Of a stretch of DNA of 64,000 nucleotides, positions 1 through 64,000 are shown one piece after another. Location of the stretch: IMG/VR virus record IMGVR_UViG_3300025849_000018, positions 1-64,000 of that record; one strand, 5' to 3'. The DNA is from a virus. Positions within the stretch are counted from its first letter, which is position 1, and every line of letters starts with the position of its first letter. A model generated the notes under the pieces. The model was given only the letters and a program-made list of their open reading frames with translations, was not told the origin of the DNA and made no database searches. A program made the position numbers and the translations under genes.

Positions 1-189
1 GATTAATAAGATGTTTGTGAACGCAATCTCCACCGCGAGTATGGTGTGATACCAAACCCACCTTGCCTTATAGACTTCTTGAATGTGTTGATTGTCTCCA
101 CTAGGAAGTTTATCTACGATCGCGTTGTCTAACGGGTTGTCTTCAACTGGAGTTTCCAGTTTTGTTAAGATTTTACCAAACCAATTCAT
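1..189 (-). CDS. Partial small hypothetical membrane protein (runs off window)
   Basis: ATG at 189 overlaps the gp43 stop (ATGA); reads MNWFGKILTKLETPVEDN...WVWYHTILAVEIAFTNILLI, open to window edge. Confidence 0.7.
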   Translation of the reverse strand, partial: MNWFGKILTKLETPVEDNPLDNAIVDKLPSGDNQHIQEVYKARWVWYHTILAVEIAFTNILLI

Positions 190-2768
190 CTAAAAAAGTC
201 CTCCAGATTATTTTGTTGTTCTGCGCTCCATCCGATTACCGACAATATGATGTTCATCGGATCGAGATAACCTTTCTCAAACTGCGTATCGTAATCGATG
301 TATTGTTCAAGTCCGAATTCTTTCGGCAATTCACCTGTAGATGCGATTACTTTGTCGCGCAATGGATTTGGTAGTTTTAGATAACAAAACTTAATTTTCT
401 CACCATCTTTTATCTCTTCATATTTTTTAGTGAGACCATGTTTATTTAGTAGATGATTATACAGCAACACACCCTTGACCTGTATCGGTGATCCCTTTCG
501 ATAGATCGTATTCTTGTCAGCATAGGATTCAGAATATCTACGGCCATCACTGGATGTTTTCCATGCTGTCAGACTAACACCGCGAGGAAACGCAACCTTG
601 TCAAATTCAAGTGTGTTAAATTCTTCATGAATTTTACTGATAAAATTTTGCGTGGTCTTTTCATCAGAGTTCATAATCAACTTGAGTGTTTGTTTAATAT
701 ACTCACGGATCACCGACGGTGTTGAAGAACGTATTGCTTCAATGCCCATCATCTTGAGTTTGGGTTCATTGTATCGAACACCCTCGCTGTCCCAGACATT
801 CATGATGTATCGTTTCTTGGCAGTCCAGATCGCCTTGTCGCCAATGTTCTCGCGCTTCATAATCATCTTCTGATCATATGCATTCATGTAGTCTTTCAGT
901 TCTAGGTAAGATTTATCGATGAATGGTTCAATCTTCTCACTGGCAATCTTATCAAGAAAGTCGACGGGATTATCAGGTAGAACACGTTTAACCATTTCAT
1001 CAAAACAAATATAGACCGAGTCAGTATCAACTGCGACAACATAATCTTTCTCAGTGCCAAGGACTTTGTTAAGATACTCGTTGATTCGTTTTTCAATCCA
1101 ACGAATAGATAACTGACCAGACATCGTGATTGCTTCAGCATTCTTTTGTTCGAACCAACGGAAGTATTTGTTAGCGATGGCTCCGTAGGCAGAGTTCAGT
1201 AGAATCTTGAGAGCATATTGCATATTATGACTGCGGGATATCTCTCGCTCTAAGTCTGGCGTTGGGTTCTTTTGATATTCCTGTTGCGCTAATATCATTT
1301 TCTTTTTGTAGTTGACCCTATCGTTATACATGTTCTGCATTAAGACAGACAGAAAACCCTGTTTATCTTTGCGGTAGAAATTGCCGTTGGGTGTGACAGT
1401 GAGATTGCTCTCCTTCAGTTTTGATGTATCAATAGATTTATTAAGAAAAGATTCAACGCTAGATTTTGCAGCAATATCACCGAGATTGAATACATTTCTT
1501 CCTTGTTCGCGAGTATCGGGTGAAACATTATATTGCATAATTAGGTGAGGGTACAAACTGTTCAGGTCAAACGACATCACCCATTCGTGCATACCAACTT
1601 GCGGTTCTTTCACGAACCCGCCAACAATCTGACCAACATCATTGTTATATGGTTTCTTTGTTGGAATGACTATGTTCTGATCCATCAGATAGTTGTGTAT
1701 AATCGTGTCCCAAATCTTGAGAGTTGATAAACCATCTTCGTAGTTACAACCCGAATCATAAGTCAAAGCAAAGATCACATTTATAAAACCGAGTTGCTCT
1801 TCAAGCATAAAGATCAAATCAACATCTTTGATATTGTATTCAATAAATTTCTGATAGTCCTCTTTGTATAACGTATAAAGATTACCGTGTTCTGAGTAGT
1901 CAATCTTTTTCTCACCGAGTTCAAGTTCACAAATATAATCAAGGCGATAAGATTCTCTGGGTTGTAACTGAAACTTTTTATACACTGCCATGTAGTCTAG
2001 ATTAGCAATGCCATGTAGTTCGTAACCCTGACTCTTCTTTGTGCCTAAGGTAATGTTATACTCGCGAATCTTTCCCCACGGCGACAATCGACGAACATGA
2101 TCCTCACCGAGTAGTTTGCGAATCCGATTCACAAGATAAGGTATATCAAAGAACTCGGTGTTCCAACCAGTCAGCGCGTCAATATCAAACCCTTCCCAAG
2201 CCTTTAGAAACTTGCGAAGGAGTTGTATTTCATTCTCACACTTGAGATAGTAAACATTCTTATCATCTGTTACGAAGTCGCCGCAACCAATCACGACAGT
2301 CATGTTTCGTCGCTTGAGTGTAATCGCAGTGACTTCTTTTTCTGCCACGCCAGGTTCGGGGAATCCATCATCAGACGCCACCTCGATATCGAGTGCGACA
2401 ATGTTGATCTTGCTGGTGTCAGGTTTAATGTTCTTATAGTTATCGTAGATATAAGTATAGGCGAATCTATCGTAACCATAGATAGACATACCGTCGACAT
2501 TATCATATTTTTTTATAAAATCTTTTGCATCGTATATGCTTTTGATTGAACTGACTGGTTGAACCGGATTGTTATGTATGTCCGTGTAACCTGTCACATG
2601 TGTCGATGGTGTGAACATCATCGGTTCATAAGTGTACTGTTTCTGTACTCTCTCACCATTCTCATCAAAACCACGAAGATAAATATGATTACCATGGTTG
2701 AATACATTTGTGTAGAATGGTGAGAACTGTTCATCTCGGACAACGGATTTCTTCATATGATACTCCAA
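186..2768 (-). CDS. gp43: T4-like family B DNA polymerase
   Basis: ExoI DIEV, ExoII GWNTEFFDIPY, motif A SFDLNSLYPHL, motif B KILLNSAYG, motif C DTDSVY; no intein-sized insertion; start may be 2756. Confidence 0.98.
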   Translation of the reverse strand: MEYHMKKSVVRDEQFSPFYTNVFNHGNHIYLRGFDENGERVQKQYTYEPMMFTPSTHVTGYTDIHNNPVQPVSSIKSIYDAKDFIKKYDNVDGMSIYGYDRFAYTYIYDNYKNIKPDTSKINIVALDIEVASDDGFPEPGVAEKEVTAITLKRRNMTVVIGCGDFVTDDKNVYYLKCENEIQLLRKFLKAWEGFDIDALTGWNTEFFDIPYLVNRIRKLLGEDHVRRLSPWGKIREYNITLGTKKSQGYELHGIANLDYMAVYKKFQLQPRESYRLDYICELELGEKKIDYSEHGNLYTLYKEDYQKFIEYNIKDVDLIFMLEEQLGFINVIFALTYDSGCNYEDGLSTLKIWDTIIHNYLMDQNIVIPTKKPYNNDVGQIVGGFVKEPQVGMHEWVMSFDLNSLYPHLIMQYNVSPDTREQGRNVFNLGDIAAKSSVESFLNKSIDTSKLKESNLTVTPNGNFYRKDKQGFLSVLMQNMYNDRVNYKKKMILAQQEYQKNPTPDLEREISRSHNMQYALKILLNSAYGAIANKYFRWFEQKNAEAITMSGQLSIRWIEKRINEYLNKVLGTEKDYVVAVDTDSVYICFDEMVKRVLPDNPVDFLDKIASEKIEPFIDKSYLELKDYMNAYDQKMIMKRENIGDKAIWTAKKRYIMNVWDSEGVRYNEPKLKMMGIEAIRSSTPSVIREYIKQTLKLIMNSDEKTTQNFISKIHEEFNTLEFDKVAFPRGVSLTAWKTSSDGRRYSESYADKNTIYRKGSPIQVKGVLLYNHLLNKHGLTKKYEEIKDGEKIKFCYLKLPNPLRDKVIASTGELPKEFGLEQYIDYDTQFEKGYLDPMNIILSVIGWSAEQQNNLEDFFR

Positions 2769-2780
2769 CTCATTAAACTA

Positions 2781-2809
2781 ATTATAACTCATTGCGAAGG
2801 CAAAGTAAA
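2781..2809 (-). promoter_or_regulatory. sigma70-type promoter for gp43
   Basis: TTTACT-N17-TATAAT. Confidence 0.6.
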
Positions 2810-2810
2810 G

Positions 2811-3257
2811 ATGAATAGAGAAAATATTTTCGAACAACTCAAGATTGATGAAGGTTGCATATATGAAATCTATGAGGACCATTTGGGGTATAATACATTC
2901 GGCATCGGTCATCTGATTACTGTTGATGATCCAGAATTCGGTCTATCAATCGGCACACCTGTATCGGAAAGTAGAGTGCAACAGGCTTTTGATAAAGATA
3001 TTTCTGCGGCGATTGATGATTGTTTCTCTGTGTTCGGTAAAAGGATTTTCAATTTCTTCACTGGAGAAGCTCAGGAAATACTGGTTAACATGATGTTCAA
3101 TTTAGGTCGTACTCGGTTTGTGAAATTTAAAAAAATGATTGCTGCTCTTAACCGATTTGATTATGAAGAAGCATCTAAAGAAGGCCGTGATAGTCTGTGG
3201 TACGAACAGGTGACCAATCGTGCTGAAAGACTGATGTCGCGACTTGAAGTTCAATGA
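2811..3257 (+). CDS. Lysozyme (GH24, T4-lysozyme-like)
   Basis: LKIDEG...YEDHLGYNTFGIGHL catalytic E/D/T region; LVNMMFNLG and W..QV..RA.RL motifs; start set at MNRENIF. Confidence 0.92.
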   Translation: MNRENIFEQLKIDEGCIYEIYEDHLGYNTFGIGHLITVDDPEFGLSIGTPVSESRVQQAFDKDISAAIDDCFSVFGKRIFNFFTGEAQEILVNMMFNLGRTRFVKFKKMIAALNRFDYEEASKEGRDSLWYEQVTNRAERLMSRLEVQ

Positions 3258-3260
3258 TTT

Positions 3261-3268
3261 TATAAATA
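3261..3268 (+). promoter_or_regulatory. T4-type late promoter
   Basis: TATAAATA 6 nt before the ATG at 3275. Confidence 0.7.
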
Positions 3269-3274
3269 ATATGT

Positions 3275-3451
3275 ATGAAATTACTGTCAATATTTTACAC
3301 TATACTTTTGATTGGTTGTGCCGAAATCACACACGTTGATGGCGAACTACCGAAGGTTAAACTTGTTGGCGCTGAAGAATACTGCACAGAAGAACTCAGA
3401 GCGAAGGTGAAAATGGATGAGTTCTTAATCACATGTACCATGAGGTTATAG
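3275..3451 (+). CDS. 58-aa predicted lipoprotein (not in ORF track)
   Basis: MKLLSIFYTILLIG-C lipobox signal; bounded by late promoter and terminator. Confidence 0.75.
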   Translation: MKLLSIFYTILLIGCAEITHVDGELPKVKLVGAEEYCTEELRAKVKMDEFLITCTMRL

Positions 3452-3452
3452 T

Positions 3453-3475
3453 AAAAGGGCGACCGAAGTCGCCCC
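3453..3475 (-). terminator. Intrinsic terminator between convergent genes
   Basis: GGGCGAC-TTCG-GTCGCCC-TTTT; C(UUCG)G tetraloop typical of T4-like phages. Confidence 0.85.
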
Positions 3476-3479
3476 ACGA

Positions 3480-3680
3480 TCACGCCTTAGTTTTTATATC
3501 ATCTTTCTTTTCAGCAACATAATACCAGTTTCCTGTAATAGGATTCTGTTTATGATTCTCCGACAGTTTCCAATCAATCACAACTTTAATTTGTCGTGCC
3601 TTGACCGCAACTTCTTCGATATTATTTGCTGAAGCGAAAGATGAGAAAAGACAAAGGCATATAATTGCCCAGTTTTTCAT
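3480..3680 (-). CDS. Small secreted protein with TonB-box-like N-terminus
   Basis: Signal peptide ending ASA followed by NNIEEVAVKARQ. Confidence 0.7.
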   Translation of the reverse strand: MKNWAIICLCLFSSFASANNIEEVAVKARQIKVVIDWKLSENHKQNPITGNWYYVAEKKDDIKTKA

Positions 3681-3681
3681 C

Positions 3682-4143
3682 TTAGTCCTCTGTGAGTAGT
3701 TGTTTATCCGTTTTTTCTTTCCACCTTGTGGAAATCGGGATATTGCGCGGACGCTTTTCTTCGGGAAGAACTACTTTCAGGTCAATGACCAATAGTCCGT
3801 CTATGAAATTAGCTCCGTCTACAACAACGTGTTCAGAGAGTCTAAAGGTTCGTGTGAACTTCTTTGCAGAAATTCCATGATGTAGATACGCGCGATTCTC
3901 TGGATCCTCAGGTTTGTCACCAGTTACAACCAGTAGACCTTCTTTAACATCTACAACGATGTCATCAGAAGAGTAACCAGCAAGTGCCAGTTCTACCGAG
4001 AATTCAGTTTCAGTGTGTTTGACTACGTTGTGTGGAGGATAGAGTTTGTTGTCGGACATATCTGACAGTCGCTCTATCTCCGACCAAACGTGATCAAAAC
4101 CAATGAAGTGTGAACGCGGGAATGAAAATGCTTTAGAAACCAT
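3682..4143 (-). CDS. hsp20: Small heat shock protein (Hsp20/IbpA-like)
   Basis: YPPHNVVK, ELALAGY, YLHHGIS..KF.R.F.L, GLL.IDL...PEEKRPR.IPI; SD AAGGAG before ATG 4143. Confidence 0.96.
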   Translation of the reverse strand: MVSKAFSFPRSHFIGFDHVWSEIERLSDMSDNKLYPPHNVVKHTETEFSVELALAGYSSDDIVVDVKEGLLVVTGDKPEDPENRAYLHHGISAKKFTRTFRLSEHVVVDGANFIDGLLVIDLKVVLPEEKRPRNIPISTRWKEKTDKQLLTED

Positions 4144-4240
4144 AACAGTTCTCCTTATATTAAGCAAGATTGTTGTTAACCTCTACCGGATTATTCCGCG
4201 TAGAGAAGTGTCGACCCGATCCCACGGTATCGACAAATTC
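4141..4240 (-). promoter_or_regulatory. ROSE-like RNA thermometer in hsp20 5' UTR
   Basis: Two upstream hairpins then UCUU-G-CUUA/UAAG-GAGA hairpin pairing the SD with a bulged G (UUGCU...AGGA). Confidence 0.7.
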
Positions 4241-4248
4241 TATTTATA
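4241..4248 (-). promoter_or_regulatory. T4-type late promoter for hsp20
   Basis: TATAAATA immediately before the structured leader. Confidence 0.75.
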
Positions 4249-4275
4249 TATTTACCTTCCTACTTCTTGTAAATA
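4245..4275. repeat. 31-bp exact direct repeat of 4920-4950 (3' end of DUF4338 gene)
   Basis: tatatatttaccttcctacttcttgtaaata at both sites, offset 675. Confidence 0.95.
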
Positions 4276-4299
4276 GATTTCTTCTTCAATGTAACAGTC
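4275..4299. repeat. 25-bp exact copy of 6317-6341 (internal piece of the 69-aa ORF)
   Basis: agatttcttcttcaatgtaacagtc at both sites. Confidence 0.95.
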
Positions 4300-4327
4300 A
4301 GATGCACTACCATTGTGCTACCGAGGA
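4292..4327 (-). pseudogene. 5' half of tRNA-Asn(GUU), truncated after the anticodon
   Basis: TCCTCGG TA GCAC-AATGGTA-GTGC A TCTGA CT GTT A; 3 nt downstream of tRNA-Thr; no 3' half seen. Confidence 0.8.
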
Positions 4328-4330
4328 AGG

Positions 4331-4406
4331 TGGTGCCGCCACAAGGAATCGAACCTTGGACCTGATGCTTACAAGGCAACTGCTCTACCTGCTGAGCTAT
4401 AGCGGC
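4331..4406 (-). tRNA. tRNA-Thr(UGU)
   Basis: 76 nt; GCCGCTA/TGGCGGC acceptor, anticodon loop CT-TGT-AA, GGTTCGATTCC T-arm, encoded CCA; one mismatch in anticodon stem. Confidence 0.93.
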
Positions 4407-4423
4407 AAACCTGTAACTATGAG

Positions 4424-4696
4424 TTATTTGTTTTCTACAAACTCATAAAGTTCTTTAGCACGGTTATTGATTTGATCAGACGTTGGCATAGGCGGAATTG
4501 CATTAATCAATTCATTAGATAATCTCTTTGCCTTATCAACTGCCTCCGGATAATTCTGGATCAAATCAATAGCTGTTTCAACTTGATTGTGAAGTTGCCA
4601 GAATGCATTCATCTGAACGTCATACTGTTGCATCTCAAGATCACGTGCCATTGAGAGTACATCGAACCGAAGTTCATAAGGTGTTTTGTTAGACAT
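4424..4696 (-). CDS. Hypothetical protein (90 aa)
   Basis: Strong SD AAGGAG; helical protein MSNKTPYELRFDVLSMARD...AKELYEFV. Confidence 0.85.
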   Translation of the reverse strand: MSNKTPYELRFDVLSMARDLEMQQYDVQMNAFWQLHNQVETAIDLIQNYPEAVDKAKRLSNELINAIPPMPTSDQINNRAKELYEFVENK

Positions 4697-4707
4697 AATA
4701 GTCTCCT

Positions 4708-4752
4708 TGTGTGTGTTGTGTGTGTTGAGCAGTTTTCCACATGCTCAGGTGG
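4708..4752 (-). promoter_or_regulatory. H-type pseudoknot plus CA-repeat leader
   Basis: CCAC-CTGAGCAT-GTGG-AAAAC-TGCTCA then ACACACACAACACACAC then SD. Confidence 0.55.
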
Positions 4753-4775
4753 TATGTTATGATTCAGATATGCCA

Positions 4776-4856
4776 CTATAGATTATCTAACACATTCTGC
4801 GGTGAAGATTCACCATAGGGATCATCTGCTGCTTCGTCAGTGAATCCTGTTTCTAC
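4776..4856 (-). pseudogene. Start-less 3' remnant resembling a peroxiredoxin (Prx5/redoxin) C-terminus
   Basis: VETGFTDEAADDPYGESSPQNVLDNL*; in-frame stop a few codons upstream, no start. Confidence 0.5.
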
Positions 4857-4923
4857 GCATTTTCTATTACCCTATTTCTTAAACTGGTCGTACTAAAACT
4901 GTGCGATCTCCGATTGAAATATA
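4847..4923. repeat. 77-bp direct repeat of 6484-6560 (3' end of cytidylyltransferase gene)
   Basis: 76/77 identical (4912 g vs 6549 c), offset 1637. Confidence 0.95.
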
Positions 4924-4926
4924 TAT

Positions 4927-6255
4927 TTACCTTCCTACTTCTTGTAAATATTTTTCTTTTGTTTGTTCCCAGTCCATAAAGATCAGATCGTCATAGTAAA
5001 GCGTTTCGTCAGATACACGATCATTCTTAATGAGACTTTTAATACGTTTGCTGGCATACTTATTCTTCCACAACTCCGTCAAATATTCGGTGCTTGTGTC
5101 AAAGAGAGGACGTAATTCAGACTGTTGACATTCTCCTCGCAAAAATTCTCTTGTGTTATCATACAATGGTGAGAAGTAAATACCGCGGGCATGTTCAGCG
5201 CTAATCAAGGTCTTGTCGATGCCAAGTTTACTGTATGTAAAATGATACGACCGGTTACGGTGATCGCGTTTTGCAGGTTGCCCTGATGGTTTGATTGCGC
5301 CATACCACTCGAAGTATTTGTATGTATGGTTTTTGTGCAACCAACTACGCATCAAATACTGTGTTTTTTTGGTCGCTTGATATGCAACACTACCTGAACT
5401 ATAACCCATTTTCTTCCAGTGTTTCAGATTATCATATTGCGATAGGCCACCCTGTTTTGTTTTACCGTAGAGTGAGGTTGTTGTAACTCCAACCAATGTA
5501 TCGCCATACTGACTTTTCCAATCATTCTGTATAGTATCAGACAAACACAGAAGAGCGAGCAACTTACCGCCAACATAGTTAAAACCCAGTGGTTGAGTTG
5601 GCACAATAGTCGAACCAATGGCCGTATAGTTGATCATATGTCCTTGAGTTTTCTTTTCACGTTCCCAACCAATCCACTTGTCACGCGGTGTAAGATCAAG
5701 GAAGTCGGATGATATACAGATCACACCAAGATACGTTTCTGTCACTTCATCAATCACAAGATAGTTTAGATTGCGACCTATGTTCGCTGAGTTTTTCATT
5801 GTCGAGGTAAAGGTACGAATTGCATTCCACTTTTCAGGTGTATTCGTTTTATTTGATGTCAAGATGAGTTTCGGAGTCAGTTTCGCATAACTTTCTAAAT
5901 TATCTGGTCGCCAGATGTTATCTCTCATCTCTTCAACAATCTTTGCGCGAGACGCATCGCAAAGTTGACTTTCAGGACCCCATAAGGTTTGTACTTCCCG
6001 AGTGGGATATTTGATATGCACTTCTTCCCACTTCTGGTAAAGTATATATTCACCGACAGTCATTTGCGACACATGTGCCAAGTCTTTAACGAGAGCATCT
6101 TTTAGCTCTTCATCGGAGACATCTTTTATTTCTTCGGGGGGATTTTTCTTTATCCAGATTTTATATTGATCTTCAATCGGTAGATGTGCATAGTCAGACA
6201 TTCTAACACATTCTTTTTCCGACGAAGCTTCTATACCTAGAAGAGATGTAAACAT
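4927..6255 (-). CDS. DUF4338/DruA-like protein, putative Mom-related GNAT-fold enzyme
   Basis: GRNLNYLV.D...YLGVI, L.PRD.WIGW, P.G.NY.GGKLLALL, DW..QYG..L..VTTTSLYG, W..MG.S.G; start could be 6201. Confidence 0.7.
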   Translation of the reverse strand: MFTSLLGIEASSEKECVRMSDYAHLPIEDQYKIWIKKNPPEEIKDVSDEELKDALVKDLAHVSQMTVGEYILYQKWEEVHIKYPTREVQTLWGPESQLCDASRAKIVEEMRDNIWRPDNLESYAKLTPKLILTSNKTNTPEKWNAIRTFTSTMKNSANIGRNLNYLVIDEVTETYLGVICISSDFLDLTPRDKWIGWEREKKTQGHMINYTAIGSTIVPTQPLGFNYVGGKLLALLCLSDTIQNDWKSQYGDTLVGVTTTSLYGKTKQGGLSQYDNLKHWKKMGYSSGSVAYQATKKTQYLMRSWLHKNHTYKYFEWYGAIKPSGQPAKRDHRNRSYHFTYSKLGIDKTLISAEHARGIYFSPLYDNTREFLRGECQQSELRPLFDTSTEYLTELWKNKYASKRIKSLIKNDRVSDETLYYDDLIFMDWEQTKEKYLQEVGR

Positions 6256-6287
6256 AACTTACTTTCCATTATATAATGATAATCAGT

Positions 6288-6497
6288 TCAGACGTAGTAA
6301 TGCCACGCGGTACTGGAGATTTCTTCTTCAATGTAACAGTCTGCACTAATGTTTTGTTTCGCCCAATGTAGTTCATTGATCATGCGATTATACCACTGCC
6401 GGTCATACTCCGAATGACACTTGGCAGCGTCCTTCTTTAGTTGACTAATCCTCATATCAAGATATTTGGATACATCTGGTTTTCTGTTTCTACGCAT
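6288..6497 (-). CDS. Hypothetical protein (69 aa)
   Basis: Overlaps upstream stop; operon-like spacing. Confidence 0.7.
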   Translation of the reverse strand: MRRNRKPDVSKYLDMRISQLKKDAAKCHSEYDRQWYNRMINELHWAKQNISADCYIEEEISSTAWHYYV

Positions 6498-6927
6498 TTT
6501 CTATTACCCTATTTCTTAAACTGGTCGTACTAAAACTGTGCGATCTCCCATTGAAATATAAATTTATCGATCGTTCTTTACAAATAGATTTGCCTGTGAA
6601 TTCGGTTTTTCTGTATTCTTCACCTAGTATACGAACATTAATAGGCAATGTCAAGAGTAAATCTTCTAAATCTTGTTCGGTGTTATATACTACAACTTCA
6701 TCAACATATTTTACAGCGCTCAGTTGTATCTGTCTCTCGATAATACTCTGTACTGGCTTGTTCTTTGTGTTTGGTCTATCAAATGTTGGATCATTTTGCA
6801 AACCAACAATCAGAAAGTCACATTGACGTTTTGCTTCTTCCAACATAGTGATATGACCTGCATGTAAAAGATCAAACGCAGATGCTGTAAACCCTATTTT
6901 ACCGCAGTCTTTATATTCTAGTTTCAC
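6490..6927 (-). CDS. Cytidylyltransferase (TagD/glycerol-3-phosphate CT-like)
   Basis: FDLLHAGH (HXGH), LIVGLQ.DP, ER..QL.AVKYVDEV, R.H.FSTT. Confidence 0.92.
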   Translation of the reverse strand: MKLEYKDCGKIGFTASAFDLLHAGHITMLEEAKRQCDFLIVGLQNDPTFDRPNTKNKPVQSIIERQIQLSAVKYVDEVVVYNTEQDLEDLLLTLPINVRILGEEYRKTEFTGKSICKERSINLYFNGRSHSFSTTSLRNRVIENA

Positions 6928-6960
6928 AGTTTTTCATACCTGACACAAAAGTGTCCCATC

Positions 6961-7323
6961 TTAATCGCATATCTCACTTTCTGATTCTGCGAGTTGGTTG
7001 CGTATACGACACTGTTCGCGTTCTACCAGTTCAAGTCTTGCCCACTCTGCCGATGTCAGGTCACGCTCTTTCATTTCATCACGATAATATTTTGCCACTT
7101 GAGCATATCGTGTGCTTTCACTCATTCTTATCCTGGTAGTTAAATCTTCTTCTAAGTTTTTTTGTGCAACATTCTGAGGTTGTTGACTCACTTCTAACTC
7201 GGTGTTATCTATAAACTCTGTGCTTAAAAACATATACCCAGCAAACACACTGCCTATTAAACTAAAAACCAGTACAGTCGCTTTAAGGTGTTTGTCATCA
7301 AATTCTACCTGTCGTTTAGTCAT
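6961..7323 (-). CDS. Hypothetical protein with N-terminal TM helix and coiled coil
   Basis: VLVFSLIGSVFAGYMFL hydrophobic segment. Confidence 0.75.
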   Translation of the reverse strand: MTKRQVEFDDKHLKATVLVFSLIGSVFAGYMFLSTEFIDNTELEVSQQPQNVAQKNLEEDLTTRIRMSESTRYAQVAKYYRDEMKERDLTSAEWARLELVEREQCRIRNQLAESESEICD

Positions 7324-7326
7324 CCG

Positions 7327-8571
7327 TTACTCACATATTTGTAAAGTATTGTCTTCAACACCTTCCTTGGACTTGAGAGTGAAATCGTTTTTAAGGAGTG
7401 TCGAATCGGATTGTTCGTTTATTTTACTATAGGTCATCCGTGTTCTGTTCATACTCTCAACCGCATTGGATTTATCAGTACCGTTATTATATATCAATCC
7501 TGATTCTGGATGTTCCCAAGTTATATCCGGAGAACTAAAGAAATTTGTGTCACGGTCAGCATAACTCATAATGCTACCATATCCTTCGAAGTCGGTATCA
7601 ATAGTTTCAGGTATAATCCATCCATACGAGTAATTATACTGTCCGGATTTTCTCGATTGCGGACTATATTGATCGCGGTCGTGCATCATTCCCAAGTTGT
7701 GTCCAACCTCGTGTGAGAATGTAATATTACCTCGATCATCGGGAATGCGATTATCTCTCTGATAACACTGTATGAATCCTTTGCTATACTGTCGTTCCAG
7801 TCGGTTATTGATCCAGGCTGCGCCACAAATTGTTGATGGTCTTGGTTCAGCAAAGATGTATGCCAAGTCAGCGTCATATTCATTCATATCGCTATCGACG
7901 GGTTCATACCAAAGATTTGACTCGTCGGGATCACGAAAGTCTTCGAGAAGTTCTATTACATCTCTTTCTGGATCAATTTCAGTTTCAATGTATGCAATAG
8001 CATTCAGATTGACATAAACACCACTCGCGGCATACAACTTGTTTGCCGCATCAAACTCTCTGTCAATTAACTCCTGATACGAACTTACACCTCTTTTTTC
8101 AAGGTCGAGATTGATGTCAATGTATACCAGAATATCTATTTGTGCAATCTCAGTGCTTTCTGGATTGTAGATGAAATTAATCGGGGTTCGTTGAGGTTGA
8201 CCATCACAATTTATATAGTTGAAGAAATCGTTATCCTCATCAATCACAGTTTTTGAGTATTCGCTCTCACATACTGTCTGTTCTAACCAAAGATTAGGAT
8301 CATCTGGATATACATCCTCTTCGTCATTATATCCATCACCATCGGTATCAGGTATGTAACCACATTCCGTGCTATTTGTTTCTATCAAATTGATTTCAAC
8401 AGTGCCATCACTGTATGTAACTTTCCGCAACAAATCAAATGAATCATCATCACAATACTGTGCATCACTCACAATGGTGACGGGCGCAGGACCGCTTGAC
8501 CCTCCGCCACACGCAACTAAAAAACATAATAAAAAAAGAAAACAATTTTTACTCTTCTGAAAATTGTCCAT
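7327..8571 (-). CDS. Lipoprotein metzincin zinc protease (reprolysin/M12B-like)
   Basis: LVA-CGGGSSG lipobox, TSP3-like DTDGDGYNDEEDVYPDDP, HEVGHNLGMMHD, Met-turn GSIMSY. Confidence 0.88.
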   Translation of the reverse strand: MDNFQKSKNCFLFLLCFLVACGGGSSGPAPVTIVSDAQYCDDDSFDLLRKVTYSDGTVEINLIETNSTECGYIPDTDGDGYNDEEDVYPDDPNLWLEQTVCESEYSKTVIDEDNDFFNYINCDGQPQRTPINFIYNPESTEIAQIDILVYIDINLDLEKRGVSSYQELIDREFDAANKLYAASGVYVNLNAIAYIETEIDPERDVIELLEDFRDPDESNLWYEPVDSDMNEYDADLAYIFAEPRPSTICGAAWINNRLERQYSKGFIQCYQRDNRIPDDRGNITFSHEVGHNLGMMHDRDQYSPQSRKSGQYNYSYGWIIPETIDTDFEGYGSIMSYADRDTNFFSSPDITWEHPESGLIYNNGTDKSNAVESMNRTRMTYSKINEQSDSTLLKNDFTLKSKEGVEDNTLQICE

Positions 8572-9016
8572 CGCCTTTATAAACTCCTATTCCAGGATAA
8601 TATACACCCTGGGTGTATTTAGGCATTCCATTGGCATCGTATGCCATATTGAGACAAACAAAATTCATTTTCAGTTCGCGCCTTTCGCCATAATACCCAG
8701 ACAACCAAACGCCAGAGGAAAGGTATGTTTGCATACTTCGAACATATGCTTCAAGAGAATACCACGCGGCCTTCTCTTTCACATCTTTAGACAATTTATG
8801 TTGCCTTTTCGCTTTGAGTTCTTCGCGACATGCTTTAATCCAAGACTTCACCCTAACAGCTGACAGGGGGTGATCATCCTCCAGATTACGAATGCTTTCG
8901 TGAATAGAAACATTCTTAGCGGGTGCCTTTGCTGCTCTTGCCAGCGCCAGTCGTTCTGCCGCAGCAGCACGTTGCTCAGGCGTCATTGGTTTTCTTTTCT
9001 TACGAACTTTTTCCAT
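8549..9016 (-). CDS. Conserved T4-like hypothetical basic protein
   Basis: MEKVRKKRKPMTPEQRAAAAERLALARAAK; start reassigned to TGATG overlap at 9016. Confidence 0.75.
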   Translation of the reverse strand: MEKVRKKRKPMTPEQRAAAAERLALARAAKAPAKNVSIHESIRNLEDDHPLSAVRVKSWIKACREELKAKRQHKLSKDVKEKAAWYSLEAYVRSMQTYLSSGVWLSGYYGERRELKMNFVCLNMAYDANGMPKYTQGVYYPGIGVYKGDGQFSEE

Positions 9017-9300
9017 CACATTTCCCTTAATATTGTAGAGGCAAGTAAGAATCCCGAAACGGCATTCAACATAATCAGGGCCCGATCTTTCCAAATGATC
9101 GAAACCCAAGTCCATAGTATAATGCCTAAGAACCCAATTGTCAAGTCATACATCCGATATTCGGGACCTGCTGACCTCATTGCCAAAGAAGCCATTATAA
9201 GAATCGAAGCAACCCACTTTAAGTACCAGTCAAAATTTTCCGGATACCATTGTCGATCTGGTTTTACTTTACCTTTCACTAATCGTATTCCTCCTGACAT
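9016..9300 (-). CDS. Small multi-pass membrane protein
   Basis: Three hydrophobic segments; WYLKWVAS...W.DRALI.LNAV. Confidence 0.8.
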   Translation of the reverse strand: MSGGIRLVKGKVKPDRQWYPENFDWYLKWVASILIMASLAMRSAGPEYRMYDLTIGFLGIILWTWVSIIWKDRALIMLNAVSGFLLASTILREM

Positions 9301-9470
9301 TTCAAATCATAAGTGGGTGCATTCTCATGATACACGACACACTTCTTCGGTACAGGCATGTCAATATAATCTTTCAAATCAAAATGGTAGTATGCTACAA
9401 CTAAAAAAGGAACCATACCAAATAGTAATGCTAAACTTTGATAATAATAAACCCTTTGATCTCTGGTCAT
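9279..9470 (-). CDS. Small membrane protein (63 aa)
   Basis: SD GGAG before MTRDQRV; one TM segment. Confidence 0.65.
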   Translation of the reverse strand: MTRDQRVYYYQSLALLFGMVPFLVVAYYHFDLKDYIDMPVPKKCVVYHENAPTYDLKCQEEYD

Positions 9471-9483
9471 TTCGTTCTCCCAT

Positions 9484-9726
9484 TTACTGGCGTGGTATAT
9501 TCGATGTTTCTCTTCCGGAAAGAGTTTCACTGACAGCGTAGTCAGTATTTTGATTCGCGTCAAAAATATTGAATAACATCTCGCGTAGATCGTCTTTGGT
9601 CCAGTCACCACCCAACTCAATGAGTTCCTTGCGACGAGCAAAATAATATGCCTCCACCGCATTAATCTCCTCAGAGAGATTGCCATATGCTACCGAACGA
9701 ATTTCGTGTGCGTTCATCATGATCAA
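9484..9726 (-). CDS. Hypothetical early protein
   Basis: SD GGGAG; tandem arrangement. Confidence 0.7.
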   Translation of the reverse strand: MIMMNAHEIRSVAYGNLSEEINAVEAYYFARRKELIELGGDWTKDDLREMLFNIFDANQNTDYAVSETLSGRETSNIPRQ

Positions 9727-9731
9727 ACTCC

Positions 9732-9920
9732 CTAACTATGGTTACCATTTTCGCGGCATTGCCACGATGCATAAAGCTGTTCTAAAATACAATCTTCCAC
9801 AGCGTCCAGTTTAATACTGAGCGAGTCGTCACCGTTTTGATAGGCTTTGTTGCTCTTGCTTATGAGAGCAGATCGGATTATTTGTACTTGCTCGCCAGTT
9901 AGTTCTAAGTTAAAATTCAT
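9732..9920 (-). CDS. Hypothetical early protein
   Basis: TAATG coupling with upstream ORF. Confidence 0.7.
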   Translation of the reverse strand: MNFNLELTGEQVQIIRSALISKSNKAYQNGDDSLSIKLDAVEDCILEQLYASWQCRENGNHS

Positions 9921-10348
9921 TACGCAGCCTCCTCGACTTTGACAAATTTAATTTCACGCTTACCATCCTGATCCTGCAACCAAGTACGGAACCCTATAAC
10001 ACGATTGCTCATATCGTAGGACTTCTGATCTCGAAGACAGGCGAGAACACCGTCCTCAAGCCAAGCATAAATGGCAGTGTCCCACTCCTCAACTACCGTA
10101 TCAGGATTGAAGTCGATGTCATCGACCAACAACTCGCCAACGATAAACTCCTCGGAGTAATCAGAGCGATGTGCAATGCAACGACCCACATTGGCATAGA
10201 ATCCAGCGTCCTGCGCCTGTTCGAGAGTACACTCGACAACATAGGTGTCACCACCTTTGTTCTTCCAGTACTGAGGACATGCACCCTCACCGTCCCAGTC
10301 GTGGGCACCATAGTTCTCACGGAATTGTGTGTAGATAACTAGTTTCAT
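9920..10348 (-). CDS. Conserved phage hypothetical early protein
   Basis: TQ.RENYGAHDWDG.G.CPQYWK.KGG motif; ATGA coupling. Confidence 0.85.
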   Translation of the reverse strand: MKLVIYTQFRENYGAHDWDGEGACPQYWKNKGGDTYVVECTLEQAQDAGFYANVGRCIAHRSDYSEEFIVGELLVDDIDFNPDTVVEEWDTAIYAWLEDGVLACLRDQKSYDMSNRVIGFRTWLQDQDGKREIKFVKVEEAA

Positions 10349-10569
10349 CGCAAATGTACCTCATGGTTAGGGTTATGCCAGAACTCTGACACGTCTGCAT
10401 AAAGAACGACACACTGGTCGTGTTGATAGTACTCACGCAGGTTTAAAACAAAATTGGTTAGGGTAGAACACCACTCTTGGGTGATGTCGTTACCATAGTT
10501 CCACCTATCATAGGCAGACTTGATGTAAGACATGGGTAACGGGGTAGGTAACTTTTTATTCATAATCAC
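10345..10569 (-). CDS. Hypothetical early protein
   Basis: First ORF after consensus promoter; start probably 10563. Confidence 0.7.
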   Translation of the reverse strand: MIMNKKLPTPLPMSYIKSAYDRWNYGNDITQEWCSTLTNFVLNLREYYQHDQCVVLYADVSEFWHNPNHEVHLR

Positions 10570-10597
10570 TTACTCTCTCATCTCAACTTATGTAACC

Positions 10598-10664
10598 ATT
10601 ATATGATAAACCAAGGTCTAAGTCAATCGTTCAATTTTCTCAATAAAATCAATGACTTACGCGG
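10598..10664 (-). promoter_or_regulatory. Early promoter cassette 1: IHF box + sigma70 promoter
   Basis: TTGACT-N17-TATAAT (10626-10598); AATCAATGACTTA (WATCAANNNNTTR) at 10647-10659. Confidence 0.85.
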
Positions 10665-10878
10665 CATTTGATACGGCCGCAGAGGAACGATCTCCCCAAC
10701 GATCATAGTTTTCCTGCACTCTCACTGTTAGTTGATCGCGAGATTGTCCTAGAAGACGTTCGGCCTCGTCCAGTGCGTTGGTGGAGTGATATTCGATGTT
10801 TGCTGCGGGGTCTATAATTGTTCGCGCAATCAGCAGTTCGCCGCATACATTGTGGATCGTGATTCTTTTTGCTAACAT
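10657..10878 (-). CDS. Hypothetical protein
   Basis: SD AAGGA; follows upstream ORF by 10 nt. Confidence 0.7.
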   Translation of the reverse strand: MLAKRITIHNVCGELLIARTIIDPAANIEYHSTNALDEAERLLGQSRDQLTVRVQENYDRWGDRSSAAVSNAA

Positions 10879-10888
10879 GATTGATTCC

Positions 10889-11197
10889 TTATTGTTGCAT
10901 TCTAGAAATTTCTGTAGCCTGTTCTTGATTGATCACTGGGACAAGATTGGATTTGTGCATCGTGGCAATGCCGCGTACAAGAGTGCCAGTGTATTTTATC
11001 GGATCGACCCGAGAGGTAGAACCGTCACAACTTTCACAGGAAGGGGCATTGTCGAAGATTGTTTCTCTCCTATATGCCGAAGTTACTTCTAACTTGCGAA
11101 AGGCCGGTGATTTGTATTTTCCATATACCTCACCCTTGGTCACTTTCTTTTTTCGCTTTCTACCTGTTTGATCATAATTTAGATTTGCATGGAACAT
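10889..11197 (-). CDS. Conserved T4-like hypothetical protein
   Basis: C-terminal YTGTLV.GIATMHKSNLVPV motif recognised from T4-like phages. Confidence 0.8.
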   Translation of the reverse strand: MFHANLNYDQTGRKRKKKVTKGEVYGKYKSPAFRKLEVTSAYRRETIFDNAPSCESCDGSTSRVDPIKYTGTLVRGIATMHKSNLVPVINQEQATEISRMQQ

Positions 11198-11254
11198 AAT
11201 ATACTATCACAATTTTGAACACAGTCATAATGATACTATAAAAAACTTACAGTG

Positions 11255-11515
11255 TCAATTGATTTTCTTTAACTCGTAATCAAACTTTTCCGTACAACGA
11301 AGTTCAATCCGACTGTTGTCGTTTGAAATGCCTATCAGTTGATTTTGTGTGAGTTTATCAATACGTCTCATTCTAAAAACTTTTTTTGATTTTATTTTAG
11401 TCTTCATCGTTTCGGATTTTATTTCTTCTGACACAAACCAGATGGACACTTCAAATAAATTTGGTTGAAATATTTTAGCAATAGGTTCCCAGAAACGCAA
11501 CAGTGTTTTCTTCAT
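11255..11515 (-). CDS. Hypothetical protein
   Basis: ATGA coupling with upstream membrane ORF. Confidence 0.7.
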   Translation of the reverse strand: MKKTLLRFWEPIAKIFQPNLFEVSIWFVSEEIKSETMKTKIKSKKVFRMRRIDKLTQNQLIGISNDNSRIELRCTEKFDYELKKIN

Positions 11516-11814
11516 TTGTTTTTACCGTCTCCACTTGAACTGGTATATAACCCAAACCACGCGGCACCGGTGCCGACAATAATGCTGATCAATCCCGACT
11601 GTTCAATAGTTGGATTTTCGAGGTTCATAAACCACATGGTCGAATAATACAATAAGAAGGTGTATACACCTAGGAAAACTCTGGGAAATATTCTCCAAGC
11701 GTCCACTGCTTTGGCTAAGTCAATCCAATTCTGCCATTGATTCTGGCTACTGTCTACAGTCTTCGTATCAACTTCTAGTTGAATCTGTAATGTCCTTTTT
11801 TCTATATCCGACAT
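11512..11814 (-). CDS. Two-TM phage membrane protein (holin-like topology)
   Basis: DAWRIFPR + TM1, PT.EQSG + TM2 GAAWFGLY. Confidence 0.75.
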   Translation of the reverse strand: MSDIEKRTLQIQLEVDTKTVDSSQNQWQNWIDLAKAVDAWRIFPRVFLGVYTFLLYYSTMWFMNLENPTIEQSGLISIIVGTGAAWFGLYTSSSGDGKNK

Positions 11815-11854
11815 AAGTGACCTTCAAAATTTATTTTTATTGTAATATTTGAAT

Positions 11855-12160
11855 AGGTGCCACACTTTGATAACAAGGCAGTGGCCTCCTCGGAAGATTA
11901 TGCCGCTAGGGCTATATCTCCATAGTAGTTGTCATTTGCAGCAACTATAGTTTTGAACCACCGTTTTTACAGTCAGCGTTCATGGACTGATTCTCCACAT
12001 TGCTTTCGGTTGCCCGTCGATTCCGTAACGCCCCCATCAAAAGTACACTACCCGCTTTATCAGATACGTTCCAGACTTAACTGGAATAGTGTACTTTTGG
12101 TGGAGGCGGCGGGAGTTGAACCCGCGTCCGCACTTCCTATTTACAATGTTTCATCGAATA
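11855..12160 (-). ncRNA. ssrA: Circularly permuted (two-piece) tmRNA, tag ANDNYYGDIALAA
   Basis: Acceptor piece ...GGACGCGGGTTCAACTCCCGCCGCCTCCACCA (CCA ends 12098), intervening hairpin 12036-12097, coding piece starting GGGGGCG at 12035 giving G3.U70; tag ORF 11939-11898; outer ends approximate. Confidence 0.95.
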
Positions 12161-12164
12161 ACTT

Positions 12165-12172
12165 TATTTATA
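12165..12172 (-). promoter_or_regulatory. T4-type late promoter for tmRNA
   Basis: TATAAATA directly upstream of acceptor piece. Confidence 0.75.
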
Positions 12173-12175
12173 GTA

Positions 12176-12628
12176 TTAGAGTTTCATTACTTCATCAGCA
12201 TACACATACTGATATTTATGAGCCTCAACTTCCCAAGGCAGATCAAAATAATCAACCTTCTGCGAATCGATTCGTCGTCCTTTCCAGTTACATACATCCA
12301 ACATTGTTACCAAATCCCGAAGTTCACCTCGGGCATATTGTTTGACATGGATCATCTCATGAACGATCGTGGCAACGAAGTCGCGATTGGACAACTTGGT
12401 GTCCACACGAATCTCGAAATCGCGGGGCAATCTATTCTCACAGTCGATATAGTTACAGTCGCCATGTATACCCTCTCGATCCTCAAGACTTGCGTCACCC
12501 AGTATTTTGACCGACAAAGATTTTGCCATGCGCGGCATCATTTTAGAAACATAAAAATCAATAGTCTCGAATGCCAGTTTCTTCTGTGCCTTTGATAACT
12601 TGCGATATCTTTTTTCGGTCAGTATCAT
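12176..12628 (-). CDS. SprT-like zinc metallopeptidase domain protein
   Basis: T..HEMIHVKQY..GEL and Y.DLPWE.EA motifs; TAATG coupling. Confidence 0.85.
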   Translation of the reverse strand: MILTEKRYRKLSKAQKKLAFETIDFYVSKMMPRMAKSLSVKILGDASLEDREGIHGDCNYIDCENRLPRDFEIRVDTKLSNRDFVATIVHEMIHVKQYARGELRDLVTMLDVCNWKGRRIDSQKVDYFDLPWEVEAHKYQYVYADEVMKL

Positions 12629-12789
12629 TAACTTACATCCTTTTCGGTATACTTCCAACTCAGAGATGGAAATTCTGTTTTAAGTAATTTCGTTAACTCT
12701 TCCGCTAACCATTGATTGCAAGCTGTCCAAGTATAGGGCGATTCGGTCTGACCCTCATATGTTATCATATATATCAATGCGTCTCTCAT
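12628..12789 (-). CDS. Hypothetical protein (53 aa)
   Basis: Start reassigned to MRDALIY (ATGA coupling). Confidence 0.6.
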   Translation of the reverse strand: MRDALIYMITYEGQTESPYTWTACNQWLAEELTKLLKTEFPSLSWKYTEKDVS

Positions 12790-12866
12790 ATTGCCAGTCC
12801 CATCATAATACCCAACATTGCTCCAAGTGACATCATCACTAAAACTCCGATCACTGTGTCTTTCAT
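12786..12866 (-). CDS. 26-aa single-TM microprotein (not in ORF track)
   Basis: MKDTVIGVLVMMSLGAMLGIMMGLAI*; ATGA overlaps at both ends. Confidence 0.65.
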   Translation of the reverse strand: MKDTVIGVLVMMSLGAMLGIMMGLAI

Positions 12867-13120
12867 TTACAATACCTATTGTGAATGTATATGTCGAGTC
12901 GTTTTGCGTTATCGTATTTGTTGCCGACGAGATCACCCCAACGATTATATCCACAACCCGCTATCTTTTGTATTGGTTCGCGTCCTTTGACACTCACTTG
13001 GACATCAGATCGACTTGATGAAATAGTAAGGCGAATCGTTTTCAGAATTTCCATATCTACAAATGATTTTGGATCTAATGAACAAACATATGCCGGGGTG
13101 CGATTAGGTTTAACTTCCAT
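12863..13120 (-). CDS. Hypothetical early protein
   Basis: First ORF after promoter cassette 2. Confidence 0.75.
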   Translation of the reverse strand: MEVKPNRTPAYVCSLDPKSFVDMEILKTIRLTISSSRSDVQVSVKGREPIQKIAGCGYNRWGDLVGNKYDNAKRLDIYIHNRYCK

Positions 13121-13146
13121 AACAAATTTCTCTCAACTGAAAGACC

Positions 13147-13213
13147 ATTATAGGATAGTTCTAGGTCTATGTCAACCTTTTTATTTTTATAATAAAATCA
13201 ATGACTTACGCGG
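13147..13213 (-). promoter_or_regulatory. Early promoter cassette 2: IHF box + sigma70 promoter
   Basis: TTGACA-N17-TATAAT (13175-13147); AATCAATGACTTA at 13196-13208; 23-bp block identical to cassette 1. Confidence 0.88.
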
Positions 13214-13215
13214 TA

Positions 13216-13416
13216 TCAGAGTTCCCAGTCAAGATGAATATCGAACCTACATTCGCGGTCACTCAAAGATTCGAAGCTGACCTGACATTCGTTATAACCT
13301 CTATCCTCAATGGTGCGGACGGTAACTGACACATCCGGCATAGGTATAACGGCACAGGAACAGACTGACACAAAAATTAACGCCAGTATGAGTTTAGTAG
13401 AATACTTCTTCCGCAT
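13216..13416 (-). CDS. Small putative lipoprotein
   Basis: Basic N-terminus, hydrophobic stretch, VCS-C. Confidence 0.6.
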   Translation of the reverse strand: MRKKYSTKLILALIFVSVCSCAVIPMPDVSVTVRTIEDRGYNECQVSFESLSDRECRFDIHLDWEL

Positions 13417-13759
13417 GTCCTTCTCTTAACATAATTTTGGTTAAGGACATCTGAGAATCATATTTTGCATCATAAATTTTGAAGTCGCCGATGATGCGAC
13501 CATACTTACCCAACTCACCATAATACTTGCGACTCAACAACACCTGTTTTGATCCAACGGGTAAAAGTTGTTCAACAAATTTCGCGGCACTCAGTCCTCG
13601 TTCTTTTTCTTCTAGGTCTCTCGTTCTGACCTCGGGCGCATCAATGTTGAATAACCGTATTCTCTGATTTGATAATACGACATTGAAACCCAAATCGATC
13701 GAACAATCAACCGTATCTCCGTCAACTATTCTTTCTATTGTGCAATGATATTCATACAT
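13394..13759 (-). CDS. Staphylococcal nuclease (thermonuclease)-like protein
   Basis: IVDGDTVD..IDLGF, RIRL.NIDAPE, GKYGRIIG. Confidence 0.92.
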   Translation of the reverse strand: MYEYHCTIERIVDGDTVDCSIDLGFNVVLSNQRIRLFNIDAPEVRTRDLEEKERGLSAAKFVEQLLPVGSKQVLLSRKYYGELGKYGRIIGDFKIYDAKYDSQMSLTKIMLREGHAEEVFY

Positions 13760-13982
13760 ATTGTGATCCGTAGAACTTAATATTAGAGTCAGAACTGTCT
13801 ATAATCATACAGTCCTTTCTGAGAACGAAATTTATGTATCCTGATGGTTCTAACGATTTGAATTCAGTATCATTGCCGTCATCAAGTAAAGGAACATAAT
13901 GACCAACATACTTGGAATACCACATAGATTGGTCTCGGCATCCTGTAATCAGTAATACTTTAGTCTCAAACACTGTTGACAT
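13752..13982 (-). CDS. Hypothetical protein
   Basis: Start reassigned to MSTVFETK just after upstream stop. Confidence 0.65.
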   Translation of the reverse strand: MSTVFETKVLLITGCRDQSMWYSKYVGHYVPLLDDGNDTEFKSLEPSGYINFVLRKDCMIIDSSDSNIKFYGSQYV

Positions 13983-13983
13983 T

Positions 13984-14205
13984 TTATAGATCGTCATCGA
14001 GAATGCTGATACAACCATCAACTATTTCACGACTCTCAACATATTGTTTAACCTGTGATTCCACTGCTTCAATGATGTCGGGGTGTTCACCAATACCAAC
14101 GGCGCGTTCATATACATTAATGTTAACTAACGCAGTACCCATCATTGCTTCATGCTTTTTTTGTATTGCTAATAAAATATCTCGTTTCATGTTGTCATTG
14201 TCCAC
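13984..14205 (-). CDS. Conserved phage hypothetical protein
   Basis: VGIGEHPDIIEA motif common in T4-like phages. Confidence 0.8.
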   Translation of the reverse strand: MDNDNMKRDILLAIQKKHEAMMGTALVNINVYERAVGIGEHPDIIEAVESQVKQYVESREIVDGCISILDDDL

Positions 14206-14208
14206 GGT

Positions 14209-14481
14209 TTACTCCACATCAGTTGTTGCGATTCCACAACAGGAATCATACGATATCACCGAATCCCACCGAAAAGATCGCCAAGAGTCCAAATCAACTT
14301 CATACACCGGTTGCACCTCTTCATTCACACTCCTGTCAGTGTTCTTTGGCACCTTATCGGATGGAATCAAATCGTTGTTTAAGGTGCCGGTAATGGTTCT
14401 TTCGGTACCATCTTTTTTTGTAAAGGTTATCTGACAAAGACCTGATCTCAGATAGTGTTCAATTTCTTTCTTAATCATCAT
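14209..14481 (-). CDS. WYL/SH3-like small protein (DUF2693-like)
   Basis: ITFTKKDGTERT..GTL...WRSFRWDSV. Confidence 0.8.
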   Translation of the reverse strand: MMIKKEIEHYLRSGLCQITFTKKDGTERTITGTLNNDLIPSDKVPKNTDRSVNEEVQPVYEVDLDSWRSFRWDSVISYDSCCGIATTDVE

Positions 14482-14487
14482 TACCTC

Positions 14488-14646
14488 TCAACCCTCTAAA
14501 ATCACTTGTCCCAACGCGAACTTAACTTGGTCTTCATTTAGTCCTAACAAACGAAGTTCTCTTTCTGCGACATCTTTATCAATTTCAAAATTTCGAAATT
14601 GTTCTGCAATCTCCTGCACTTTAAATGAATCTTCAAACCTTGTCAT
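14488..14646 (-). CDS. Hypothetical protein (52 aa)
   Basis: SD GAGGAG before MTRFEDS. Confidence 0.7.
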   Translation of the reverse strand: MTRFEDSFKVQEIAEQFRNFEIDKDVAERELRLLGLNEDQVKFALGQVILEG

Positions 14647-14688
14647 AAACAACTCCTCTCTATGATTAAAATAAAAATCGTGCATGAT

Positions 14689-15276
14689 TTATAATCCGGT
14701 GATCAGATTGTAAATCTCTCTCCAGTTGTTTAACCTAAGTCCCGGACCTTCATAGTTATAGTTATAATCTTGCGCCATTAGAATGCCATCTAAACCCATT
14801 TCAACACCAAGGTCGCAGTTGGACATTTTATCCTCCAACCAATAACAACCACTGTCCCGATAGGGTTCAAGTGCCTCGTCCTTGTCAGCACCGCAATCGA
14901 GTATAATAAACTTCTCAAATGCGGTAGGTCCAAAAAGTTCGCAGAGATTTTTAACTCGCAAGTGTTGCGCGTATTCAACATCCGTCTGCGAAGTGATTAC
15001 ATGGAAGACATAACCATGCTCTTCGTGTAACTTGCGAACATATTTAATCGCGTCTAAATGTGGTGGTATTTTGCGAATCCATGCTGACTCATTAAACATC
15101 CGTGTTAAACGGGACTTATCGGCCATACCAATGTCATATCTTTCTTTGATAGAATACATATGGGATGCATTATTTTGTATTTTGTAACCGTGCTTTCGCA
15201 TCCACATATCGAAGGAGTACATCCAGTCTACCAGAACGCCATCACAATCAGTCAAAATCAATTTTTCTTTCATCAT
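14689..15276 (-). CDS. HAD-family phosphatase / 5'-nucleotidase-like (T4 gp30.2-like)
   Basis: LTDCDGVL motif I, VITS, K, WLEDK..N. Confidence 0.88.
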   Translation of the reverse strand: MMKEKLILTDCDGVLVDWMYSFDMWMRKHGYKIQNNASHMYSIKERYDIGMADKSRLTRMFNESAWIRKIPPHLDAIKYVRKLHEEHGYVFHVITSQTDVEYAQHLRVKNLCELFGPTAFEKFIILDCGADKDEALEPYRDSGCYWLEDKMSNCDLGVEMGLDGILMAQDYNYNYEGPGLRLNNWREIYNLITGL

Positions 15277-15464
15277 TTAGTCCAATCTCGTGTAACTTCA
15301 TCAATGTCAATCAGGTCTCTCTCCGACAAGCTTGTAAGGCAGTCTTCTATGCCGTTCTTATACGCTTCATGCATGGCATCGCCGGACCTGCCTTTATATA
15401 CGCCATAGTAATATGCTATTGCCAGAAGTATGGTTGCGATGAATGTGTGTAACAATGGATTCAT
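15273..15464 (-). CDS. Small membrane-anchored protein
   Basis: SD AGGAG; N-terminal TM. Confidence 0.75.
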   Translation of the reverse strand: MNPLLHTFIATILLAIAYYYGVYKGRSGDAMHEAYKNGIEDCLTSLSERDLIDIDEVTRDWTK

Positions 15465-15487
15465 GTCTTTCTCCTATCTCTTCATAT

Positions 15488-15516
15488 AGTATATGTGATA
15501 CGGAGTGGATTGTCAA
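15488..15516 (-). promoter_or_regulatory. sigma70-type promoter opening the accessory island
   Basis: TTGACA-N17-TATACT. Confidence 0.8.
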
Positions 15517-15911
15517 CGTTTTTTACCAATATTATATTTTGTTATCAAATCCCAGTCCATCTTGTCTCTGTGTGCGATGATTTTAATTTGATTTAATTTT
15601 ACTAAGGGTTCTGCGATTGATGACGGGTCAACAATATCAATGAGTTCCCAATCCGAGAGAAGTTGAATGATTGTGTTCCTTCTTCCTCTATCGTCATCAG
15701 AAAAATTGGTTGGTTTACCATCCAAAGCAAACAGTTCTTTGAAGTGTGTGATGTAATACTTGCCGCGTTTGTGAAGTATATGGCAAGACTGATAGAGTTT
15801 TTTTTCTTTAGGTGAAACAATACCTATGCGTGTAAGTGTCTCTCTGACTTTCAGAAAATCATCTTCGCTTTTAAGTACCACTTCAATTAATGAGTCCACT
15901 ATGTTTTTCAT
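15513..15911 (-). CDS. regA: Translational repressor RegA
   Basis: DDFLKVRETLTRIGI, LYQSCHILHKRGKYYI.HFKELFALDGK. Confidence 0.98.
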   Translation of the reverse strand: MKNIVDSLIEVVLKSEDDFLKVRETLTRIGIVSPKEKKLYQSCHILHKRGKYYITHFKELFALDGKPTNFSDDDRGRRNTIIQLLSDWELIDIVDPSSIAEPLVKLNQIKIIAHRDKMDWDLITKYNIGKKR

Positions 15912-16297
15912 GTACCACCCTTTTCTAATTTACTTTTTATTGTTTTTATTTCAAACTCAGAAAGTATGCTTAGGGCTTGTAGTGTCTTATGATTGTTGTA
16001 TCCATAATACTCTTTGACCGATGCAAAGTCATCACTTTCCGTGGGTTTGAACCACTTAGAAAATCTCTTCCTTTTACGAATGCCGTGTAACAAAAACTCA
16101 TACTGGAGTTTATTGTCTAACTCATGAAGTCGATTCATTTCGTTCGCATGGACAATCGTATCGTAAAAATAAGATAATCCCCGATTCACCATAAAGGGAT
16201 TATAATCTTTTTCAGCGAGATCGTCGTTCTCGCTATCTCGCATCATGTTTTTCTTTATTGTGTTGATAGAGTTCAGATAATCAAATGGGTTGCTCAC
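15908..16297 (-). CDS. gp62: Clamp loader small subunit
   Basis: PFDYLNSI, YNPFMVNRGLS, K.YYGY...K; position between gp44 and regA; GTG start. Confidence 0.93.
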   Translation of the reverse strand: MSNPFDYLNSINTIKKNMMRDSENDDLAEKDYNPFMVNRGLSYFYDTIVHANEMNRLHELDNKLQYEFLLHGIRKRKRFSKWFKPTESDDFASVKEYYGYNNHKTLQALSILSEFEIKTIKSKLEKGGT

Positions 16298-16427
16298 GGT
16301 TAACTCTCTCCTCAATCACGGCGAGTAATGTTTCACACTCGTCACATATTAGTATTTCACCATCAGTGACAACTACTTTAGCAGGGTTATCACCAAGTTC
16401 ATTTTCTTTACAAACATTGCATAACAT
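16281..16427 (-). CDS. Small zinc-finger-like protein
   Basis: CNVC...CDEC. Confidence 0.6.
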   Translation of the reverse strand: MLCNVCKENELGDNPAKVVVTDGEILICDECETLLAVIEERVNREQPI

Positions 16428-16435
16428 AGTTTTAT

Positions 16436-17374
16436 TTATCTGAACTGTAAGTTCGCCATACATTCAACAAGGCAGGCCGTCAGATTTATTTCGTGGTCGG
16501 CGACGAATGCTGCCTTGTATTGATAGTCACCGAGGATTAGTACCAGTTCAGGAATACTATTGGTCTCAACGAAGTCACTGGACTTATCATATATCTTCCG
16601 AAAGATATCAGCAGCTTCAGCGTCAGAGTTCTCAGCAACCCATTTACGGACTTCGGTGAAGTTTTTATCTTTGAGAGACTTGACAAGTTTAGATAGAGAC
16701 ACCTCTTGAACATTGGAAAGAATGCCTGTGTCAATAGTTCCAGATACACTGTATCTCTGTAACTCATTTAGGATTCGTCGATTGTCTGGAAAATATTTCT
16801 TCACAACTTCAACGACAACTGATTTGTCAAAAGTAATATTTTCTTTGGTTAAAATCATACAGGCGCGTTTAAACATTTGTGCCGCAAGTTCCAACCTTTC
16901 TTTCTTGTCTAACTTAAAGTCTATCACCGAACACCGAGAATGTAGTGGTTCAATGATTCGATTCTTAAAGTTACAAGTCAGAATGAATCCGCAGTTCTTA
17001 GAGTATTCCTCCATGAAGTTGCGAAGAGCAGGTTGAGTTGAGTTTGGATTCAGATAATCTGCCTCATCAAGGATGACATACTTGCGGCCGCCTTGTAGTG
17101 AGACTGAAGAAGCAAACTGTTGAATATAGTTTCGAAGTGTATCAATGTTGCCGTTCATAGAACCATTGATCACGATATAGTCACATTCAAGTTCTTCAAG
17201 CATCGCCCGAGCGATTGTAGTTTTACCTACACCTGCTGAACCTGATAAAATTAGATTGGGTATGTTTCCCTGAGTTACAAACTGTTGAAAGGTTTGTTTG
17301 AGTTCATCAGGAAGGATAGTTTCGTCAACTGTTTTCGGCCGAAATTGCTCGACCCATAGGAAGTCATCACGCAT
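16436..17374 (-). CDS. gp44: Clamp loader large subunit (AAA+)
   Basis: LWVE..RP, Walker A GSAGVGKT, Walker B ILDEAD, SRC. Confidence 0.98.
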   Translation of the reverse strand: MRDDFLWVEQFRPKTVDETILPDELKQTFQQFVTQGNIPNLILSGSAGVGKTTIARAMLEELECDYIVINGSMNGNIDTLRNYIQQFASSVSLQGGRKYVILDEADYLNPNSTQPALRNFMEEYSKNCGFILTCNFKNRIIEPLHSRCSVIDFKLDKKERLELAAQMFKRACMILTKENITFDKSVVVEVVKKYFPDNRRILNELQRYSVSGTIDTGILSNVQEVSLSKLVKSLKDKNFTEVRKWVAENSDAEAADIFRKIYDKSSDFVETNSIPELVLILGDYQYKAAFVADHEINLTACLVECMANLQFR

Positions 17375-17408
17375 AATATACTCATTTCATTCACAAAGAT
17401 ACATAAAG

Positions 17409-17476
17409 TGGAGCGGCGCCAAGGAATTTAACCTTGCTAATCTCACTGGACGCGAGATTTGTCACAGACTCGCCGC
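17409..17476 (-). ncRNA. Non-canonical tRNA-Gly(UCC)-like RNA
   Basis: GCGGCG/CGCCGC-U-CCA acceptor, vestigial D arm GTC-TGT-GAC, 7-bp stem with loop CG-TCC-AG, T arm CAAGG-TTAAATT-CCTTG; 68 nt. Confidence 0.75.
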
Positions 17477-17482
17477 AATAGT

Positions 17483-17505
17483 AAAAGGGGGCATTGCGCC
17501 CCCTT
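17483..17505 (-). terminator. Intrinsic terminator-like hairpin
   Basis: AAGGGGGC-GCAAT-GCCCCCTTTT. Confidence 0.7.
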
Positions 17506-17511
17506 AATCAT

Positions 17512-17769
17512 TTATACAAGGCCTTGAGCAAGTGCCTTGTAACCCGCCGCAACTACTGATCGAGACGCGGTGCCGAGACGATATGTTGAGACGCGAGCGC
17601 GTCCTCGTGAATCGGTGCCACCGTTATTTAGATAGATAGGAAAACCTTCTTGACGAAGAGTGTTAACTACCGCTGTTGGATTTGCTGCGCCGAATCGGGC
17701 AGAAATCTGCTTTGATGATAATACTTCACCGTTGGTTAAAGCGTTTAGTACTCGCCGTTTTTGTGTCAT
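17512..17769 (-). CDS. Small winged helix-turn-helix protein
   Basis: LSSKQISARFG..NP.A.V..LR.EG.PIY.N; SD GGAG; own promoter. Confidence 0.85.
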   Translation of the reverse strand: MTQKRRVLNALTNGEVLSSKQISARFGAANPTAVVNTLRQEGFPIYLNNGGTDSRGRARVSTYRLGTASRSVVAAGYKALAQGLV

Positions 17770-17822
17770 AATGTTACTCCATTTTTAGTTTCATAATCAG
17801 AATCATTTGCGATTCTTTTACC

Positions 17823-17851
17823 ATAGTAACAGATCATTGCTGATATGTCAA
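17823..17851 (-). promoter_or_regulatory. sigma70-type promoter
   Basis: TTGACA-N17-TACTAT. Confidence 0.75.
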
Positions 17852-17939
17852 TATATTTTTAGAAATGTACTGTTGCCCCGTCCCTTCGCGCCAGTACCGG
17901 CAATATGTCATATCTGTGCGACATTGCCCCCATTTGTAC

Positions 17940-18596
17940 TTAATTAAAAGTAGAGTTGCTCTCAATGCTAACCCAATATTCAATGTCAGTTGACTTAAAG
18001 TTTGCTATACTCTGAGAAGATATGCTTACCTTATAGTTATCACTCAACAGTTTCAGGTTCTCAGTCTTAAACACAGCGACAAACTCTTTATCAGTTTCTC
18101 CCACGGTGATGTCGTATTTATCAGAAGTTGGATTTTTGGTATCCAGTGCGCGAAGAAGTATTTCTCCACCTTCACCAATGACTGCCAGTTCAGGCAATGA
18201 TAGAATGCCAATCGCCTTCATCACTTCATCAAGGTTATCTTGAGTAAGATCAAATTGTATATCGAAATTATCAACTTCAATTTCCTTGTTTGGAGGAACA
18301 ACGATTGTACTTGGATCAGCGTATGTATAACTAACAGAACGGCCCTCGGACTGAATGCGTATCTTTCTCTCTTCAAGTTGAAAGGTTGGATCCGCGAACA
18401 TTGATGAGATACCTAACAGTCGAGATAAATCGTAGATAGCAAAGTCACCATCAACCACATCTTCAAGGTTTGCTTTTGCCAACATCGTCCTGTTAGGCGA
18501 AATGGTTCGTAGTGTTTGACCTTCATTAAACTGAATGGAAGGATTGATTGTCGCAAAATTGCGAAGTACTTGCGTTGTGCGAGTGCCAAATTTCAT
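17940..18596 (-). CDS. gp45: Sliding clamp
   Basis: LRNFATINPSI, FAIYDL, Y.YADPS.I..P; size and context. Confidence 0.96.
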   Translation of the reverse strand: MKFGTRTTQVLRNFATINPSIQFNEGQTLRTISPNRTMLAKANLEDVVDGDFAIYDLSRLLGISSMFADPTFQLEERKIRIQSEGRSVSYTYADPSTIVVPPNKEIEVDNFDIQFDLTQDNLDEVMKAIGILSLPELAVIGEGGEILLRALDTKNPTSDKYDITVGETDKEFVAVFKTENLKLLSDNYKVSISSQSIANFKSTDIEYWVSIESNSTFN

Positions 18597-18611
18597 AATA
18601 TATTTCTCCGA

Positions 18612-19574
18612 TTACTTCTTTTTACCAAGTTTTGATGGGTCAGCAGTTGCCGCCGCACCGACAGAGGCGAGATGCGCGAGCGATCCACCAAATATGTAAG
18701 AACCAACATGTTTCAGTTCCATCCAAGGGCACAGCCAAACTTTCATACCCATTCGTTGTACGTTGTAACAGAACATATAATCTTCAGATAAGTATCTGTT
18801 GGAATATTCCTTACGATCTATACCATAACGTTTATCGGCGAGAAAGTCAATAACTTCTTCTTTTGTAGGCGATTTATTTTTCTCATAGAATGCGGTGATC
18901 TCAGGTACAAGGTTCTGTGACTTGTCATCAATGAGTGCGTCAAAGTATGCCATGATCTCCCGCGTACCATCAAAGTTAGCAGTGCGAACATGATCTGGTT
19001 TGTAATAGAACTGTGGGTATGCTTCAGCATATGCCTCAAATGTTCTTCGTTGAATCATCATAAACCCTGTGCCGCCTTCTAATACTTCACAAGGTTCACC
19101 GATCTTAATGTTATTGCCTCCTGTTTTAGGATTGAATACATAGTCACCGACATAGTTCTCAAGTTGATTCGGATCATCATCAGCAGCACCGCGATCAACA
19201 GCAGCCTTAATCTTTTCCCAAGAGATAGTCTTTTTAGGATAAGGTCCACAGAGAACATTATAGTCTTCGTTCTGAACAGACATAGCTAACAACGCAATCA
19301 CATCATTGGCATTGAAACCAATATCGGAATCAATGAACATCATGTGAGTGCAATCGCTTCGCATAAACTCGTCGGCGCAATAGTTTCTTGCGCGAGTGAC
19401 CAGAGACTCGTTGAATAAGAAGTAAAACTGTAGTGGTATTTGATATTTCGCACACAACCCGGTCAAGTCCGCGATTGACCGAGTGAACATGCCGGCGCAT
19501 TGTCCTCCGTACATAGGTACAGCAAGAAATATTTTTTGATTTCTTAGTTCTTCAACTGGTACATTAATTTCCAT
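18612..19574 (-). CDS. GT-A-fold glycosyltransferase-like protein
   Basis: A.PMYGG, NESLVTRARN, FIDSDI, GTGFMMI, YLSEDY.FC, L.HVG. Confidence 0.8.
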   Translation of the reverse strand: MEINVPVEELRNQKIFLAVPMYGGQCAGMFTRSIADLTGLCAKYQIPLQFYFLFNESLVTRARNYCADEFMRSDCTHMMFIDSDIGFNANDVIALLAMSVQNEDYNVLCGPYPKKTISWEKIKAAVDRGAADDDPNQLENYVGDYVFNPKTGGNNIKIGEPCEVLEGGTGFMMIQRRTFEAYAEAYPQFYYKPDHVRTANFDGTREIMAYFDALIDDKSQNLVPEITAFYEKNKSPTKEEVIDFLADKRYGIDRKEYSNRYLSEDYMFCYNVQRMGMKVWLCPWMELKHVGSYIFGGSLAHLASVGAAATADPSKLGKKK

Positions 19575-20109
19575 GTATCGTTCCTTGTAGAGATTTTATA
19601 AGTTTATCTTGTTTCTTCAGCTTTCGCTTAATCATTTTGGTTTTGTGTTTTGCCTTTTCAAGATTATATTTGCTCGCACGAGTCAGATACATGTTGCCAT
19701 CTAAATGATCGATCTCGTGTTGAAAGGCTCTTGAAACAACACCATCAAATCCGTGGGTTCGTATTTCGTTATGTTCGTCTACGAACCTCGCTCTTATAAT
19801 TTCTGATCTTCTTATTCTAACAAACAGAAGAGGGAATGTCAAGCAAGTTTCATTCATTACTGCCGATTCTTCTGAATAATATGTAATCTTTGGATTAAAA
19901 CATATCATTACAGGATCGGTGTTGATAGCAAACACTCTATAAGGAAGTCCGATCTGATTCGCAGAAAGTCCTACACCTTTCCAATCGCCAAGAGCGGTCT
20001 TCAGTTTTTCTGCTATCTCTACAGGGTCTTCGGGAGGATTATTGAAATCGAAAGTTTCAATCTTCGTGTGAAGGTGGGGATGGTTCGGTTTCAGGAGTTT
20101 CATAGTCAT
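19564..20109 (-). CDS. def: Peptide deformylase
   Basis: GVGLSANQIG, ETCLT (EGCLS-like), QHEIDHLDG. Confidence 0.93.
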   Translation of the reverse strand: MTMKLLKPNHPHLHTKIETFDFNNPPEDPVEIAEKLKTALGDWKGVGLSANQIGLPYRVFAINTDPVMICFNPKITYYSEESAVMNETCLTFPLLFVRIRRSEIIRARFVDEHNEIRTHGFDGVVSRAFQHEIDHLDGNMYLTRASKYNLEKAKHKTKMIKRKLKKQDKLIKSLQGTIHGN

Positions 20110-20302
20110 ACGGAGTATCTACCTCAATTATTTTAAATTCATCATCATTCTTTTTCAGTTCTTTGCGGGCATAATGCGCCGCCATGTCTTCTTCCATAAA
20201 CAATTTCAAGAATTTCTTAGTGCGACTCATATTGAGATCAAGCACATCGAAGTAACGATCTTGACTCTGTTCGCGTATAGTAGTAACAATTTTGTATGGC
20301 AT
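20057..20302 (-). CDS. Hypothetical protein
   Basis: SD GAGG; fills gp46-def gap. Confidence 0.65.
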   Translation of the reverse strand: MPYKIVTTIREQSQDRYFDVLDLNMSRTKKFLKLFMEEDMAAHYARKELKKNDDEFKIIEVDTPYDYETPETEPSPPSHED

Positions 20303-20313
20303 TATATAATCCT

Positions 20314-22026
20314 CTAAGCGGCAATTTGAGAAAAATTCTTATTCTTCTCGAACCTAATATTAGAATGAAATTTATCAAACAGCGCATCTCCATGATGGCT
20401 GATGACAAACACATTGGTGTCTTTGTTCAGGTCAGTTATGATCTTTAAAAATTCTTCTGTACCTGTTGTATCTAAACTACTGTCAAATACTTCATCCATA
20501 ATGAGTAGATTTGTTGTTGAGGAGTTACGCAATTTGGCCACCGCTCTCCAAGTGAATAACAATGCCAAATCAATCCTCATCTTCTCACCTTCTGAAAATG
20601 ATTCATATGTAAACTCATCTCTAAATCGCGACTTAATTTTCTCGTTAAAGTTTTCATCAAGTTCAAACTGAACAAAGAAGTCCATCATCGCGAGATATTT
20701 ATTCATCAGTTTATTAATGACCGGAACATATTGCCGAACAATTTTTGTTTTGATGCCGCCATCCTTCAATAGAGAATAGGCAATATCATACTGTTCTTTC
20801 AGTTGAATAAACTCTCTCTGTTGTTTGGTAGAGTCACTAAGATCGTCCTTAAGCGCGTCTAAGTCATCAGATGAGGTATCTAGTGTGTCACTTACTTCCT
20901 CCTGTAACTTTGTCTGGTAGTCGTTTACAGTGCGCCTGGCGTGACTTAAACTACTGGTTAGTGATATGATTTCGTTGTTGAGTTTCGATATTTTTTCCTG
21001 TGTTTGAGAGATTTCTCCCAGACGATCATTGATAGACTTATACTCATCAGCGGCAAGAATCAGTCCGTCCTCAAGTTCGCTCTTTTTCATTCGTTGCTTT
21101 TCAACATGACCTTCAACGAACGCAGAGTCCAAATCCTGTTTACAAGTAGGACACTCATCGTTGTTACAGAAAAAGTCTATGTCTTTCTGTAAGGATGATA
21201 CCTTATGTTTGAGTTGATAACTATACTTGTCCATCTTCTTGATTTTATTATCAAGAGAAGTTTTATCATTAATTGTTTCCTGGAGTTTTATCTGTTGATG
21301 TTGCGTCAACTCCAATAAAATAGTTATTTCCTGAGTCTCCGCCACGATTTCTTTAATCTTTTCTTCTATAGACTCTCGATTTATTCTCTTCAATGATTGA
21401 ACTTCATTTAAGTGCTTGTGTGTGAGATGTATCTTTTGTTCAAGCAGTTCAATCTTTTGTTTGAGTTCAATCAGTTGGTCTTTATTCTTGGCGATCTTAT
21501 CTTTCAACAATATATGCATCTTCGTGAAGATTTCAATATCAAGCAGGTCTTCAATCACCGTTCGGCGTTCATGTGCCTTCAGTTGCATGAATGGTGTGAA
21601 GTTTGCAGAACCAATTACTACAATTTGACCGAACGACTTGTGATTTAGTTTGAGAATATTTTTCTCAAGATATTCTTGATACTCACGTATACTTGCATTC
21701 TGATCTATTAGAACATCATCGCAGAATATTTCAAACAACGCAGGTTTGATACCGCGGCGAATTAAATAAGATTTGTTCTTGACCAAGAACTCAATCTCAA
21801 CTAGGCAGTTCTTATTTGTGATACTGTTAATCAACTGTGGTTTGTTGATATTGCGATAAGGTTTACCATACAATGCAAACGAGATGGCATCCAACATTGT
21901 TGATTTACCGGCACCGTTATCACCTACAACCAAGGTAGAGGGTGATCGGTTAAGTTTTATTTCGGTAAATTGATTACCGGTGCTTAGAAAGTTTGACCAT
22001 CTTACGGTCTTAAAGTGTACACTCAT
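20314..22026 (-). CDS. gp46: Recombination endonuclease ATPase subunit (Rad50-like)
   Basis: GDNGAGKST, CPTC hook, FSEGE, IMDEVFD. Confidence 0.98.
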   Translation of the reverse strand: MSVHFKTVRWSNFLSTGNQFTEIKLNRSPSTLVVGDNGAGKSTMLDAISFALYGKPYRNINKPQLINSITNKNCLVEIEFLVKNKSYLIRRGIKPALFEIFCDDVLIDQNASIREYQEYLEKNILKLNHKSFGQIVVIGSANFTPFMQLKAHERRTVIEDLLDIEIFTKMHILLKDKIAKNKDQLIELKQKIELLEQKIHLTHKHLNEVQSLKRINRESIEEKIKEIVAETQEITILLELTQHQQIKLQETINDKTSLDNKIKKMDKYSYQLKHKVSSLQKDIDFFCNNDECPTCKQDLDSAFVEGHVEKQRMKKSELEDGLILAADEYKSINDRLGEISQTQEKISKLNNEIISLTSSLSHARRTVNDYQTKLQEEVSDTLDTSSDDLDALKDDLSDSTKQQREFIQLKEQYDIAYSLLKDGGIKTKIVRQYVPVINKLMNKYLAMMDFFVQFELDENFNEKIKSRFRDEFTYESFSEGEKMRIDLALLFTWRAVAKLRNSSTTNLLIMDEVFDSSLDTTGTEEFLKIITDLNKDTNVFVISHHGDALFDKFHSNIRFEKNKNFSQIAA

Positions 22027-23081
22027 TCAATACTCAATGCGTCATGGTATAAATCATAAAATAAATCTTCAATAGGTTTTGCATTATCTAAGTTGAGATT
22101 TCCAATATACTTCTTAATAATGGAGACAGTATCTTCCGCTTCATTAATTATGTCAGAATCATCCTCAATGTCAAGATTGAAGTTGTCTTCAACAATCTGT
22201 AAATGTGTCGGTAAGTTTAGGTTCAACTTATCTATGAACACATCAAACAGGTATGGATTGTTTTTTTGCTTGACCACAACCTTTACATATGTATTTTCAA
22301 GGTGAGAAAAATCTTGATCTAAAATTTCTTGCTCCGTTTTTTCAGTGTCATCATAGAACACCTTATAGAACATTCTATACGGATTCTTCACATATGTCAA
22401 GCTCTTTTCTTCAGTATCGAAAATATGAAATCCTCGATCGTCATTATAGTCTGACCAAGTCATCTCATACGGTGATCCGAGATAGTGTATGTTATCCTTC
22501 GAAGACTTATGGTGAAAGTGACCTGAACAAACAAGATCAAACTTTTCAAACACTTTATGTGAAAGTCCATGATCATTGACTGCGCCGCGATACATCTCAA
22601 AACCAGTAAGTTCTAGGTGCGACATCATGATAGTGGCATCTGTCTCATTCGCCATTGACATACACTTGTCATAGTTCTCATTGTTAATCCAAGGCATCAT
22701 GAGAATCTCGGTGTCATCAAAGGTGACTTCAGTCGGTGTATCATACACGCGCATGTTAGGATATTCACCGAGCAACAGTGAAGGCGCATTGACTCGGTTC
22801 GTATTCTTAAAGTAGATATCGTGGTTGCCTATGATACAATGTAACTCAATATTTCGTCTAACAATTTCGTCAAACCAATAATCACGGCAACGACCAAGAG
22901 TATCAAAATTAACATACTTCCGGCGATCGAATATGTCACCCAACTCAATAATGGTATCAATACCTTGTTCTTCAAGATATGGGAAAAAGAATTCTTTGTA
23001 GAACTTAGCAAAGAAGTCATGGAAGTGTAGTGAGTCATTTCGAACTCCAAAGTGTTGATCTGTGATTAGGGCAATTTTCAT
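22023..23081 (-). CDS. gp47: Recombination endonuclease nuclease subunit (Mre11-like)
   Basis: DQHFG, LGDIFD, GNHD, SGHFH. Confidence 0.98.
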   Translation of the reverse strand: MKIALITDQHFGVRNDSLHFHDFFAKFYKEFFFPYLEEQGIDTIIELGDIFDRRKYVNFDTLGRCRDYWFDEIVRRNIELHCIIGNHDIYFKNTNRVNAPSLLLGEYPNMRVYDTPTEVTFDDTEILMMPWINNENYDKCMSMANETDATIMMSHLELTGFEMYRGAVNDHGLSHKVFEKFDLVCSGHFHHKSSKDNIHYLGSPYEMTWSDYNDDRGFHIFDTEEKSLTYVKNPYRMFYKVFYDDTEKTEQEILDQDFSHLENTYVKVVVKQKNNPYLFDVFIDKLNLNLPTHLQIVEDNFNLDIEDDSDIINEAEDTVSIIKKYIGNLNLDNAKPIEDLFYDLYHDALSIE

Positions 23082-23087
23082 AATATA

Positions 23088-23603
23088 TTAGTCCTTAACA
23101 AATTTCTCGACCCCCTTAGGCGCGACATCTTTCTTCGGTTTTTTCTTCTCATACTTCTGTATGATTGGTTGCATCTTCTCATTCTGAATGTCAAAATTGG
23201 CGAACGGGTTTCCTTCTTCTTCTGACATATCACACTCAAGCATAAATGCCTCTAAAGATTTATATTTGATATAAGTTTGTTTCTTCTCTTTTTCAATGCG
23301 ACGAAGAAACGCATACCAAATAATTTGCGTGAAGTAAGCAAAAGGATTCTTAGATTTCTCAGGATTAAAACTATGGACTGCGTTCACACAGTTCTCAATC
23401 GCATCAGATACCATCTCGTCTTTGTAAGTGTAACCGACAAAGTTTCCTTTGTTTGAAAGTCTGGTAGAGATTAGAATAAATGCTTCACCTATCTTATTCG
23501 GTATCCTCGGCACCGGCTTATTTTCGGCCTTGGCAATTTCTGATGCCTCTTTGTATTCAATTAAGAGTTGATAGAATTCTTTGTTGTTAATATATTCCGC
23601 CAT
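23088..23603 (-). CDS. gp55: Late-transcription sigma factor
   Basis: Y.NNKEF, F.GYTYKDEM..DAIENC, NPFAYFTQI...AF.RRI.KEK. Confidence 0.97.
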   Translation of the reverse strand: MAEYINNKEFYQLLIEYKEASEIAKAENKPVPRIPNKIGEAFILISTRLSNKGNFVGYTYKDEMVSDAIENCVNAVHSFNPEKSKNPFAYFTQIIWYAFLRRIEKEKKQTYIKYKSLEAFMLECDMSEEEGNPFANFDIQNEKMQPIIQKYEKKKPKKDVAPKGVEKFVKD

Positions 23604-23612
23604 GTTACATTC

Positions 23613-24023
23613 CTATTGTATTGTCGTGTTGCTAGAGTACATTTCCAAGAGTGCTAAAAATGAGTCATCGTCTTTCTCGCTCCCAACATCATCAAATAAT
23701 GAAAATACATTTGATGTTTTTCCCTTGTTCTCAAAGGCCGCAAGATAGTCGGCTTTTATTTTCTCAATCACTTTTTCGTAATACTCAACAACATTGGGTA
23801 ACGGATCATTGAATATATGTAATACATTTTCATTGCTAAAGAAGACATTGAACTCGGCAACAAGAGCGCAATACTTCATGAGTGCTACTGTTGGTCGTCT
23901 ATCTTCATTCAGTGAATATCTTATTATACATGCGCCGCCAATGTCAATACCTCTTTCTGTAATTTCTAAGATTTCACCAATAATATCAGTGCCATCTTTC
24001 AATCTAACCATCGCATATTTCAT
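23613..24023 (-). CDS. Hypothetical protein (Sm-like N-terminus) between uvsW and gp55
   Basis: VRLKDGTDIIGEI; conserved position. Confidence 0.75.
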   Translation of the reverse strand: MKYAMVRLKDGTDIIGEILEITERGIDIGGACIIRYSLNEDRRPTVALMKYCALVAEFNVFFSNENVLHIFNDPLPNVVEYYEKVIEKIKADYLAAFENKGKTSNVFSLFDDVGSEKDDDSFLALLEMYSSNTTIQ

Positions 24024-25468
24024 TCGACACCAACCTTATAAAATTTATATTCAAACTCTTCCTCATCATATATTTTGACACGCTCAATTAAGTGACGCAT
24101 AGTAAAGTTCAAACTCTTTTTCCAAGTCAAGTCATCAGCAATATCATACAACACCGCCTTTTCCTTTGTTGAAGATTTTCGCAGAGATCGACCGATAGAC
24201 TGTAAGTTTCTTATCTTAGACTTAGAAGGAGAGGCGAAGATAACAGAATGTAAATTTCGTATGTTGACACCTGTTGAGAAAGTGCCGTAACTCGCAATAA
24301 TAATTGCGTCATTTTCTTCTTCAACAATTTTTCGTATTTCGTCTCTCTCTTCACCTGAAACTCCTCCATAGACAAAAAAGACTTTGCGATCTTTTGCGAT
24401 GTCGTTTATCATATTATAAAGTATTTTACCATGTTTGTCAACATATTGAAACAAAAGAAGTGTATTACCTTCCAACGACATCGCAAGATTTTTTATAAAG
24501 TTATTTCTTCCTTCGTGTGATACTAAAAAGTCCATTTCGTTTTGATAAGTCAAAGCGTTGATCTCTTTTTTATTTTGATCGGAATATGTCAACGATATGA
24601 TTTTAATTTTAAAGTCAGCAAGATGTTCCTCGTCCATTAGTTTCTTCGTGGTCGTAACTTGATTGACAGGTCCAAACAATCCTTCAAGCACCAGTTTGTG
24701 TGTCTTGGTACCATCAAGTGTGCCAGTAAATCCATAACGGTAACGACAGTCTGTCAGTTTACTCATTATGTTTGATAACGACTTAGACTTAAATAGGTGT
24801 GCTTCGTCACCAATCACCACATCATATCTGTCAAACCACTGTTTCGGAAGTTTGTAAAGCGACTGCCAAGTTGAGATCGTTACGGGCTTGTCGGTCTCTT
24901 TGTCTTGACCTTGATATATTTTATGACAATATTTGTCCGAATTGAATCCATAGTCAGCAAAGTCTGAATACATTTGATGAACAAGTGAGGTTGTTGGAAC
25001 GATTAGGAGTGTTGTCTTTAGATAGTAACGAAGTATCATGTATATAATAAATGATTTGCCAGAGGCAGTGGGAGAAAGGAATAGACAACGATTATAACGT
25101 ACAGCATCCACAAAAGCACTGACCTGATAGTCTCTAGGTTCAAGAGTAAATTTCTGTTGCGACAAAAACTCTTGAGCCTCGGCGACAGAGAAGTTAACAG
25201 CTGAGTTGTCGTATAAGAACTCAATTGAGTATCCTCTTTCTTTCGCAAAAACTTCAATGTATTTTTCAAGTCCAGCATAGATTCTACCCGTGTTCGCATC
25301 CAACAATCTTATCTTACCGTCCCATAATTTTGCGCGATAGGATGGAATGAACTTATATCCGGGAACATAAAACGAGAAGAATTGGAAGAGTTCCATTATG
25401 ATGCCCATATCGTCACACTGGACTCTGTTATAGACCTCATTCACTTTATCAATTTTTATATCGCTCAA
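24020..25468 (-). CDS. uvsW: SF2 DNA helicase UvsW
   Basis: PRDYQ, SPTASGKS, DEAH, QSIGR.LR. Confidence 0.98.
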   Translation of the reverse strand: MSDIKIDKVNEVYNRVQCDDMGIIMELFQFFSFYVPGYKFIPSYRAKLWDGKIRLLDANTGRIYAGLEKYIEVFAKERGYSIEFLYDNSAVNFSVAEAQEFLSQQKFTLEPRDYQVSAFVDAVRYNRCLFLSPTASGKSFIIYMILRYYLKTTLLIVPTTSLVHQMYSDFADYGFNSDKYCHKIYQGQDKETDKPVTISTWQSLYKLPKQWFDRYDVVIGDEAHLFKSKSLSNIMSKLTDCRYRYGFTGTLDGTKTHKLVLEGLFGPVNQVTTTKKLMDEEHLADFKIKIISLTYSDQNKKEINALTYQNEMDFLVSHEGRNNFIKNLAMSLEGNTLLLFQYVDKHGKILYNMINDIAKDRKVFFVYGGVSGEERDEIRKIVEEENDAIIIASYGTFSTGVNIRNLHSVIFASPSKSKIRNLQSIGRSLRKSSTKEKAVLYDIADDLTWKKSLNFTMRHLIERVKIYDEEEFEYKFYKVGVE

Positions 25469-25899
25469 ATTCCTGCCTGCATTCTACGGAAGTCAATCGC
25501 TGACTTCACTTGCCATCCAAGTGTGCTAATGGTTTTGATGATTGACTCAAGTAAATTAATTTTCTCCTGTTGATAAGCGACACGGAGATTTGTTTGTATA
25601 ATATCGGAGTCACCGTCAAGATACATAGCAACATCAGCACGAAGTATCTTACCTTTTGCGGGTAACTTCCATCCCATTTCTATTTGATCTTGAGTTGGAC
25701 CATCTGTATAAAATTCATACTTATCCAGTCTCAGACATTTCGCCTCAGACTCTATTTTCCGTAGAATTAATTTTTCTTTAGATAATATCTCATAATACTT
25801 ATGGTGTAGTTTTGCGATAGATAAAGCGGTGCTATCCAATTCCAACTGATCCAGTTGTGAGTCTATTGACCATAATTCATGTATTTCTTCAAGTTTCAT
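25465..25899 (-). CDS. uvsY: Recombination mediator UvsY
   Basis: W..DS.LD, LH.KY, W.VKSAIDF.R.QAG. Confidence 0.93.
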   Translation of the reverse strand: MKLEEIHELWSIDSQLDQLELDSTALSIAKLHHKYYEILSKEKLILRKIESEAKCLRLDKYEFYTDGPTQDQIEMGWKLPAKGKILRADVAMYLDGDSDIIQTNLRVAYQQEKINLLESIIKTISTLGWQVKSAIDFRRMQAGI

Positions 25900-25924
25900 A
25901 AACTACCTTCGCGTATAATATACC

Positions 25925-25953
25925 ATTATACTACTTATCTATACAGATGTAAA
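25925..25953 (-). promoter_or_regulatory. sigma70-type promoter for uvsY-uvsW
   Basis: TTTACA-N17-TATAAT. Confidence 0.7.
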
Positions 25954-26445
25954 GATATAATTCTGAAATCTGAAAGATGCGGTTGCTTCAATGTATTCAA
26001 TAGCGGTGTCGCGAGTGTCCACCGTGATAGGAGAGAGACTGATAGGAAATAAATCTTCAATGAATATCTGCGTTGTTACATTCATCGCACTGGAGAGAAT
26101 TGACAAGGTGGCGTCAGAGAAAATACCATCACCACTCTGTATTGTTTTATCTCTGATTGATTTGAACTGACCATGATTATCGGGAAATCCTAACGCGGTA
26201 ATCCAGTTGAATATCTCTAGATAGTTGGTCATATCCTCGTTTATCTTAAATGTAACATCCAACTCACCATATGTAATATGATCACCATACATAGGAACAC
26301 TCTTCATTGGATTTGGTATATCAAAAGAACCGAGCGTGACACCGGGTAAGGTGATTGACTGTATAAAGAAGTTCATGTCGGGTGTTTTCTTTATTTGAAA
26401 ATTAAACCCAACAGGTGATAACATATTTTTGTTTAGTTCAGGCAT
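25939..26445 (-). CDS. gp3: Tail tube terminator / tail completion protein
   Basis: N.LSP.GF.F.I, FF.Q...LPG, F.INED..NY..I.NW, SDATL.IL. Confidence 0.92.
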   Translation of the reverse strand: MPELNKNMLSPVGFNFQIKKTPDMNFFIQSITLPGVTLGSFDIPNPMKSVPMYGDHITYGELDVTFKINEDMTNYLEIFNWITALGFPDNHGQFKSIRDKTIQSGDGIFSDATLSILSSAMNVTTQIFIEDLFPISLSPITVDTRDTAIEYIEATASFRFQNYIFTSV

Positions 26446-26680
26446 CGTATTTCCCTGTTATGATAATCTTAACTCTATCAATCTTAGTCATGTTGTAGAA
26501 CAATCTCTCCGTTAGACAGATATATGTGCTTTTCTTTTCTTTTGTTGAACCGCTTGTTGTTTCATATCCAACACATAAAACAATGGGCGTTGAACTGTAT
26601 ATCTCTGCGCCTTCATGTTTAGCGATTTCATAAGCATTACCAGTCAAACTAATCCAATACAATACTATTGTTTGAAGCAT
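26438..26680 (-). CDS. Hypothetical protein (80 aa)
   Basis: Fills gap after gp23, downstream of two promoters. Confidence 0.6.
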   Translation of the reverse strand: MLQTIVLYWISLTGNAYEIAKHEGAEIYSSTPIVLCVGYETTSGSTKEKKSTYICLTERLFYNMTKIDRVKIIITGKYDA

Positions 26681-26709
26681 ATTGAATCTCTTTGTTCTAT
26701 TGCTGATAC

Positions 26710-26768
26710 TATTTATATGCCTTTAAAGGCAACTATGTTATTATACTCATATTGAAACACAATGTCAA
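26710..26768 (-). promoter_or_regulatory. Tandem consensus sigma70 promoter and late promoter
   Basis: TTGACA-N17-TATAAT (26768-26740); TATAAATA (26717-26710). Confidence 0.8.
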
Positions 26769-26771
26769 GAC

Positions 26772-26798
26772 AAAAAAAGACCCGCCGAAGCGGGTCTC
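26772..26798 (-). terminator. gp23 intrinsic terminator
   Basis: AGACCCGC-TTCG-GCGGGTC-TTTTTTT. Confidence 0.92.
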
Positions 26799-26831
26799 AA
26801 AAGATGACTGATTAAAATCAGTTTCTTATTA

Positions 26832-28187
26832 TTACAACAGGTTGTTAACGAAGGTGCGACGATAGTAGACATTAGAATCTACTGCCAGCGCGCCTGAGGT
26901 GGATCCTGCGCCTGCGTGGAAGGGGTTGGCTACCATTCCGTAACGGGTTTTGAATCCAATTTTTGGCTGAAAGGAATCTTGATCAACTGCACGAACCATC
27001 TGAAGAGGAACATATGGGCAGTAGAAGATGCCAGCGTCAAATGCATTCGAACCCTTATAACCGATAGTCATGTAGTTACCAGTTGTATAAGGATCGATGT
27101 AAACGCGATATCGACCGTTCAGTACACCAGCGAAGGTGTTACCAGTGTCATCTACTTGCAGGTTGTTGCTGTTCAGAGCAGGAGTGTAATCAAGAACACC
27201 AGCCATCTGAAGTGCAGAAGCAACGTCAGAAGAACAGATGATTACATTACCCTTACCACGACGAGTCTCTTTAGCAATGATGTTTGCTTCGCGCTCAATG
27301 TGGAACATAAGACCCTTGAACTTCTCAACAGACCAACGACCATTTGCGTCAACGTCAAGATCAAAGATGCCAGGAGTAGTTGTGCCAGTGGCAGAACCTC
27401 GCTTGGCAGTTACATTGATAGTACGAACAACTTCGCGGTTGATTTCAGCAAGAATCTCAGTAGAGAGAATGTTGCTCAACTCTGACTCAGCGTCAAGACC
27501 GTGGACTGCTTTCAGGTCTTGTGCGAGTTCAAGCGAGTAGTCCGCTTTCAAGGCACGAGTCTGAGCAGTTACAGTTACTTTGTCGATGCTGAATGCCATC
27601 TCACCAAAGGGAGTGTTACTACTAGTACCCATTGCTTCTGCTTGTTCAGTTGACATTGCGGCCGCATAGTTGTAATTTTCATTTTCTGGCAGATCCAAGT
27701 TGTTAGCATCAGCAGTAGGTGAAGTACCTTTATGTTCGCCGCCTGGTGTGTTAGCACCTGAAGGAACAGTTGTGTGATCTGTGTCAGCTTCGTTGTAGAA
27801 TGCTTCGGTACCAGCTTGGTTAGCATAACGTGACTTCATTGCGAAGATCAATCCAGTAGGACCAGTCATTGGTTGAACACCACATACATCGTATGCCATA
27901 AGATTGGGCATTGCACGACGAACGAGTGAGATCAATACAGGGTCGAAACCTTTGATGGCACCAGCGCCAGTGGAACCCATACCAGTTCCAACAATGTTAC
28001 TAGGGATCTCGTCTTCTGACAGAAGGTTTTGATTAGCACCAACATTTGCATCATCGCGAAGAGCTCGCTCGGTGTTTTCGAGAATCATTGAAGTGACCAT
28101 TGCGCGATGCTGATCACCAATAGCAGGAAGATCAGGGTGTTCTACCACTGGCTTCCACTTGTTACGGATTTGTTCATTGAGGTTCAT
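26832..28187 (-). CDS. gp23: Major capsid protein
   Basis: FDPVLISLVRRAMPNL, GVQPMTGPTGLIFAM, RALKA.YS.ELAQDLKAVHGLDAE, FQPKIGFKTRYG. Confidence 0.99.
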   Translation of the reverse strand: MNLNEQIRNKWKPVVEHPDLPAIGDQHRAMVTSMILENTERALRDDANVGANQNLLSEDEIPSNIVGTGMGSTGAGAIKGFDPVLISLVRRAMPNLMAYDVCGVQPMTGPTGLIFAMKSRYANQAGTEAFYNEADTDHTTVPSGANTPGGEHKGTSPTADANNLDLPENENYNYAAAMSTEQAEAMGTSSNTPFGEMAFSIDKVTVTAQTRALKADYSLELAQDLKAVHGLDAESELSNILSTEILAEINREVVRTINVTAKRGSATGTTTPGIFDLDVDANGRWSVEKFKGLMFHIEREANIIAKETRRGKGNVIICSSDVASALQMAGVLDYTPALNSNNLQVDDTGNTFAGVLNGRYRVYIDPYTTGNYMTIGYKGSNAFDAGIFYCPYVPLQMVRAVDQDSFQPKIGFKTRYGMVANPFHAGAGSTSGALAVDSNVYYRRTFVNNLL

Positions 28188-28234
28188 TTGTAAATCTCCT
28201 TTGGGCGTTTCTATTATTTAGTAAAAATTAATTT

Positions 28235-29224
28235 TTAACGTTTGATTGTGTTGGAAATTGCGTTAAAGTATCCTTTCATCTCTTCTGGAATAACCTGTTG
28301 TGCTTCAGGTTCATCATTAGAACCTACAGAACTATCTTCAGAAATAAACCCAGTCGAACCAGATTCAACACTTTCAGAGAAGTATTGCTTCTTTACGATT
28401 TCAAGTTTTGAGGTATACTCTTCGATCGAATCAAATTCCATGCTTTCTGTAAGCGTTCGAAGTTTTTCAATCTGAGTATCAGCGAGACCTTCAGAAACAT
28501 CACCGAATGCTGTTTCTACTAATGACTCGTTGATCACCTTGTTCAGTTCCAGATTCTTGACGGATACTGATTCGAGTGATTCTTCTAATGAAGCAACCTT
28601 TTCTTCCAATTCAGAGACAAGATCAACCTTCTCTTCTGGAACTACGACATAAGACTCACTGAAAAGATTCTTCAATCCATCAATGAAATTCTCAGTTGCT
28701 TCTACACGGAAGTTGTTTTCAAGAGCGACTTTATTTTGCTCCATCCACTGTTCAACAACATAGTCCATGTATGTATTAACTTGTTCGTGTAATTGGTCGA
28801 TTGATGCAGTAACCTGCTCTTCCAACTTAACATCAGACTCTTCTTCTATTCGGGCGACTTCAAGAACAACTCGGTTCTGAACTGCTGCTTCAAATAGTGT
28901 AGATGCTTCAGATTTAAATTCTTCAGAAAAGTCTTCTTGTCCAGAGAACAATTCAAGTACATCTTCCTTCATAGTGACAGAAGATGCGTTCTTCTCTGTC
29001 ATTTCTTTTTCTTTCTTGTCTTTCTCGCCCAAAGCCATGGTCTTCTCAAGAAAAGAAGAGAGTTCTTCTTTTCGCATGTTAGCAAGATATCCCATAGCCT
29101 GCGCTAGTACGGCGGATTTAGTCGGTGCTTTAGTGGCCTCAACGATCGGTGAGTCAGTAGTTTCCTCAACAGAAACATCGTTCTCGACAACCTCTTCCAC
29201 CTGAGCATTCATTTCATCAGACAT
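28235..29224 (-). CDS. gp22: Prohead core scaffold protein
   Basis: SEEFK..A.TLFEAAV, Y.DYVVE.W; late promoter TATAAATA 29253-29260. Confidence 0.95.
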   Translation of the reverse strand: MSDEMNAQVEEVVENDVSVEETTDSPIVEATKAPTKSAVLAQAMGYLANMRKEELSSFLEKTMALGEKDKKEKEMTEKNASSVTMKEDVLELFSGQEDFSEEFKSEASTLFEAAVQNRVVLEVARIEEESDVKLEEQVTASIDQLHEQVNTYMDYVVEQWMEQNKVALENNFRVEATENFIDGLKNLFSESYVVVPEEKVDLVSELEEKVASLEESLESVSVKNLELNKVINESLVETAFGDVSEGLADTQIEKLRTLTESMEFDSIEEYTSKLEIVKKQYFSESVESGSTGFISEDSSVGSNDEPEAQQVIPEEMKGYFNAISNTIKR

Positions 29225-29265
29225 TAGTTATACTCCTTCGGTGTTTAAACTATATTTATAAAATC

Positions 29266-29931
29266 TCAATTTTGAGACATTTCGTTAATAAATTTCTGGA
29301 AAAGTTGTAGTTTGCGTTCCTCATTGAGTTTTTTATTCCGCGCAGACTTTTCAATCTCACGCTGGATGTCCTCAACTTGAAGGGCAATATACTTGCCATT
29401 ATCCCACACCCACTCAACTCCTTCCATGATACCATTAACAAAAGCATCAGGTGCGGAAGGGTCGGCAACGATATCTGCTGCTGTAGCTAAGCGAAAATCG
29501 TTTTGAACTTCCATTACTCCATCCTTACCTTCTTTTAGAGAACCCATTCCACGAGATGAAACTCCTAAATTTGCTCCATCTGAAAGTAAACCTTTTACAA
29601 TCTCACCCATCGGCGTTGAAGAAATCTTCGCACGACCCATGAAATTATCTCCTTCTCTCCGTAAATCTGTGATCATATGTGAAACACGATCTAAATTGAT
29701 TGAAGGTCCATTGGGATGACCAAGTTCGCCATATGCGCGACCGGTCTTCACAGATTCTTTAGTATAACGATCAACTTCTTTTTCTAAAACTTCAGTACTG
29801 TATCTTCGTCCATTACGATTCAGAATACCACCCTGCATGAAGATTCCTTCAATAAAGAAGTTTTTCTTACCTTCCTCTGTCGATTCCTCGATGACTTGAA
29901 TCGATTCATTTAATTCTGTGATTAGTTTCAT
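29266..29931 (-). CDS. gp21: Prohead protease
   Basis: GELGHP, LGVSSRGMGS, ADIVADPSAPDAFV.GIME. Confidence 0.98.
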   Translation of the reverse strand: MKLITELNESIQVIEESTEEGKKNFFIEGIFMQGGILNRNGRRYSTEVLEKEVDRYTKESVKTGRAYGELGHPNGPSINLDRVSHMITDLRREGDNFMGRAKISSTPMGEIVKGLLSDGANLGVSSRGMGSLKEGKDGVMEVQNDFRLATAADIVADPSAPDAFVNGIMEGVEWVWDNGKYIALQVEDIQREIEKSARNKKLNEERKLQLFQKFINEMSQN

Positions 29932-29941
29932 GTCTAGGCCC

Positions 29942-30181
29942 TTATGATACTGTGATCGCGACTGATGTTGCTAGCACATTTACCGATGAACTTAACAGTT
30001 CAGCTGGTTTCTTGACCACGAAAGCGATAGAACCAGTTGGCATTGTAAAACTGGCACTTGTTGTTGAGTTTGTAATCAACGCAGCGCCAGCATCGCTGTT
30101 ATAAACACGGACGCAACTAGCAGAACTAACAGTGCTATCTGCTTGCAATGTAACCTCGGTTGATAATGGTTTGACAATCAT
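29942..30181 (-). CDS. Small putative virion protein
   Basis: Beta-rich ORF in head cluster. Confidence 0.7.
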   Translation of the reverse strand: MIVKPLSTEVTLQADSTVSSASCVRVYNSDAGAALITNSTTSASFTMPTGSIAFVVKKPAELLSSSVNVLATSVAITVS

Positions 30182-30193
30182 TTTTATTACCTT

Positions 30194-30979
30194 TTATTCG
30201 TTGTCTACTAAAATAAGATCGAATGTAGAACTCACTTGTGTTGCTTGCCCTGCGACTACATCAACCTTCAAATCAGTTTTTTCATCAAACTTCAATGGAA
30301 CTGGGTATTCAATTGATAAACTTTGTCCCCCAGCAGCATTATAGTTTGCTTTAATATTAAACGCTCCGCCAAATGTCCTAGCAAAGAAACGATAAATCAT
30401 CGATGTATTGGTAGATGCTTTATCAGAACCAAGATGTAGTGTTAACAAGTACGCAGTTTTCCCTGCCGGAACTGTATACACTGCCATCAATGTTTGACCT
30501 AGACCCGATAATATTTTGGCAATCACTGTACCGCTCTGAGAAATATTAATATCTTGACTATTTTCTGTAGAAACCATTCTTGCTCTAAAGACTCTAGAGA
30601 AAGTAGTTAAACCAGTGCTACCAATATTAATTATTTCTATTACCGGATTATAATCTCCATCTAACCCCTGTACTTCTACTGATTCGCCATCGTCACTATT
30701 TGTTGCTCCTGAGAGAGTCAGTGTACTCGCGGCAGGATATGGGTATACAGTTGACCCGCTATTCCCGTCCCAAACCGTACCTGAAGTCACATTACCATCA
30801 GTCGCTCCAAATTTATTTATATGCGAGTAACCAGTGACATCACCAGCAGCAATAGGGATATTGGAAGCAGAACCAAACGAGTTGATGATGTTGCCATTTT
30901 TATCAGACAGCATTACGACTTCATATATCGAAGCGCCGTTTGGTAAAAACTGATTTGAATCTATACGATATTGCGCCAC
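30194..30979 (-). CDS. Putative virion protein
   Basis: INKFG, VEVQGLD, F.RVFRA, YTVPAGKTAY motifs; in head cluster. Confidence 0.75.
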   Translation of the reverse strand: MAQYRIDSNQFLPNGASIYEVVMLSDKNGNIINSFGSASNIPIAAGDVTGYSHINKFGATDGNVTSGTVWDGNSGSTVYPYPAASTLTLSGATNSDDGESVEVQGLDGDYNPVIEIINIGSTGLTTFSRVFRARMVSTENSQDINISQSGTVIAKILSGLGQTLMAVYTVPAGKTAYLLTLHLGSDKASTNTSMIYRFFARTFGGAFNIKANYNAAGGQSLSIEYPVPLKFDEKTDLKVDVVAGQATQVSSTFDLILVDNE

Positions 30980-30982
30980 AGA

Positions 30983-31447
30983 TTAGTATCCAGACTTCGC
31001 TTTCTTTTTGCTTTCTTTCTTCACTTTTGGATTAGTTTCAATTTCGACTTCATCATCGTCGTCTTCATCATCGTCGTCTTCATCATCATCTTCATCATCA
31101 TCGTCTTCATCATCGTCGTCACTTTCGAAGATTGCTGCAACCAACTCATCATAACCTTCTTCTGTTGCAAATAATTCTTCAAGAGCTGCGCGATCTTCCT
31201 CAGATGCTTCTTCTAGGAAATCTTCAACTGCTTGTGTGATGTCAGCGGCGTGCTGTTCATAAACTTCCTCGTCTTCGCCGGGAGTATAACCCTTCCGATC
31301 AGCGAAGGAAGAATTTTCAACAGCTGCACGAATCTCTGCGTATCCTGGTCCTTCCATTGCAACAACGGTGTGCTTATTGATGAATTTCTCTTCATCACCA
31401 CTACGTGGTTCATATTTTTCCAGAATCTCTAGTAGTCTATCCTTCAT
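30983..31447 (-). CDS. Acidic putative prohead core protein
   Basis: SD GGAG before MKDRLLE; poly-D/E tract then basic tail; gp67/gp68 position. Confidence 0.65.
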   Translation of the reverse strand: MKDRLLEILEKYEPRSGDEEKFINKHTVVAMEGPGYAEIRAAVENSSFADRKGYTPGEDEEVYEQHAADITQAVEDFLEEASEEDRAALEELFATEEGYDELVAAIFESDDDDEDDDDEDDDEDDDDEDDDDEVEIETNPKVKKESKKKAKSGY

Positions 31448-31625
31448 CGTTATCTCCAGCTTCTTCTGTATCTGTAGTTTTGTTAAAAATTGCCGAAGAC
31501 ACTGAATCATACTTCGCCTGCAAAGCAGAAACCAATTTAGATTCAATCGCGGCCGAGAACGCATCATATGTTTGATTCGGCTTCTCTGATACGGCCGCGG
31601 TAATAATGTTTGTAATATTCGTCAC
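31437..31625 (-). CDS. Small putative prohead core protein (gp67-position)
   Basis: SD GAGGAG, GTG start, late promoter TATAAATA 31644-31651, directly after portal. Confidence 0.7.
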   Translation of the reverse strand: MTNITNIITAAVSEKPNQTYDAFSAAIESKLVSALQAKYDSVSSAIFNKTTDTEEAGDNDEG

Positions 31626-31653
31626 AATTAAACTCCTCTCAGTTATTTATAAA

Positions 31654-33279
31654 TTACTTTTGTTCAGATTCTTCTTCGTTGTCTTGTTCTACTTCATCCG
31701 GTTGTTTATCTTCCGGTGGTTCTGGTTTTGGTTCTGGTTTTGATTCTGGTTCATCATCATCGTCACCTTCAAAATCCATATCAGCATCAGCATATCTCGG
31801 ATCATTCTTTTCACTGGCAATCTGTTCATCAATACTTTTAATGTCTTCTTCACTTTGTTGAAGAATTTGTCGCCGCGTGTATTCGTGTGAGTAATATGTA
31901 CCGATCGACTCTTCCATCTCTCGCAAAAGGCTTACTCTATCACGAAATATTTCCATTTGCTTTAGTTCATGAAAATAATTATCAATCGCGTAATCGTATT
32001 GTATTATATGTCGCCACTCTTTCCAATCATCAGGCGTACAAATACCCTTTAGTAACAACTGTTGTTCAAGAAGTTTATTAAACAGTTCGCTGAACTTATT
32101 TCTCAAACGAGTAATAAACTTAGAGAACTTTACTTCATCTCTTGTGATCTCAGTGGCACGACCTAATGAAAATGTAGAATCAGACTGTAAACGAGTAATT
32201 GGAACATTCAGAGACTTATACAAAAGATTCTGAAAATATTGTACATCTTCTATTTCACCGAGATTCTGACCACCTGGCAATGTAGTGATTTCTGTACCAC
32301 GACCACCATCTCGTCTCGGTAACCAGAAATCCTCAAGCATCGTCATAAACTTACGATCATCTCGAACTTCACCCGTGCCTGAATCATACACAACTTTATT
32401 TTTAAACTTTGTCATGATGCTGTTTAGATACTGTTCTGCCTTTGCTTTTGGCAGTCCACCAACATCAACATAAAAAATTCTGCGTTCTGGTGCTCTTGAT
32501 ATACGATAGATAACAAGAGAGTCTTCCATAGATCGTAACTGATTCAATGGTCGAATCGCTTTATGCATATATGAAAGAATTAAATTATTGTCTGTTGCTT
32601 GTATACCACTGGTACAATAAGCAATTGAGTCTTTTGAAATCTTGATACCAGCTGACTGGCCAGAACCGCCGGTTGAATTTGATCGGTTCAAAAAACCTGC
32701 TGGATTGTAAATGTAATATTCTGCAACAACTTTTTCAACAGTCACATCTTGTGCTGTCTTTTCTTTTTTTACTTCACGAACTTTCTTGATATATCTTGGA
32801 TCAATATAACGAAGTTCAATAATTCCTTTGTTTGGTTTACTTTCATCAATAATGACATGATAGTATAATCGACCATCAATGTACCACCGACGGAATATTT
32901 CGTAACTCAAATAATCAAACTCAAGTTTTTGTAATAATGTGGTAAACTCTTTACGGATACTGTTCTTAATGCTATCACTAACTTTTAGATTGTCGAGTAC
33001 CAATTGAACAGTTTCTTCATCAGAATCTTCAACAATTGCTTCATTGCAAATATCTTGAACAGCGAGATCAACAATAGGATCCAATGCCATTGTTCGGTAC
33101 TTGGTTACAAGTTCCGCTTCAGTTCTAACACTGCCGTCTAGATCAACATATGTACCATAAACTCCACCCGATGCAATGGTTAACGAACCATCGTCATTGG
33201 ATGGAGGTACGAAAGAAACAACTTTCTCTTGTTCCTTTTCCTCTTTTTTTCTGTTAATTTGAAAACCAAATAAATCCAT
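31654..33279 (-). CDS. gp20: Portal protein
   Basis: FRRWYIDGR, IYRISRAPERRIFY.DVG, MLEDFWLPRR.GGRGTEI.TLPGG. Confidence 0.99.
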   Translation of the reverse strand: MDLFGFQINRKKEEKEQEKVVSFVPPSNDDGSLTIASGGVYGTYVDLDGSVRTEAELVTKYRTMALDPIVDLAVQDICNEAIVEDSDEETVQLVLDNLKVSDSIKNSIRKEFTTLLQKLEFDYLSYEIFRRWYIDGRLYYHVIIDESKPNKGIIELRYIDPRYIKKVREVKKEKTAQDVTVEKVVAEYYIYNPAGFLNRSNSTGGSGQSAGIKISKDSIAYCTSGIQATDNNLILSYMHKAIRPLNQLRSMEDSLVIYRISRAPERRIFYVDVGGLPKAKAEQYLNSIMTKFKNKVVYDSGTGEVRDDRKFMTMLEDFWLPRRDGGRGTEITTLPGGQNLGEIEDVQYFQNLLYKSLNVPITRLQSDSTFSLGRATEITRDEVKFSKFITRLRNKFSELFNKLLEQQLLLKGICTPDDWKEWRHIIQYDYAIDNYFHELKQMEIFRDRVSLLREMEESIGTYYSHEYTRRQILQQSEEDIKSIDEQIASEKNDPRYADADMDFEGDDDDEPESKPEPKPEPPEDKQPDEVEQDNEEESEQK

Positions 33280-33297
33280 TATAATTCAACTCCGAAT

Positions 33298-33332
33298 AAA
33301 AAAAGTGAGGGCATAAAGATATTTATGCCCCC
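33298..33332 (-). terminator. Terminator after gp19 with embedded late-promoter variant
   Basis: GGGGCATAAA-TATC-TTTATGCCCC then CAC and a T run; contains CATAAATA. Confidence 0.65.
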
Positions 33333-33361
33333 ATATGTGACGAAGTTTGCGCTCGATGGTA

Positions 33362-33868
33362 TTAACTACCGGGAGCCATCACATCAAATGCCCATGTCAC
33401 AGAATAAGTACCGATTGTATCAGTTGTATTCCAATCCAATTCAATAGTACCTACATCTGTTGGCCAACAACCTTCGAGTTTGTAAGAACGAAGCGCACTG
33501 CCTCCACCCTTACCATACAAGAAAACTTCTGCGTCAGTCTTATATGCTTCAAAGACTTCATCACGAGTATTACCAGCAGCAGAGTTAATTGCTTCTTGCC
33601 AATCCTCTAACTCATTTCGCAGAGCGAAGTCTTCTTCAATCATGAGCGTTGTTGTCCATTCGGCATATGTTCGATCGCCAGCAACTTTGATCTTACGACC
33701 AAAGTAAGGAACCTCAATTACTCCCATTGTCATTCCAGGAACTTGCGAGGCCTGACAAAGGAAGTTCATGGGATTACCTAATCGTGTGACTTGCACTTCG
33801 AACAGGGCAGGACGATACCCACCCGCTGCGATCGCGCCATTCTTAAATGATTCAATACTGAAAGCCAT
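33362..33868 (-). CDS. gp19: Tail tube protein
   Basis: RP.LFEV, PYFGR.IK.AGDRT..W, WPT.VG.IELDW. Confidence 0.97.
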   Translation of the reverse strand: MAFSIESFKNGAIAAGGYRPALFEVQVTRLGNPMNFLCQASQVPGMTMGVIEVPYFGRKIKVAGDRTYAEWTTTLMIEEDFALRNELEDWQEAINSAAGNTRDEVFEAYKTDAEVFLYGKGGGSALRSYKLEGCWPTDVGTIELDWNTTDTIGTYSVTWAFDVMAPGS

Positions 33869-33898
33869 TTTTTATTCTCCTATTATTTTATCTATTTA

Positions 33899-36208
33899 TT
33901 AAAATTGACCGATAACTTCGGAGAATTCTACGCCAGACCTAACAGCAACAAAGTTCAGCTGAATGAAGTTAATGGATCGAGCAGGTTTGATGTATATATC
34001 ACCAATAAACTCATTGCGATCAACAACTTCTCCAGTATTGTTTGTTTCGTCACAGATTACAACAAAATCAGTAATACCACGACGACCCTGTACATTACGC
34101 AGGAACGGTGTCACTAGATTGACGAATGAAGCACGAGTAAATGAATCGTTGAACTCAAACAGAGTAAACTTAGCAGATGTCGCAATCGCCTTCTCAAGAA
34201 CGATAAACAGACGACGAACATTGATCCGATCAAAGGCGGATGGTTTCGCCAGAAGAGTCTTGTCGCCGAATAATACAGTACCTTGTCCGGGGAAGTTGAC
34301 AACTGGGTTTACACCATTTGAATAAAGTACATCGCGTTCTGCCTTCTTAGGATTCCAAGAAAGACGAAGAATGTTCTTTACTTGACCACGATTGAATCCA
34401 GCAGGTGACCACCACGCATCATTAGTGTCTGCGGTATATGCAGTCAAACCAGCAGTATCGCCGTTCAAAGGAACATACCGATATTGATCATTATACTTGT
34501 CATATTGATACTTGTATGCAGAATCAAGCACACCATAAGAAGTTGATCGAAGTGCATCTCTGAAAGCAAGGACCTGTTGCTCGGTGTCACCATAAGTCTG
34601 GTTGACAACATCAGCACGATCGGGCGAACAGAATACAAGACAGTCTTTTCGCGTTTCAGCAATGTTATCTATCAGATAGTTGGCAAGTTGTTGTCCTACA
34701 GAACCACCACGAGATTTGCCGGTGATGAGTAGAGAGATATCGATATCTTCTGCTGACTTATAATGGTCATATGCATTAATAACATCTCCAACCGCAATGT
34801 TGGTTTCGTTTTTGGTATCACGACCGCCAACAAATGACTTACTATAGGGTGCAGTGTTAGTGGAGGACGCTAAGTTATCAGAGGTTGCAGAAGCAGCGCC
34901 AGATATGTCGTGCCCGTACCAAACATATTCTGAAGTTGTATTCAAGACATCTTTATAGTAGTTATTTCCACCATCAAGAGTTTTCGCGTCAGTTGCGCGA
35001 GATAGTCCCTCATACACTTCAAGAGCAGTGCCAGGTATACCTGAAATCTTACCATCTTCATCATAAACAATAACGTGCATCTCATCTTGAGCGGCAGTGT
35101 TACCGTTTGCTAGTTGATAGGGTGATTGCTTGGGTGCTTTATTCACAAGACCAGCACCGCCCCAGAGTCTTCGTAGAGTTGTATCTGAGAAGTCAGAACT
35201 CAGAACAAATCGATCGCTGAAGTTGATAACAACAGTTGCTTCGCCGTTTTCTGATTCCTCGACCACTGTTTTATTGATAACACCGATTGAGGTGATCACT
35301 AAGTCCTGTTCACCTACAGAACTATTGCCTGCTCGAACTAAGTCATTTACAGCTAAAGTTCCGATTATTGTTGTAAGCGCGCCTGAACTTGAGTTCGCAT
35401 CACCATTTGCCGTCGCACCGACAGAAATTGTAGCAGTGTTGGAACCAATTGTGAAAGCGATATTCGCTGTTTCAACGTGATCAGCAGTGTTTCCGCTGGT
35501 ATTAGCAGACTGTACAGTCAATAGATTGGTGTTGCTACTAAAGGCAGCGGCACTGTCACATACTGAGATACGCAGAGAGTTACCGAGTTCTCCAGGATAC
35601 TTTGCTACAAATTGAACATCTGAATCATAGTTGCCTTCCGCGGTAATATAGTCCTCATCATTCTTTGTGATTTGAGAGGCTAGGTTTGCAATATTGGTAT
35701 TTGCAATCGCATTGAATGAATAGTTGGCATCAAAGACTTGAATGTCCGCTGCGGCAACACTGTTTGCAGTAGCAGCTACAGACAGTTCAAACGCGGTATT
35801 ACTAGTAACCGATGCGACGGTTGCGTCAGCTGGTATACCTGGACCAAATACAGCATCTCCAACAGCGATGCCGGTTGTGTTACTAACAGTTACAGTGGCA
35901 TTAGCTGCTGTTGTTGTGGCTCCACTGAATGAAAAAGTATTACCAGTTGAGTGATGTGCGCGACTTACATATAAGGCATCAGCATATGCCAAGAAGTTTG
36001 CGGCGCTAAAAAATGTTTCGTAGTTTGCGTTAGTCGGTTTACCGAATCGGTCAACTAACTGATCTTCGTTTTGAATCAGTAGTGGTTTGTCTACTGGTCC
36101 CCAACGAAAAACACCACCGATTGCTGCTTCAGTAGTAGATACTGCTGGAATTACAGTAGTCAAATCTACTTCGGTGACATTTACGCCCGGACTAAGTTGA
36201 AAAGGCAT
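33899..36208 (-). CDS. gp18: Contractile tail sheath protein
   Basis: SPGV...E.DLT, W.SPAG.NRG, FDRINVRRLF, IKPARSINFI.LNF; late promoter 36283-36290. Confidence 0.99.
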   Translation of the reverse strand: MPFQLSPGVNVTEVDLTTVIPAVSTTEAAIGGVFRWGPVDKPLLIQNEDQLVDRFGKPTNANYETFFSAANFLAYADALYVSRAHHSTGNTFSFSGATTTAANATVTVSNTTGIAVGDAVFGPGIPADATVASVTSNTAFELSVAATANSVAAADIQVFDANYSFNAIANTNIANLASQITKNDEDYITAEGNYDSDVQFVAKYPGELGNSLRISVCDSAAAFSSNTNLLTVQSANTSGNTADHVETANIAFTIGSNTATISVGATANGDANSSSGALTTIIGTLAVNDLVRAGNSSVGEQDLVITSIGVINKTVVEESENGEATVVINFSDRFVLSSDFSDTTLRRLWGGAGLVNKAPKQSPYQLANGNTAAQDEMHVIVYDEDGKISGIPGTALEVYEGLSRATDAKTLDGGNNYYKDVLNTTSEYVWYGHDISGAASATSDNLASSTNTAPYSKSFVGGRDTKNETNIAVGDVINAYDHYKSAEDIDISLLITGKSRGGSVGQQLANYLIDNIAETRKDCLVFCSPDRADVVNQTYGDTEQQVLAFRDALRSTSYGVLDSAYKYQYDKYNDQYRYVPLNGDTAGLTAYTADTNDAWWSPAGFNRGQVKNILRLSWNPKKAERDVLYSNGVNPVVNFPGQGTVLFGDKTLLAKPSAFDRINVRRLFIVLEKAIATSAKFTLFEFNDSFTRASFVNLVTPFLRNVQGRRGITDFVVICDETNNTGEVVDRNEFIGDIYIKPARSINFIQLNFVAVRSGVEFSEVIGQF

Positions 36209-36311
36209 AGTGTTTTCTCCCTTTATTGGTTTTCAATTATAGCATTTTAAATTATTGTGCTTTAAGTTTTTCTTCTATTTTTTATTTATAAGATTTGATA
36301 TTTCTCATAGT

Positions 36312-37967
36312 TCACCGTTCATCGTCGGCAAAAAGAAATGCATTACCTTTTACCGCCATGGGAGGGTTATCTTCAAAGTGATCCTGCCCGTCATCAATGA
36401 TTCCGAAAGGAGTTAATTCATTCATCAGTTGTTCATCATTCATTTCTCGTAACTGACTAATAGTATTTATATCAGTTAATTCTTTAAAGAATTTCTGATT
36501 AGATACCCAAGCAAAGAGTACAAGTCCCATCACAAGATCATCATGACATCCAGATTCGGCTTCCCATCCTACACCTTTTTTACTGAATGTTGACAATTCT
36601 TTAATCGTATCAAAATCATTTATTATCAGTTGGTTCTGTTCAATCAACAATTTCAGTATAGAACAACCTACCGACTTAACGGTTTTTGTTGTTCGTACAC
36701 CCTTATCAGACTTTGATGAGAATCCAGTAGTTAATCGTTTCCCGCCGCGGCCGGCATTTTCAGTGAATAACATATTCTCATATTCAAAATCTTCATATAA
36801 TGTACTGGAGACTTGTTCACCAATATCATTAACCTCAACAAGAATTTGTGCTTCATTATAGAAAGTACCTATTCTATGGATTACTGAAGAATAATCCATC
36901 GGAGAAATCATATTGTCACGATATGCACATACTTGCATATAAGGCATTTGAGTGGTGTCTATGACTTGAAATGCCGAATAATCTAATCCTTTACCGCGAG
37001 AAACATCAACCACAATAGTGTAATTGTGATCGATCACCGGTCTATAGAACATAGACAGACCATTCTTTTCTTCAATCGGTTCACGATACACAAGTTGTTT
37101 TAGTTTATTACCTGATATAAGTGTACCACTACTACCTTGAAATTCACACTCCATTTCTTGTGCGAACTTCTCAGTGTCAAAGTCCAGCGCGGCGAGCGTT
37201 TCTTGTTTCCAATTCTCGTCGCGACCAGGAACATCATACCACATTACAGATACAAACTGATATCCATTTTTACCTTCTCGGGCACCTTCACAAGTTTTAT
37301 AAAAATGATTCAATCCGTTTGGTGTAGATGTAAGCAATATTTTTGTGGTTGTGCCTGAAGATATTGTTGGAAATACTGCGGCGAAGAATTGATCCCAGTT
37401 CGTAACGAAAGCTGTCTCGTCAATGTATAGGAAAGATACGGATTTGCCACGAATAGCAGTAGAGGAAGTAGCGGTTGCGATGATCTTTGATCCATTTTCA
37501 AACTCTACTGATCCTTTGTTCCATTCCACGACTCCTTGTTGTAACCATTTTGGTAATGCTTCGTAAGCTGTTTTGATACGATCCAATATTTCTCTTGCAG
37601 AGTCTCCTTTATCAGCGAGTAGAGCGACAAGTTTATGATTATTGAAAAGAATATAATGAAGTATAAGACATACAGCAGTCGTTGTTTTACCAGACTGCCG
37701 CGCTGTAACGACACATGTTCTTCGGTTGTTTGTTGTCTTTTCAATGATATCTCTCTGATAATCATATAGATCAATAGGTATTAAACCACGATCTACATGG
37801 ACTATTTGAATATATTTTTCTGAAAAATAAATCGGATCAGATGAACAAGTTACATATTCGCGGATCATATCCTCCGTCCACGAAATATCTACACCGTGTC
37901 TTTTTAAATTGGTGTTACCCAAATACGATCTATATTCTTCAATATCTTTAATCGGTACTGACATCAT
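36312..37967 (-). CDS. gp17: Terminase large subunit
   Basis: ARQSGKT, YIDETAF, STPNG.NHFY, DVSRG.G.DYS, HDDLVM. Confidence 0.98.
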   Translation of the reverse strand: MMSVPIKDIEEYRSYLGNTNLKRHGVDISWTEDMIREYVTCSSDPIYFSEKYIQIVHVDRGLIPIDLYDYQRDIIEKTTNNRRTCVVTARQSGKTTTAVCLILHYILFNNHKLVALLADKGDSAREILDRIKTAYEALPKWLQQGVVEWNKGSVEFENGSKIIATATSSTAIRGKSVSFLYIDETAFVTNWDQFFAAVFPTISSGTTTKILLTSTPNGLNHFYKTCEGAREGKNGYQFVSVMWYDVPGRDENWKQETLAALDFDTEKFAQEMECEFQGSSGTLISGNKLKQLVYREPIEEKNGLSMFYRPVIDHNYTIVVDVSRGKGLDYSAFQVIDTTQMPYMQVCAYRDNMISPMDYSSVIHRIGTFYNEAQILVEVNDIGEQVSSTLYEDFEYENMLFTENAGRGGKRLTTGFSSKSDKGVRTTKTVKSVGCSILKLLIEQNQLIINDFDTIKELSTFSKKGVGWEAESGCHDDLVMGLVLFAWVSNQKFFKELTDINTISQLREMNDEQLMNELTPFGIIDDGQDHFEDNPPMAVKGNAFLFADDER

Positions 37968-38364
37968 TCTCTTGATTAATCATTTTTAATAAATCACTCG
38001 TAGACCCAACAAATAAATTATTATTTACGGTGTTGGGTGACACATTTTCTTGTTCAGTATTTAAGAGTTTCTTTTTCTTGTCGTGAAGATCAATTAAATC
38101 TTTATTCAGTTCGCTCATATTTTTAATCAGTCCTGAGAGAACCTCATATGATCTAGGATGTTGCGATTGATCAGCAATTGTTAATAACTCATCCATTGAC
38201 CTAGTACCCTTCTCTATTAAGTCGTACATATTCTTACGAACATATGCTACATCTGTTTCTGCCTGTCTATTAGAGGACATAGTAGGTTCATAAGTTGTCG
38301 GAATGTTTTCTTCTTTTGGCATTGGAGTAAGATCAAGAACTTCACCGATTATATCATCTGACAT
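37948..38364 (-). CDS. gp16: Terminase small subunit
   Basis: HPRSYEV, NNNLFVGSTSDL. Confidence 0.95.
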   Translation of the reverse strand: MSDDIIGEVLDLTPMPKEENIPTTYEPTMSSNRQAETDVAYVRKNMYDLIEKGTRSMDELLTIADQSQHPRSYEVLSGLIKNMSELNKDLIDLHDKKKKLLNTEQENVSPNTVNNNLFVGSTSDLLKMINQENDVSTD

Positions 38365-38365
38365 A

Positions 38366-39226
38366 TTATGCTCCATCATCTGGGAATGTTTCATCTATGT
38401 CCACTATATAACCAAAGTTTTCATCAGAAGAGATATTATTGGAAGAAACAGTCAAAGATGCGTTTGATGTAGCCGCGCCGTTTGCTGTTTGACCTGGTGT
38501 GACTGTAATTCTCGATATAACATCAGTGTTGCCAACAGCATCATCAATGTCGTTAAACAGTGTCGCATCATATAACTGAGTATTCGCGAGTTTGATGATC
38601 TCACTCTTCTTGGTAGGTCCAAAGAAGAATCCTTTCATCGTGTAATCAAAGGTAAAGATCAACGACTTTCTTTCCTCAAACGAACCTTCATACACATCAT
38701 CTTGTGAGGTGCCTGTTAGAACCAGAGGAATGTCAAGAGTAATATCTGGATCAGAAATCAACTGAACTGTCGTTGTCCACTCAGGAGTAAAAAACGGTAG
38801 AATCTGTTCTATGATCTGAGTACCATCATCAACAGTCTTTACAAAAATTGACAAAGAAAACTGAATATCATAAGGCACTGGGTTATACTGGTATCTCTTT
38901 TGATCTTCATCCGCATCTGATGGTGTCGTTACAAATCGTCGAATTGTTGGCAATTTTCTCTCAGGCGCATAACTAAACCCGGTGATTTCAAATCCCATTC
39001 TCGGTAATGTAATTGCGAATGGCTGATCCATTGGATCGAGGTCTTGATCAACTCCATCAATACGAGCAAGAAACTTTTCTTTTGGTCCATATGCGAGAGG
39101 AACTTTGAATGATGCCTTAACATTACCATCAGAATCTTTGCGATTAATCCACACATCGTTAAATAATGTGCCAAACAGTATGACATATTTTCGAAGTGTA
39201 CCATGTGCGAAAGTTTGACCAAACAT
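38366..39226 (-). CDS. gp15: Tail sheath stabiliser / terminator
   Basis: RKYVILFGTLFN, VPLAYGPKEKFL, QIIEQILPFF.P. Confidence 0.96.
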   Translation of the reverse strand: MFGQTFAHGTLRKYVILFGTLFNDVWINRKDSDGNVKASFKVPLAYGPKEKFLARIDGVDQDLDPMDQPFAITLPRMGFEITGFSYAPERKLPTIRRFVTTPSDADEDQKRYQYNPVPYDIQFSLSIFVKTVDDGTQIIEQILPFFTPEWTTTVQLISDPDITLDIPLVLTGTSQDDVYEGSFEERKSLIFTFDYTMKGFFFGPTKKSEIIKLANTQLYDATLFNDIDDAVGNTDVISRITVTPGQTANGAATSNASLTVSSNNISSDENFGYIVDIDETFPDDGA

Positions 39227-39227
39227 A

Positions 39228-39956
39228 TTAGATAGACCCTTCTGAGAAAGGATTTGTTTCGGTGAAGTCTATAATATCAGCACCGGATGACTGGAACGTA
39301 GCATTCTCGGAAAATGGATCATCAGTAGTGTAATCAGGTGCGGAAACTGGTCGTCCAGTGTTCGCGTCCATAATAATATCACCGTTCGCATATGTTGAGT
39401 CGGCGTTTGACACGGCAATATTTTCAGAATATAATTTCTCTAAATTGTCAATCTCAGGAACGCCTGTATTTAAATCTTCATGACTATATTCAAACAATTC
39501 GCAACGCAAATCATAACACTGTAAGGCACCCATTTGATAAAAGTTAGGTGCTTCATGTTCAGCAATCTTGATAACATATACTTTACCGGTAAGTGGGAAA
39601 AATATCAAGTCACCTTCTTCAGGCCGAACCTGTATTTCTGGCGCGCCTATTTCGTTGGAAAATACTCTCTGTGAAACAGTGAAGGTAATTTCATCACGAA
39701 TCTGAATATTGAACTTAGAGAGAAAGTCACCTTCACCCTCAAACCCCTCAACATTCTTAATATACATTTCAACCAGATATGCATCATTATAGGAGGCAAC
39801 GGTAACTTCTCCAAAAATATCATCTTGTTCATCAATTGTTCTCGGGCAGTAATACAAATCATGACCGTAGATTTTAATTGATTCAATGATCAAATCTTCG
39901 ATTAGATTTTGTTCTGCATAACTCTGAAAATTATTGAAGAAGACGTTGGTTGTCAT
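39228..39956 (-). CDS. gp14: Neck protein
   Basis: EQ.L.EDL..ESI..YG, P.EGDLI.FP, DF.E.NPF. Confidence 0.96.
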   Translation of the reverse strand: MTTNVFFNNFQSYAEQNLIEDLIIESIKIYGHDLYYCPRTIDEQDDIFGEVTVASYNDAYLVEMYIKNVEGFEGEGDFLSKFNIQIRDEITFTVSQRVFSNEIGAPEIQVRPEEGDLIFFPLTGKVYVIKIAEHEAPNFYQMGALQCYDLRCELFEYSHEDLNTGVPEIDNLEKLYSENIAVSNADSTYANGDIIMDANTGRPVSAPDYTTDDPFSENATFQSSGADIIDFTETNPFSEGSI

Positions 39957-39960
39957 GTAA

Positions 39961-40704
39961 TTATCCCAACATATCAGAAACAGGGAGGGAATAATTGTTA
40001 ATCATTTCTTCTTCCAATCTCTTAATTTCGGTATCGGCATCATCGTATATCTTATTGCCATTAAATGTCACGCCGCCCGGTAATTGTAATCCCTCAAACT
40101 TTGTTAGGTTTGAACCCCATTGCCTTTTAATGAGTTGTGCAGTATAATGTTGTAACCAACGATCTGCCCACACATCAGTGTATACATCAGGATCAACAAC
40201 CTCATAAGCCTCCACTAACAAATACTGCCCAACAGTCATAGTAGATTTAGTTTTGTCGAGGTGTAAAATGTCGCGATGGCGATTATAACGTATCGGAGTT
40301 TTGCCAACAAGCATCTCTTGAACAAGTCCAAGATGTGTCATTGTCGCATAATAGTTTGTAAGTCCAATATTAGACAATGTATGCATGTCGTTGAGTGCGA
40401 TTTGATACTTTATATTAAACAGATCACCAGTGGATGAGGTAGGATCGCCGAGTTCAAATATCTTAACAACACCAATGATATTCTCGGGAAGAGTAATCGA
40501 CTGCGTTGATATCGTATTCGCGTCTATCTGATGTTTATAATACGTTTTTTCGGTTCCATCAAAGTGATAATCCCAATAGAAACGTATTGCCTGGTCAATA
40601 CGATCGTCGACTTGATCGTCATCAACGTTGATCTCGATGACAGGTTTGCCGAGTGATCGCAGGCAGTATTCTTTAAAATCAGAACGTGTAGCAGGGACTG
40701 CCAT
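39961..40704 (-). CDS. gp13: Neck protein
   Basis: YCLR.LG.PVIEINV, QWG.NL.KF....LPGG; late promoter TATAAATA 40737-40744. Confidence 0.96.
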   Translation of the reverse strand: MAVPATRSDFKEYCLRSLGKPVIEINVDDDQVDDRIDQAIRFYWDYHFDGTEKTYYKHQIDANTISTQSITLPENIIGVVKIFELGDPTSSTGDLFNIKYQIALNDMHTLSNIGLTNYYATMTHLGLVQEMLVGKTPIRYNRHRDILHLDKTKSTMTVGQYLLVEAYEVVDPDVYTDVWADRWLQHYTAQLIKRQWGSNLTKFEGLQLPGGVTFNGNKIYDDADTEIKRLEEEMINNYSLPVSDMLG

Positions 40705-40752
40705 TTGATATCTCCGTAATTAGTTTGTCTCGGTGTTATTTATATAATCAAA

Positions 40753-41556
40753 TTATTGTCTCCAGAACTCAAGACCCCGCACATCACTTATAACTTGTGG
40801 AGGCAAAACATCCGCTGGCTTTCTACAATAGTATTTTATTTTAGAACTGACATGATGCATATCAGACAATCCATAGACTTTATTATCCTTCTCTCTATGT
40901 TTATTATATAGATTTTTATAATCATGTTGATAATAGGGTTGTTCTATAAAATTATAGATTGATTTCATAGTCGCGTCTGTATTTTCTACTAGATCAGAAT
41001 ATTCAACTAAGAGTATGTTATCCTTTAATTCGCCCGACAAAGCATTTTTCAATCCTGTATATGCTCTTCCTAGAGGACCATCTGATGCGATATACTGACA
41101 ACGTGTAAAATCATTCAGAGGAAGATTATTGGATTGTAGAAACCTATCAATAAAATTCAATTTCTTGTCTTGATTTCGCGAAATCATCGCGATGAAAGAA
41201 GTTAACACTTCGTCGAGATTTCGCACAGTACATATAATCTTTGGATTTTTTATATCAAAATATTTTGAAATATATTCGGGTCGGTGTGTCCAACTTCTAT
41301 TCTTATCAAAAATAATATCTTCTTTTACATCATTATAATAATTGTATAATGAAGATTGCAACATGCTTTTTTTATACGCGGGTTTTGGATATGATTTATA
41401 CAGGTCATTATTTTCTATAGAAGATTCAAGTGCGACGATCGAACCACATACAGGAGAACTTGGACCACTATAAAATGTAGGATTTTGATTTAACAAAGCA
41501 GACAACATTGAACTGCCGCTTCGCGGAAGTCCAGACAAAAAATAATAAGTTTTCAT
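40753..41556 (-). CDS. PAPS-dependent sulfotransferase family protein
   Basis: GLPRSGSS 5'-PSB loop, DKNRSW, VR....V..S. Confidence 0.88.
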   Translation of the reverse strand: MKTYYFLSGLPRSGSSMLSALLNQNPTFYSGPSSPVCGSIVALESSIENNDLYKSYPKPAYKKSMLQSSLYNYYNDVKEDIIFDKNRSWTHRPEYISKYFDIKNPKIICTVRNLDEVLTSFIAMISRNQDKKLNFIDRFLQSNNLPLNDFTRCQYIASDGPLGRAYTGLKNALSGELKDNILLVEYSDLVENTDATMKSIYNFIEQPYYQHDYKNLYNKHREKDNKVYGLSDMHHVSSKIKYYCRKPADVLPPQVISDVRGLEFWRQ

Positions 41557-41559
41557 AAT

Positions 41560-42099
41560 CTACTTCTCAAAGAAAATACTCAGACTAAAACGATACTTTG
41601 GACCTAGTCTCGATTGCGGCCGGATTGTATGTGGAATTTCTCCATCAAACCAAATGATTCTTCCTGGCACAAATCGCGATCCAAAGATAATATCGTGGTT
41701 CTCGTTCTTATCATAGAACAATGTCTCACCCGACCAATGATCTTGCCAATCCATATTTACATAATATAGAAAAACATTTTCGTTGATGTGTGTATGTGTC
41801 CAATGTGTGTTTGTACATACATCATTGTTTACAATACAACGAATGAATTTGTCGGGATTAATTTTCTCGTGTAAAGGATGTCCCTCTACAAAATCAGAAA
41901 AGAAATTGATTGAATTGAGTTTTTCGGGAGTCCACCGAGAGAACATATATTGTTCGGAATTGTCAGTATTATCAGACCACCCTATCTGATAAGGACATTT
42001 TTTCACCGACTCTTGTATATCAAATCTTTTTGCTAAACTAAAGACATTATCATATACATCAACTCCTTTTATAGGAGAGTAGTGTGTTATCTTTTTCAT
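41560..42099 (-). CDS. 2OG-Fe(II) oxygenase
   Basis: LYYVN..W...W.GET.F, PGRII.FDG.IPH, R.SL; the HxD motif reads HTH. Confidence 0.82.
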   Translation of the reverse strand: MKKITHYSPIKGVDVYDNVFSLAKRFDIQESVKKCPYQIGWSDNTDNSEQYMFSRWTPEKLNSINFFSDFVEGHPLHEKINPDKFIRCIVNNDVCTNTHWTHTHINENVFLYYVNMDWQDHWSGETLFYDKNENHDIIFGSRFVPGRIIWFDGEIPHTIRPQSRLGPKYRFSLSIFFEK

Positions 42100-42126
42100 T
42101 ATAAACTTCCATTGTGTTAGTCTTAT

Positions 42127-42155
42127 ATCATATCACAAAAATATATTACTGTCAA
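42127..42155 (-). promoter_or_regulatory. sigma70-type promoter for oxygenase-sulfotransferase
   Basis: TTGACA-N17-TATGAT. Confidence 0.75.
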
Positions 42156-43372
42156 TCTAAAATATCCAGATGATGTTTTACGAATGGTGTGTTCCAAATA
42201 TATGCTGAACCAGATGAACCACCATTATCGTCATCCAGATAAGAACCAACCACGATTCTACCTGATCCTACCGCAACTGATCTACCGAACCTGTCATTTG
42301 ACGCAGCATCACTGGCAACTATCTTGGCGAGTTGAGTGCCATCCAGATCAAAGATATATGATGAACCAGAATCATCACCATCACCATAAGCACCAACCAC
42401 GATTCTACCTGATCCTACCGCAACTGAGAAACCGAAACTGTCACCCGACGCACCATCACTGGCAGTTATCTTGGCTAGTTGGGTGCCATCCAGATCAAAG
42501 ATATATGCTGAACCAGTCTGACCACCATTGACGTCATCACCATAAGAACCAACCACGATTCTACCTGATCCTACCGCAACTGAGTGACCGAACCTGTCAC
42601 CCGCCGCAGCATCACTGGCAGTTATCTTGGTTAGTTGGGTGCCATCCAGATCAAAGATATATGCTGAACCAGACTCACTACCATCATCGTCATCCAGACT
42701 AGCACCAACCACGATTCTACCTGATCCTATCGCAACTGAGGTACCGAACCTGTCACCATTGTTAGCATCACTGGCAGTTATCTTGGTTAGTTGGGTACCA
42801 TCCAGATCAAAGATATATGCTGAACCAGATGCAGAACCATCATCGTCATCCACCAAAGCACCAACCACGATTCTACCTGATCCTACCGCAACTATTTCCC
42901 CGAAATAGTCAGTCGCCGCACCATCACTTGATTTTATCTTGGCGAGTTGGGTGCCATCCAGATCAAAGATATATGCTGAACCAGACTGACTACCATTATC
43001 GTCATCACCCGAAGCACCAACCACGATTCTGCCTGATCCTATCGCAACTGAGACACCGAAAAAGTCACTTCCCGCAGCATCACTGGCAGTCATCTTGGCG
43101 ATTTGAGTGCCATCCAGATCATAGATATATGCTGAACCAGACTGACTACCATTATCGTCATTACTATAAGCACCAACACAGATTCTACCTGATCCTACCG
43201 CAACTGAGTAACCGAACTCGTCACTTGACGCACCATCACTGGCAGTTATCTTGGTTTCATTGCTGGGTGTAGTGGTATCATCATATTCATCAGTAACACC
43301 CATATCCTCTTCATAAAAACTTAGGTCTCTGCTTAAAAAACTACCAAATGTAGATATATTTCTATAAGGCAT
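42152..43372 (-). CDS. FG-GAP repeat beta-propeller protein (paralog 3)
   Basis: Seven ~53-aa repeats D.FG.SVAVGSGRIVVGA...GSAYIFDLDG. Confidence 0.92.
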   Translation of the reverse strand: MPYRNISTFGSFLSRDLSFYEEDMGVTDEYDDTTTPSNETKITASDGASSDEFGYSVAVGSGRICVGAYSNDDNGSQSGSAYIYDLDGTQIAKMTASDAAGSDFFGVSVAIGSGRIVVGASGDDDNGSQSGSAYIFDLDGTQLAKIKSSDGAATDYFGEIVAVGSGRIVVGALVDDDDGSASGSAYIFDLDGTQLTKITASDANNGDRFGTSVAIGSGRIVVGASLDDDDGSESGSAYIFDLDGTQLTKITASDAAAGDRFGHSVAVGSGRIVVGSYGDDVNGGQTGSAYIFDLDGTQLAKITASDGASGDSFGFSVAVGSGRIVVGAYGDGDDSGSSYIFDLDGTQLAKIVASDAASNDRFGRSVAVGSGRIVVGSYLDDDNGGSSGSAYIWNTPFVKHHLDILD

Positions 43373-43993
43373 TTACAATGCTCCAATTGTGTCTATAGCA
43401 CTCCAAGTTGTATCATCTTCTGTATCAATGCTGTTTAACTTGTTTTTGTTATCCTGATAACGACCGAGTAAATCACCGAAGGCCACTCGCATTAGGTTAT
43501 CTTTGTCAACAATCTTCTGAGCAAGTACATCAACAGTTTCACCACGATTCGTGGACATTATTGAAATCATTGGTACAACCGAAGTGTTATCAGCAAGGTA
43601 TCTCTCTGCTTCAGAAACCTGTACATACCAACTTTCCCTTTCTGACAGAGGGTAGTCTTTTACCATTTCTCCCGACAGATATGCAAACCGTTTCTCATTA
43701 TTCTGATCTTTTGTTTTATGTAATGCCAGAAATTTCTTCTTACGGTCTGCATCATCTTCAAAGTATCGAGCTTCAATCGTATAATTTAAAATATATGCAT
43801 CACCATTTCTAGTAATATCAGCATATCGTAAAACCTCATCCCACGCAGTCGCTGGCCGATTTGTGTAGGTATCAACTTCAACTACATCATCCGGTAAAGT
43901 CTCGCCCCTTTGAATATTTCCAGTGAGTTCATTATTCCTATAAGGAAACTCAATAACGTCACCTGTTGTTGTATCTATTCTTGCGTAATTCAT
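43373..43993 (-). CDS. Tail-fibre assembly/chaperone-like protein
   Basis: YP.SERESW..Q..EA..Y...RG.T...LA.KI pattern; sits among fibre genes. Confidence 0.6.
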   Translation of the reverse strand: MNYARIDTTTGDVIEFPYRNNELTGNIQRGETLPDDVVEVDTYTNRPATAWDEVLRYADITRNGDAYILNYTIEARYFEDDADRKKKFLALHKTKDQNNEKRFAYLSGEMVKDYPLSERESWYVQVSEAERYLADNTSVVPMISIMSTNRGETVDVLAQKIVDKDNLMRVAFGDLLGRYQDNKNKLNSIDTEDDTTWSAIDTIGAL

Positions 43994-43994
43994 A

Positions 43995-45194
43995 TTAGTA
44001 TCCTAATTGTCTTTCAATATAAGTGTCGAAATTTTCGTCCAGATCATAGATATATGCTGAACCAGAATCAGTAGCAGTATCGTCATCGAAATCAGCACCA
44101 ACCACGATTCTACCTGATCCTATCGCAAGTGAGACACCGAAATGGTCAGCATTCGCAGCATCACTGGAAACTATCTTGGCGAGTTGGGTGCCATCCAGAT
44201 CAAAGATATATGCTGAACCAGAACCAGTAGCACCGTACGGAGGATGTCCGCCAACCACGATTCTACCTGATCCTACCGCAACTGATCTACCGAACTCGTC
44301 ATCTGCCGCGCCATCACTGGCCTTTATCTTGGCTAGTTGGGTGCCATCCAGATCAAAGATATATGCTGAACCAGAATTAGAACCATTATCGTCATCGTCA
44401 TAAGCACCAACACAGATTCTACCTGATCCTATCGCAACTGAGAAACCGAAACTGTCATCTGCCGCGCCATCACTGGCAGTTATCTTGGTTAGTTGGGTAC
44501 CATCCAGATCAAAGATATATGCTGAACCAGAATTAGAACCATTATCGTCATCACGATAAGCACCAACCACGATTCTACCTGATCCTACCGCAACTGATCT
44601 ACCGAACAGGTCACCTGCCGCAGCATCACTGGCCTTTATCCTGGTTAGTTGGGTACCATCCAGATCAAAGATATATGCTGAACCAGCTAGACCATCATCT
44701 GCATCAGCACCAACCACGATTCTACCTGATCCTACCGCAACTCCGGCACCGAACTGGTCACCTGTCTGCAAACCGGTACCTTCTATAATGGCGATTTGGG
44801 TGCCATCCAGATCAAAGATATATGCATGACCCCCGCCCGCCTTGTAAGCACCAACCACGATTCTACCTGATCCTACCGCAACTGAGAAACCGAAAAAGTC
44901 ACCTCCATCAGCATCACTAGCAACTATCTTGGCGATTTGGGTGCCATCCAGATCAAAGATATATGCTGAACCAGAATTAGAACCAGCTAGACTATCATCA
45001 CGAGAAGCACCAACCACGATTCTACCTGATCCTACCGCAACTGAGAAACCGAACTGGTCATTTGACGCAGCATCACTGGCAACTATCTTGGTTTCGGTAC
45101 TCTGTATGGTTCCAGTCAGGCGATTAAACGATTTGTGCAATAGTTCGCCTTTGTCACTTATTACTATATCACTTGCGCTGTCTTTAAAGGCCAT
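43995..45194 (-). CDS. FG-GAP repeat beta-propeller protein (paralog 2)
   Basis: Seven repeats; start MAFKD via TAATG coupling. Confidence 0.92.
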   Translation of the reverse strand: MAFKDSASDIVISDKGELLHKSFNRLTGTIQSTETKIVASDAASNDQFGFSVAVGSGRIVVGASRDDSLAGSNSGSAYIFDLDGTQIAKIVASDADGGDFFGFSVAVGSGRIVVGAYKAGGGHAYIFDLDGTQIAIIEGTGLQTGDQFGAGVAVGSGRIVVGADADDGLAGSAYIFDLDGTQLTRIKASDAAAGDLFGRSVAVGSGRIVVGAYRDDDNGSNSGSAYIFDLDGTQLTKITASDGAADDSFGFSVAIGSGRICVGAYDDDDNGSNSGSAYIFDLDGTQLAKIKASDGAADDEFGRSVAVGSGRIVVGGHPPYGATGSGSAYIFDLDGTQLAKIVSSDAANADHFGVSLAIGSGRIVVGADFDDDTATDSGSAYIYDLDENFDTYIERQLGY

Positions 45195-46438
45195 TAGTAT
45201 CCACTCTCCCAATCTTTTACATCGAACGGTGTAATAACATCTGGTGTGTCCCAAATATATGCTGCGCCAGCACTACTACCATCACCATAAGCACCAACAC
45301 AGATTTTACCACATCCTACCGAAATTGCGGCACCGAAATTGTCACCTGCCGCACCATCATTGGCATCTATCTTGGCGAGTTGGGTGCCATCCAGATCAAA
45401 GATATATGCTGAACCAGAATTAGAACCATTATCGTCATCCAGATAAGCACCAACACAGATTCTACCTGATCCTATCGCAACTGATCTACCGAAATAGTCA
45501 CCTGCCGCACCATCATTGGCATCTATCTTGGCGAGTTGAGTGCCATCTAGATCAAAGATATATGCTGAACCAGAATAAGTACCATTATCGTCATCACCAT
45601 AAGCACCAACACAGATTCTACCTGATCCTACCGCAACTCCGGAAGTGCCGGAGGCGAATGGCGCCGATCGACCGAAATAGTCGCCAATGTCACCATCACT
45701 TGGTTTTATCTTGGCGAGTTGATTGCCATCCAGATCAAAGATATATGCTGCGCCAGAATAAGAACCATTATCGCTATCCCCCGAAGCACCAACTACAATT
45801 CTATCGCATCCTACGGCGACTGATTCACCGAATCGTTTACTCTCCTCTACATCACTGGCAACTATCTTGGTTATTAGAACACCATCCAGATCATAGATAT
45901 ATGCTGAACCAGAATTATTCTCATTACCGTCATTGATACCGTCATCAAATAGGGCACCAACTACGATTCTACCTGATCCTACCGCAACTGATCTACCGAA
46001 CCTGTCATTTGACGCAGCATCACTGGCAACTATCTTGGCGAGTTGAGTGCCATCCAGATCAAAGATATATGCTGAACCAGCTTGACTAGCATCACCATAA
46101 GCACCAACACAGATTCTACTTGATCCTACCGCAATTGAAGCACCGAACAGGTCACTCGCCGCGCCATCACTGGCAGTTATCTTGGCGAGTTGAGTGCCAT
46201 CTAGATCAAAGATATATGCTGAACCAGATGCAGAACCATTATCGTCATCACCATAAGCACCAACACAAATTCTACCTGATCCTACCGCAACTTGCCCACC
46301 GAAATAGTCCGAATCCGCAGTATCACTACCAACTATCTTGGTTTCATTGCTGGGTGCAGTGTCAACATCTCCTGATCCGTACATAAACGGAATTCCACTC
46401 TGACTCAAAACTGCAACGTTATTTACTTTAAATGTCAC
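45194..46438 (-). CDS. FG-GAP repeat beta-propeller protein (paralog 1)
   Basis: Seven repeats; SD GGAG before GTG 46438. Confidence 0.92.
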   Translation of the reverse strand: MTFKVNNVAVLSQSGIPFMYGSGDVDTAPSNETKIVGSDTADSDYFGGQVAVGSGRICVGAYGDDDNGSASGSAYIFDLDGTQLAKITASDGAASDLFGASIAVGSSRICVGAYGDASQAGSAYIFDLDGTQLAKIVASDAASNDRFGRSVAVGSGRIVVGALFDDGINDGNENNSGSAYIYDLDGVLITKIVASDVEESKRFGESVAVGCDRIVVGASGDSDNGSYSGAAYIFDLDGNQLAKIKPSDGDIGDYFGRSAPFASGTSGVAVGSGRICVGAYGDDDNGTYSGSAYIFDLDGTQLAKIDANDGAAGDYFGRSVAIGSGRICVGAYLDDDNGSNSGSAYIFDLDGTQLAKIDANDGAAGDNFGAAISVGCGKICVGAYGDGSSAGAAYIWDTPDVITPFDVKDWESGY

Positions 46439-46456
46439 TAAATTCTCCAATACATA

Positions 46457-46495
46457 TTGACAAATGAGTTAAATATAAGTATAATTGTATTTATA
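46457..46495. promoter_or_regulatory. Abutting divergent promoters: sigma70 (+) and late (-)
   Basis: + TTGACA-N17-TATAAT 46457-46485; - TATAAATA 46495-46488. Confidence 0.85.
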
Positions 46496-46526
46496 CTAAA
46501 ACAATCCTCTTTGAGAACCTTATTAT

Positions 46527-49160
46527 ATGAAACTTTGCTTTGTTGATACACTCGGCCTCTGTTATGATGGATCCACACTCGATAAAAGAGGATTAGGTGG
46601 TTCCGAGTCCGCAATCATTCTAATGTCAAAAGAACTTGTTCAACTAGGATTCGAAGTTACTGTATTTAACGACTGTATACACGACGATGCAAATCCAGGC
46701 ATCTATGACGGTGTTACATATCGTTCTCTACATGACATAGAACAATATCATAATTACTTCGATATTTATATCTCTTCAAGATCAGTGGTTTCATTTGCAC
46801 CCAACTCAATGAAAGAAAGATTTAAGTGGGCAGACAAACTACCTAATCTTGAAAGTGTCGCAATGACATCTAAACATCGTGTACTCTGGATGCATGATAC
46901 ATTCTGTGATGGTGATGATCTGATTGAAGACTTTGTATTACGAGGTCGCATTCATGAAATCTTTACTCTGTCTGATTGGCATACATCATATGTAACAACA
47001 TGTAATCACGGCAAACAACGAAGTTATGAAACACTGAAACAATATATTTTCCAAACTCGCAATGGTATTCAACTTCATCACGAATGGGTAGATGTAAAAG
47101 CAAAAGACCCCGATCTGTTTGTTTATAATGCGTCAGTTACAAAGGGTATGATACCTCTTGTGAATAATGTGTGGCCGATTGTCAAAGAAAAACTACCTAA
47201 TGCGAAACTCAAGGTCATTGGTGGTTTCTATCGATTTCGATCTACACATGGTCCAGATCAACAGGAACTTGACTGGCGAGATATGGTTGATAATCCAGTT
47301 CACGCAGATAGAGACATAGAGTTTACTGGTATCATATCACAAAAAGAAATCGCTGACATACTTGTGAAGTCTTCATATATGATATATCCTTCTGCGTTTC
47401 CTGAAACATTTGGCATCTCTACACTTGAGTCTCTCGCATATAATACACCACTCATTACTTGTCGTTTCGGCGCACTTGAAGAAACTGCGATTGATGTTGC
47501 TTGTTATAAAATACCTTATCCAATACAACCAAACTTTCAATTACCGTCAATTGATACCGATATTCAATCGGCAATCTTTGCTGATGCTGTTGTTCGCGCA
47601 TACAACACTCCTTATCTACATCAACAGAAGATGTATGCTTGTAATCAAGTCAAAGATATTTGTGCGTGGTCAACAGTCGCATTACAATGGAAACAACACT
47701 TCTATAAACTAATGGGTGACTTCTTATCAATCCAAGAATATCGTAAAGTGACTGATATTAACAATCGTGTTCATAAAGTATTTGGTCGCCGTTTTCATAA
47801 CTACGAAGAAGCGACCATTCGCAAACAGATAGAGAAACCTATTGTAGTTATTACTGCTGTTTATAATGCAGAGAATTATATTGACAAGTGTATTCGTTCT
47901 GTTGCGGCACAGGATTATGAAAACTATCGGATGATTATTATTAATGATGCATCAACAGATCGCACTGCTGAGGTGATTGAAAATACAATCGCTGAAACTG
48001 GTCTTGAAAACTTTGAGGTGATTACTCGTAAAGAAAATGTGGGAGCAGTGTTCAATCAAATATCAACCATTCAATCAAAATGTGACCCAGAAGATATTAC
48101 AATGATCCTTGATGGTGATGATTGGTTAGTCAATAATTCAAATATCTTTAACCTGTATAATAATCTATATCATGATGGCGCAGAATATACCTATGGCAGT
48201 TGCTGGTCGTTAGTTGATAAGATACCATTGATTGCTCAACCTTATCCACCAGAAGTCAAAGCGAATAAGTCTTATCGCGATTATAAATTCAACTGGAACT
48301 TTCCGTATCCGCATTTAAGAACTTTTCTTGGTAGACTTGCCTTGGACCTAGACGCCACACTGTTCCAAGACGCGCAGGGCGAATGGTATCGTGCAGGTGG
48401 GGATAACTCTACCTTCTACAACATCATTGAACAGGCAGACCCAGAGAAGGTCGTATGCGTGCCTGACATCGTATATAACTACAACGACACCAATCCAATC
48501 AACGACTATAAAGTGAATGGCACAGAACAGAATGAAACTGCAAATAACATTTTAGGAAAAAATATGAAGAAAACTAAACGAATATTGATTGCTATTCCCA
48601 CAGCGAAGTATATTGAACCAGAGACAATGAAGTCAATCTATGATCAGATTATTCCAGAAGGTTATCAAACTGAGTTTCAGTTCTTCTATGGTTATCAGAT
48701 TGATCAAATTCGTAATCTGATTGCTAACTGGATGGAAAATAAAGATTATGATTATTTGTTCTCCGTTGACTCGGATATTATATTCCCTCCTGATACATTG
48801 ATTCGCCTACTCGATCATGATAAAGATTTGGTCACAGGAATATATCGGCAACGACTGCCTAATCAAACTCTTGAGGTATATGATCAAAATCTACAGAATA
48901 TTCCAATTGAAAATTTACCTAATAACTCTCTAATAGAAATTGGCGGTTGTGGTTTCGGTTGCGTTTTAGTTAAGAAAAAATTATTTGTTAAGATTGGTTA
49001 TCCGCAGTTTGTTTATCATTCAGCGATTGACCATAAAGATACTTTCAGTGAAGATAATTATTTCTGTAAAGCAGCGAGAGAAAATGGTTTTCAACTGTAT
49101 GCTGATACCAGTCTTTTCTGCGGTCATAAAGGAACACATGTATACGAGGTTGTCAAATGA
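46527..49160 (+). CDS. Three-domain glycosyltransferase (GT4-like + GT2 + GT2-like)
   Basis: GGSE...ETFGISTLESLA; YNAE.YI..CI.SV...DASTD...LDGDD; AIPT...VDSDI...GFGC...SED..FC. Confidence 0.9.
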   Translation: MKLCFVDTLGLCYDGSTLDKRGLGGSESAIILMSKELVQLGFEVTVFNDCIHDDANPGIYDGVTYRSLHDIEQYHNYFDIYISSRSVVSFAPNSMKERFKWADKLPNLESVAMTSKHRVLWMHDTFCDGDDLIEDFVLRGRIHEIFTLSDWHTSYVTTCNHGKQRSYETLKQYIFQTRNGIQLHHEWVDVKAKDPDLFVYNASVTKGMIPLVNNVWPIVKEKLPNAKLKVIGGFYRFRSTHGPDQQELDWRDMVDNPVHADRDIEFTGIISQKEIADILVKSSYMIYPSAFPETFGISTLESLAYNTPLITCRFGALEETAIDVACYKIPYPIQPNFQLPSIDTDIQSAIFADAVVRAYNTPYLHQQKMYACNQVKDICAWSTVALQWKQHFYKLMGDFLSIQEYRKVTDINNRVHKVFGRRFHNYEEATIRKQIEKPIVVITAVYNAENYIDKCIRSVAAQDYENYRMIIINDASTDRTAEVIENTIAETGLENFEVITRKENVGAVFNQISTIQSKCDPEDITMILDGDDWLVNNSNIFNLYNNLYHDGAEYTYGSCWSLVDKIPLIAQPYPPEVKANKSYRDYKFNWNFPYPHLRTFLGRLALDLDATLFQDAQGEWYRAGGDNSTFYNIIEQADPEKVVCVPDIVYNYNDTNPINDYKVNGTEQNETANNILGKNMKKTKRILIAIPTAKYIEPETMKSIYDQIIPEGYQTEFQFFYGYQIDQIRNLIANWMENKDYDYLFSVDSDIIFPPDTLIRLLDHDKDLVTGIYRQRLPNQTLEVYDQNLQNIPIENLPNNSLIEIGGCGFGCVLVKKKLFVKIGYPQFVYHSAIDHKDTFSEDNYFCKAARENGFQLYADTSLFCGHKGTHVYEVVK

Positions 49161-49822
49161 GTTACGAATCTCTAACACATCAAGTAGAAGAAAAGATTGA
49201 CAATGTGGAATCTTGGACTTGGATTGAAAAAGACTGGGAAGGTTTTCGTTGGCCAAAAGAAGATTGGCAAGATGCGATCAAAGGGTTGATTGAAAAACAT
49301 GTGAACAGTAGAACTGTTGTCGTTCAGGCAGGAGGATTACAGGGAATGTATCCAAGATTACTCAGCGATATGTTTGAACGAGTATATACCTTTGAACCTG
49401 ATCCTCTCAGTTTTCATTGTCTTGTCAATAACTGTCAAAAAGATAATATCATAAAAATACAAGCTGCGGTCGGTGAACACAATGGTCTCATAGACATCAA
49501 TAGATTTTGCGAACACAATGTTGGAATGAACAGTGTGATACAAGGTAACAAGTATCCAATGTTTACCATTGACTCACTGGGTTTAGATACATGTGACTTT
49601 ATACAGTTAGATGTAGAGGGGTTTGAGATTCCCGCATTGCGTGGTGCCAGTAACACCATTGATAAATTCAGACCAGTGTTGTGTATTGAAACAAGAGTGG
49701 GAACTGAAAAAGAGGTGAATGATTATATGAGTAATTTACGATATTACAATATTGATACGTATCATCACGATAGTTTTTGGTTGCCGATTATTCAACATCA
49801 ACCAAAGGGATTTGTTTCCTAA
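49157..49822 (+). CDS. FkbM-family methyltransferase
   Basis: VVQAGG..G.YP, YTFEPD, IQLDVEGFE..AL.GA..TI....P. Confidence 0.9.
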   Translation: MSYESLTHQVEEKIDNVESWTWIEKDWEGFRWPKEDWQDAIKGLIEKHVNSRTVVVQAGGLQGMYPRLLSDMFERVYTFEPDPLSFHCLVNNCQKDNIIKIQAAVGEHNGLIDINRFCEHNVGMNSVIQGNKYPMFTIDSLGLDTCDFIQLDVEGFEIPALRGASNTIDKFRPVLCIETRVGTEKEVNDYMSNLRYYNIDTYHHDSFWLPIIQHQPKGFVS

Positions 49823-50079
49823 TACTCGTCGGGTAGATGAGAACCTTTCACTTCAGACATATATGAGTGATAACAATGATTTGTCTCCAGTGGTCGGAAT
49901 AGAAAGTCAAGAATTGGCCTCATAATCCTTCCAATTCTTTTGTCGTCTCGTTCAAGTCTCCAACAAGCAGCGGAAATAGTCTCGTCAGGCCACGCGGCAC
50001 CCAACGAGATTACAGAAAATATAAACTGATCCAGAGCAATCAATAAATGAAGTATTCTTCTTTGAAAGGTTAGTTTCAT
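49819..50079 (-). CDS. Small phage protein
   Basis: ALDQ...PDETISA..WR...HC..S motif common near tail genes. Confidence 0.75.
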   Translation of the reverse strand: MKLTFQRRILHLLIALDQFIFSVISLGAAWPDETISAACWRLERDDKRIGRIMRPILDFLFRPLETNHCYHSYMSEVKGSHLPDEY

Positions 50080-50621
50080 GATGGCCAAGTCATCACTGGC
50101 AATTCAGCAATTAATTCTGAAACTGTTGGCAAAGTTCTAGTCTCTGCCTCAACATCTGCTAATACTTGCTCGACGTATTCCCAAACTGCCACTCTCCAAG
50201 TCAATGCTGCTTGCCCTTCTGTAGCATATGTTCCTGTACCAGAAGCATATGAACAAGCAGACATAATATTGTCGTACAGTTTCGTTTTTGCTTCTGTGTC
50301 TAAATGTTCTTGTACTGCTTCAGAATATTCACCAATTAAAATTTGTTTATATGCGTCTTTTTCTTCTGCTGTCATTTCTACAACAGTTTTATTTATAGTC
50401 CAAACTCCATCAACTAAAGATGGAGTAGAACCAACTACAATCTTATGCGTGACTTTATCATATGTGGGATCTTCGACAATTGTTACAGGATAAACACCCC
50501 ACTCTGCTAACAGTTCTTCTGATGTTTCTTTCGGAAAAGAAACATTAGCATTATCTGTTTTTAATTGCCTAACAGAATATGGATATGTTTCAACTAAGTT
50601 ATTTGCTATTTTAACATACAT
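50076..50621 (-). CDS. Tail-fibre assembly-like protein
   Basis: YPYS..QL...N.NVSFP; HLD..A....YD.I.SA.SY...WR..VW. Confidence 0.7.
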   Translation of the reverse strand: MYVKIANNLVETYPYSVRQLKTDNANVSFPKETSEELLAEWGVYPVTIVEDPTYDKVTHKIVVGSTPSLVDGVWTINKTVVEMTAEEKDAYKQILIGEYSEAVQEHLDTEAKTKLYDNIMSACSYASGTGTYATEGQAALTWRVAVWEYVEQVLADVEAETRTLPTVSELIAELPVMTWPS

Positions 50622-50634
50622 TTAATATTCTCTC

Positions 50635-51252
50635 TTACGATCCAAATCCTGAAGCATCAAGTCCTGAGTCTTCAGTCCAAATTCGAATCTCATCTATAGT
50701 GCCATTAAAGTTTACTTCATAAGCAGAGCCAATGTCTGCAATGCCTGAGTTATTTTGCCCGTATCCTTTACCGTTGCTTCCGTAAACTTGACTTTGCCCC
50801 CCGCCAGCAGTATCAGTTCCTAGTTCAACTATTGAGTTTGCCGATCCTTTGCCGCCTTCTTGTACATAGACCGTGAGAGTAAAGGTGCTTGCATCAACAA
50901 CAATATAATAGGTTGCGTCTGATCCAGTATATGAGGATATATCGACCTCAACCTCTGCTGCATCTGGATCAGTTCCCCATGAGGAATTTCCAGCACTGTC
51001 AAAAGCCCTTGCGCGTAAAGTCCCATTATTGACCCCAACAGCCAAACCAGCACCACCATTGCCGCCCAAATCAATTAAAACACCGTCATTAGTTGATGAA
51101 ATGTTGGCATCAATCGCTATGAGAACATCATAAAAACCGAACACCCCAGTTCCGGTGCTTGGGAAAGACGTTATCGTGTAGTCTGGCGTACCGTAGTCCG
51201 CTTCATAATCAAACTCGACAAAAGACGAAAGTAGTGCTTTAAATCTGAACAT
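50635..51252 (-). CDS. Putative virion beta-sandwich (LamG-like) protein
   Basis: FNGTIDEIRIW C-terminal motif; TAATG coupling. Confidence 0.65.
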   Translation of the reverse strand: MFRFKALLSSFVEFDYEADYGTPDYTITSFPSTGTGVFGFYDVLIAIDANISSTNDGVLIDLGGNGGAGLAVGVNNGTLRARAFDSAGNSSWGTDPDAAEVEVDISSYTGSDATYYIVVDASTFTLTVYVQEGGKGSANSIVELGTDTAGGGQSQVYGSNGKGYGQNNSGIADIGSAYEVNFNGTIDEIRIWTEDSGLDASGFGS

Positions 51253-51967
51253 TAAGAAGAAACCCCAACCAATGCTCCATATAATACTGAACCAACTTTC
51301 CACACATTAATAATTGTTTCATTTGTTGTATCAAGCGTTGGAGCAGTACCGCCAATCCATTCCATTGTCGGCCAAGTAATTGTGTATGCTGTTCCGTCGA
51401 GAATATGCATTGTGATATATTCGCCTGTTGTAAGACTATCACTGAATGTAGAACTCGCAGAAAGTGTCAAGTTTTGAATTGTACCATTTGAAGGATCAAG
51501 GGCAAATGTTGCACCAACTGTCGCGTTTGTATAAACATTTTCTTGAATTGCTTTTGCGAATGTTACAGTTTCATCTGAACCAATAGTAATTGCCGTGGCA
51601 TCACCGTTGTCTACAATACTCGTGACACCTGATGAACCAGTAAATCCTGTTGATCCTGCTGACCCAGTAAAACCTGCACCTTGAGAACCAGTAAATCCTG
51701 TTGGGCCCGCGACTGTTGAGTCAGAACCCTTCGATCCAGTAAATCCTGTTGGGCCAGTGTCGCCTTGAGAACCAGTAAATCCAATAACACCTTGATCACC
51801 TTGAGAACCAGTGAATCCGATAACACCTTGATCGCCTGTATCACCTTTTGATCCAGTATAACCTAAGTCACCTACAAAAATCCACTTTGATCCGTCCCAT
51901 CGCCAAATACTTGTGCCGACTGTATGATCGTCATTTAGACTCGGTGAATTTGGGAAATTAATCGCCA

Positions 51968-51968
<1 letters not shown>
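51252..51968 (-). CDS. Short collagen-like fibre protein
   Basis: INFP.SP...W.WDG..W N-module, GFTGS triplet repeats, TITWP...W.GG.AP C-domain. Confidence 0.85.
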
Positions 51969-53845
<1,877 letters not shown>

Positions 53846-53858
53846 TTTATTTTATCTC

Positions 53859-56800
53859 TTAATCTGAACTTGACTTGCCAGAAATACCATATGAAGCATC
53901 AAACTCTAGATAGACGGCGTGCATTCCATCTTCAAAAGATGCTTCTGTGTGACCGCCGATAATCAATTTATTCCCCAAAGATTCTATTGAAGTACCGAAT
54001 TCATTTGAACCTGTACCTATTTGATATTGTTTCCAAGCATCAGCATCCATGTCTATAATACCAACAATTAAATCTAACAACCCAGAAGTCTGATTATCAT
54101 CTGCGAAGAATCCGGAACTATGACCGACTATCGCAATTCTACCATCTGGAAGTTTAGTACTGTGATGCCCGTTCTGTGTTACCAAGCACGACCTTAATGT
54201 TCCTGTTTGATACGCATCACCCCAAACATCAGTTACATAATTAAATTTAACTACACCGAAATCTTCTGATCCAGAGTTGGTTTGATTACCAAGCGCACCA
54301 TTTGTAGAATATGTTACAACTAATGTATTCGCGCCAATATCATGTATATTTATACCACTATCATTGAAGCCACTTCCAGTTTGATAATATTCGGTAGTGT
54401 GAGTTGTCATCTCGTGGATACCTAAGAAAATATCATATCCACCTAGATTCGTATGAGTAGGATCACCTAACGTGCCTGTTGATCTTCCAGTAATAGCAAT
54501 GTCTGTATTCTCCAATTCTGTGACTGCATATATCTCTTCATCTTTGGTAGAACCATTCTGAAAATACATAAATGCGCCAGTTGATGGATTAATATGATAG
54601 ATAATATAATCATACACACCAGACTCACCAGTGTTTTTTCTTCCTATATCTCCTGATGTCACACCAACAGGTACAATCATTCCTCCGCTGTGTTGTATAA
54701 TATCATATCCAAATGCGTTACCATCATCAGCAGTACCATCACCAACAGTAGCTACTTGATAGAAATTAAAGATACTATCGGTAAAGTTGTATCTCAGCCC
54801 TGAAGTTTTATCCGATCGATAAGAATCTGTATTTAAATAATTTTGCACATCAGACAAGTCAACTGACGCTGCCCAGAACTGAAATACACCTTGCGCGCCG
54901 AATGAACCATCATATTCTTCAACAGTAGCAAAGGTTGCAGTGTATGTCGGACTGCCGGCCGCAGTTCTTGTCCAACTAGCAGTTGAATCGGCAGAAGCAG
55001 AAATAGAAGTAATTGTCGCACTATTTAAAGATTCCGTTAAAGTTGTTGCTTGATATAACATCTTTGTGGTTGGGTTACCATTAATATGATAGTTACCCGT
55101 TCCGAACTCTTGTTTCCAAGATCGGAATAACATTCCATCAATACTGTCAGAGTGACTTGTTTTGGTTCCAACAGAAACAATATTATCCTGTGTAGCATCA
55201 TCAATCACAGCAACAAGATTTTCTGTTCCCATGAACCCTATGCTATTTTGCCATTGAATTGCACCAGTATTATCATACTGTACAATAACACCATTTGCTC
55301 CTGCTTGACCAACAACATGAATCTTTCGATTCGTATTGCCAATAACCCAGTTTGGATTTGTGTAGTTTTCAGCAACAACAGAATTAAAAGTACACGAACC
55401 AAGAGTCCTTGACCAAGTCTTACCGACGTTATATGATGCAGAACCTAAAGTTTCGTCAACCTGTAACTGTAATACAAAACCATCAGATTCTTCATTACCA
55501 ACTACCGCGTAATCAGCGCCGTTACCAGAACCATCAGGGTCGCCAATACATGCAATATCATTCGCGGCACCATTGGCAGAAGCAGAAAAACCACCAATCC
55601 ATTGAATCATTCGATTTGATGTACTGTCAGTTTCACCCATACCATAACGAATCTTATTTGCACCATTATCGCCGGAGAATAAGAATCTGCCTTTTGTGCT
55701 ATCAGTATCAGGGCGAAGTCGATTTACATTCAGATTAGAAACGGTGTTAACTTCTGTCACAGTGCCGTCTAAATCAACAACGGTAAAGTATGTTGTTGTA
55801 CCAGTTTCCATCGCCATAACAACATACTCTGTACCGCCATCGTTTGTTACGACTACGCTCTTCGCAACTTCAGCACTAGAAGTTCCATATGCATATGACC
55901 AAGTGACAGAAGAAGTTGTGCCTGTTGGATTTATTTTAATTAAAAGAGCATCGGTGCTACCTGCGCCGAAATTAACAGTGCTTCCACAAATATAAAGATT
56001 GTCGCTAGAATCTATCGCGATACCATATGCTACATCTGCGCCAGTTGATCCACTATCATATTTGTATTGCCAAACTTCCTCGAAGTTTTTATTTAATTTA
56101 TAGATAACAATGTAACCATCTTCATGATTTGCCAGTGTGTAGTAGTTTTCATCAGAGTCTTGTATTACATCGACTGGAGATATTTCGTTTAATCCGTCTT
56201 CAATATTCCTCAAGAATCCATGGCATTTGATATCACGCTTCGTGACAAGTTCTGATTTAGTGTACCCCGTGAGCCATATTTTATCATCAGATGCTTGACA
56301 CACGCCAGTACAGAAATCTACACCCATTCCACCATAAACAAAATGAACTTCACGATCTGTGTTATCACCATCAATCAAACTAAATAAGATATTTTTTTCT
56401 GATGTATTTGCAATATTTAATCCATTAACTTGGCCAACCGCTACTTTTCTTCCATCATTTAAAGGAAGAATATGTTCATAGATTTCTTCACCACCCAAAT
56501 CAATTTCTTTTTTACGATAGAAACTTGGACTTCCTGTGGAATATTCCAAAATTCTTTTATCGGTCGCGATACCTTTTGGTTCGAGATTATTGTATCTGGA
56601 CACAGAACCATTGTTTGTATCATACTCAAGATATCCGGTGTTGGCGGCTGAACGAGTTAAAAATCCTCCAGTTGAGGAATCATAATCGAGGTGTTCATAA
56701 CCAAGAAATTGTTCGTCGAGTTGAAACGAATAAACTCCATCGCCCTGATAGGTTGAAGCACCGCCATCAGATGTCCCACTTAATAAAAGGTAGAACGAGG

Positions 56801-58031
56801 TGTCTGATGAGTTATAACGAAAACCATGTACACGGACAGGACTTGCGCTTATATTTGTAAGTACCTGTCCCTCGTCAGTCCAAGTTGTTCCATTATATGA
56901 ATGTATACGAATACCGCCATTGATGATATCGCTATATGCGACAAATAGATCGGATCCGACCGAAACACATTGAGCATCGCATGGACCAAGAAAATCAGAT
57001 TTTAATACTTGTCTAACGAGATCACTACTGTCTTGTGTTGCGGCGCTCGGTATCGACCAAACTTCCAAATCCGTGTTAGCAGAATTGGTTTGATTTGTCA
57101 TTAAGACTGGGAAATATACTCTAGTGTCTAATAAGTCTCCGCAACTTGCTCTTACTGGCCAATTCTTTTGTACACCAGATGTGCCATTCGCAGTAAAGAC
57201 AGGATCCCTCAAGTCGAATGTTCCTAACTGTACCTCACCTGTAAAAGAAGTTGCAGAATCGTTGTATGTTTTACTGAATACATCCCAACTAGTGTTATTC
57301 GCGCTAATATAAAAGTAATGATACCGATCACTTGTGCCGCGTATTAAACCGCCTGTCATATAATTTTTATTTGCCGTGCTGGGTAGAGTTACATCATTGT
57401 GTGAGTTGTGCGCGCCACCAACTGAAGGAGTATGAACTCTTGCTAAACGACTCTGATATTTTGTTCCTTGAGTATTGACATCGATACTAATCGAATATCC
57501 AAAAGATTTGTCATCAGAATCAATGAATCCACCGCCAGAAGTTGTTTCTCGGCCGCCCTCATAATCCACATAGAAAGAAGGTAGGTGTTTGTGATACTGA
57601 TAATAATACCATTCAGTATCGCCTTCTGGAAGATAAAAACGATCCCAATAAAATGCATCGTCAGGCACGGCATATGCTCCCATGTGGGAAAACATTATCG
57701 CGTCATCTTCTATTGCGTTGGTAAGATCGTTAACTCCCGCACCAATATGTTCAATTGCTCCTGCGTGATAGTTTACAGACGATCCATCCCAATCTTCAGA
57801 CAACAAAGGAATTGTACCTTCTATTGTCAAATAATCGGCCGCGCTTTCCAGGTCAGCAATATTGCCCCACTCGTGTAACCTTACCTTAGCACCGACCGTA
57901 TCATTTGAACCATTGACAGGAAGATATGTATACCAAAATCCTTGCCTATCAATGTTATTGTTGATAGGCAACGGTGAATACTCAGAAGTATTTGCTGAGT
58001 ATTCGTATGTTACATTAATGTAAGTTGCCAT
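53859..58031 (-). CDS. Large putative virion protein with beta-propeller repeats (1390 aa)
   Basis: AYGIAIDSSDNLYICG-type blades; G/S/T/D-rich; in fibre cluster. Confidence 0.75.
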   Translation of the reverse strand: MATYINVTYEYSANTSEYSPLPINNNIDRQGFWYTYLPVNGSNDTVGAKVRLHEWGNIADLESAADYLTIEGTIPLLSEDWDGSSVNYHAGAIEHIGAGVNDLTNAIEDDAIMFSHMGAYAVPDDAFYWDRFYLPEGDTEWYYYQYHKHLPSFYVDYEGGRETTSGGGFIDSDDKSFGYSISIDVNTQGTKYQSRLARVHTPSVGGAHNSHNDVTLPSTANKNYMTGGLIRGTSDRYHYFYISANNTSWDVFSKTYNDSATSFTGEVQLGTFDLRDPVFTANGTSGVQKNWPVRASCGDLLDTRVYFPVLMTNQTNSANTDLEVWSIPSAATQDSSDLVRQVLKSDFLGPCDAQCVSVGSDLFVAYSDIINGGIRIHSYNGTTWTDEGQVLTNISASPVRVHGFRYNSSDTSFYLLLSGTSDGGASTYQGDGVYSFQLDEQFLGYEHLDYDSSTGGFLTRSAANTGYLEYDTNNGSVSRYNNLEPKGIATDKRILEYSTGSPSFYRKKEIDLGGEEIYEHILPLNDGRKVAVGQVNGLNIANTSEKNILFSLIDGDNTDREVHFVYGGMGVDFCTGVCQASDDKIWLTGYTKSELVTKRDIKCHGFLRNIEDGLNEISPVDVIQDSDENYYTLANHEDGYIVIYKLNKNFEEVWQYKYDSGSTGADVAYGIAIDSSDNLYICGSTVNFGAGSTDALLIKINPTGTTSSVTWSYAYGTSSAEVAKSVVVTNDGGTEYVVMAMETGTTTYFTVVDLDGTVTEVNTVSNLNVNRLRPDTDSTKGRFLFSGDNGANKIRYGMGETDSTSNRMIQWIGGFSASANGAANDIACIGDPDGSGNGADYAVVGNEESDGFVLQLQVDETLGSASYNVGKTWSRTLGSCTFNSVVAENYTNPNWVIGNTNRKIHVVGQAGANGVIVQYDNTGAIQWQNSIGFMGTENLVAVIDDATQDNIVSVGTKTSHSDSIDGMLFRSWKQEFGTGNYHINGNPTTKMLYQATTLTESLNSATITSISASADSTASWTRTAAGSPTYTATFATVEEYDGSFGAQGVFQFWAASVDLSDVQNYLNTDSYRSDKTSGLRYNFTDSIFNFYQVATVGDGTADDGNAFGYDIIQHSGGMIVPVGVTSGDIGRKNTGESGVYDYIIYHINPSTGAFMYFQNGSTKDEEIYAVTELENTDIAITGRSTGTLGDPTHTNLGGYDIFLGIHEMTTHTTEYYQTGSGFNDSGINIHDIGANTLVVTYSTNGALGNQTNSGSEDFGVVKFNYVTDVWGDAYQTGTLRSCLVTQNGHHSTKLPDGRIAIVGHSSGFFADDNQTSGLLDLIVGIIDMDADAWKQYQIGTGSNEFGTSIESLGNKLIIGGHTEASFEDGMHAVYLEFDASYGISGKSSSD

Positions 58032-58034
58032 ATA

Positions 58035-58403
58035 TTAAGTTCCTGAGATAGGAGTTCCTGGTCGAAAAATAATATCAGTTGAATTAACTGCGAACCCTAT
58101 AAACAGTGATCGCACTGTTGTTGAGGGTGTCGGGGGAGAACTGGTTGGTGTTCCATCTGCTGCTAGAAAAAGTGTAGAACCTGCGCTCAATCCAGTAAAT
58201 CCTTGAACTAATCCCCAACTATAATATATATCATTTATTTTGATTAAAACATTGTTGAGTTGTATAGATGTGTCACTCGAATCTGCATCTGTAACGGTGT
58301 TAGTTCCATTGATGCGAACAATCTTGCCATTAGTACCTCCAGTTAAACCGCTCACTGTGAGAGCAACATCGGTAATCACATTTGTTGATTTAACAAAAGA
58401 CAT
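58035..58403 (-). CDS. Small putative virion protein
   Basis: GL.AG...FL..DG..T..PP...IGFAV motif. Confidence 0.7.
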   Translation of the reverse strand: MSFVKSTNVITDVALTVSGLTGGTNGKIVRINGTNTVTDADSSDTSIQLNNVLIKINDIYYSWGLVQGFTGLSAGSTLFLAADGTPTSSPPTPSTTVRSLFIGFAVNSTDIIFRPGTPISGT

Positions 58404-58405
58404 TT

Positions 58406-59359
58406 TTAAACTCCTTTCCTTGATATTTCTATATATGCGGTATTAGAAACAGAACCAGTGTTATCTGAATTTTGAACATACATTTCCAGATAATCATTCT
58501 CAGCGAGCGAATATATTTCGTCCAAAGAAACTGTGGAGTTTGGACCGAGAGTGGCTGTTTCAAGTGTTGTTGTGGCATTTTTCTTTAAAGAAAAAGTATA
58601 CGAATCAGAAGAACCTGCTGATGTCGTTGTAAACAGACCATTTACTCTATAGTATCCATCAACCTTTATTGTCAGTCTTGATGCTGTACCATTGCTCCAA
58701 TATTCTGATCCCAATACATCAGCATTTTGATCATATTCTGTTTCGGAAAAGGTGATCGCCGTGTCGCTGGATGTTACCGAAAAGGGAGAGGTCAAATAAG
58801 TCTTAGCACCTGAGAAAGCACTCCAAGTAGAAATGCCTGTGCCGAGAGATAGACCTTCTTGAGTAAATTCTATGAAACTTGTATCGCTTTCTATTGAACC
58901 TGCGGCCGTGCTTTCTGCCGCAAAAATTTCTATATAATCTCCAACAGTTAGTTGTAATACATCTTCAAAATTGACAAACTGATTACTTGATACAGTTGTT
59001 GTTGATAACTGTGTTCCATTTTTATAAATCGCGATTGTATATGAAGAAGCAGTACCACCCGCAGTTGTGTTTATCTGACCATTCAACCGATAAAATCCAT
59101 TCTCAGTAATAGAAAATCTTGTCGGTGCTGAGACAGTCCAAAGACCAGCGGTGTCAAATTCTTCAGTTGTCCAGGATATTCCTGTCATCGTTTCACTTAA
59201 CGCGAAGTCCGAAGATAACTTGAGTTTCGCACCTTTAAATGCTCTCTTTGTTGAACGTGTGATCACGTCCCACTTCTCGCCATCCCATTGCCACACAGCA
59301 GCATTGTCATCTGTATATGTGTCATTCGTTGACGGTGATGTTGGAAAATCTAATGCCAT
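58406..59359 (-). CDS. Virion protein with two C1q/TNF-like domains
   Basis: Duplicated AF.GAK...E.D...W....RL.I...G.YR.NG...L..GDY.E; LDFP.SP N-module. Confidence 0.75.
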   Translation of the reverse strand: MALDFPTSPSTNDTYTDDNAAVWQWDGEKWDVITRSTKRAFKGAKLKLSSDFALSETMTGISWTTEEFDTAGLWTVSAPTRFSITENGFYRLNGQINTTAGGTASSYTIAIYKNGTQLSTTTVSSNQFVNFEDVLQLTVGDYIEIFAAESTAAGSIESDTSFIEFTQEGLSLGTGISTWSAFSGAKTYLTSPFSVTSSDTAITFSETEYDQNADVLGSEYWSNGTASRLTIKVDGYYRVNGLFTTTSAGSSDSYTFSLKKNATTTLETATLGPNSTVSLDEIYSLAENDYLEMYVQNSDNTGSVSNTAYIEISRKGV

Positions 59360-60144
59360 TATTGTGTCGCTCTTATTTTTTTCCTAATATTAGGACTTGT
59401 TAATTCACTTGATGTAGATTGACCATATAAAAACTCAACGCCTTCGTTAGTCCGCGTTTGGTCCGATCCATCCAATTTAAAATAAACTCCTATCATCAAA
59501 TATCCATCGGCAGAACCTAATTCGTCTCCTGCGGATGCAAAACTGTCACAGTACCAAGAAATATTCATAGTCGCGGCAGACATATTGGTTTCTCTTTGAC
59601 TTTCTGCTGTTGTAATTGATGTTGTCAAACCAGCATCAGAAAACATTGGGACAGCACCAGGAGAAGAATAACCAGAAGCAGGAACCCATTGGTTAGTTGA
59701 TGTGTCAAAACCACCAACGAACAGTTGCGCGCCCATTCGCATGTCTAGTCTTTGTCTACTGGTCCTGATGTTCTGTACATCTAATGATAACGACCACTGG
59801 CCAGCATCAAATTTAGTATTGTAAGGATATAATAATGCTATTCCATTATTTACCACTAATTGTTCGCTCGCGCCAGATGTCACGTTTCTCGTAAAAGTTC
59901 CTGTCGTCAGCGATGTGCCAGCGGTGACGCTCCAACTTGGTAACGAACCAGACAAGTTATTATCATTTATCTCACTACCTCCAGTAAAAGTCTGGTCCAT
60001 CCATCCATATTGCGTACCACTCTCACGGCTAACATTCCAAATACTTGTAGTTGAATCATTAGTTCCTGTTGGTACGCCAGTCAAAGATGGTTGCCAAACT
60101 AAAGCATTATTAATTTGATTTAAATACCAAGTCTTAGTTGCCAT
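59359..60144 (-). CDS. Putative virion protein
   Basis: S/T/G-rich, TAATG coupled. Confidence 0.7.
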   Translation of the reverse strand: MATKTWYLNQINNALVWQPSLTGVPTGTNDSTTSIWNVSRESGTQYGWMDQTFTGGSEINDNNLSGSLPSWSVTAGTSLTTGTFTRNVTSGASEQLVVNNGIALLYPYNTKFDAGQWSLSLDVQNIRTSRQRLDMRMGAQLFVGGFDTSTNQWVPASGYSSPGAVPMFSDAGLTTSITTAESQRETNMSAATMNISWYCDSFASAGDELGSADGYLMIGVYFKLDGSDQTRTNEGVEFLYGQSTSSELTSPNIRKKIRATQ

Positions 60145-60155
60145 TTCAATTCACC

Positions 60156-62750
<2,595 letters not shown>

Positions 62751-62804
62751 CTCTAATTCTCTATATAGAGTTCAATAAAGGATTATATAATCCTAATACT
62801 AATA

Positions 62805-63998
62805 TTATTTATTTTTTAATATATCAACTTCTTTCTTCAGGTCTTTGACTGCTTCAATTAAATATCCAACCAAATTACCATAAGAAACAGTGAGATATTC
62901 TCCGGTGTTGTCCACTAGTTCAGGAGCAATTTCTTGCATTTCTTGTGCGATTACACCACTTTCTTCTCTACCACCTTTCGTGTATGAAACACCACGCATA
63001 TCATAAACTTTTGTACCATCAAGAGTTTCTATGTTGTCTTTCAATCTCACATCAGAAGTTGAGTTGAAATTAGCTGCCGACATATCACCTGTTATGGTTA
63101 CAGAATTTGTACCAGAGTTGAAAACAAATCCAGATGATCCCGCTAATGTTCCACTATTATTAAACTGAACCTGTGTGTCTGATCCGGCGACACCAGATGG
63201 AGCGGGTATCCAGTCATAATCAGTGCCAGTCCAACTCAACACCTCAGAAGATGCTGCTGAACTGGTGTTTAAGTGAGTATCTACATCTGAATTGGTATAA
63301 CCAGCATTATCTACCCACGCATAATCTGTTCCATTCCAACTCAGTACATATCCACTTGTTGGATTGGTTTGATTTAGATGTGTATCTACTCTAGCATCTG
63401 TATAGTAAAGGTTAGTCGAACCTTCTGATACATCATCAGTATCAGCTGCTGCAATTCTAGCATCTGCTCTAGCATCTGTATAGTAAAGGTTAGTCGAACC
63501 TTCTGATACATCATCAGTATCAGCTGCTGCAATTCTAGCATCTGCTCTAGCATCTGTATAGTAAAGGTTTGTTCCTTCACTTAAATTTGTTGTTGACTTA
63601 GCAGTGAATCCTGCATCTACTCTAGCATCTGCTCTAGCATCTGTATAGTAAAGGTTAGTCGAACCTTCTGTTATTTCATCCGTATTATCTTTTGTTAATA
63701 TTTGAGTATCAACGTATGCTTTTACTGACTGTTGTGTTGGAACTAATGCATCACTGTTAGATAACATGGTATCTTCATCAATAAATCCATTGATTACGTG
63801 TGCTGAATCCGCTGGCACCGCGCCAGTAATTATTAAATCAGTGCCATCATGTTTTATTGTAACATCCGATCCAGTACCAAACGACAACGGAATATTATCA
63901 TTAACCCTTGGACCAGAAGAAGTGAAGATTAGAAATCCGCTGGTATGAATATCCTGTGCATCTGATCTTAAAAACGACGTTGAATCTAAATTATCAAA
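62805..63998 (-). CDS. Partial tail fibre with S74 chaperone (begins beyond window)
   Basis: Frame open to window edge (DNLDSTSFLRSDA); EGSTNLYYTDARADAR repeats; SDVRLKDNI...GVIAQE. Confidence 0.9.
   Translation of the reverse strand, partial: FDNLDSTSFLRSDAQDIHTSGFLIFTSSGPRVNDNIPLSFGTGSDVTIKHDGTDLIITGAVPADSAHVINGFIDEDTMLSNSDALVPTQQSVKAYVDTQILTKDNTDEITEGSTNLYYTDARADARVDAGFTAKSTTNLSEGTNLYYTDARADARIAAADTDDVSEGSTNLYYTDARADARIAAADTDDVSEGSTNLYYTDARVDTHLNQTNPTSGYVLSWNGTDYAWVDNAGYTNSDVDTHLNTSSAASSEVLSWTGTDYDWIPAPSGVAGSDTQVQFNNSGTLAGSSGFVFNSGTNSVTITGDMSAANFNSTSDVRLKDNIETLDGTKVYDMRGVSYTKGGREESGVIAQEMQEIAPELVDNTGEYLTVSYGNLVGYLIEAVKDLKKEVDILKNK
63388..63570. repeat. 75-bp coding tandem repeat
   Basis: Encodes TDDVSEGSTNLYYTDARADARIAAA units; related copy near 63619-63670. 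Confidence 0.85.
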
Positions 63999-64000
63999 TG

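What the first reader, a model, noticed from the sequence alone, without database searches (positions are those of the whole stretch)
4245..4950. 675-bp mosaic insertion stitched from local gene ends by serial microhomology jumps
Seen, in transcription order after the DUF4338 stop: 77 bp copied from the cytidylyltransferase 3' end (6484-6560, 1 mismatch); a jump at GTAGAAACAG into a foreign block (peroxiredoxin-like tail, 90-aa gene, tRNA-Thr, half tRNA-Asn); a jump at TAGTGCA(TCT)GACTGTTA into 25 bp of the 69-aa gene (6317-6341); a jump at an A-rich patch back into the last 31 bp of DUF4338 (4920-4950), then the hsp20 promoter. Four junctions, near-perfect copies, no integrase or transposase, all resident genes intact. 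Inference: a recent replicative template-switching (MMBIR/FoSTeS-like) gene-capture event; the repeats also allow excision or amplification of the 675-bp or the 1637-bp (DUF4338) module.
Basis: partly seen in the sequence, partly recalled or inferred. Interest (0 to 1): 0.75.

Follow-up and report, generated by a model that had tools for sequence, protein, structure and literature searches.

The report
Microhomology-stitched gene insertion in marine phage
A 675-base patch in an uncultured marine T4-like phage is really stitched from three short copies of the phage's own gene ends plus a tRNA-carrying block from a related phage; it is a clean natural example of a known process (illegitimate recombination in a phage's variable region), not a new kind of element.

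Summary
Window 4245-4919 is a mosaic of three copies of local gene ends around a 537-bp block.
- a' (4847-4923): the cytidylyltransferase (CT) end.
- c' (4275-4299): part of the 69-aa gene.
- f' (4245-4275): the DruA/DUF4338 end.
- Block F: a peroxiredoxin tail, ORF90, tRNA-Thr and the 5' half of a tRNA-Asn.

All four junctions carry more homology than chance gives. An independent metagenome contig (L281, 99.8% identical) reproduces two junctions. This makes an assembly artefact unlikely.

A donor-type locus exists. L088 has the full peroxiredoxin followed by ORF90. L084/L085 have ORF90, tRNA-Thr and a whole tRNA-Asn. L088 seems to co-occur with the insertion form in one sample.

The locus lies in the variable region between gp43 and gp62/gp44 of a T4-like myophage. 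Here the gene upstream of the hsp20 late promoter differs in every relative. I found no integrase, homing nuclease or promoter-stem-loop (PeSL) repeats.

Joining by microhomology is well supported. A single serial template-switch event cannot be separated from a stepwise route (tandem duplication, then deletion and replacement), because the three copies are colinear with their sources. No empty DruA-hsp20 site was found.

This is a new member of a known kind, of moderate interest.

The parts
3682..4167 (-). hsp20 gene. The conserved ATG is at 4143; the longest ORF starts at a TTG at 4167. It is the downstream neighbour of the insertion.
   Evidence: Pfam HSP20, E 1e-14. 80% aa identity to L121 and L126.
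4241..4248 (-). T4-type late-promoter octamer in front of hsp20. It straddles the boundary between copy f' and the unique hsp20 leader.
   Evidence: It is the only such octamer on the minus strand in 3-8 kb. Homology of relatives' hsp20 cassettes to the window mostly ends at 4248-4255, at 4231 in two of them (sequences).
4245..4275 (-). f': a perfect 31-nt copy of the DruA 3' end plus stop codon (source 4920-4950).
4275..4309 (-). c': a copy of 6317-6348 inside the 69-aa gene. It is 25/25 perfect, then 7 more bases match after a 3-nt indel. It overlaps the anticodon-loop end of the tRNA-Asn half (junction J3).
4292..4328 (-). 5' half of a tRNA-Asn(GUU) gene, cut in the anticodon loop. Not functional.
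   Evidence: Alignment to the complete tRNA-Asn of L084/L085. ARAGORN calls no tRNA here.
4331..4406 (-). Intact tRNA-Thr(UGU). It is the only tRNA on the 94.9-kb contig.
   Evidence: ARAGORN. Rfam tRNA, 70 bits.
4424..4696 (-). ORF90, a conserved small protein of unknown function carried in the captured block.
   Evidence: 51 homologues. No Pfam or PHROG match. 100% identical over the 33 residues present in L088.
4776..4846 (-). Remnant of a peroxiredoxin gene: about the last 23 codons plus the stop. Its frame is not open upstream.
   Evidence: tblastn of the L088 171-aa peroxiredoxin, residues 146-171, 96%. PHROG 'peroxyredoxin antioxidant' for the L088 protein.
4847..4923 (-). a': a copy of the last 77 nt of the CT gene region (source 6484-6560). 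It includes the CT stop codon and the first 14 nt of the 69-aa gene.
   Evidence: It is 100% identical to the source copy in strain L281.
4927..6255 (-). DruA/DUF4338-like gene, intact. Its last 31 nt (4920-4950, including the stop) are source f.
   Evidence: Pfam DruA, E 7.5e-24. Relatives align to residue 442.
6288..6497 (-). 69-aa gene, intact. It holds source c (6317-6348).
   Evidence: ORF. Homologue P0002 conserves the c stretch.
6490..6927 (-). Cytidylyltransferase-like (CT) gene, intact. Its 3' end (6484-6560) is source a.
   Evidence: Pfam CTP_transf_like. 80% aa identity to L121 and L205.

Best explanation
The 675-bp patch is a real, inherited insertion in the hyperplastic region between gp43 and gp62/gp44 of an uncultured marine T4-like myophage. 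It was made by microhomology-guided joining, not by any site-specific enzyme.

The most likely single history is this:
- During recombination-dependent replication in a cell co-infected with a related phage, a growing 3' end reached the end of the DruA gene.
- It slipped back to the CT 3' end and copied 77 nt.
- It switched to the co-infecting genome inside its peroxiredoxin gene and copied 537 nt (peroxiredoxin tail, ORF90, tRNA-Thr, half of tRNA-Asn).
- It returned to the 69-aa gene for about 25-32 nt.
- It then jumped forward to the last 31 nt of DruA and continued into the hsp20 late promoter.

The net effect is that the phage gains ORF90 and a working tRNA-Thr, and no resident gene or the hsp20 promoter is damaged.

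Shown: the pieces, their sources, the junction homologies, a donor-type locus, and independent recovery of two junctions. Inferred: that all four joins happened in one replicative event, and that T4-type replication was responsible.
For: - Three near-perfect local copies and their intact sources.
- Homology at each junction. J1 has 4 nt strict and 9/10 extended. J2 has 3 nt strict and 9/10 extended against L088. J3 has 8 nt plus 7 nt after a 3-nt gap. J4 has 1 nt strict and 8/11 extended. Scores of this size are reached by about 0.1-0.5% of random registers.
- Donor-type loci. L088 has the full peroxiredoxin followed by ORF90 and matches 4856-4597. The coding parts are 97-99% identical, while its flanking genes are only about 77% identical. 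L084/L085 have ORF90, tRNA-Thr and a whole tRNA-Asn.
- L281 reproduces J1 and J2 in a separate assembly with 8 SNPs. There the CT-end copy equals its source exactly.
- L088 and L281 end on the same 123 nt, as at an assembly-graph branch, so both forms seem to share one sample.
- Breakpoints cluster: J3 and J4 are 25 nt apart, and J1 and J2 are 77 nt apart. This fits short low-processivity tracts as described for MMBIR (PMC2621351).
- The phage encodes gp43, gp44, gp45, gp46-like and UvsW proteins.
- No integrase, transposase or homing nuclease was found among the ORFs of 2.7-9 kb.
Against: - The copies a', c' and f' are colinear and co-oriented with a, c and f. A decayed second copy of a tandem duplication would look the same.
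- Selection against long direct repeats could by itself explain why only short copies survive.
- No reads were available, and junctions J3 and J4 have no independent contig.
- L088 differs from the window in the spacer between the peroxiredoxin stop and ORF90 (a block with a 32-nt length difference). It is therefore a relative of the donor, not the donor.
- The contig is only about 53% complete, so the donor could be another part of the same genome.
Confidence: 0.5

Rival explanations
1. Stepwise history, with the same kind of joins made in separate events. First, an unequal crossover at the 9/10 homology between the DruA end and the CT end made a 1637-bp tandem duplication, or joined two allelic variants of the CT-hsp20 interval in tandem. 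Later, a deletion between short repeats removed 1366 bp of the second copy. Two illegitimate crossovers with a related phage then replaced 135 bp of it with the 537-bp block.
For: - The order and orientation of a', c' and f' equal those of a, c and f.
- J1 is a typical short-homology duplication join.
- Recombination between a and a' or between f and f' would regenerate the two simple variants.
- The interval upstream of the hsp20 promoter differs in every relative, so events there are frequent.
- Strain divergence of 0.18% is too small to date the copies apart.
- From memory, not checked here: T4 forms tandem duplications and amplifications at short homologies.
Against: - No intermediate was recovered.
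- Independent breakpoints would have to fall within 25 nt (J3, J4) and 77 nt (J1, J2) of each other in a 1.6-kb unit. That is roughly 1e-3 if positions were uniform, though selection for short repeats weakens this argument.
- All copies were perfect when made.
Confidence: 0.35
2. Assembly or library artefact. The contig would be a chimera of co-occurring related phages that share the ORF90 region, or it would contain amplification chimeras.
For: - It is a metagenome-assembled viral contig.
- A related phage sharing near-identical ORF90 sequence occurs in the same type of sample and breaks another assembly exactly there.
- J3 and J4 have no independent support.
Against: - L281 carries J1 and J2 in a different assembly with its own SNPs.
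- Junction homologies of 1-10 nt are far below any assembler's word length.
- Both sides of the shared block are flanked by sequences specific to this phage (a', c'+f').
- The outer flanks are syntenic with L121: CT, hsp20, o66, lysozyme, gp43.
- No other such patchwork occurs in the contig.
- Identical ORF90 and identical DruA proteins are each recorded on 25 contigs, and the longest contig recorded for both is 134,466 bp.
Confidence: 0.05
3. Targeted cassette mobility. Candidates are recombination between promoter-stem-loop (PeSL) cassettes through a mini-circle, tRNA-directed site-specific integration, or homing.
For: - The locus is in a hyperplastic region.
- The hsp20 cassette boundary coincides with a promoter in all relatives.
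- ORF90 sits in five different contexts among relatives.
- One breakpoint lies in a tRNA anticodon loop.
Against: - The flanking repeats are gene ends, not regulatory motifs.
- Sigma-70-like promoters and terminators are no more frequent than in shuffles, and none sits at a junction.
- There is no integrase or homing nuclease.
- Only the 5' tRNA half is present, and there is no second att-like copy.
Confidence: 0.05

Closest known systems
MMBIR / FoSTeS complex rearrangements (Hastings et al. 2009, PMC2621351)
   Same: - Several junctions in one rearrangement, each with microhomology.
- Short templated tracts copied from nearby sequences whose sources stay intact.
- A longer tract copied from another molecule.
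   Different: - Described for cellular chromosomes (human copy-number variants, E. coli amplification), not for a phage.
- All pieces here are in direct orientation and colinear.
- A single event is not demonstrated.
PeSL-mediated modular shuffling in hyperplastic regions of T4-type phages (Arbiol et al. 2010, PMC2839356; Comeau et al. 2014, PMC4122927)
   Same: - Same genomic setting: a variable region between core replication genes of a T4-like phage.
- Gain of a small gene cassette from a relative.
- No dedicated recombinase.
   Different: - PeSL exchange is homologous recombination between repeated early-promoter plus stem-loop cassettes.
- Here the joins lie in coding gene ends, a tRNA anticodon loop and a late-promoter octamer, with only 1-10 nt of identity.
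- This is the 'random illegitimate recombination' that those authors contrast with PeSL exchange.
Short-homology tandem duplications and amplifications in phage T4 (rII duplications, Hp17 amplifications; recalled from memory, not checked here)
   Same: A head-to-tail join of the end of a unit to its start at an imperfect homology of about 10 nt (J1).
   Different: Only 133 of the 1637 nt of a second copy are present, and a foreign block sits inside it.
Phage mosaicism by illegitimate recombination / 'moron' accretion (Hendrix and co-workers, as discussed in PMC2839356)
   Same: A foreign gene block is added between resident genes without disrupting them.
   Different: The parents of every joint are still recognisable here, because the event left duplicated flanks. 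The block brings no evident promoter or terminator of its own.

Membership tests
MMBIR/FoSTeS-type complex rearrangement | Two or more novel junctions with templated segments in one rearrangement | tested here: met
   Four junctions and three local templated pieces plus one foreign piece within 675 bp.
MMBIR/FoSTeS-type complex rearrangement | Microhomology at the junctions | tested here: met
   Strict 4, 3, 8 and 1 nt. Extended 9/10, 9/10, 15/18 and 8/11. Above chance.
MMBIR/FoSTeS-type complex rearrangement | Replicative: the source sequences remain intact (copy gain) | tested here: met
   CT, the 69-aa gene and DruA are intact, and the copies are 98-100% identical.
MMBIR/FoSTeS-type complex rearrangement | All switches made in a single replication event | not testable with these tools
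No intermediates appeared, but sampling is thin.
PeSL modular shuffling (T4-type phages) | Cassette flanked by repeated early-promoter plus stem-loop motifs where the crossover occurs | tested here: not met
   Repeats are gene ends. The promoter and terminator scan is at shuffle level, with none at a junction.
PeSL modular shuffling (T4-type phages) | Located in a hyperplastic region between core genes | tested here: met
   The locus lies between gp43 (186-2768) and gp62/gp44/gp45/gp46 (15.5-22 kb). Relatives differ in content there.
Site-specific integration at a tRNA gene | Integrase gene and duplicated tRNA segment as att sites | tested here: not met
   No integrase among the ORFs. Only one 5' tRNA-Asn half is present, with no second copy in the 94.9 kb.
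Simple tandem duplication at short homology | Two head-to-tail copies of one unit with a single novel join | tested here: inconclusive
   J1 has that form and the spacing is 1637. The second copy is reduced to 77 + 32 + 31 nt and holds foreign DNA.
Homing-endonuclease-driven insertion | Endonuclease gene (HNH, GIY-YIG, LAGLIDADG) within or next to the insert | tested here: not met
   The only ORF in the insert is ORF90, which has no Pfam or PHROG match.

The most novel reading that the evidence does not exclude
A T4-like phage made a four-junction, MMBIR-like serial template switch in a single round of recombination-dependent replication during mixed infection. In doing so it captured a working tRNA gene from a co-infecting relative. 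If so, break-induced-replication-type template switching, known from cellular genomes, would be a direct source of gene gain in phage hyperplastic regions. The resulting 83-nt and 31-nt direct repeats could then let the population flip between DruA-carrying and tRNA-carrying forms.
Probability: 0.4. Interest if true: 0.55.

Novelty: new member of a known kind. Interest (0 to 1): 0.4.

Why it matters
How phage genomes become mosaics is usually inferred from old, eroded joints. Here every joint still shows both parents, and a donor-type lineage seems to co-occur in the same water sample. The insertion is carried by at least two strains.

The case shows that gain of a tRNA and a small gene in a T4-like variable region needed nothing more than 1-10 nt of homology. 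It can be tested directly against time-series read data. It is one example of a known process, in an uncultured phage. Its value is illustrative, not conceptual.

Tried and rejected
- Near-identical relatives in IMG/VR. An exact 25-mer of the DruA end and a 28-mer across J3 both gave 0 hits. The tool notes that records very near the window may be left out.
I therefore could not fetch the 134,466-bp and 97,073-bp contigs that carry identical ORF90, DruA or CT proteins.
- The cultured-phage collection has no close relative. DNA matches are only to the tRNA-Thr, to DruA of Pelagibacter myophages at 67-69%, and to CT genes of Vibrio and Roseobacter phages at about 65-69%. gp43 is 47-48% identical to cyanomyophage gp43.
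- ORF90 and the 69-aa gene have no Pfam or PHROG family.
- I looked for an empty DruA-hsp20 site among 80 DruA loci and 80 hsp20 loci and found none. DruA is never within 1 kb of hsp20 in them.
- I looked for a second peroxiredoxin or ORF90 copy in the 94.9-kb contig and found none.
- The 14-mer at the J2 joint recurs 8 times at 52-62 kb. These are codons of collagen-like repeats, so I rejected it as coincidence.
- Rejected as causes: PeSL exchange, integrase and homing (and the ORF content).
- An RNA-mediated origin is suggested by the cut in the anticodon loop. I set it aside because the 8-nt identity with the 69-aa gene explains the breakpoint, and no reverse transcriptase is seen in the ORFs examined near the locus.
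Full report
**Setting**

The window is the first 64 kb of a 94,927-bp IMG/VR viral contig, estimated about 53% complete. It encodes these T4-type core proteins:
- a gp43-type DNA polymerase, 47-48% identical to that of cyanomyophages;
- the gp44 clamp loader, the gp45 clamp, an SMC-like gp46 and UvsW;
- the gp23 capsid protein, the scaffold and the prohead protease.

It is therefore an uncultured marine T4-like myophage. The finding lies in the stretch of small, variable genes between gp43 (186-2768) and gp62/gp44 (15.5-17.4 kb). This is a hyperplastic region in the sense used for T4-type phages (PMC2839356, PMC4122927).

**The observation**

All genes at the locus are on the minus strand:
- CT, a cytidylyltransferase-like gene (6490-6927);
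- a 69-aa gene (6288-6497);
- a DruA/DUF4338-like gene (4927-6255);
- ORF90 (4424-4696);
- tRNA-Thr(UGU) (4331-4406);
- hsp20 (3682-4167).

Repeat searches confirm three copies:
- a' = 4847-4923, a copy of 6484-6560 (77 nt, 1 mismatch; 83 nt with 2 mismatches if extended);
- c' = 4275-4299, a copy of 6317-6341 (25/25, continuing to 6348 after a 3-nt indel);
- f' = 4245-4275, a copy of 4920-4950 (31/31).

No other dispersed repeat of this quality exists in the first 50 kb.

The sources are the native copies:
- CT and DruA align with relatives to their last residues.
- A 74%-identical homologue of the 69-aa protein conserves the stretch that c encodes.

**The block between the copies**

Window 4856-4779 encodes the last 26 residues of a peroxiredoxin. 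The complete 171-aa gene is in L088 (IMGVR_UViG_3300009496_001342). There it is followed, as in the window, by a spacer and ORF90.

The coding parts are 97-99% identical between L088 and the window. The genes flanking them in L088 are only about 77% identical in DNA to their window counterparts at 13.8-17.1 kb. The spacer differs by a replaced block with a 32-nt length difference. L088 is therefore a close relative of the donor, not the donor itself.

L084/L085 (80% identity) show ORF90 followed by tRNA-Thr and a complete tRNA-Asn. The window keeps only the 5' half of tRNA-Asn, up to the anticodon loop (4292-4328). The 94.9-kb contig has no other peroxiredoxin, ORF90 or tRNA.

**Junctions**

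Aligning each recombinant joint with both parents gives the following:

| Junction | Joins | Strict identity | Extended |
|---|---|---|---|
| J1 | DruA end to CT-end copy | 4 nt | 9 of 10 |
| J3 | tRNA-Asn loop to the 69-aa gene | 8 nt | 7 more after a 3-nt gap |
| J4 | 69-aa gene copy to DruA end | 1 nt | 8 of 11 |

Against 20,000 random registers from the same genome, scores like those of J1 and J4 occur in 0.09% and 0.5% of cases. J2 and J3 correspond to scores that about 0.09% and 0.05% of those registers reach. The joins are therefore guided by microhomology.

J1 falls inside the only T4-type late-promoter octamer on this strand (4241-4248). Because f' was duplicated, that promoter is still intact directly in front of hsp20.

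**Is it real?**

It equals window 4597-9081 with 8 substitutions and contains J1 and J2. It is a separate assembly of a slightly different strain.

In L281 the CT end and its copy are identical. The window's single mismatch (position 6549) is therefore a later substitution in the source. Both CT alleles (NGR and NRR) circulate, on 23 and 15 contigs respectively.

L281 and the reverse complement of L088 share exactly their terminal 123 nt, and both stop at window position 4597. This is the signature of a branch in one de Bruijn graph. I infer that the insertion form and the donor-type form co-occur in one sample. The link between the two contig names and one sample is from my memory of IMG naming and was not verified.

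Further points weigh against a chimera:
- The junction identities are far shorter than any assembler's word length.
- Phage-specific copies flank the shared block on both sides.
- The outer flanks are syntenic with L121.

**Context in relatives**

The nearest relatives for CT and hsp20 (L121, L139, L122; 80% aa identity) have this order: CT, an antisense 90-aa ORF, hsp20, o66, lysozyme, gp43. They have no 69-aa gene, no DruA and no block F at this site.

The nearest relative by gp43 (L126, 83%) has the M12 peptidase directly before the hsp20 promoter. In most relatives, homology to the window's hsp20 cassette stops at 4248-4255, which is at the late promoter; in two it stops at 4231.

ORF90 sits after gp45 in L085, after the permuted tmRNA in L086, before DruA in L087 and after the peroxiredoxin in L088. 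The site is thus a hot spot of cassette turnover, and block F is a piece of a module common in this phage group.

**Mechanism**

No integrase, transposase or homing nuclease is present. Sigma-70-like promoters and terminators occur at shuffle level, and none lies at a junction. PeSL exchange and site-specific routes are therefore not supported. With high confidence (about 0.9) the joints were made by illegitimate, microhomology-guided recombination or template switching.

Whether this was one event is open.

For a single serial template switch of the MMBIR type:
- The templated tracts are very short.
- The breakpoints cluster tightly: J3 and J4 are 25 nt apart, and J1 and J2 are 77 nt apart.
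- The copies were perfect when made.
- The phage has T4-type recombination-dependent replication genes.

For a stepwise route:
- a', c' and f' have the order and orientation of a, c and f. The patch reads as a second copy of the 1637-bp unit in which 135 bp were replaced and 1366 bp deleted.
- Selection against long direct repeats would leave just such short remnants.

I put the single-event reading at about 0.5, the stepwise reading at about 0.35, an artefact at 0.05 and targeted mobility at 0.05.

**Consequences**

The phage gains ORF90 and a structurally sound tRNA-Thr, its only tRNA on the contig. The peroxiredoxin tail and the tRNA-Asn half are dead remnants.

Direct repeats of 83 and 31 nt now flank the 1637-bp (69-aa gene plus DruA) unit and the 675-bp unit. 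Recombination between them would give the two simple forms, but I have no evidence that this happens. The insertion is shared by two strains 0.18% apart, so it is stably inherited.

**Verdict**

This is a well-preserved example of a known process, so I class it as a new member of a known kind. Interest is moderate (0.4).

Noticed in passing
Relatives L004 and L084 have a normal tRNA-Gly(UCC) in that same position. It aligns to that tRNA with a 7-nt loss in the D arm. It looks like a decaying orthologue of a phage tRNA-Gly, not a purpose-built RNA.
   Followed up: partly
window 4231-4255; L121:5900-6000; L126:330-480: In most relatives the hsp20 cassette begins at the late-promoter octamer. The upstream neighbour differs each time: CT plus an antisense ORF, the M12 peptidase, or gp62. 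The promoter edge is a recurrent recombination boundary.
   Followed up: partly
L084, L085, L086, L087, L088 (ORF90 at 102-383, 6001-6282, 6001-6282, 6001-6279, 4076-4174): ORF90 occupies a different neighbourhood in each relative: after gp45, after the tmRNA, before DruA, or after the peroxiredoxin. It has a conserved CA-rich leader of about 30 nt. It may be an unusually mobile small cassette.
   Followed up: partly
L088 end and L281 start (window 4597-4719): Two contigs share exactly 123 terminal bases and stop at the same position, as at a de Bruijn graph branch. Donor-type and insertion-type phages apparently co-occur in one sample.
   Followed up: partly
window 52405-62469: A 14-mer identical to the J2 joint (4838-4851) recurs 8 times inside collagen-like repeats of structural genes. 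I judge it a coincidence of codons.
   Followed up: yes
window 11807-12190; L086:5604-6023; L087:2447-2863; L005:14966-15349: A circularly permuted tmRNA (Rfam tmRNA_permuted, 94.6 bits) is conserved in several related phages, with a similar tag peptide. This hints at an alphaproteobacterial host.
   Followed up: no
window 4927-6255: The stand-alone DruA/DUF4338-like gene is widespread in marine T4-like contigs: 159 confirmed stretches in IMG/VR, and present in Pelagibacter phages Mosig and HTVC008M. No other Druantia gene stood out at the few loci I inspected, though I made no dedicated search for them.
   Followed up: no
contig 93935-93984 and 94031-94080 (outside the window): A perfect 50-nt direct repeat lies 96 nt apart near the contig end.
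   Followed up: no

Follow-up and report, generated by a model that had tools for sequence, protein, structure and literature searches.

The window, a 64,000-nt stretch of viral DNA, encodes on its minus strand (4927..6255, stop codon included) a stand-alone protein of the DUF4338/DruA family, read from an ATG-started ORF of 442 aa. As modeled, the protein certainly has a GNAT (acyltransferase) fold. Our leading explanation, held tentatively, is that it is an orphan nucleic-acid-directed acyltransferase and probably a protective DNA modifier. We infer nucleic acid as the substrate, DNA modification as the outcome, and relief from restriction as the benefit.

Phage Genome

The window comes from a 94.9-kb IMG/VR virus record that is about 53% complete. 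The sequence-only reading of this DNA had placed it in a T4-like phage, and this was borne out by the genes encoded in the window, which comprised the gp43 polymerase, lysozyme, Hsp20, sheath, portal, major head protein, terminase, gp46 and a UvsW-type helicase. The phage is a marine, lytic T4-like myophage in which the DUF4338 gene stands alone, without DruB-E. The statement, made from the letters alone, that no other Druantia genes are present also held: no Druantia model in PADLOC matched any of the ten largest ORFs, which gave only generic SMC and helicase matches for gp46 and UvsW, and the DruE hallmark MZB (PF09369) was missing across the whole of the 94.9-kb record, itself about half complete. 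The arrangement that marks type I Druantia, with druA beside druB-D and the DruE helicase with its MZB/DUF1998 domain, was not found, and phage genes adjoin the DUF4338 gene instead. The identical protein was encoded on 25 contigs.

Family Membership and Distribution

The DUF4338-type motifs noticed by eye corresponded to a match to Pfam PF14236 (DruA/DUF4338) over residues 127-374, with an E-value of 7.5e-24 and a score of 84.8 bits against a cut-off of 27. The protein also matched the PADLOC DruA model (E 1e-22) and phrog_19197 (E 4.6e-30); NCBIfam has no model for either DruA or Mom, the adenine-modifying protein of phage Mu. The family is large, with 3,632 homologues at E ≤ 1e-3 in a 90%-clustered collection and 941 clusters at 50% identity. 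The closest named relatives were those of the Pelagibacter phages Mosig EXVC030M (QOI68986.1, 59% identity, annotated as "DUF4338 domain-containing protein") and HTVC008M (56%), with alignments over 94-95% of the protein. Matches to the core with 27-43% identity were found in 25 Synechococcus phage records and one cyanophage record. Copies with 57-77% identity were present in 80 IMG/VR loci, in all of which nearly the whole protein was matched and a comparable ORF was called (median 432 aa). The gene is not new: marine T4-like phages (Mosig, HTVC008M and cyanophages) were already known to carry this family, of which it is an ordinary member, and there it is a stand-alone gene, as in the window.

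The family extends beyond these phages, as predicted structures of giant viruses (Faunusvirus, Yasminevirus and Dasosvirus) matched with E-values of 8e-19 to 2e-8. A pattern scan of 185,579 species genomes for the phage-type protein gave 18 matches, located on MAG contigs of scattered taxa, with no isolate genome among them. Any DruA-family match was found in 3 of 201 sampled Pelagibacterales genomes, the likely hosts; in one of these carriers, a "Pelagibacter" MAG that is also among the 18, the same contig also matched the phage protein with 49% identity. One cyanophage copy, ORF152 of Synechococcus phage S-SCSM2R, was named "methylcarbamoylase mom" in a 2025 paper, on predicted-structure likeness only; Pfam places this protein in DruA, not in Mom.

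DUF4338 was assigned to the GNAT domains by Aravind's group, who also reported a DndF fusion (PMC10853773). ParB_N-DUF4338 fusions were seen in seven scanned representatives, four of them at or above the Pfam cut-off, and the family further contains a fusion with the UDG superfamily (P0139) and fusion to DUF3102. These fusions (ParB_N, UDG, DUF3102 and DndF) are a pointer to DNA.

Predicted Structure and Conserved Residues

The AlphaFold2 model, built with 104 diverse homologues as input, had a pLDDT of 93.9 and a pTM of 0.92. A non-GNAT fold, named beforehand as an outcome that would count against a Mom-like enzyme, was not seen, and the model was confidently GNAT, a fold of a mixed sheet with helices and splayed strands beta4/beta5. 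Three regions were distinguished. The predicted N-terminal domain (residues 24-122; 5890..6186, minus strand) consists of three helices, a beta hairpin and a further helix. It is acidic (pI 4.8), varies across the family, and could not be assigned to any fold; in particular, no DNA-binding fold matched it. The predicted GNAT acyltransferase core (residues 121-375; 5131..5895, minus strand) carries two insertions, at residues 184-210 and 286-357. The C-terminal helical region (residues 376-442; 4930..5130, minus strand) contains W396 and R404, which are kept even in bona fide DruA.

The second insertion is a basic helical insert of 72 residues between strands beta6 and beta7 (residues 286-357; 5185..5400, minus strand), with helices at 296-309, 311-319 and 332-343. 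Its net charge is +9 (pI 10.05), compared with a family median of +5, and it lies in a stretch that generic GNAT alignments, which stop at residues ~364-366, leave out.

The most conserved part of the family is the segment TTTSLYG..SQY..L.HW..MG (residues 258-284). Core residues invariant across the phage copies and bona fide DruA were G160, G177, R191, P222, G229 and K231, followed by S261, G264, S272, Y274, G284 and R357. In total, 19 columns were invariant between the phage proteins and the DruA of Nitrosococcus and Meiothermus, among them R191, K231, S261, S272, Y274 and R357. Because these columns are common to phage copies and bona fide DruA, the family looks like an active enzyme with one chemistry.

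A bona fide DruA for comparison is a type I Druantia protein of Nitrosococcus watsonii plasmid pNWAT01 (WP_041351085.1), from the family whose Pfam and PADLOC models the phage protein matched well above cut-off. The Nitrosococcus protein is 410 aa long against 442 aa for the phage protein, and identity between the two is only 23-25%; nevertheless, the GNAT core and the C-terminal region align, and W396 and R404 are invariant here as well. The Nitrosococcus gene belongs to a complete Druantia operon and adjoins a gene for a 1,849-aa helicase, whereas druB-E were found neither next to the phage copy nor elsewhere in the record, and the subfamily of the phage copy occurs instead on viral contigs and on contigs of MAGs from scattered taxa.

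A GNAT fold would also suit an ordinary acyl-CoA-dependent N-acyltransferase that acts on a protein or small molecule, in host takeover or in the inactivation of a host defence protein or metabolite, with no DNA chemistry at all. This explanation is possible, if somewhat unlikely. One family member each matched Pfam Acetyltransf_1 (0.004) and Acetyltransf_10 (0.018). The invariant Tyr274 would fall at the place of the GNAT motif B tyrosine, and the G-G-K motif would lie at the start of helix alpha3, the site for the CoA pyrophosphate. The nearest named ESM Atlas cluster was "GNAT-phage-like" (PF22559, 0.87, a sub-threshold lead only). On the other hand, the ParB_N, UDG and DndF fusions and the helicase-nuclease context of Druantia indicate DNA, and the basic insert is conserved. 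The pyrophosphate loop may count against it as well. In the phage copies the motif A region reads Q221-P-L-G224-F-N, followed by G229-G230-K231; in bona fide DruA only P222 and G-G-K are retained, and with Q221 and G224 the canonical Q/R-x-x-G-x-G/A loop is lost.

Comparison With Mom and Other GNAT Proteins

Special closeness to Mom is suggested by comparisons of the model. Mom of phage Mu (PF25680; PDB 8BV8) ranked first among solved chains, and on re-alignment of the Foldseek list it was first again with a score of 9.7, followed by SpeG (9.3) and other acetyltransferases (8.9), although scores within 1 Z unit were counted as a tie, so Mom is level with ordinary acetyltransferases. The Foldseek search against the PDB itself gave only weak GNAT rows (E 0.08-0.3), in which RimI was first (E 0.08) and Mom 23rd (E 0.24). 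Among viral predicted structures, Mom of Salmonella phage FSL SP-031 was found at rank 12 (E 0.025); it was the first row named as an acyltransferase, after the protein's own family and six weak rows, and stood above all rows named as acetyltransferases. FemA and FemX, GNAT-fold transferases that depend on aminoacyl-tRNA, ranked below many acetyl-CoA enzymes and had no sequence link to the protein, and the tandem GNAT architecture of FemA is absent from it.

Mom and the DUF4338 protein have the GNAT fold in common, and the model likewise places a helix-rich insert between the last two strands. In Mom this insert is HTH-like, lies between beta6 and beta7 (residues 175-209), and is essential; in the model, the basic insert would occupy the topologically equivalent place. 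It is 72 residues long versus 35 in Mom, and the likeness of the two inserts is one of topological place. The DUF4338 protein is also nearly twice as long as Mom, with extra domains at both its N- and C-termini.

Searches by sequence and profile gave a different picture. BLASTP of the protein against Mu Mom returned nothing. Pfam Mom (PF25680) did not match the protein, for which DruA was the sole family at E ≤ 1, nor was Mom among the 25 families listed in a Pfam scan of 104 DUF4338 members. When a profile of 104 DUF4338 proteins was aligned with hhalign to one of 35 Mom proteins (local, global and low-mact modes), the probability was 0.14% at full length and at most 0.21% for trimmed cores. 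Phmmer and the 104-sequence profile found nothing meaningful among all PDB sequences; a match to ribosomal protein L15 (E 0.022) was compositional and was set aside. By sequence, the protein is not a member of the Mom family. The sequence-only reading was supported in part: the GNAT fold and the first (tied) rank of Mom stood, while PF25680 and hhalign provided no match.

The parallel between TTTSLYG..SQY..L.HW..MG and the Mom segment QSFADERCG..GVVYQASNF..IG, which had first drawn attention to Mom, is visible by eye, and both segments would belong to the same part of the fold (strand 5, a short link, and strand 6); it carries no alignment statistic, as the BLASTP and hhalign results show. In a register set by motif order, Y274 would lie near Mom Y159, and R357-G-I-Y-F resembles Mom R216-Y-I-R-F. 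In that register, the essential residues of Mom would be matched by S/T (R111), G/K (S124, near the invariant G-G-K231), T (D149) and L (R151); none of the four has a demonstrable counterpart.

A strict Mom-type enzyme, which would transfer glycine from Gly-tRNA-Gly onto adenine N6 of double-stranded DNA, is quite unlikely. The fold, the first rank of Mom among solved chains and the place of the insert favor it, whereas the hhalign probabilities, the unmatched Pfam Mom model and the essential residues as placed by motif order oppose it. An earlier version, with a 68-nt phage RNA as the donor, depends further on the RNA described below.

TacT appeared among the weak Foldseek rows, and the surface of the enzyme is basic, as might be expected of a GNAT toxin of the AtaT/TacT type, which would shut off host translation by acetylating charged tRNA. 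This is highly improbable: the DUF4338 protein is 2.5 times the size of such toxins, it has no antitoxin-like neighbor, and TacT ranked far below Mom and generic GNATs.

The tRNA-Gly-Like RNA

The sequence-only reading had joined the enzyme with a tRNA-Gly-like RNA in a two-part, tRNA-dependent modification system. The tRNA that adjoins the DUF4338 gene is not a tRNA-Gly; it is tRNA-Thr(UGU) (4331-4406, minus strand), the sole standard tRNA in the record. A tRNA-Gly-like RNA of 68 nt does exist at 17409-17476 (minus strand), 11 kb from the DUF4338 gene. It has an acceptor stem of 6-7 bp and, where a D arm would be, a mini-hairpin of 3 bp; UCC lies in a loop of 7 nt, and a T arm and an encoded CCA complete the element. 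Its homologues include a full-size tRNA-Gly(UCC) in related locus L004 and two tandem copies in L005. Across the four RNA copies, 12 of 23 pairs showed compensatory change with the pair kept. The element, tRNA(UCC)-like with a reduced D arm, is therefore real and conserved.

In L005 and L004, which are among the closest relatives, the RNA lies 0.8-3.5 kb upstream of the DUF4338 gene, and this, together with the conservation of the RNA, counts for a role as the donor. However, a covariance model found only those four copies in the window, the Mosig genome and 80 DUF4338 loci (895 kb), the RNA being missing from 78 of the 80 loci. In only two of the 80 did ARAGORN detect a tRNA of any kind at most 6 kb from the DUF4338 gene. 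The complete genome of Mosig has the DUF4338 gene, and its only tRNAs are those for Pro, Arg and Leu. Co-occurrence of RNA and gene was accordingly rejected. Weaker RNA matches in other phages were traced to ordinary tRNAs and, in one record, to a permuted tmRNA through its tRNA-like part. In T4-like phages, tRNA-Gly(UCC) is common and serves translation.

The sequence-only reading was correct on the donor of Mom, an enzyme that depends on Gly-tRNA-Gly to modify double-stranded DNA at adenine N6, with N6-carbamoylmethyl-dA as the product (Silva et al., 2026, PMC13219725). Since every host tRNA-Gly isoacceptor serves, Mom needs no phage RNA (Silva et al., 2026). With this, the distance of 11 kb and the absence of the RNA from Mosig and nearly all related loci, the two-part idea of RNA plus enzyme found no support.

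Genomic Neighborhood

In most relatives, the DUF4338 gene is found between the genes for peptide deformylase and MazG, downstream of gp46/gp47. The copy in the window is placed elsewhere, between a cytidylyltransferase-like gene and Hsp20. Gene neighbors across the related loci track this local synteny (gp46/47, deformylase, MazG), the neighbors in the window are others, and no conserved partner gene was detected among the neighbors of related loci; Mom of phage Mu likewise comes from a lone gene without a conserved partner. In the window, the DUF4338 gene is bordered by copies of the ends of local genes, so that it moves as a single unit.

The cytidylyltransferase-like neighbor was considered as a functional partner, as it is present in 15-19 of 81 loci, but it is a gene of the sugar-nucleotide type, in some cases with a mannose-6-phosphate isomerase cupin fused to it, and is probably only company in a plastic region.

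Druantia and a Possible Role in DNA Modification

Type I Druantia was described in 2018. No function of DruA was found reported in the literature searched. Type II Druantia does without DruA and depends on DruM, which is reportedly a methylase. In a preprint by Ojima et al. (2024), PacBio sequencing showed an adenine "m6A" signal at CAGCTGNC that was confined to cells with type I Druantia, a system with no methylase domain; there, the mark was called methylation and DruA was not implicated. In a 2026 preprint, type I Druantia was again said to modify the host genome. Together with the domain fusions and the columns shared with bona fide DruA, these reports make it reasonable to infer that DruA marks DNA and that the phage protein is an orphan modifier.

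In such a role, the GNAT core and the insert would together form a basic cleft that binds nucleic acid, and an activated donor would supply the acyl or aminoacyl group that is passed to DNA, the probable target being a base amine of the phage's own DNA. The orphan enzyme might protect the phage genome against restriction by the host, in the manner of phage orphan methyltransferases and of Mu Mom. As no phage partner is conserved, it would act alone or with host factors only.

Several results support the reading of the protein as a DNA modifier. The rank of Mom, the location of the insert at Mom's place and the basic charge of the insert argue for it, and it gains weight from the adenine signal of a type I Druantia that lacks a methylase. 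The invariance of catalytic-type residues at 23-25% identity, with all 80 loci near full-length, points to an enzyme under constraint. Other results weaken this reading: Mom ties with ordinary acetyltransferases and RimI stands above it in Foldseek, neither sequence nor profile links the protein to Mom, and the N-terminal domain, for which no DNA-binding fold was matched, has an acidic pI. Among the targets that GNATs acetylate, nucleic acids are far less common than proteins and small molecules. The likely hosts rarely carry DruA, so that a specific anti-Druantia role is not obvious and is doubtful. The PacBio claim comes from a preprint in which methylation is the name given to the mark and DruA is not implicated.

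Homologues of defence components are frequent in phage genomes, and the gene could accordingly be a mimic or defence gene, either a decoy that poisons type I Druantia complexes or an exclusion gene directed at competing phages. This is very unlikely. The protein shares its family and architecture with the DruA of a complete operon (pNWAT01), and six Synechococcus phage copies (S-PRM1 and others) were given as DruA-like, among defence look-alikes, in the Phold preprint. Yet the catalytic-type residues, unneeded in a decoy, are strictly conserved, and no DruB-E partner is available for building a defence system. DruA is, moreover, rare in the sampled Pelagibacterales.

The DNA-modifier reading can be taken a step further. 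DruA-type GNATs may form a second class of DNA base acyl- or aminoacyl-transferases, unrelated to Mom in sequence, that writes the adenine mark of type I Druantia, while orphan viral copies install a protective hypermodification. This extension is fairly unlikely; if it is true, the orphan copies in pelagiphages, cyanophages and some giant viruses would protect their genomes by hypermodification, and DruA-type GNATs would be the second DNA base-acylating class after Mom. Self/non-self discrimination by type I Druantia would be explained if a DUF4338 GNAT writes the adenine mark. Very abundant ocean phages would then carry a new DNA modification, which would affect the sequencing and restriction of their DNA. 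The phage copy lends itself to tests, being one gene without partners.

Promoter and Start Codon

A candidate sigma-70-type promoter (TTGACA-17-TATACT, 11/12; 6626..6654, minus strand) was located ~370 nt upstream of the DUF4338 gene, and no T4-type late box TATAAATA was present between the two. The number of promoter-like sites in the region was not above that in shuffles, so that the candidate is weak, and early or middle expression of the gene is only hinted at by the sequence.

The 442-aa protein may be slightly longer than the natural product. Alignments with homologues, most of which are 423 aa, begin only at residue ~19-27, and residues 1-20 had low pLDDT in the AlphaFold2 model. Based on these two observations, the true start may be Met19 (6201, minus strand), an alternative in start-codon context that would give a protein of 424 aa.

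RNA elements of the phage

A conserved tRNA(UCC)-like RNA of 68 nt (window 17409-17476, minus strand) was located immediately upstream of gp44, with a 3-bp hairpin in place of a full D arm. Among the closest relatives carrying DUF4338, the L004 locus had a full-size version (L004:2426-2500) and the L005 locus had two copies in tandem (L005:5094-5162 and 5182-5250). The near-universal U33 was replaced by G in the window and L004 copies, and was kept in both L005 copies. The reduced RNA of the window was called by neither ARAGORN nor Rfam, and the L005 copies were not called by ARAGORN.

The phage also encoded a circularly permuted tmRNA (11807-12190, minus strand; Rfam tmRNA_permuted, 94.6 bits) with the tag AANDNYYGDIALAA, and a related permuted tmRNA with the tag ANDDFAPVDYALAA was found in L089, another phage record with DUF4338.

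Sequence downstream of tRNA-Thr

Directly following tRNA-Thr, about 30 nt (4300-4330, minus strand) resembled the 5' part of a second tRNA, with the D-arm-like GTAGCACAATGGTAGTGC, and were called by no tool. Also downstream of tRNA-Thr was a 55-nt chimera (4245-4299) made of 25 nt from a 69-aa ORF (100% identity to 6317-6341) and a 39-nt copy of the DUF4338 gene 3' end (4920-4958, 95% identity). The chimera has the appearance of a scar left by recombination, or of the junction in a variant without the DUF4338 gene. The YLQEVGR at the DUF4338 protein C-terminus is native to the family, as in the Pelagibacter phage Mosig and family member P0139.

A 414-aa lipoprotein-like zinc metalloprotease of the reprolysin/M12B type (motif HEVGHNLG) was also encoded in this phage genome (7327-8571, minus strand).

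DUF4338 and DruA-family copies in other genomes

Some phage genomes or contigs carried two DUF4338 paralogues, namely Pelagibacter phage HTVC008M (KC465899.1/NC_020484.1) and the contig G005:C40 (3433-4146 and 10865-11317). A Foldseek search against BFVD recovered DUF4338-like predicted folds in Klosneuvirus-group giant viruses (A0A3G4ZXG3, A0A5K0UAJ3, and A0A3G4ZRA1; E 8e-19 to 2e-8), two of the three embedded in proteins of >1,100 aa. Five separate DruA-family matches, spread over five contigs of the Verrucomicrobiae MAG G007, suggest that the family has expanded outside Druantia operons.
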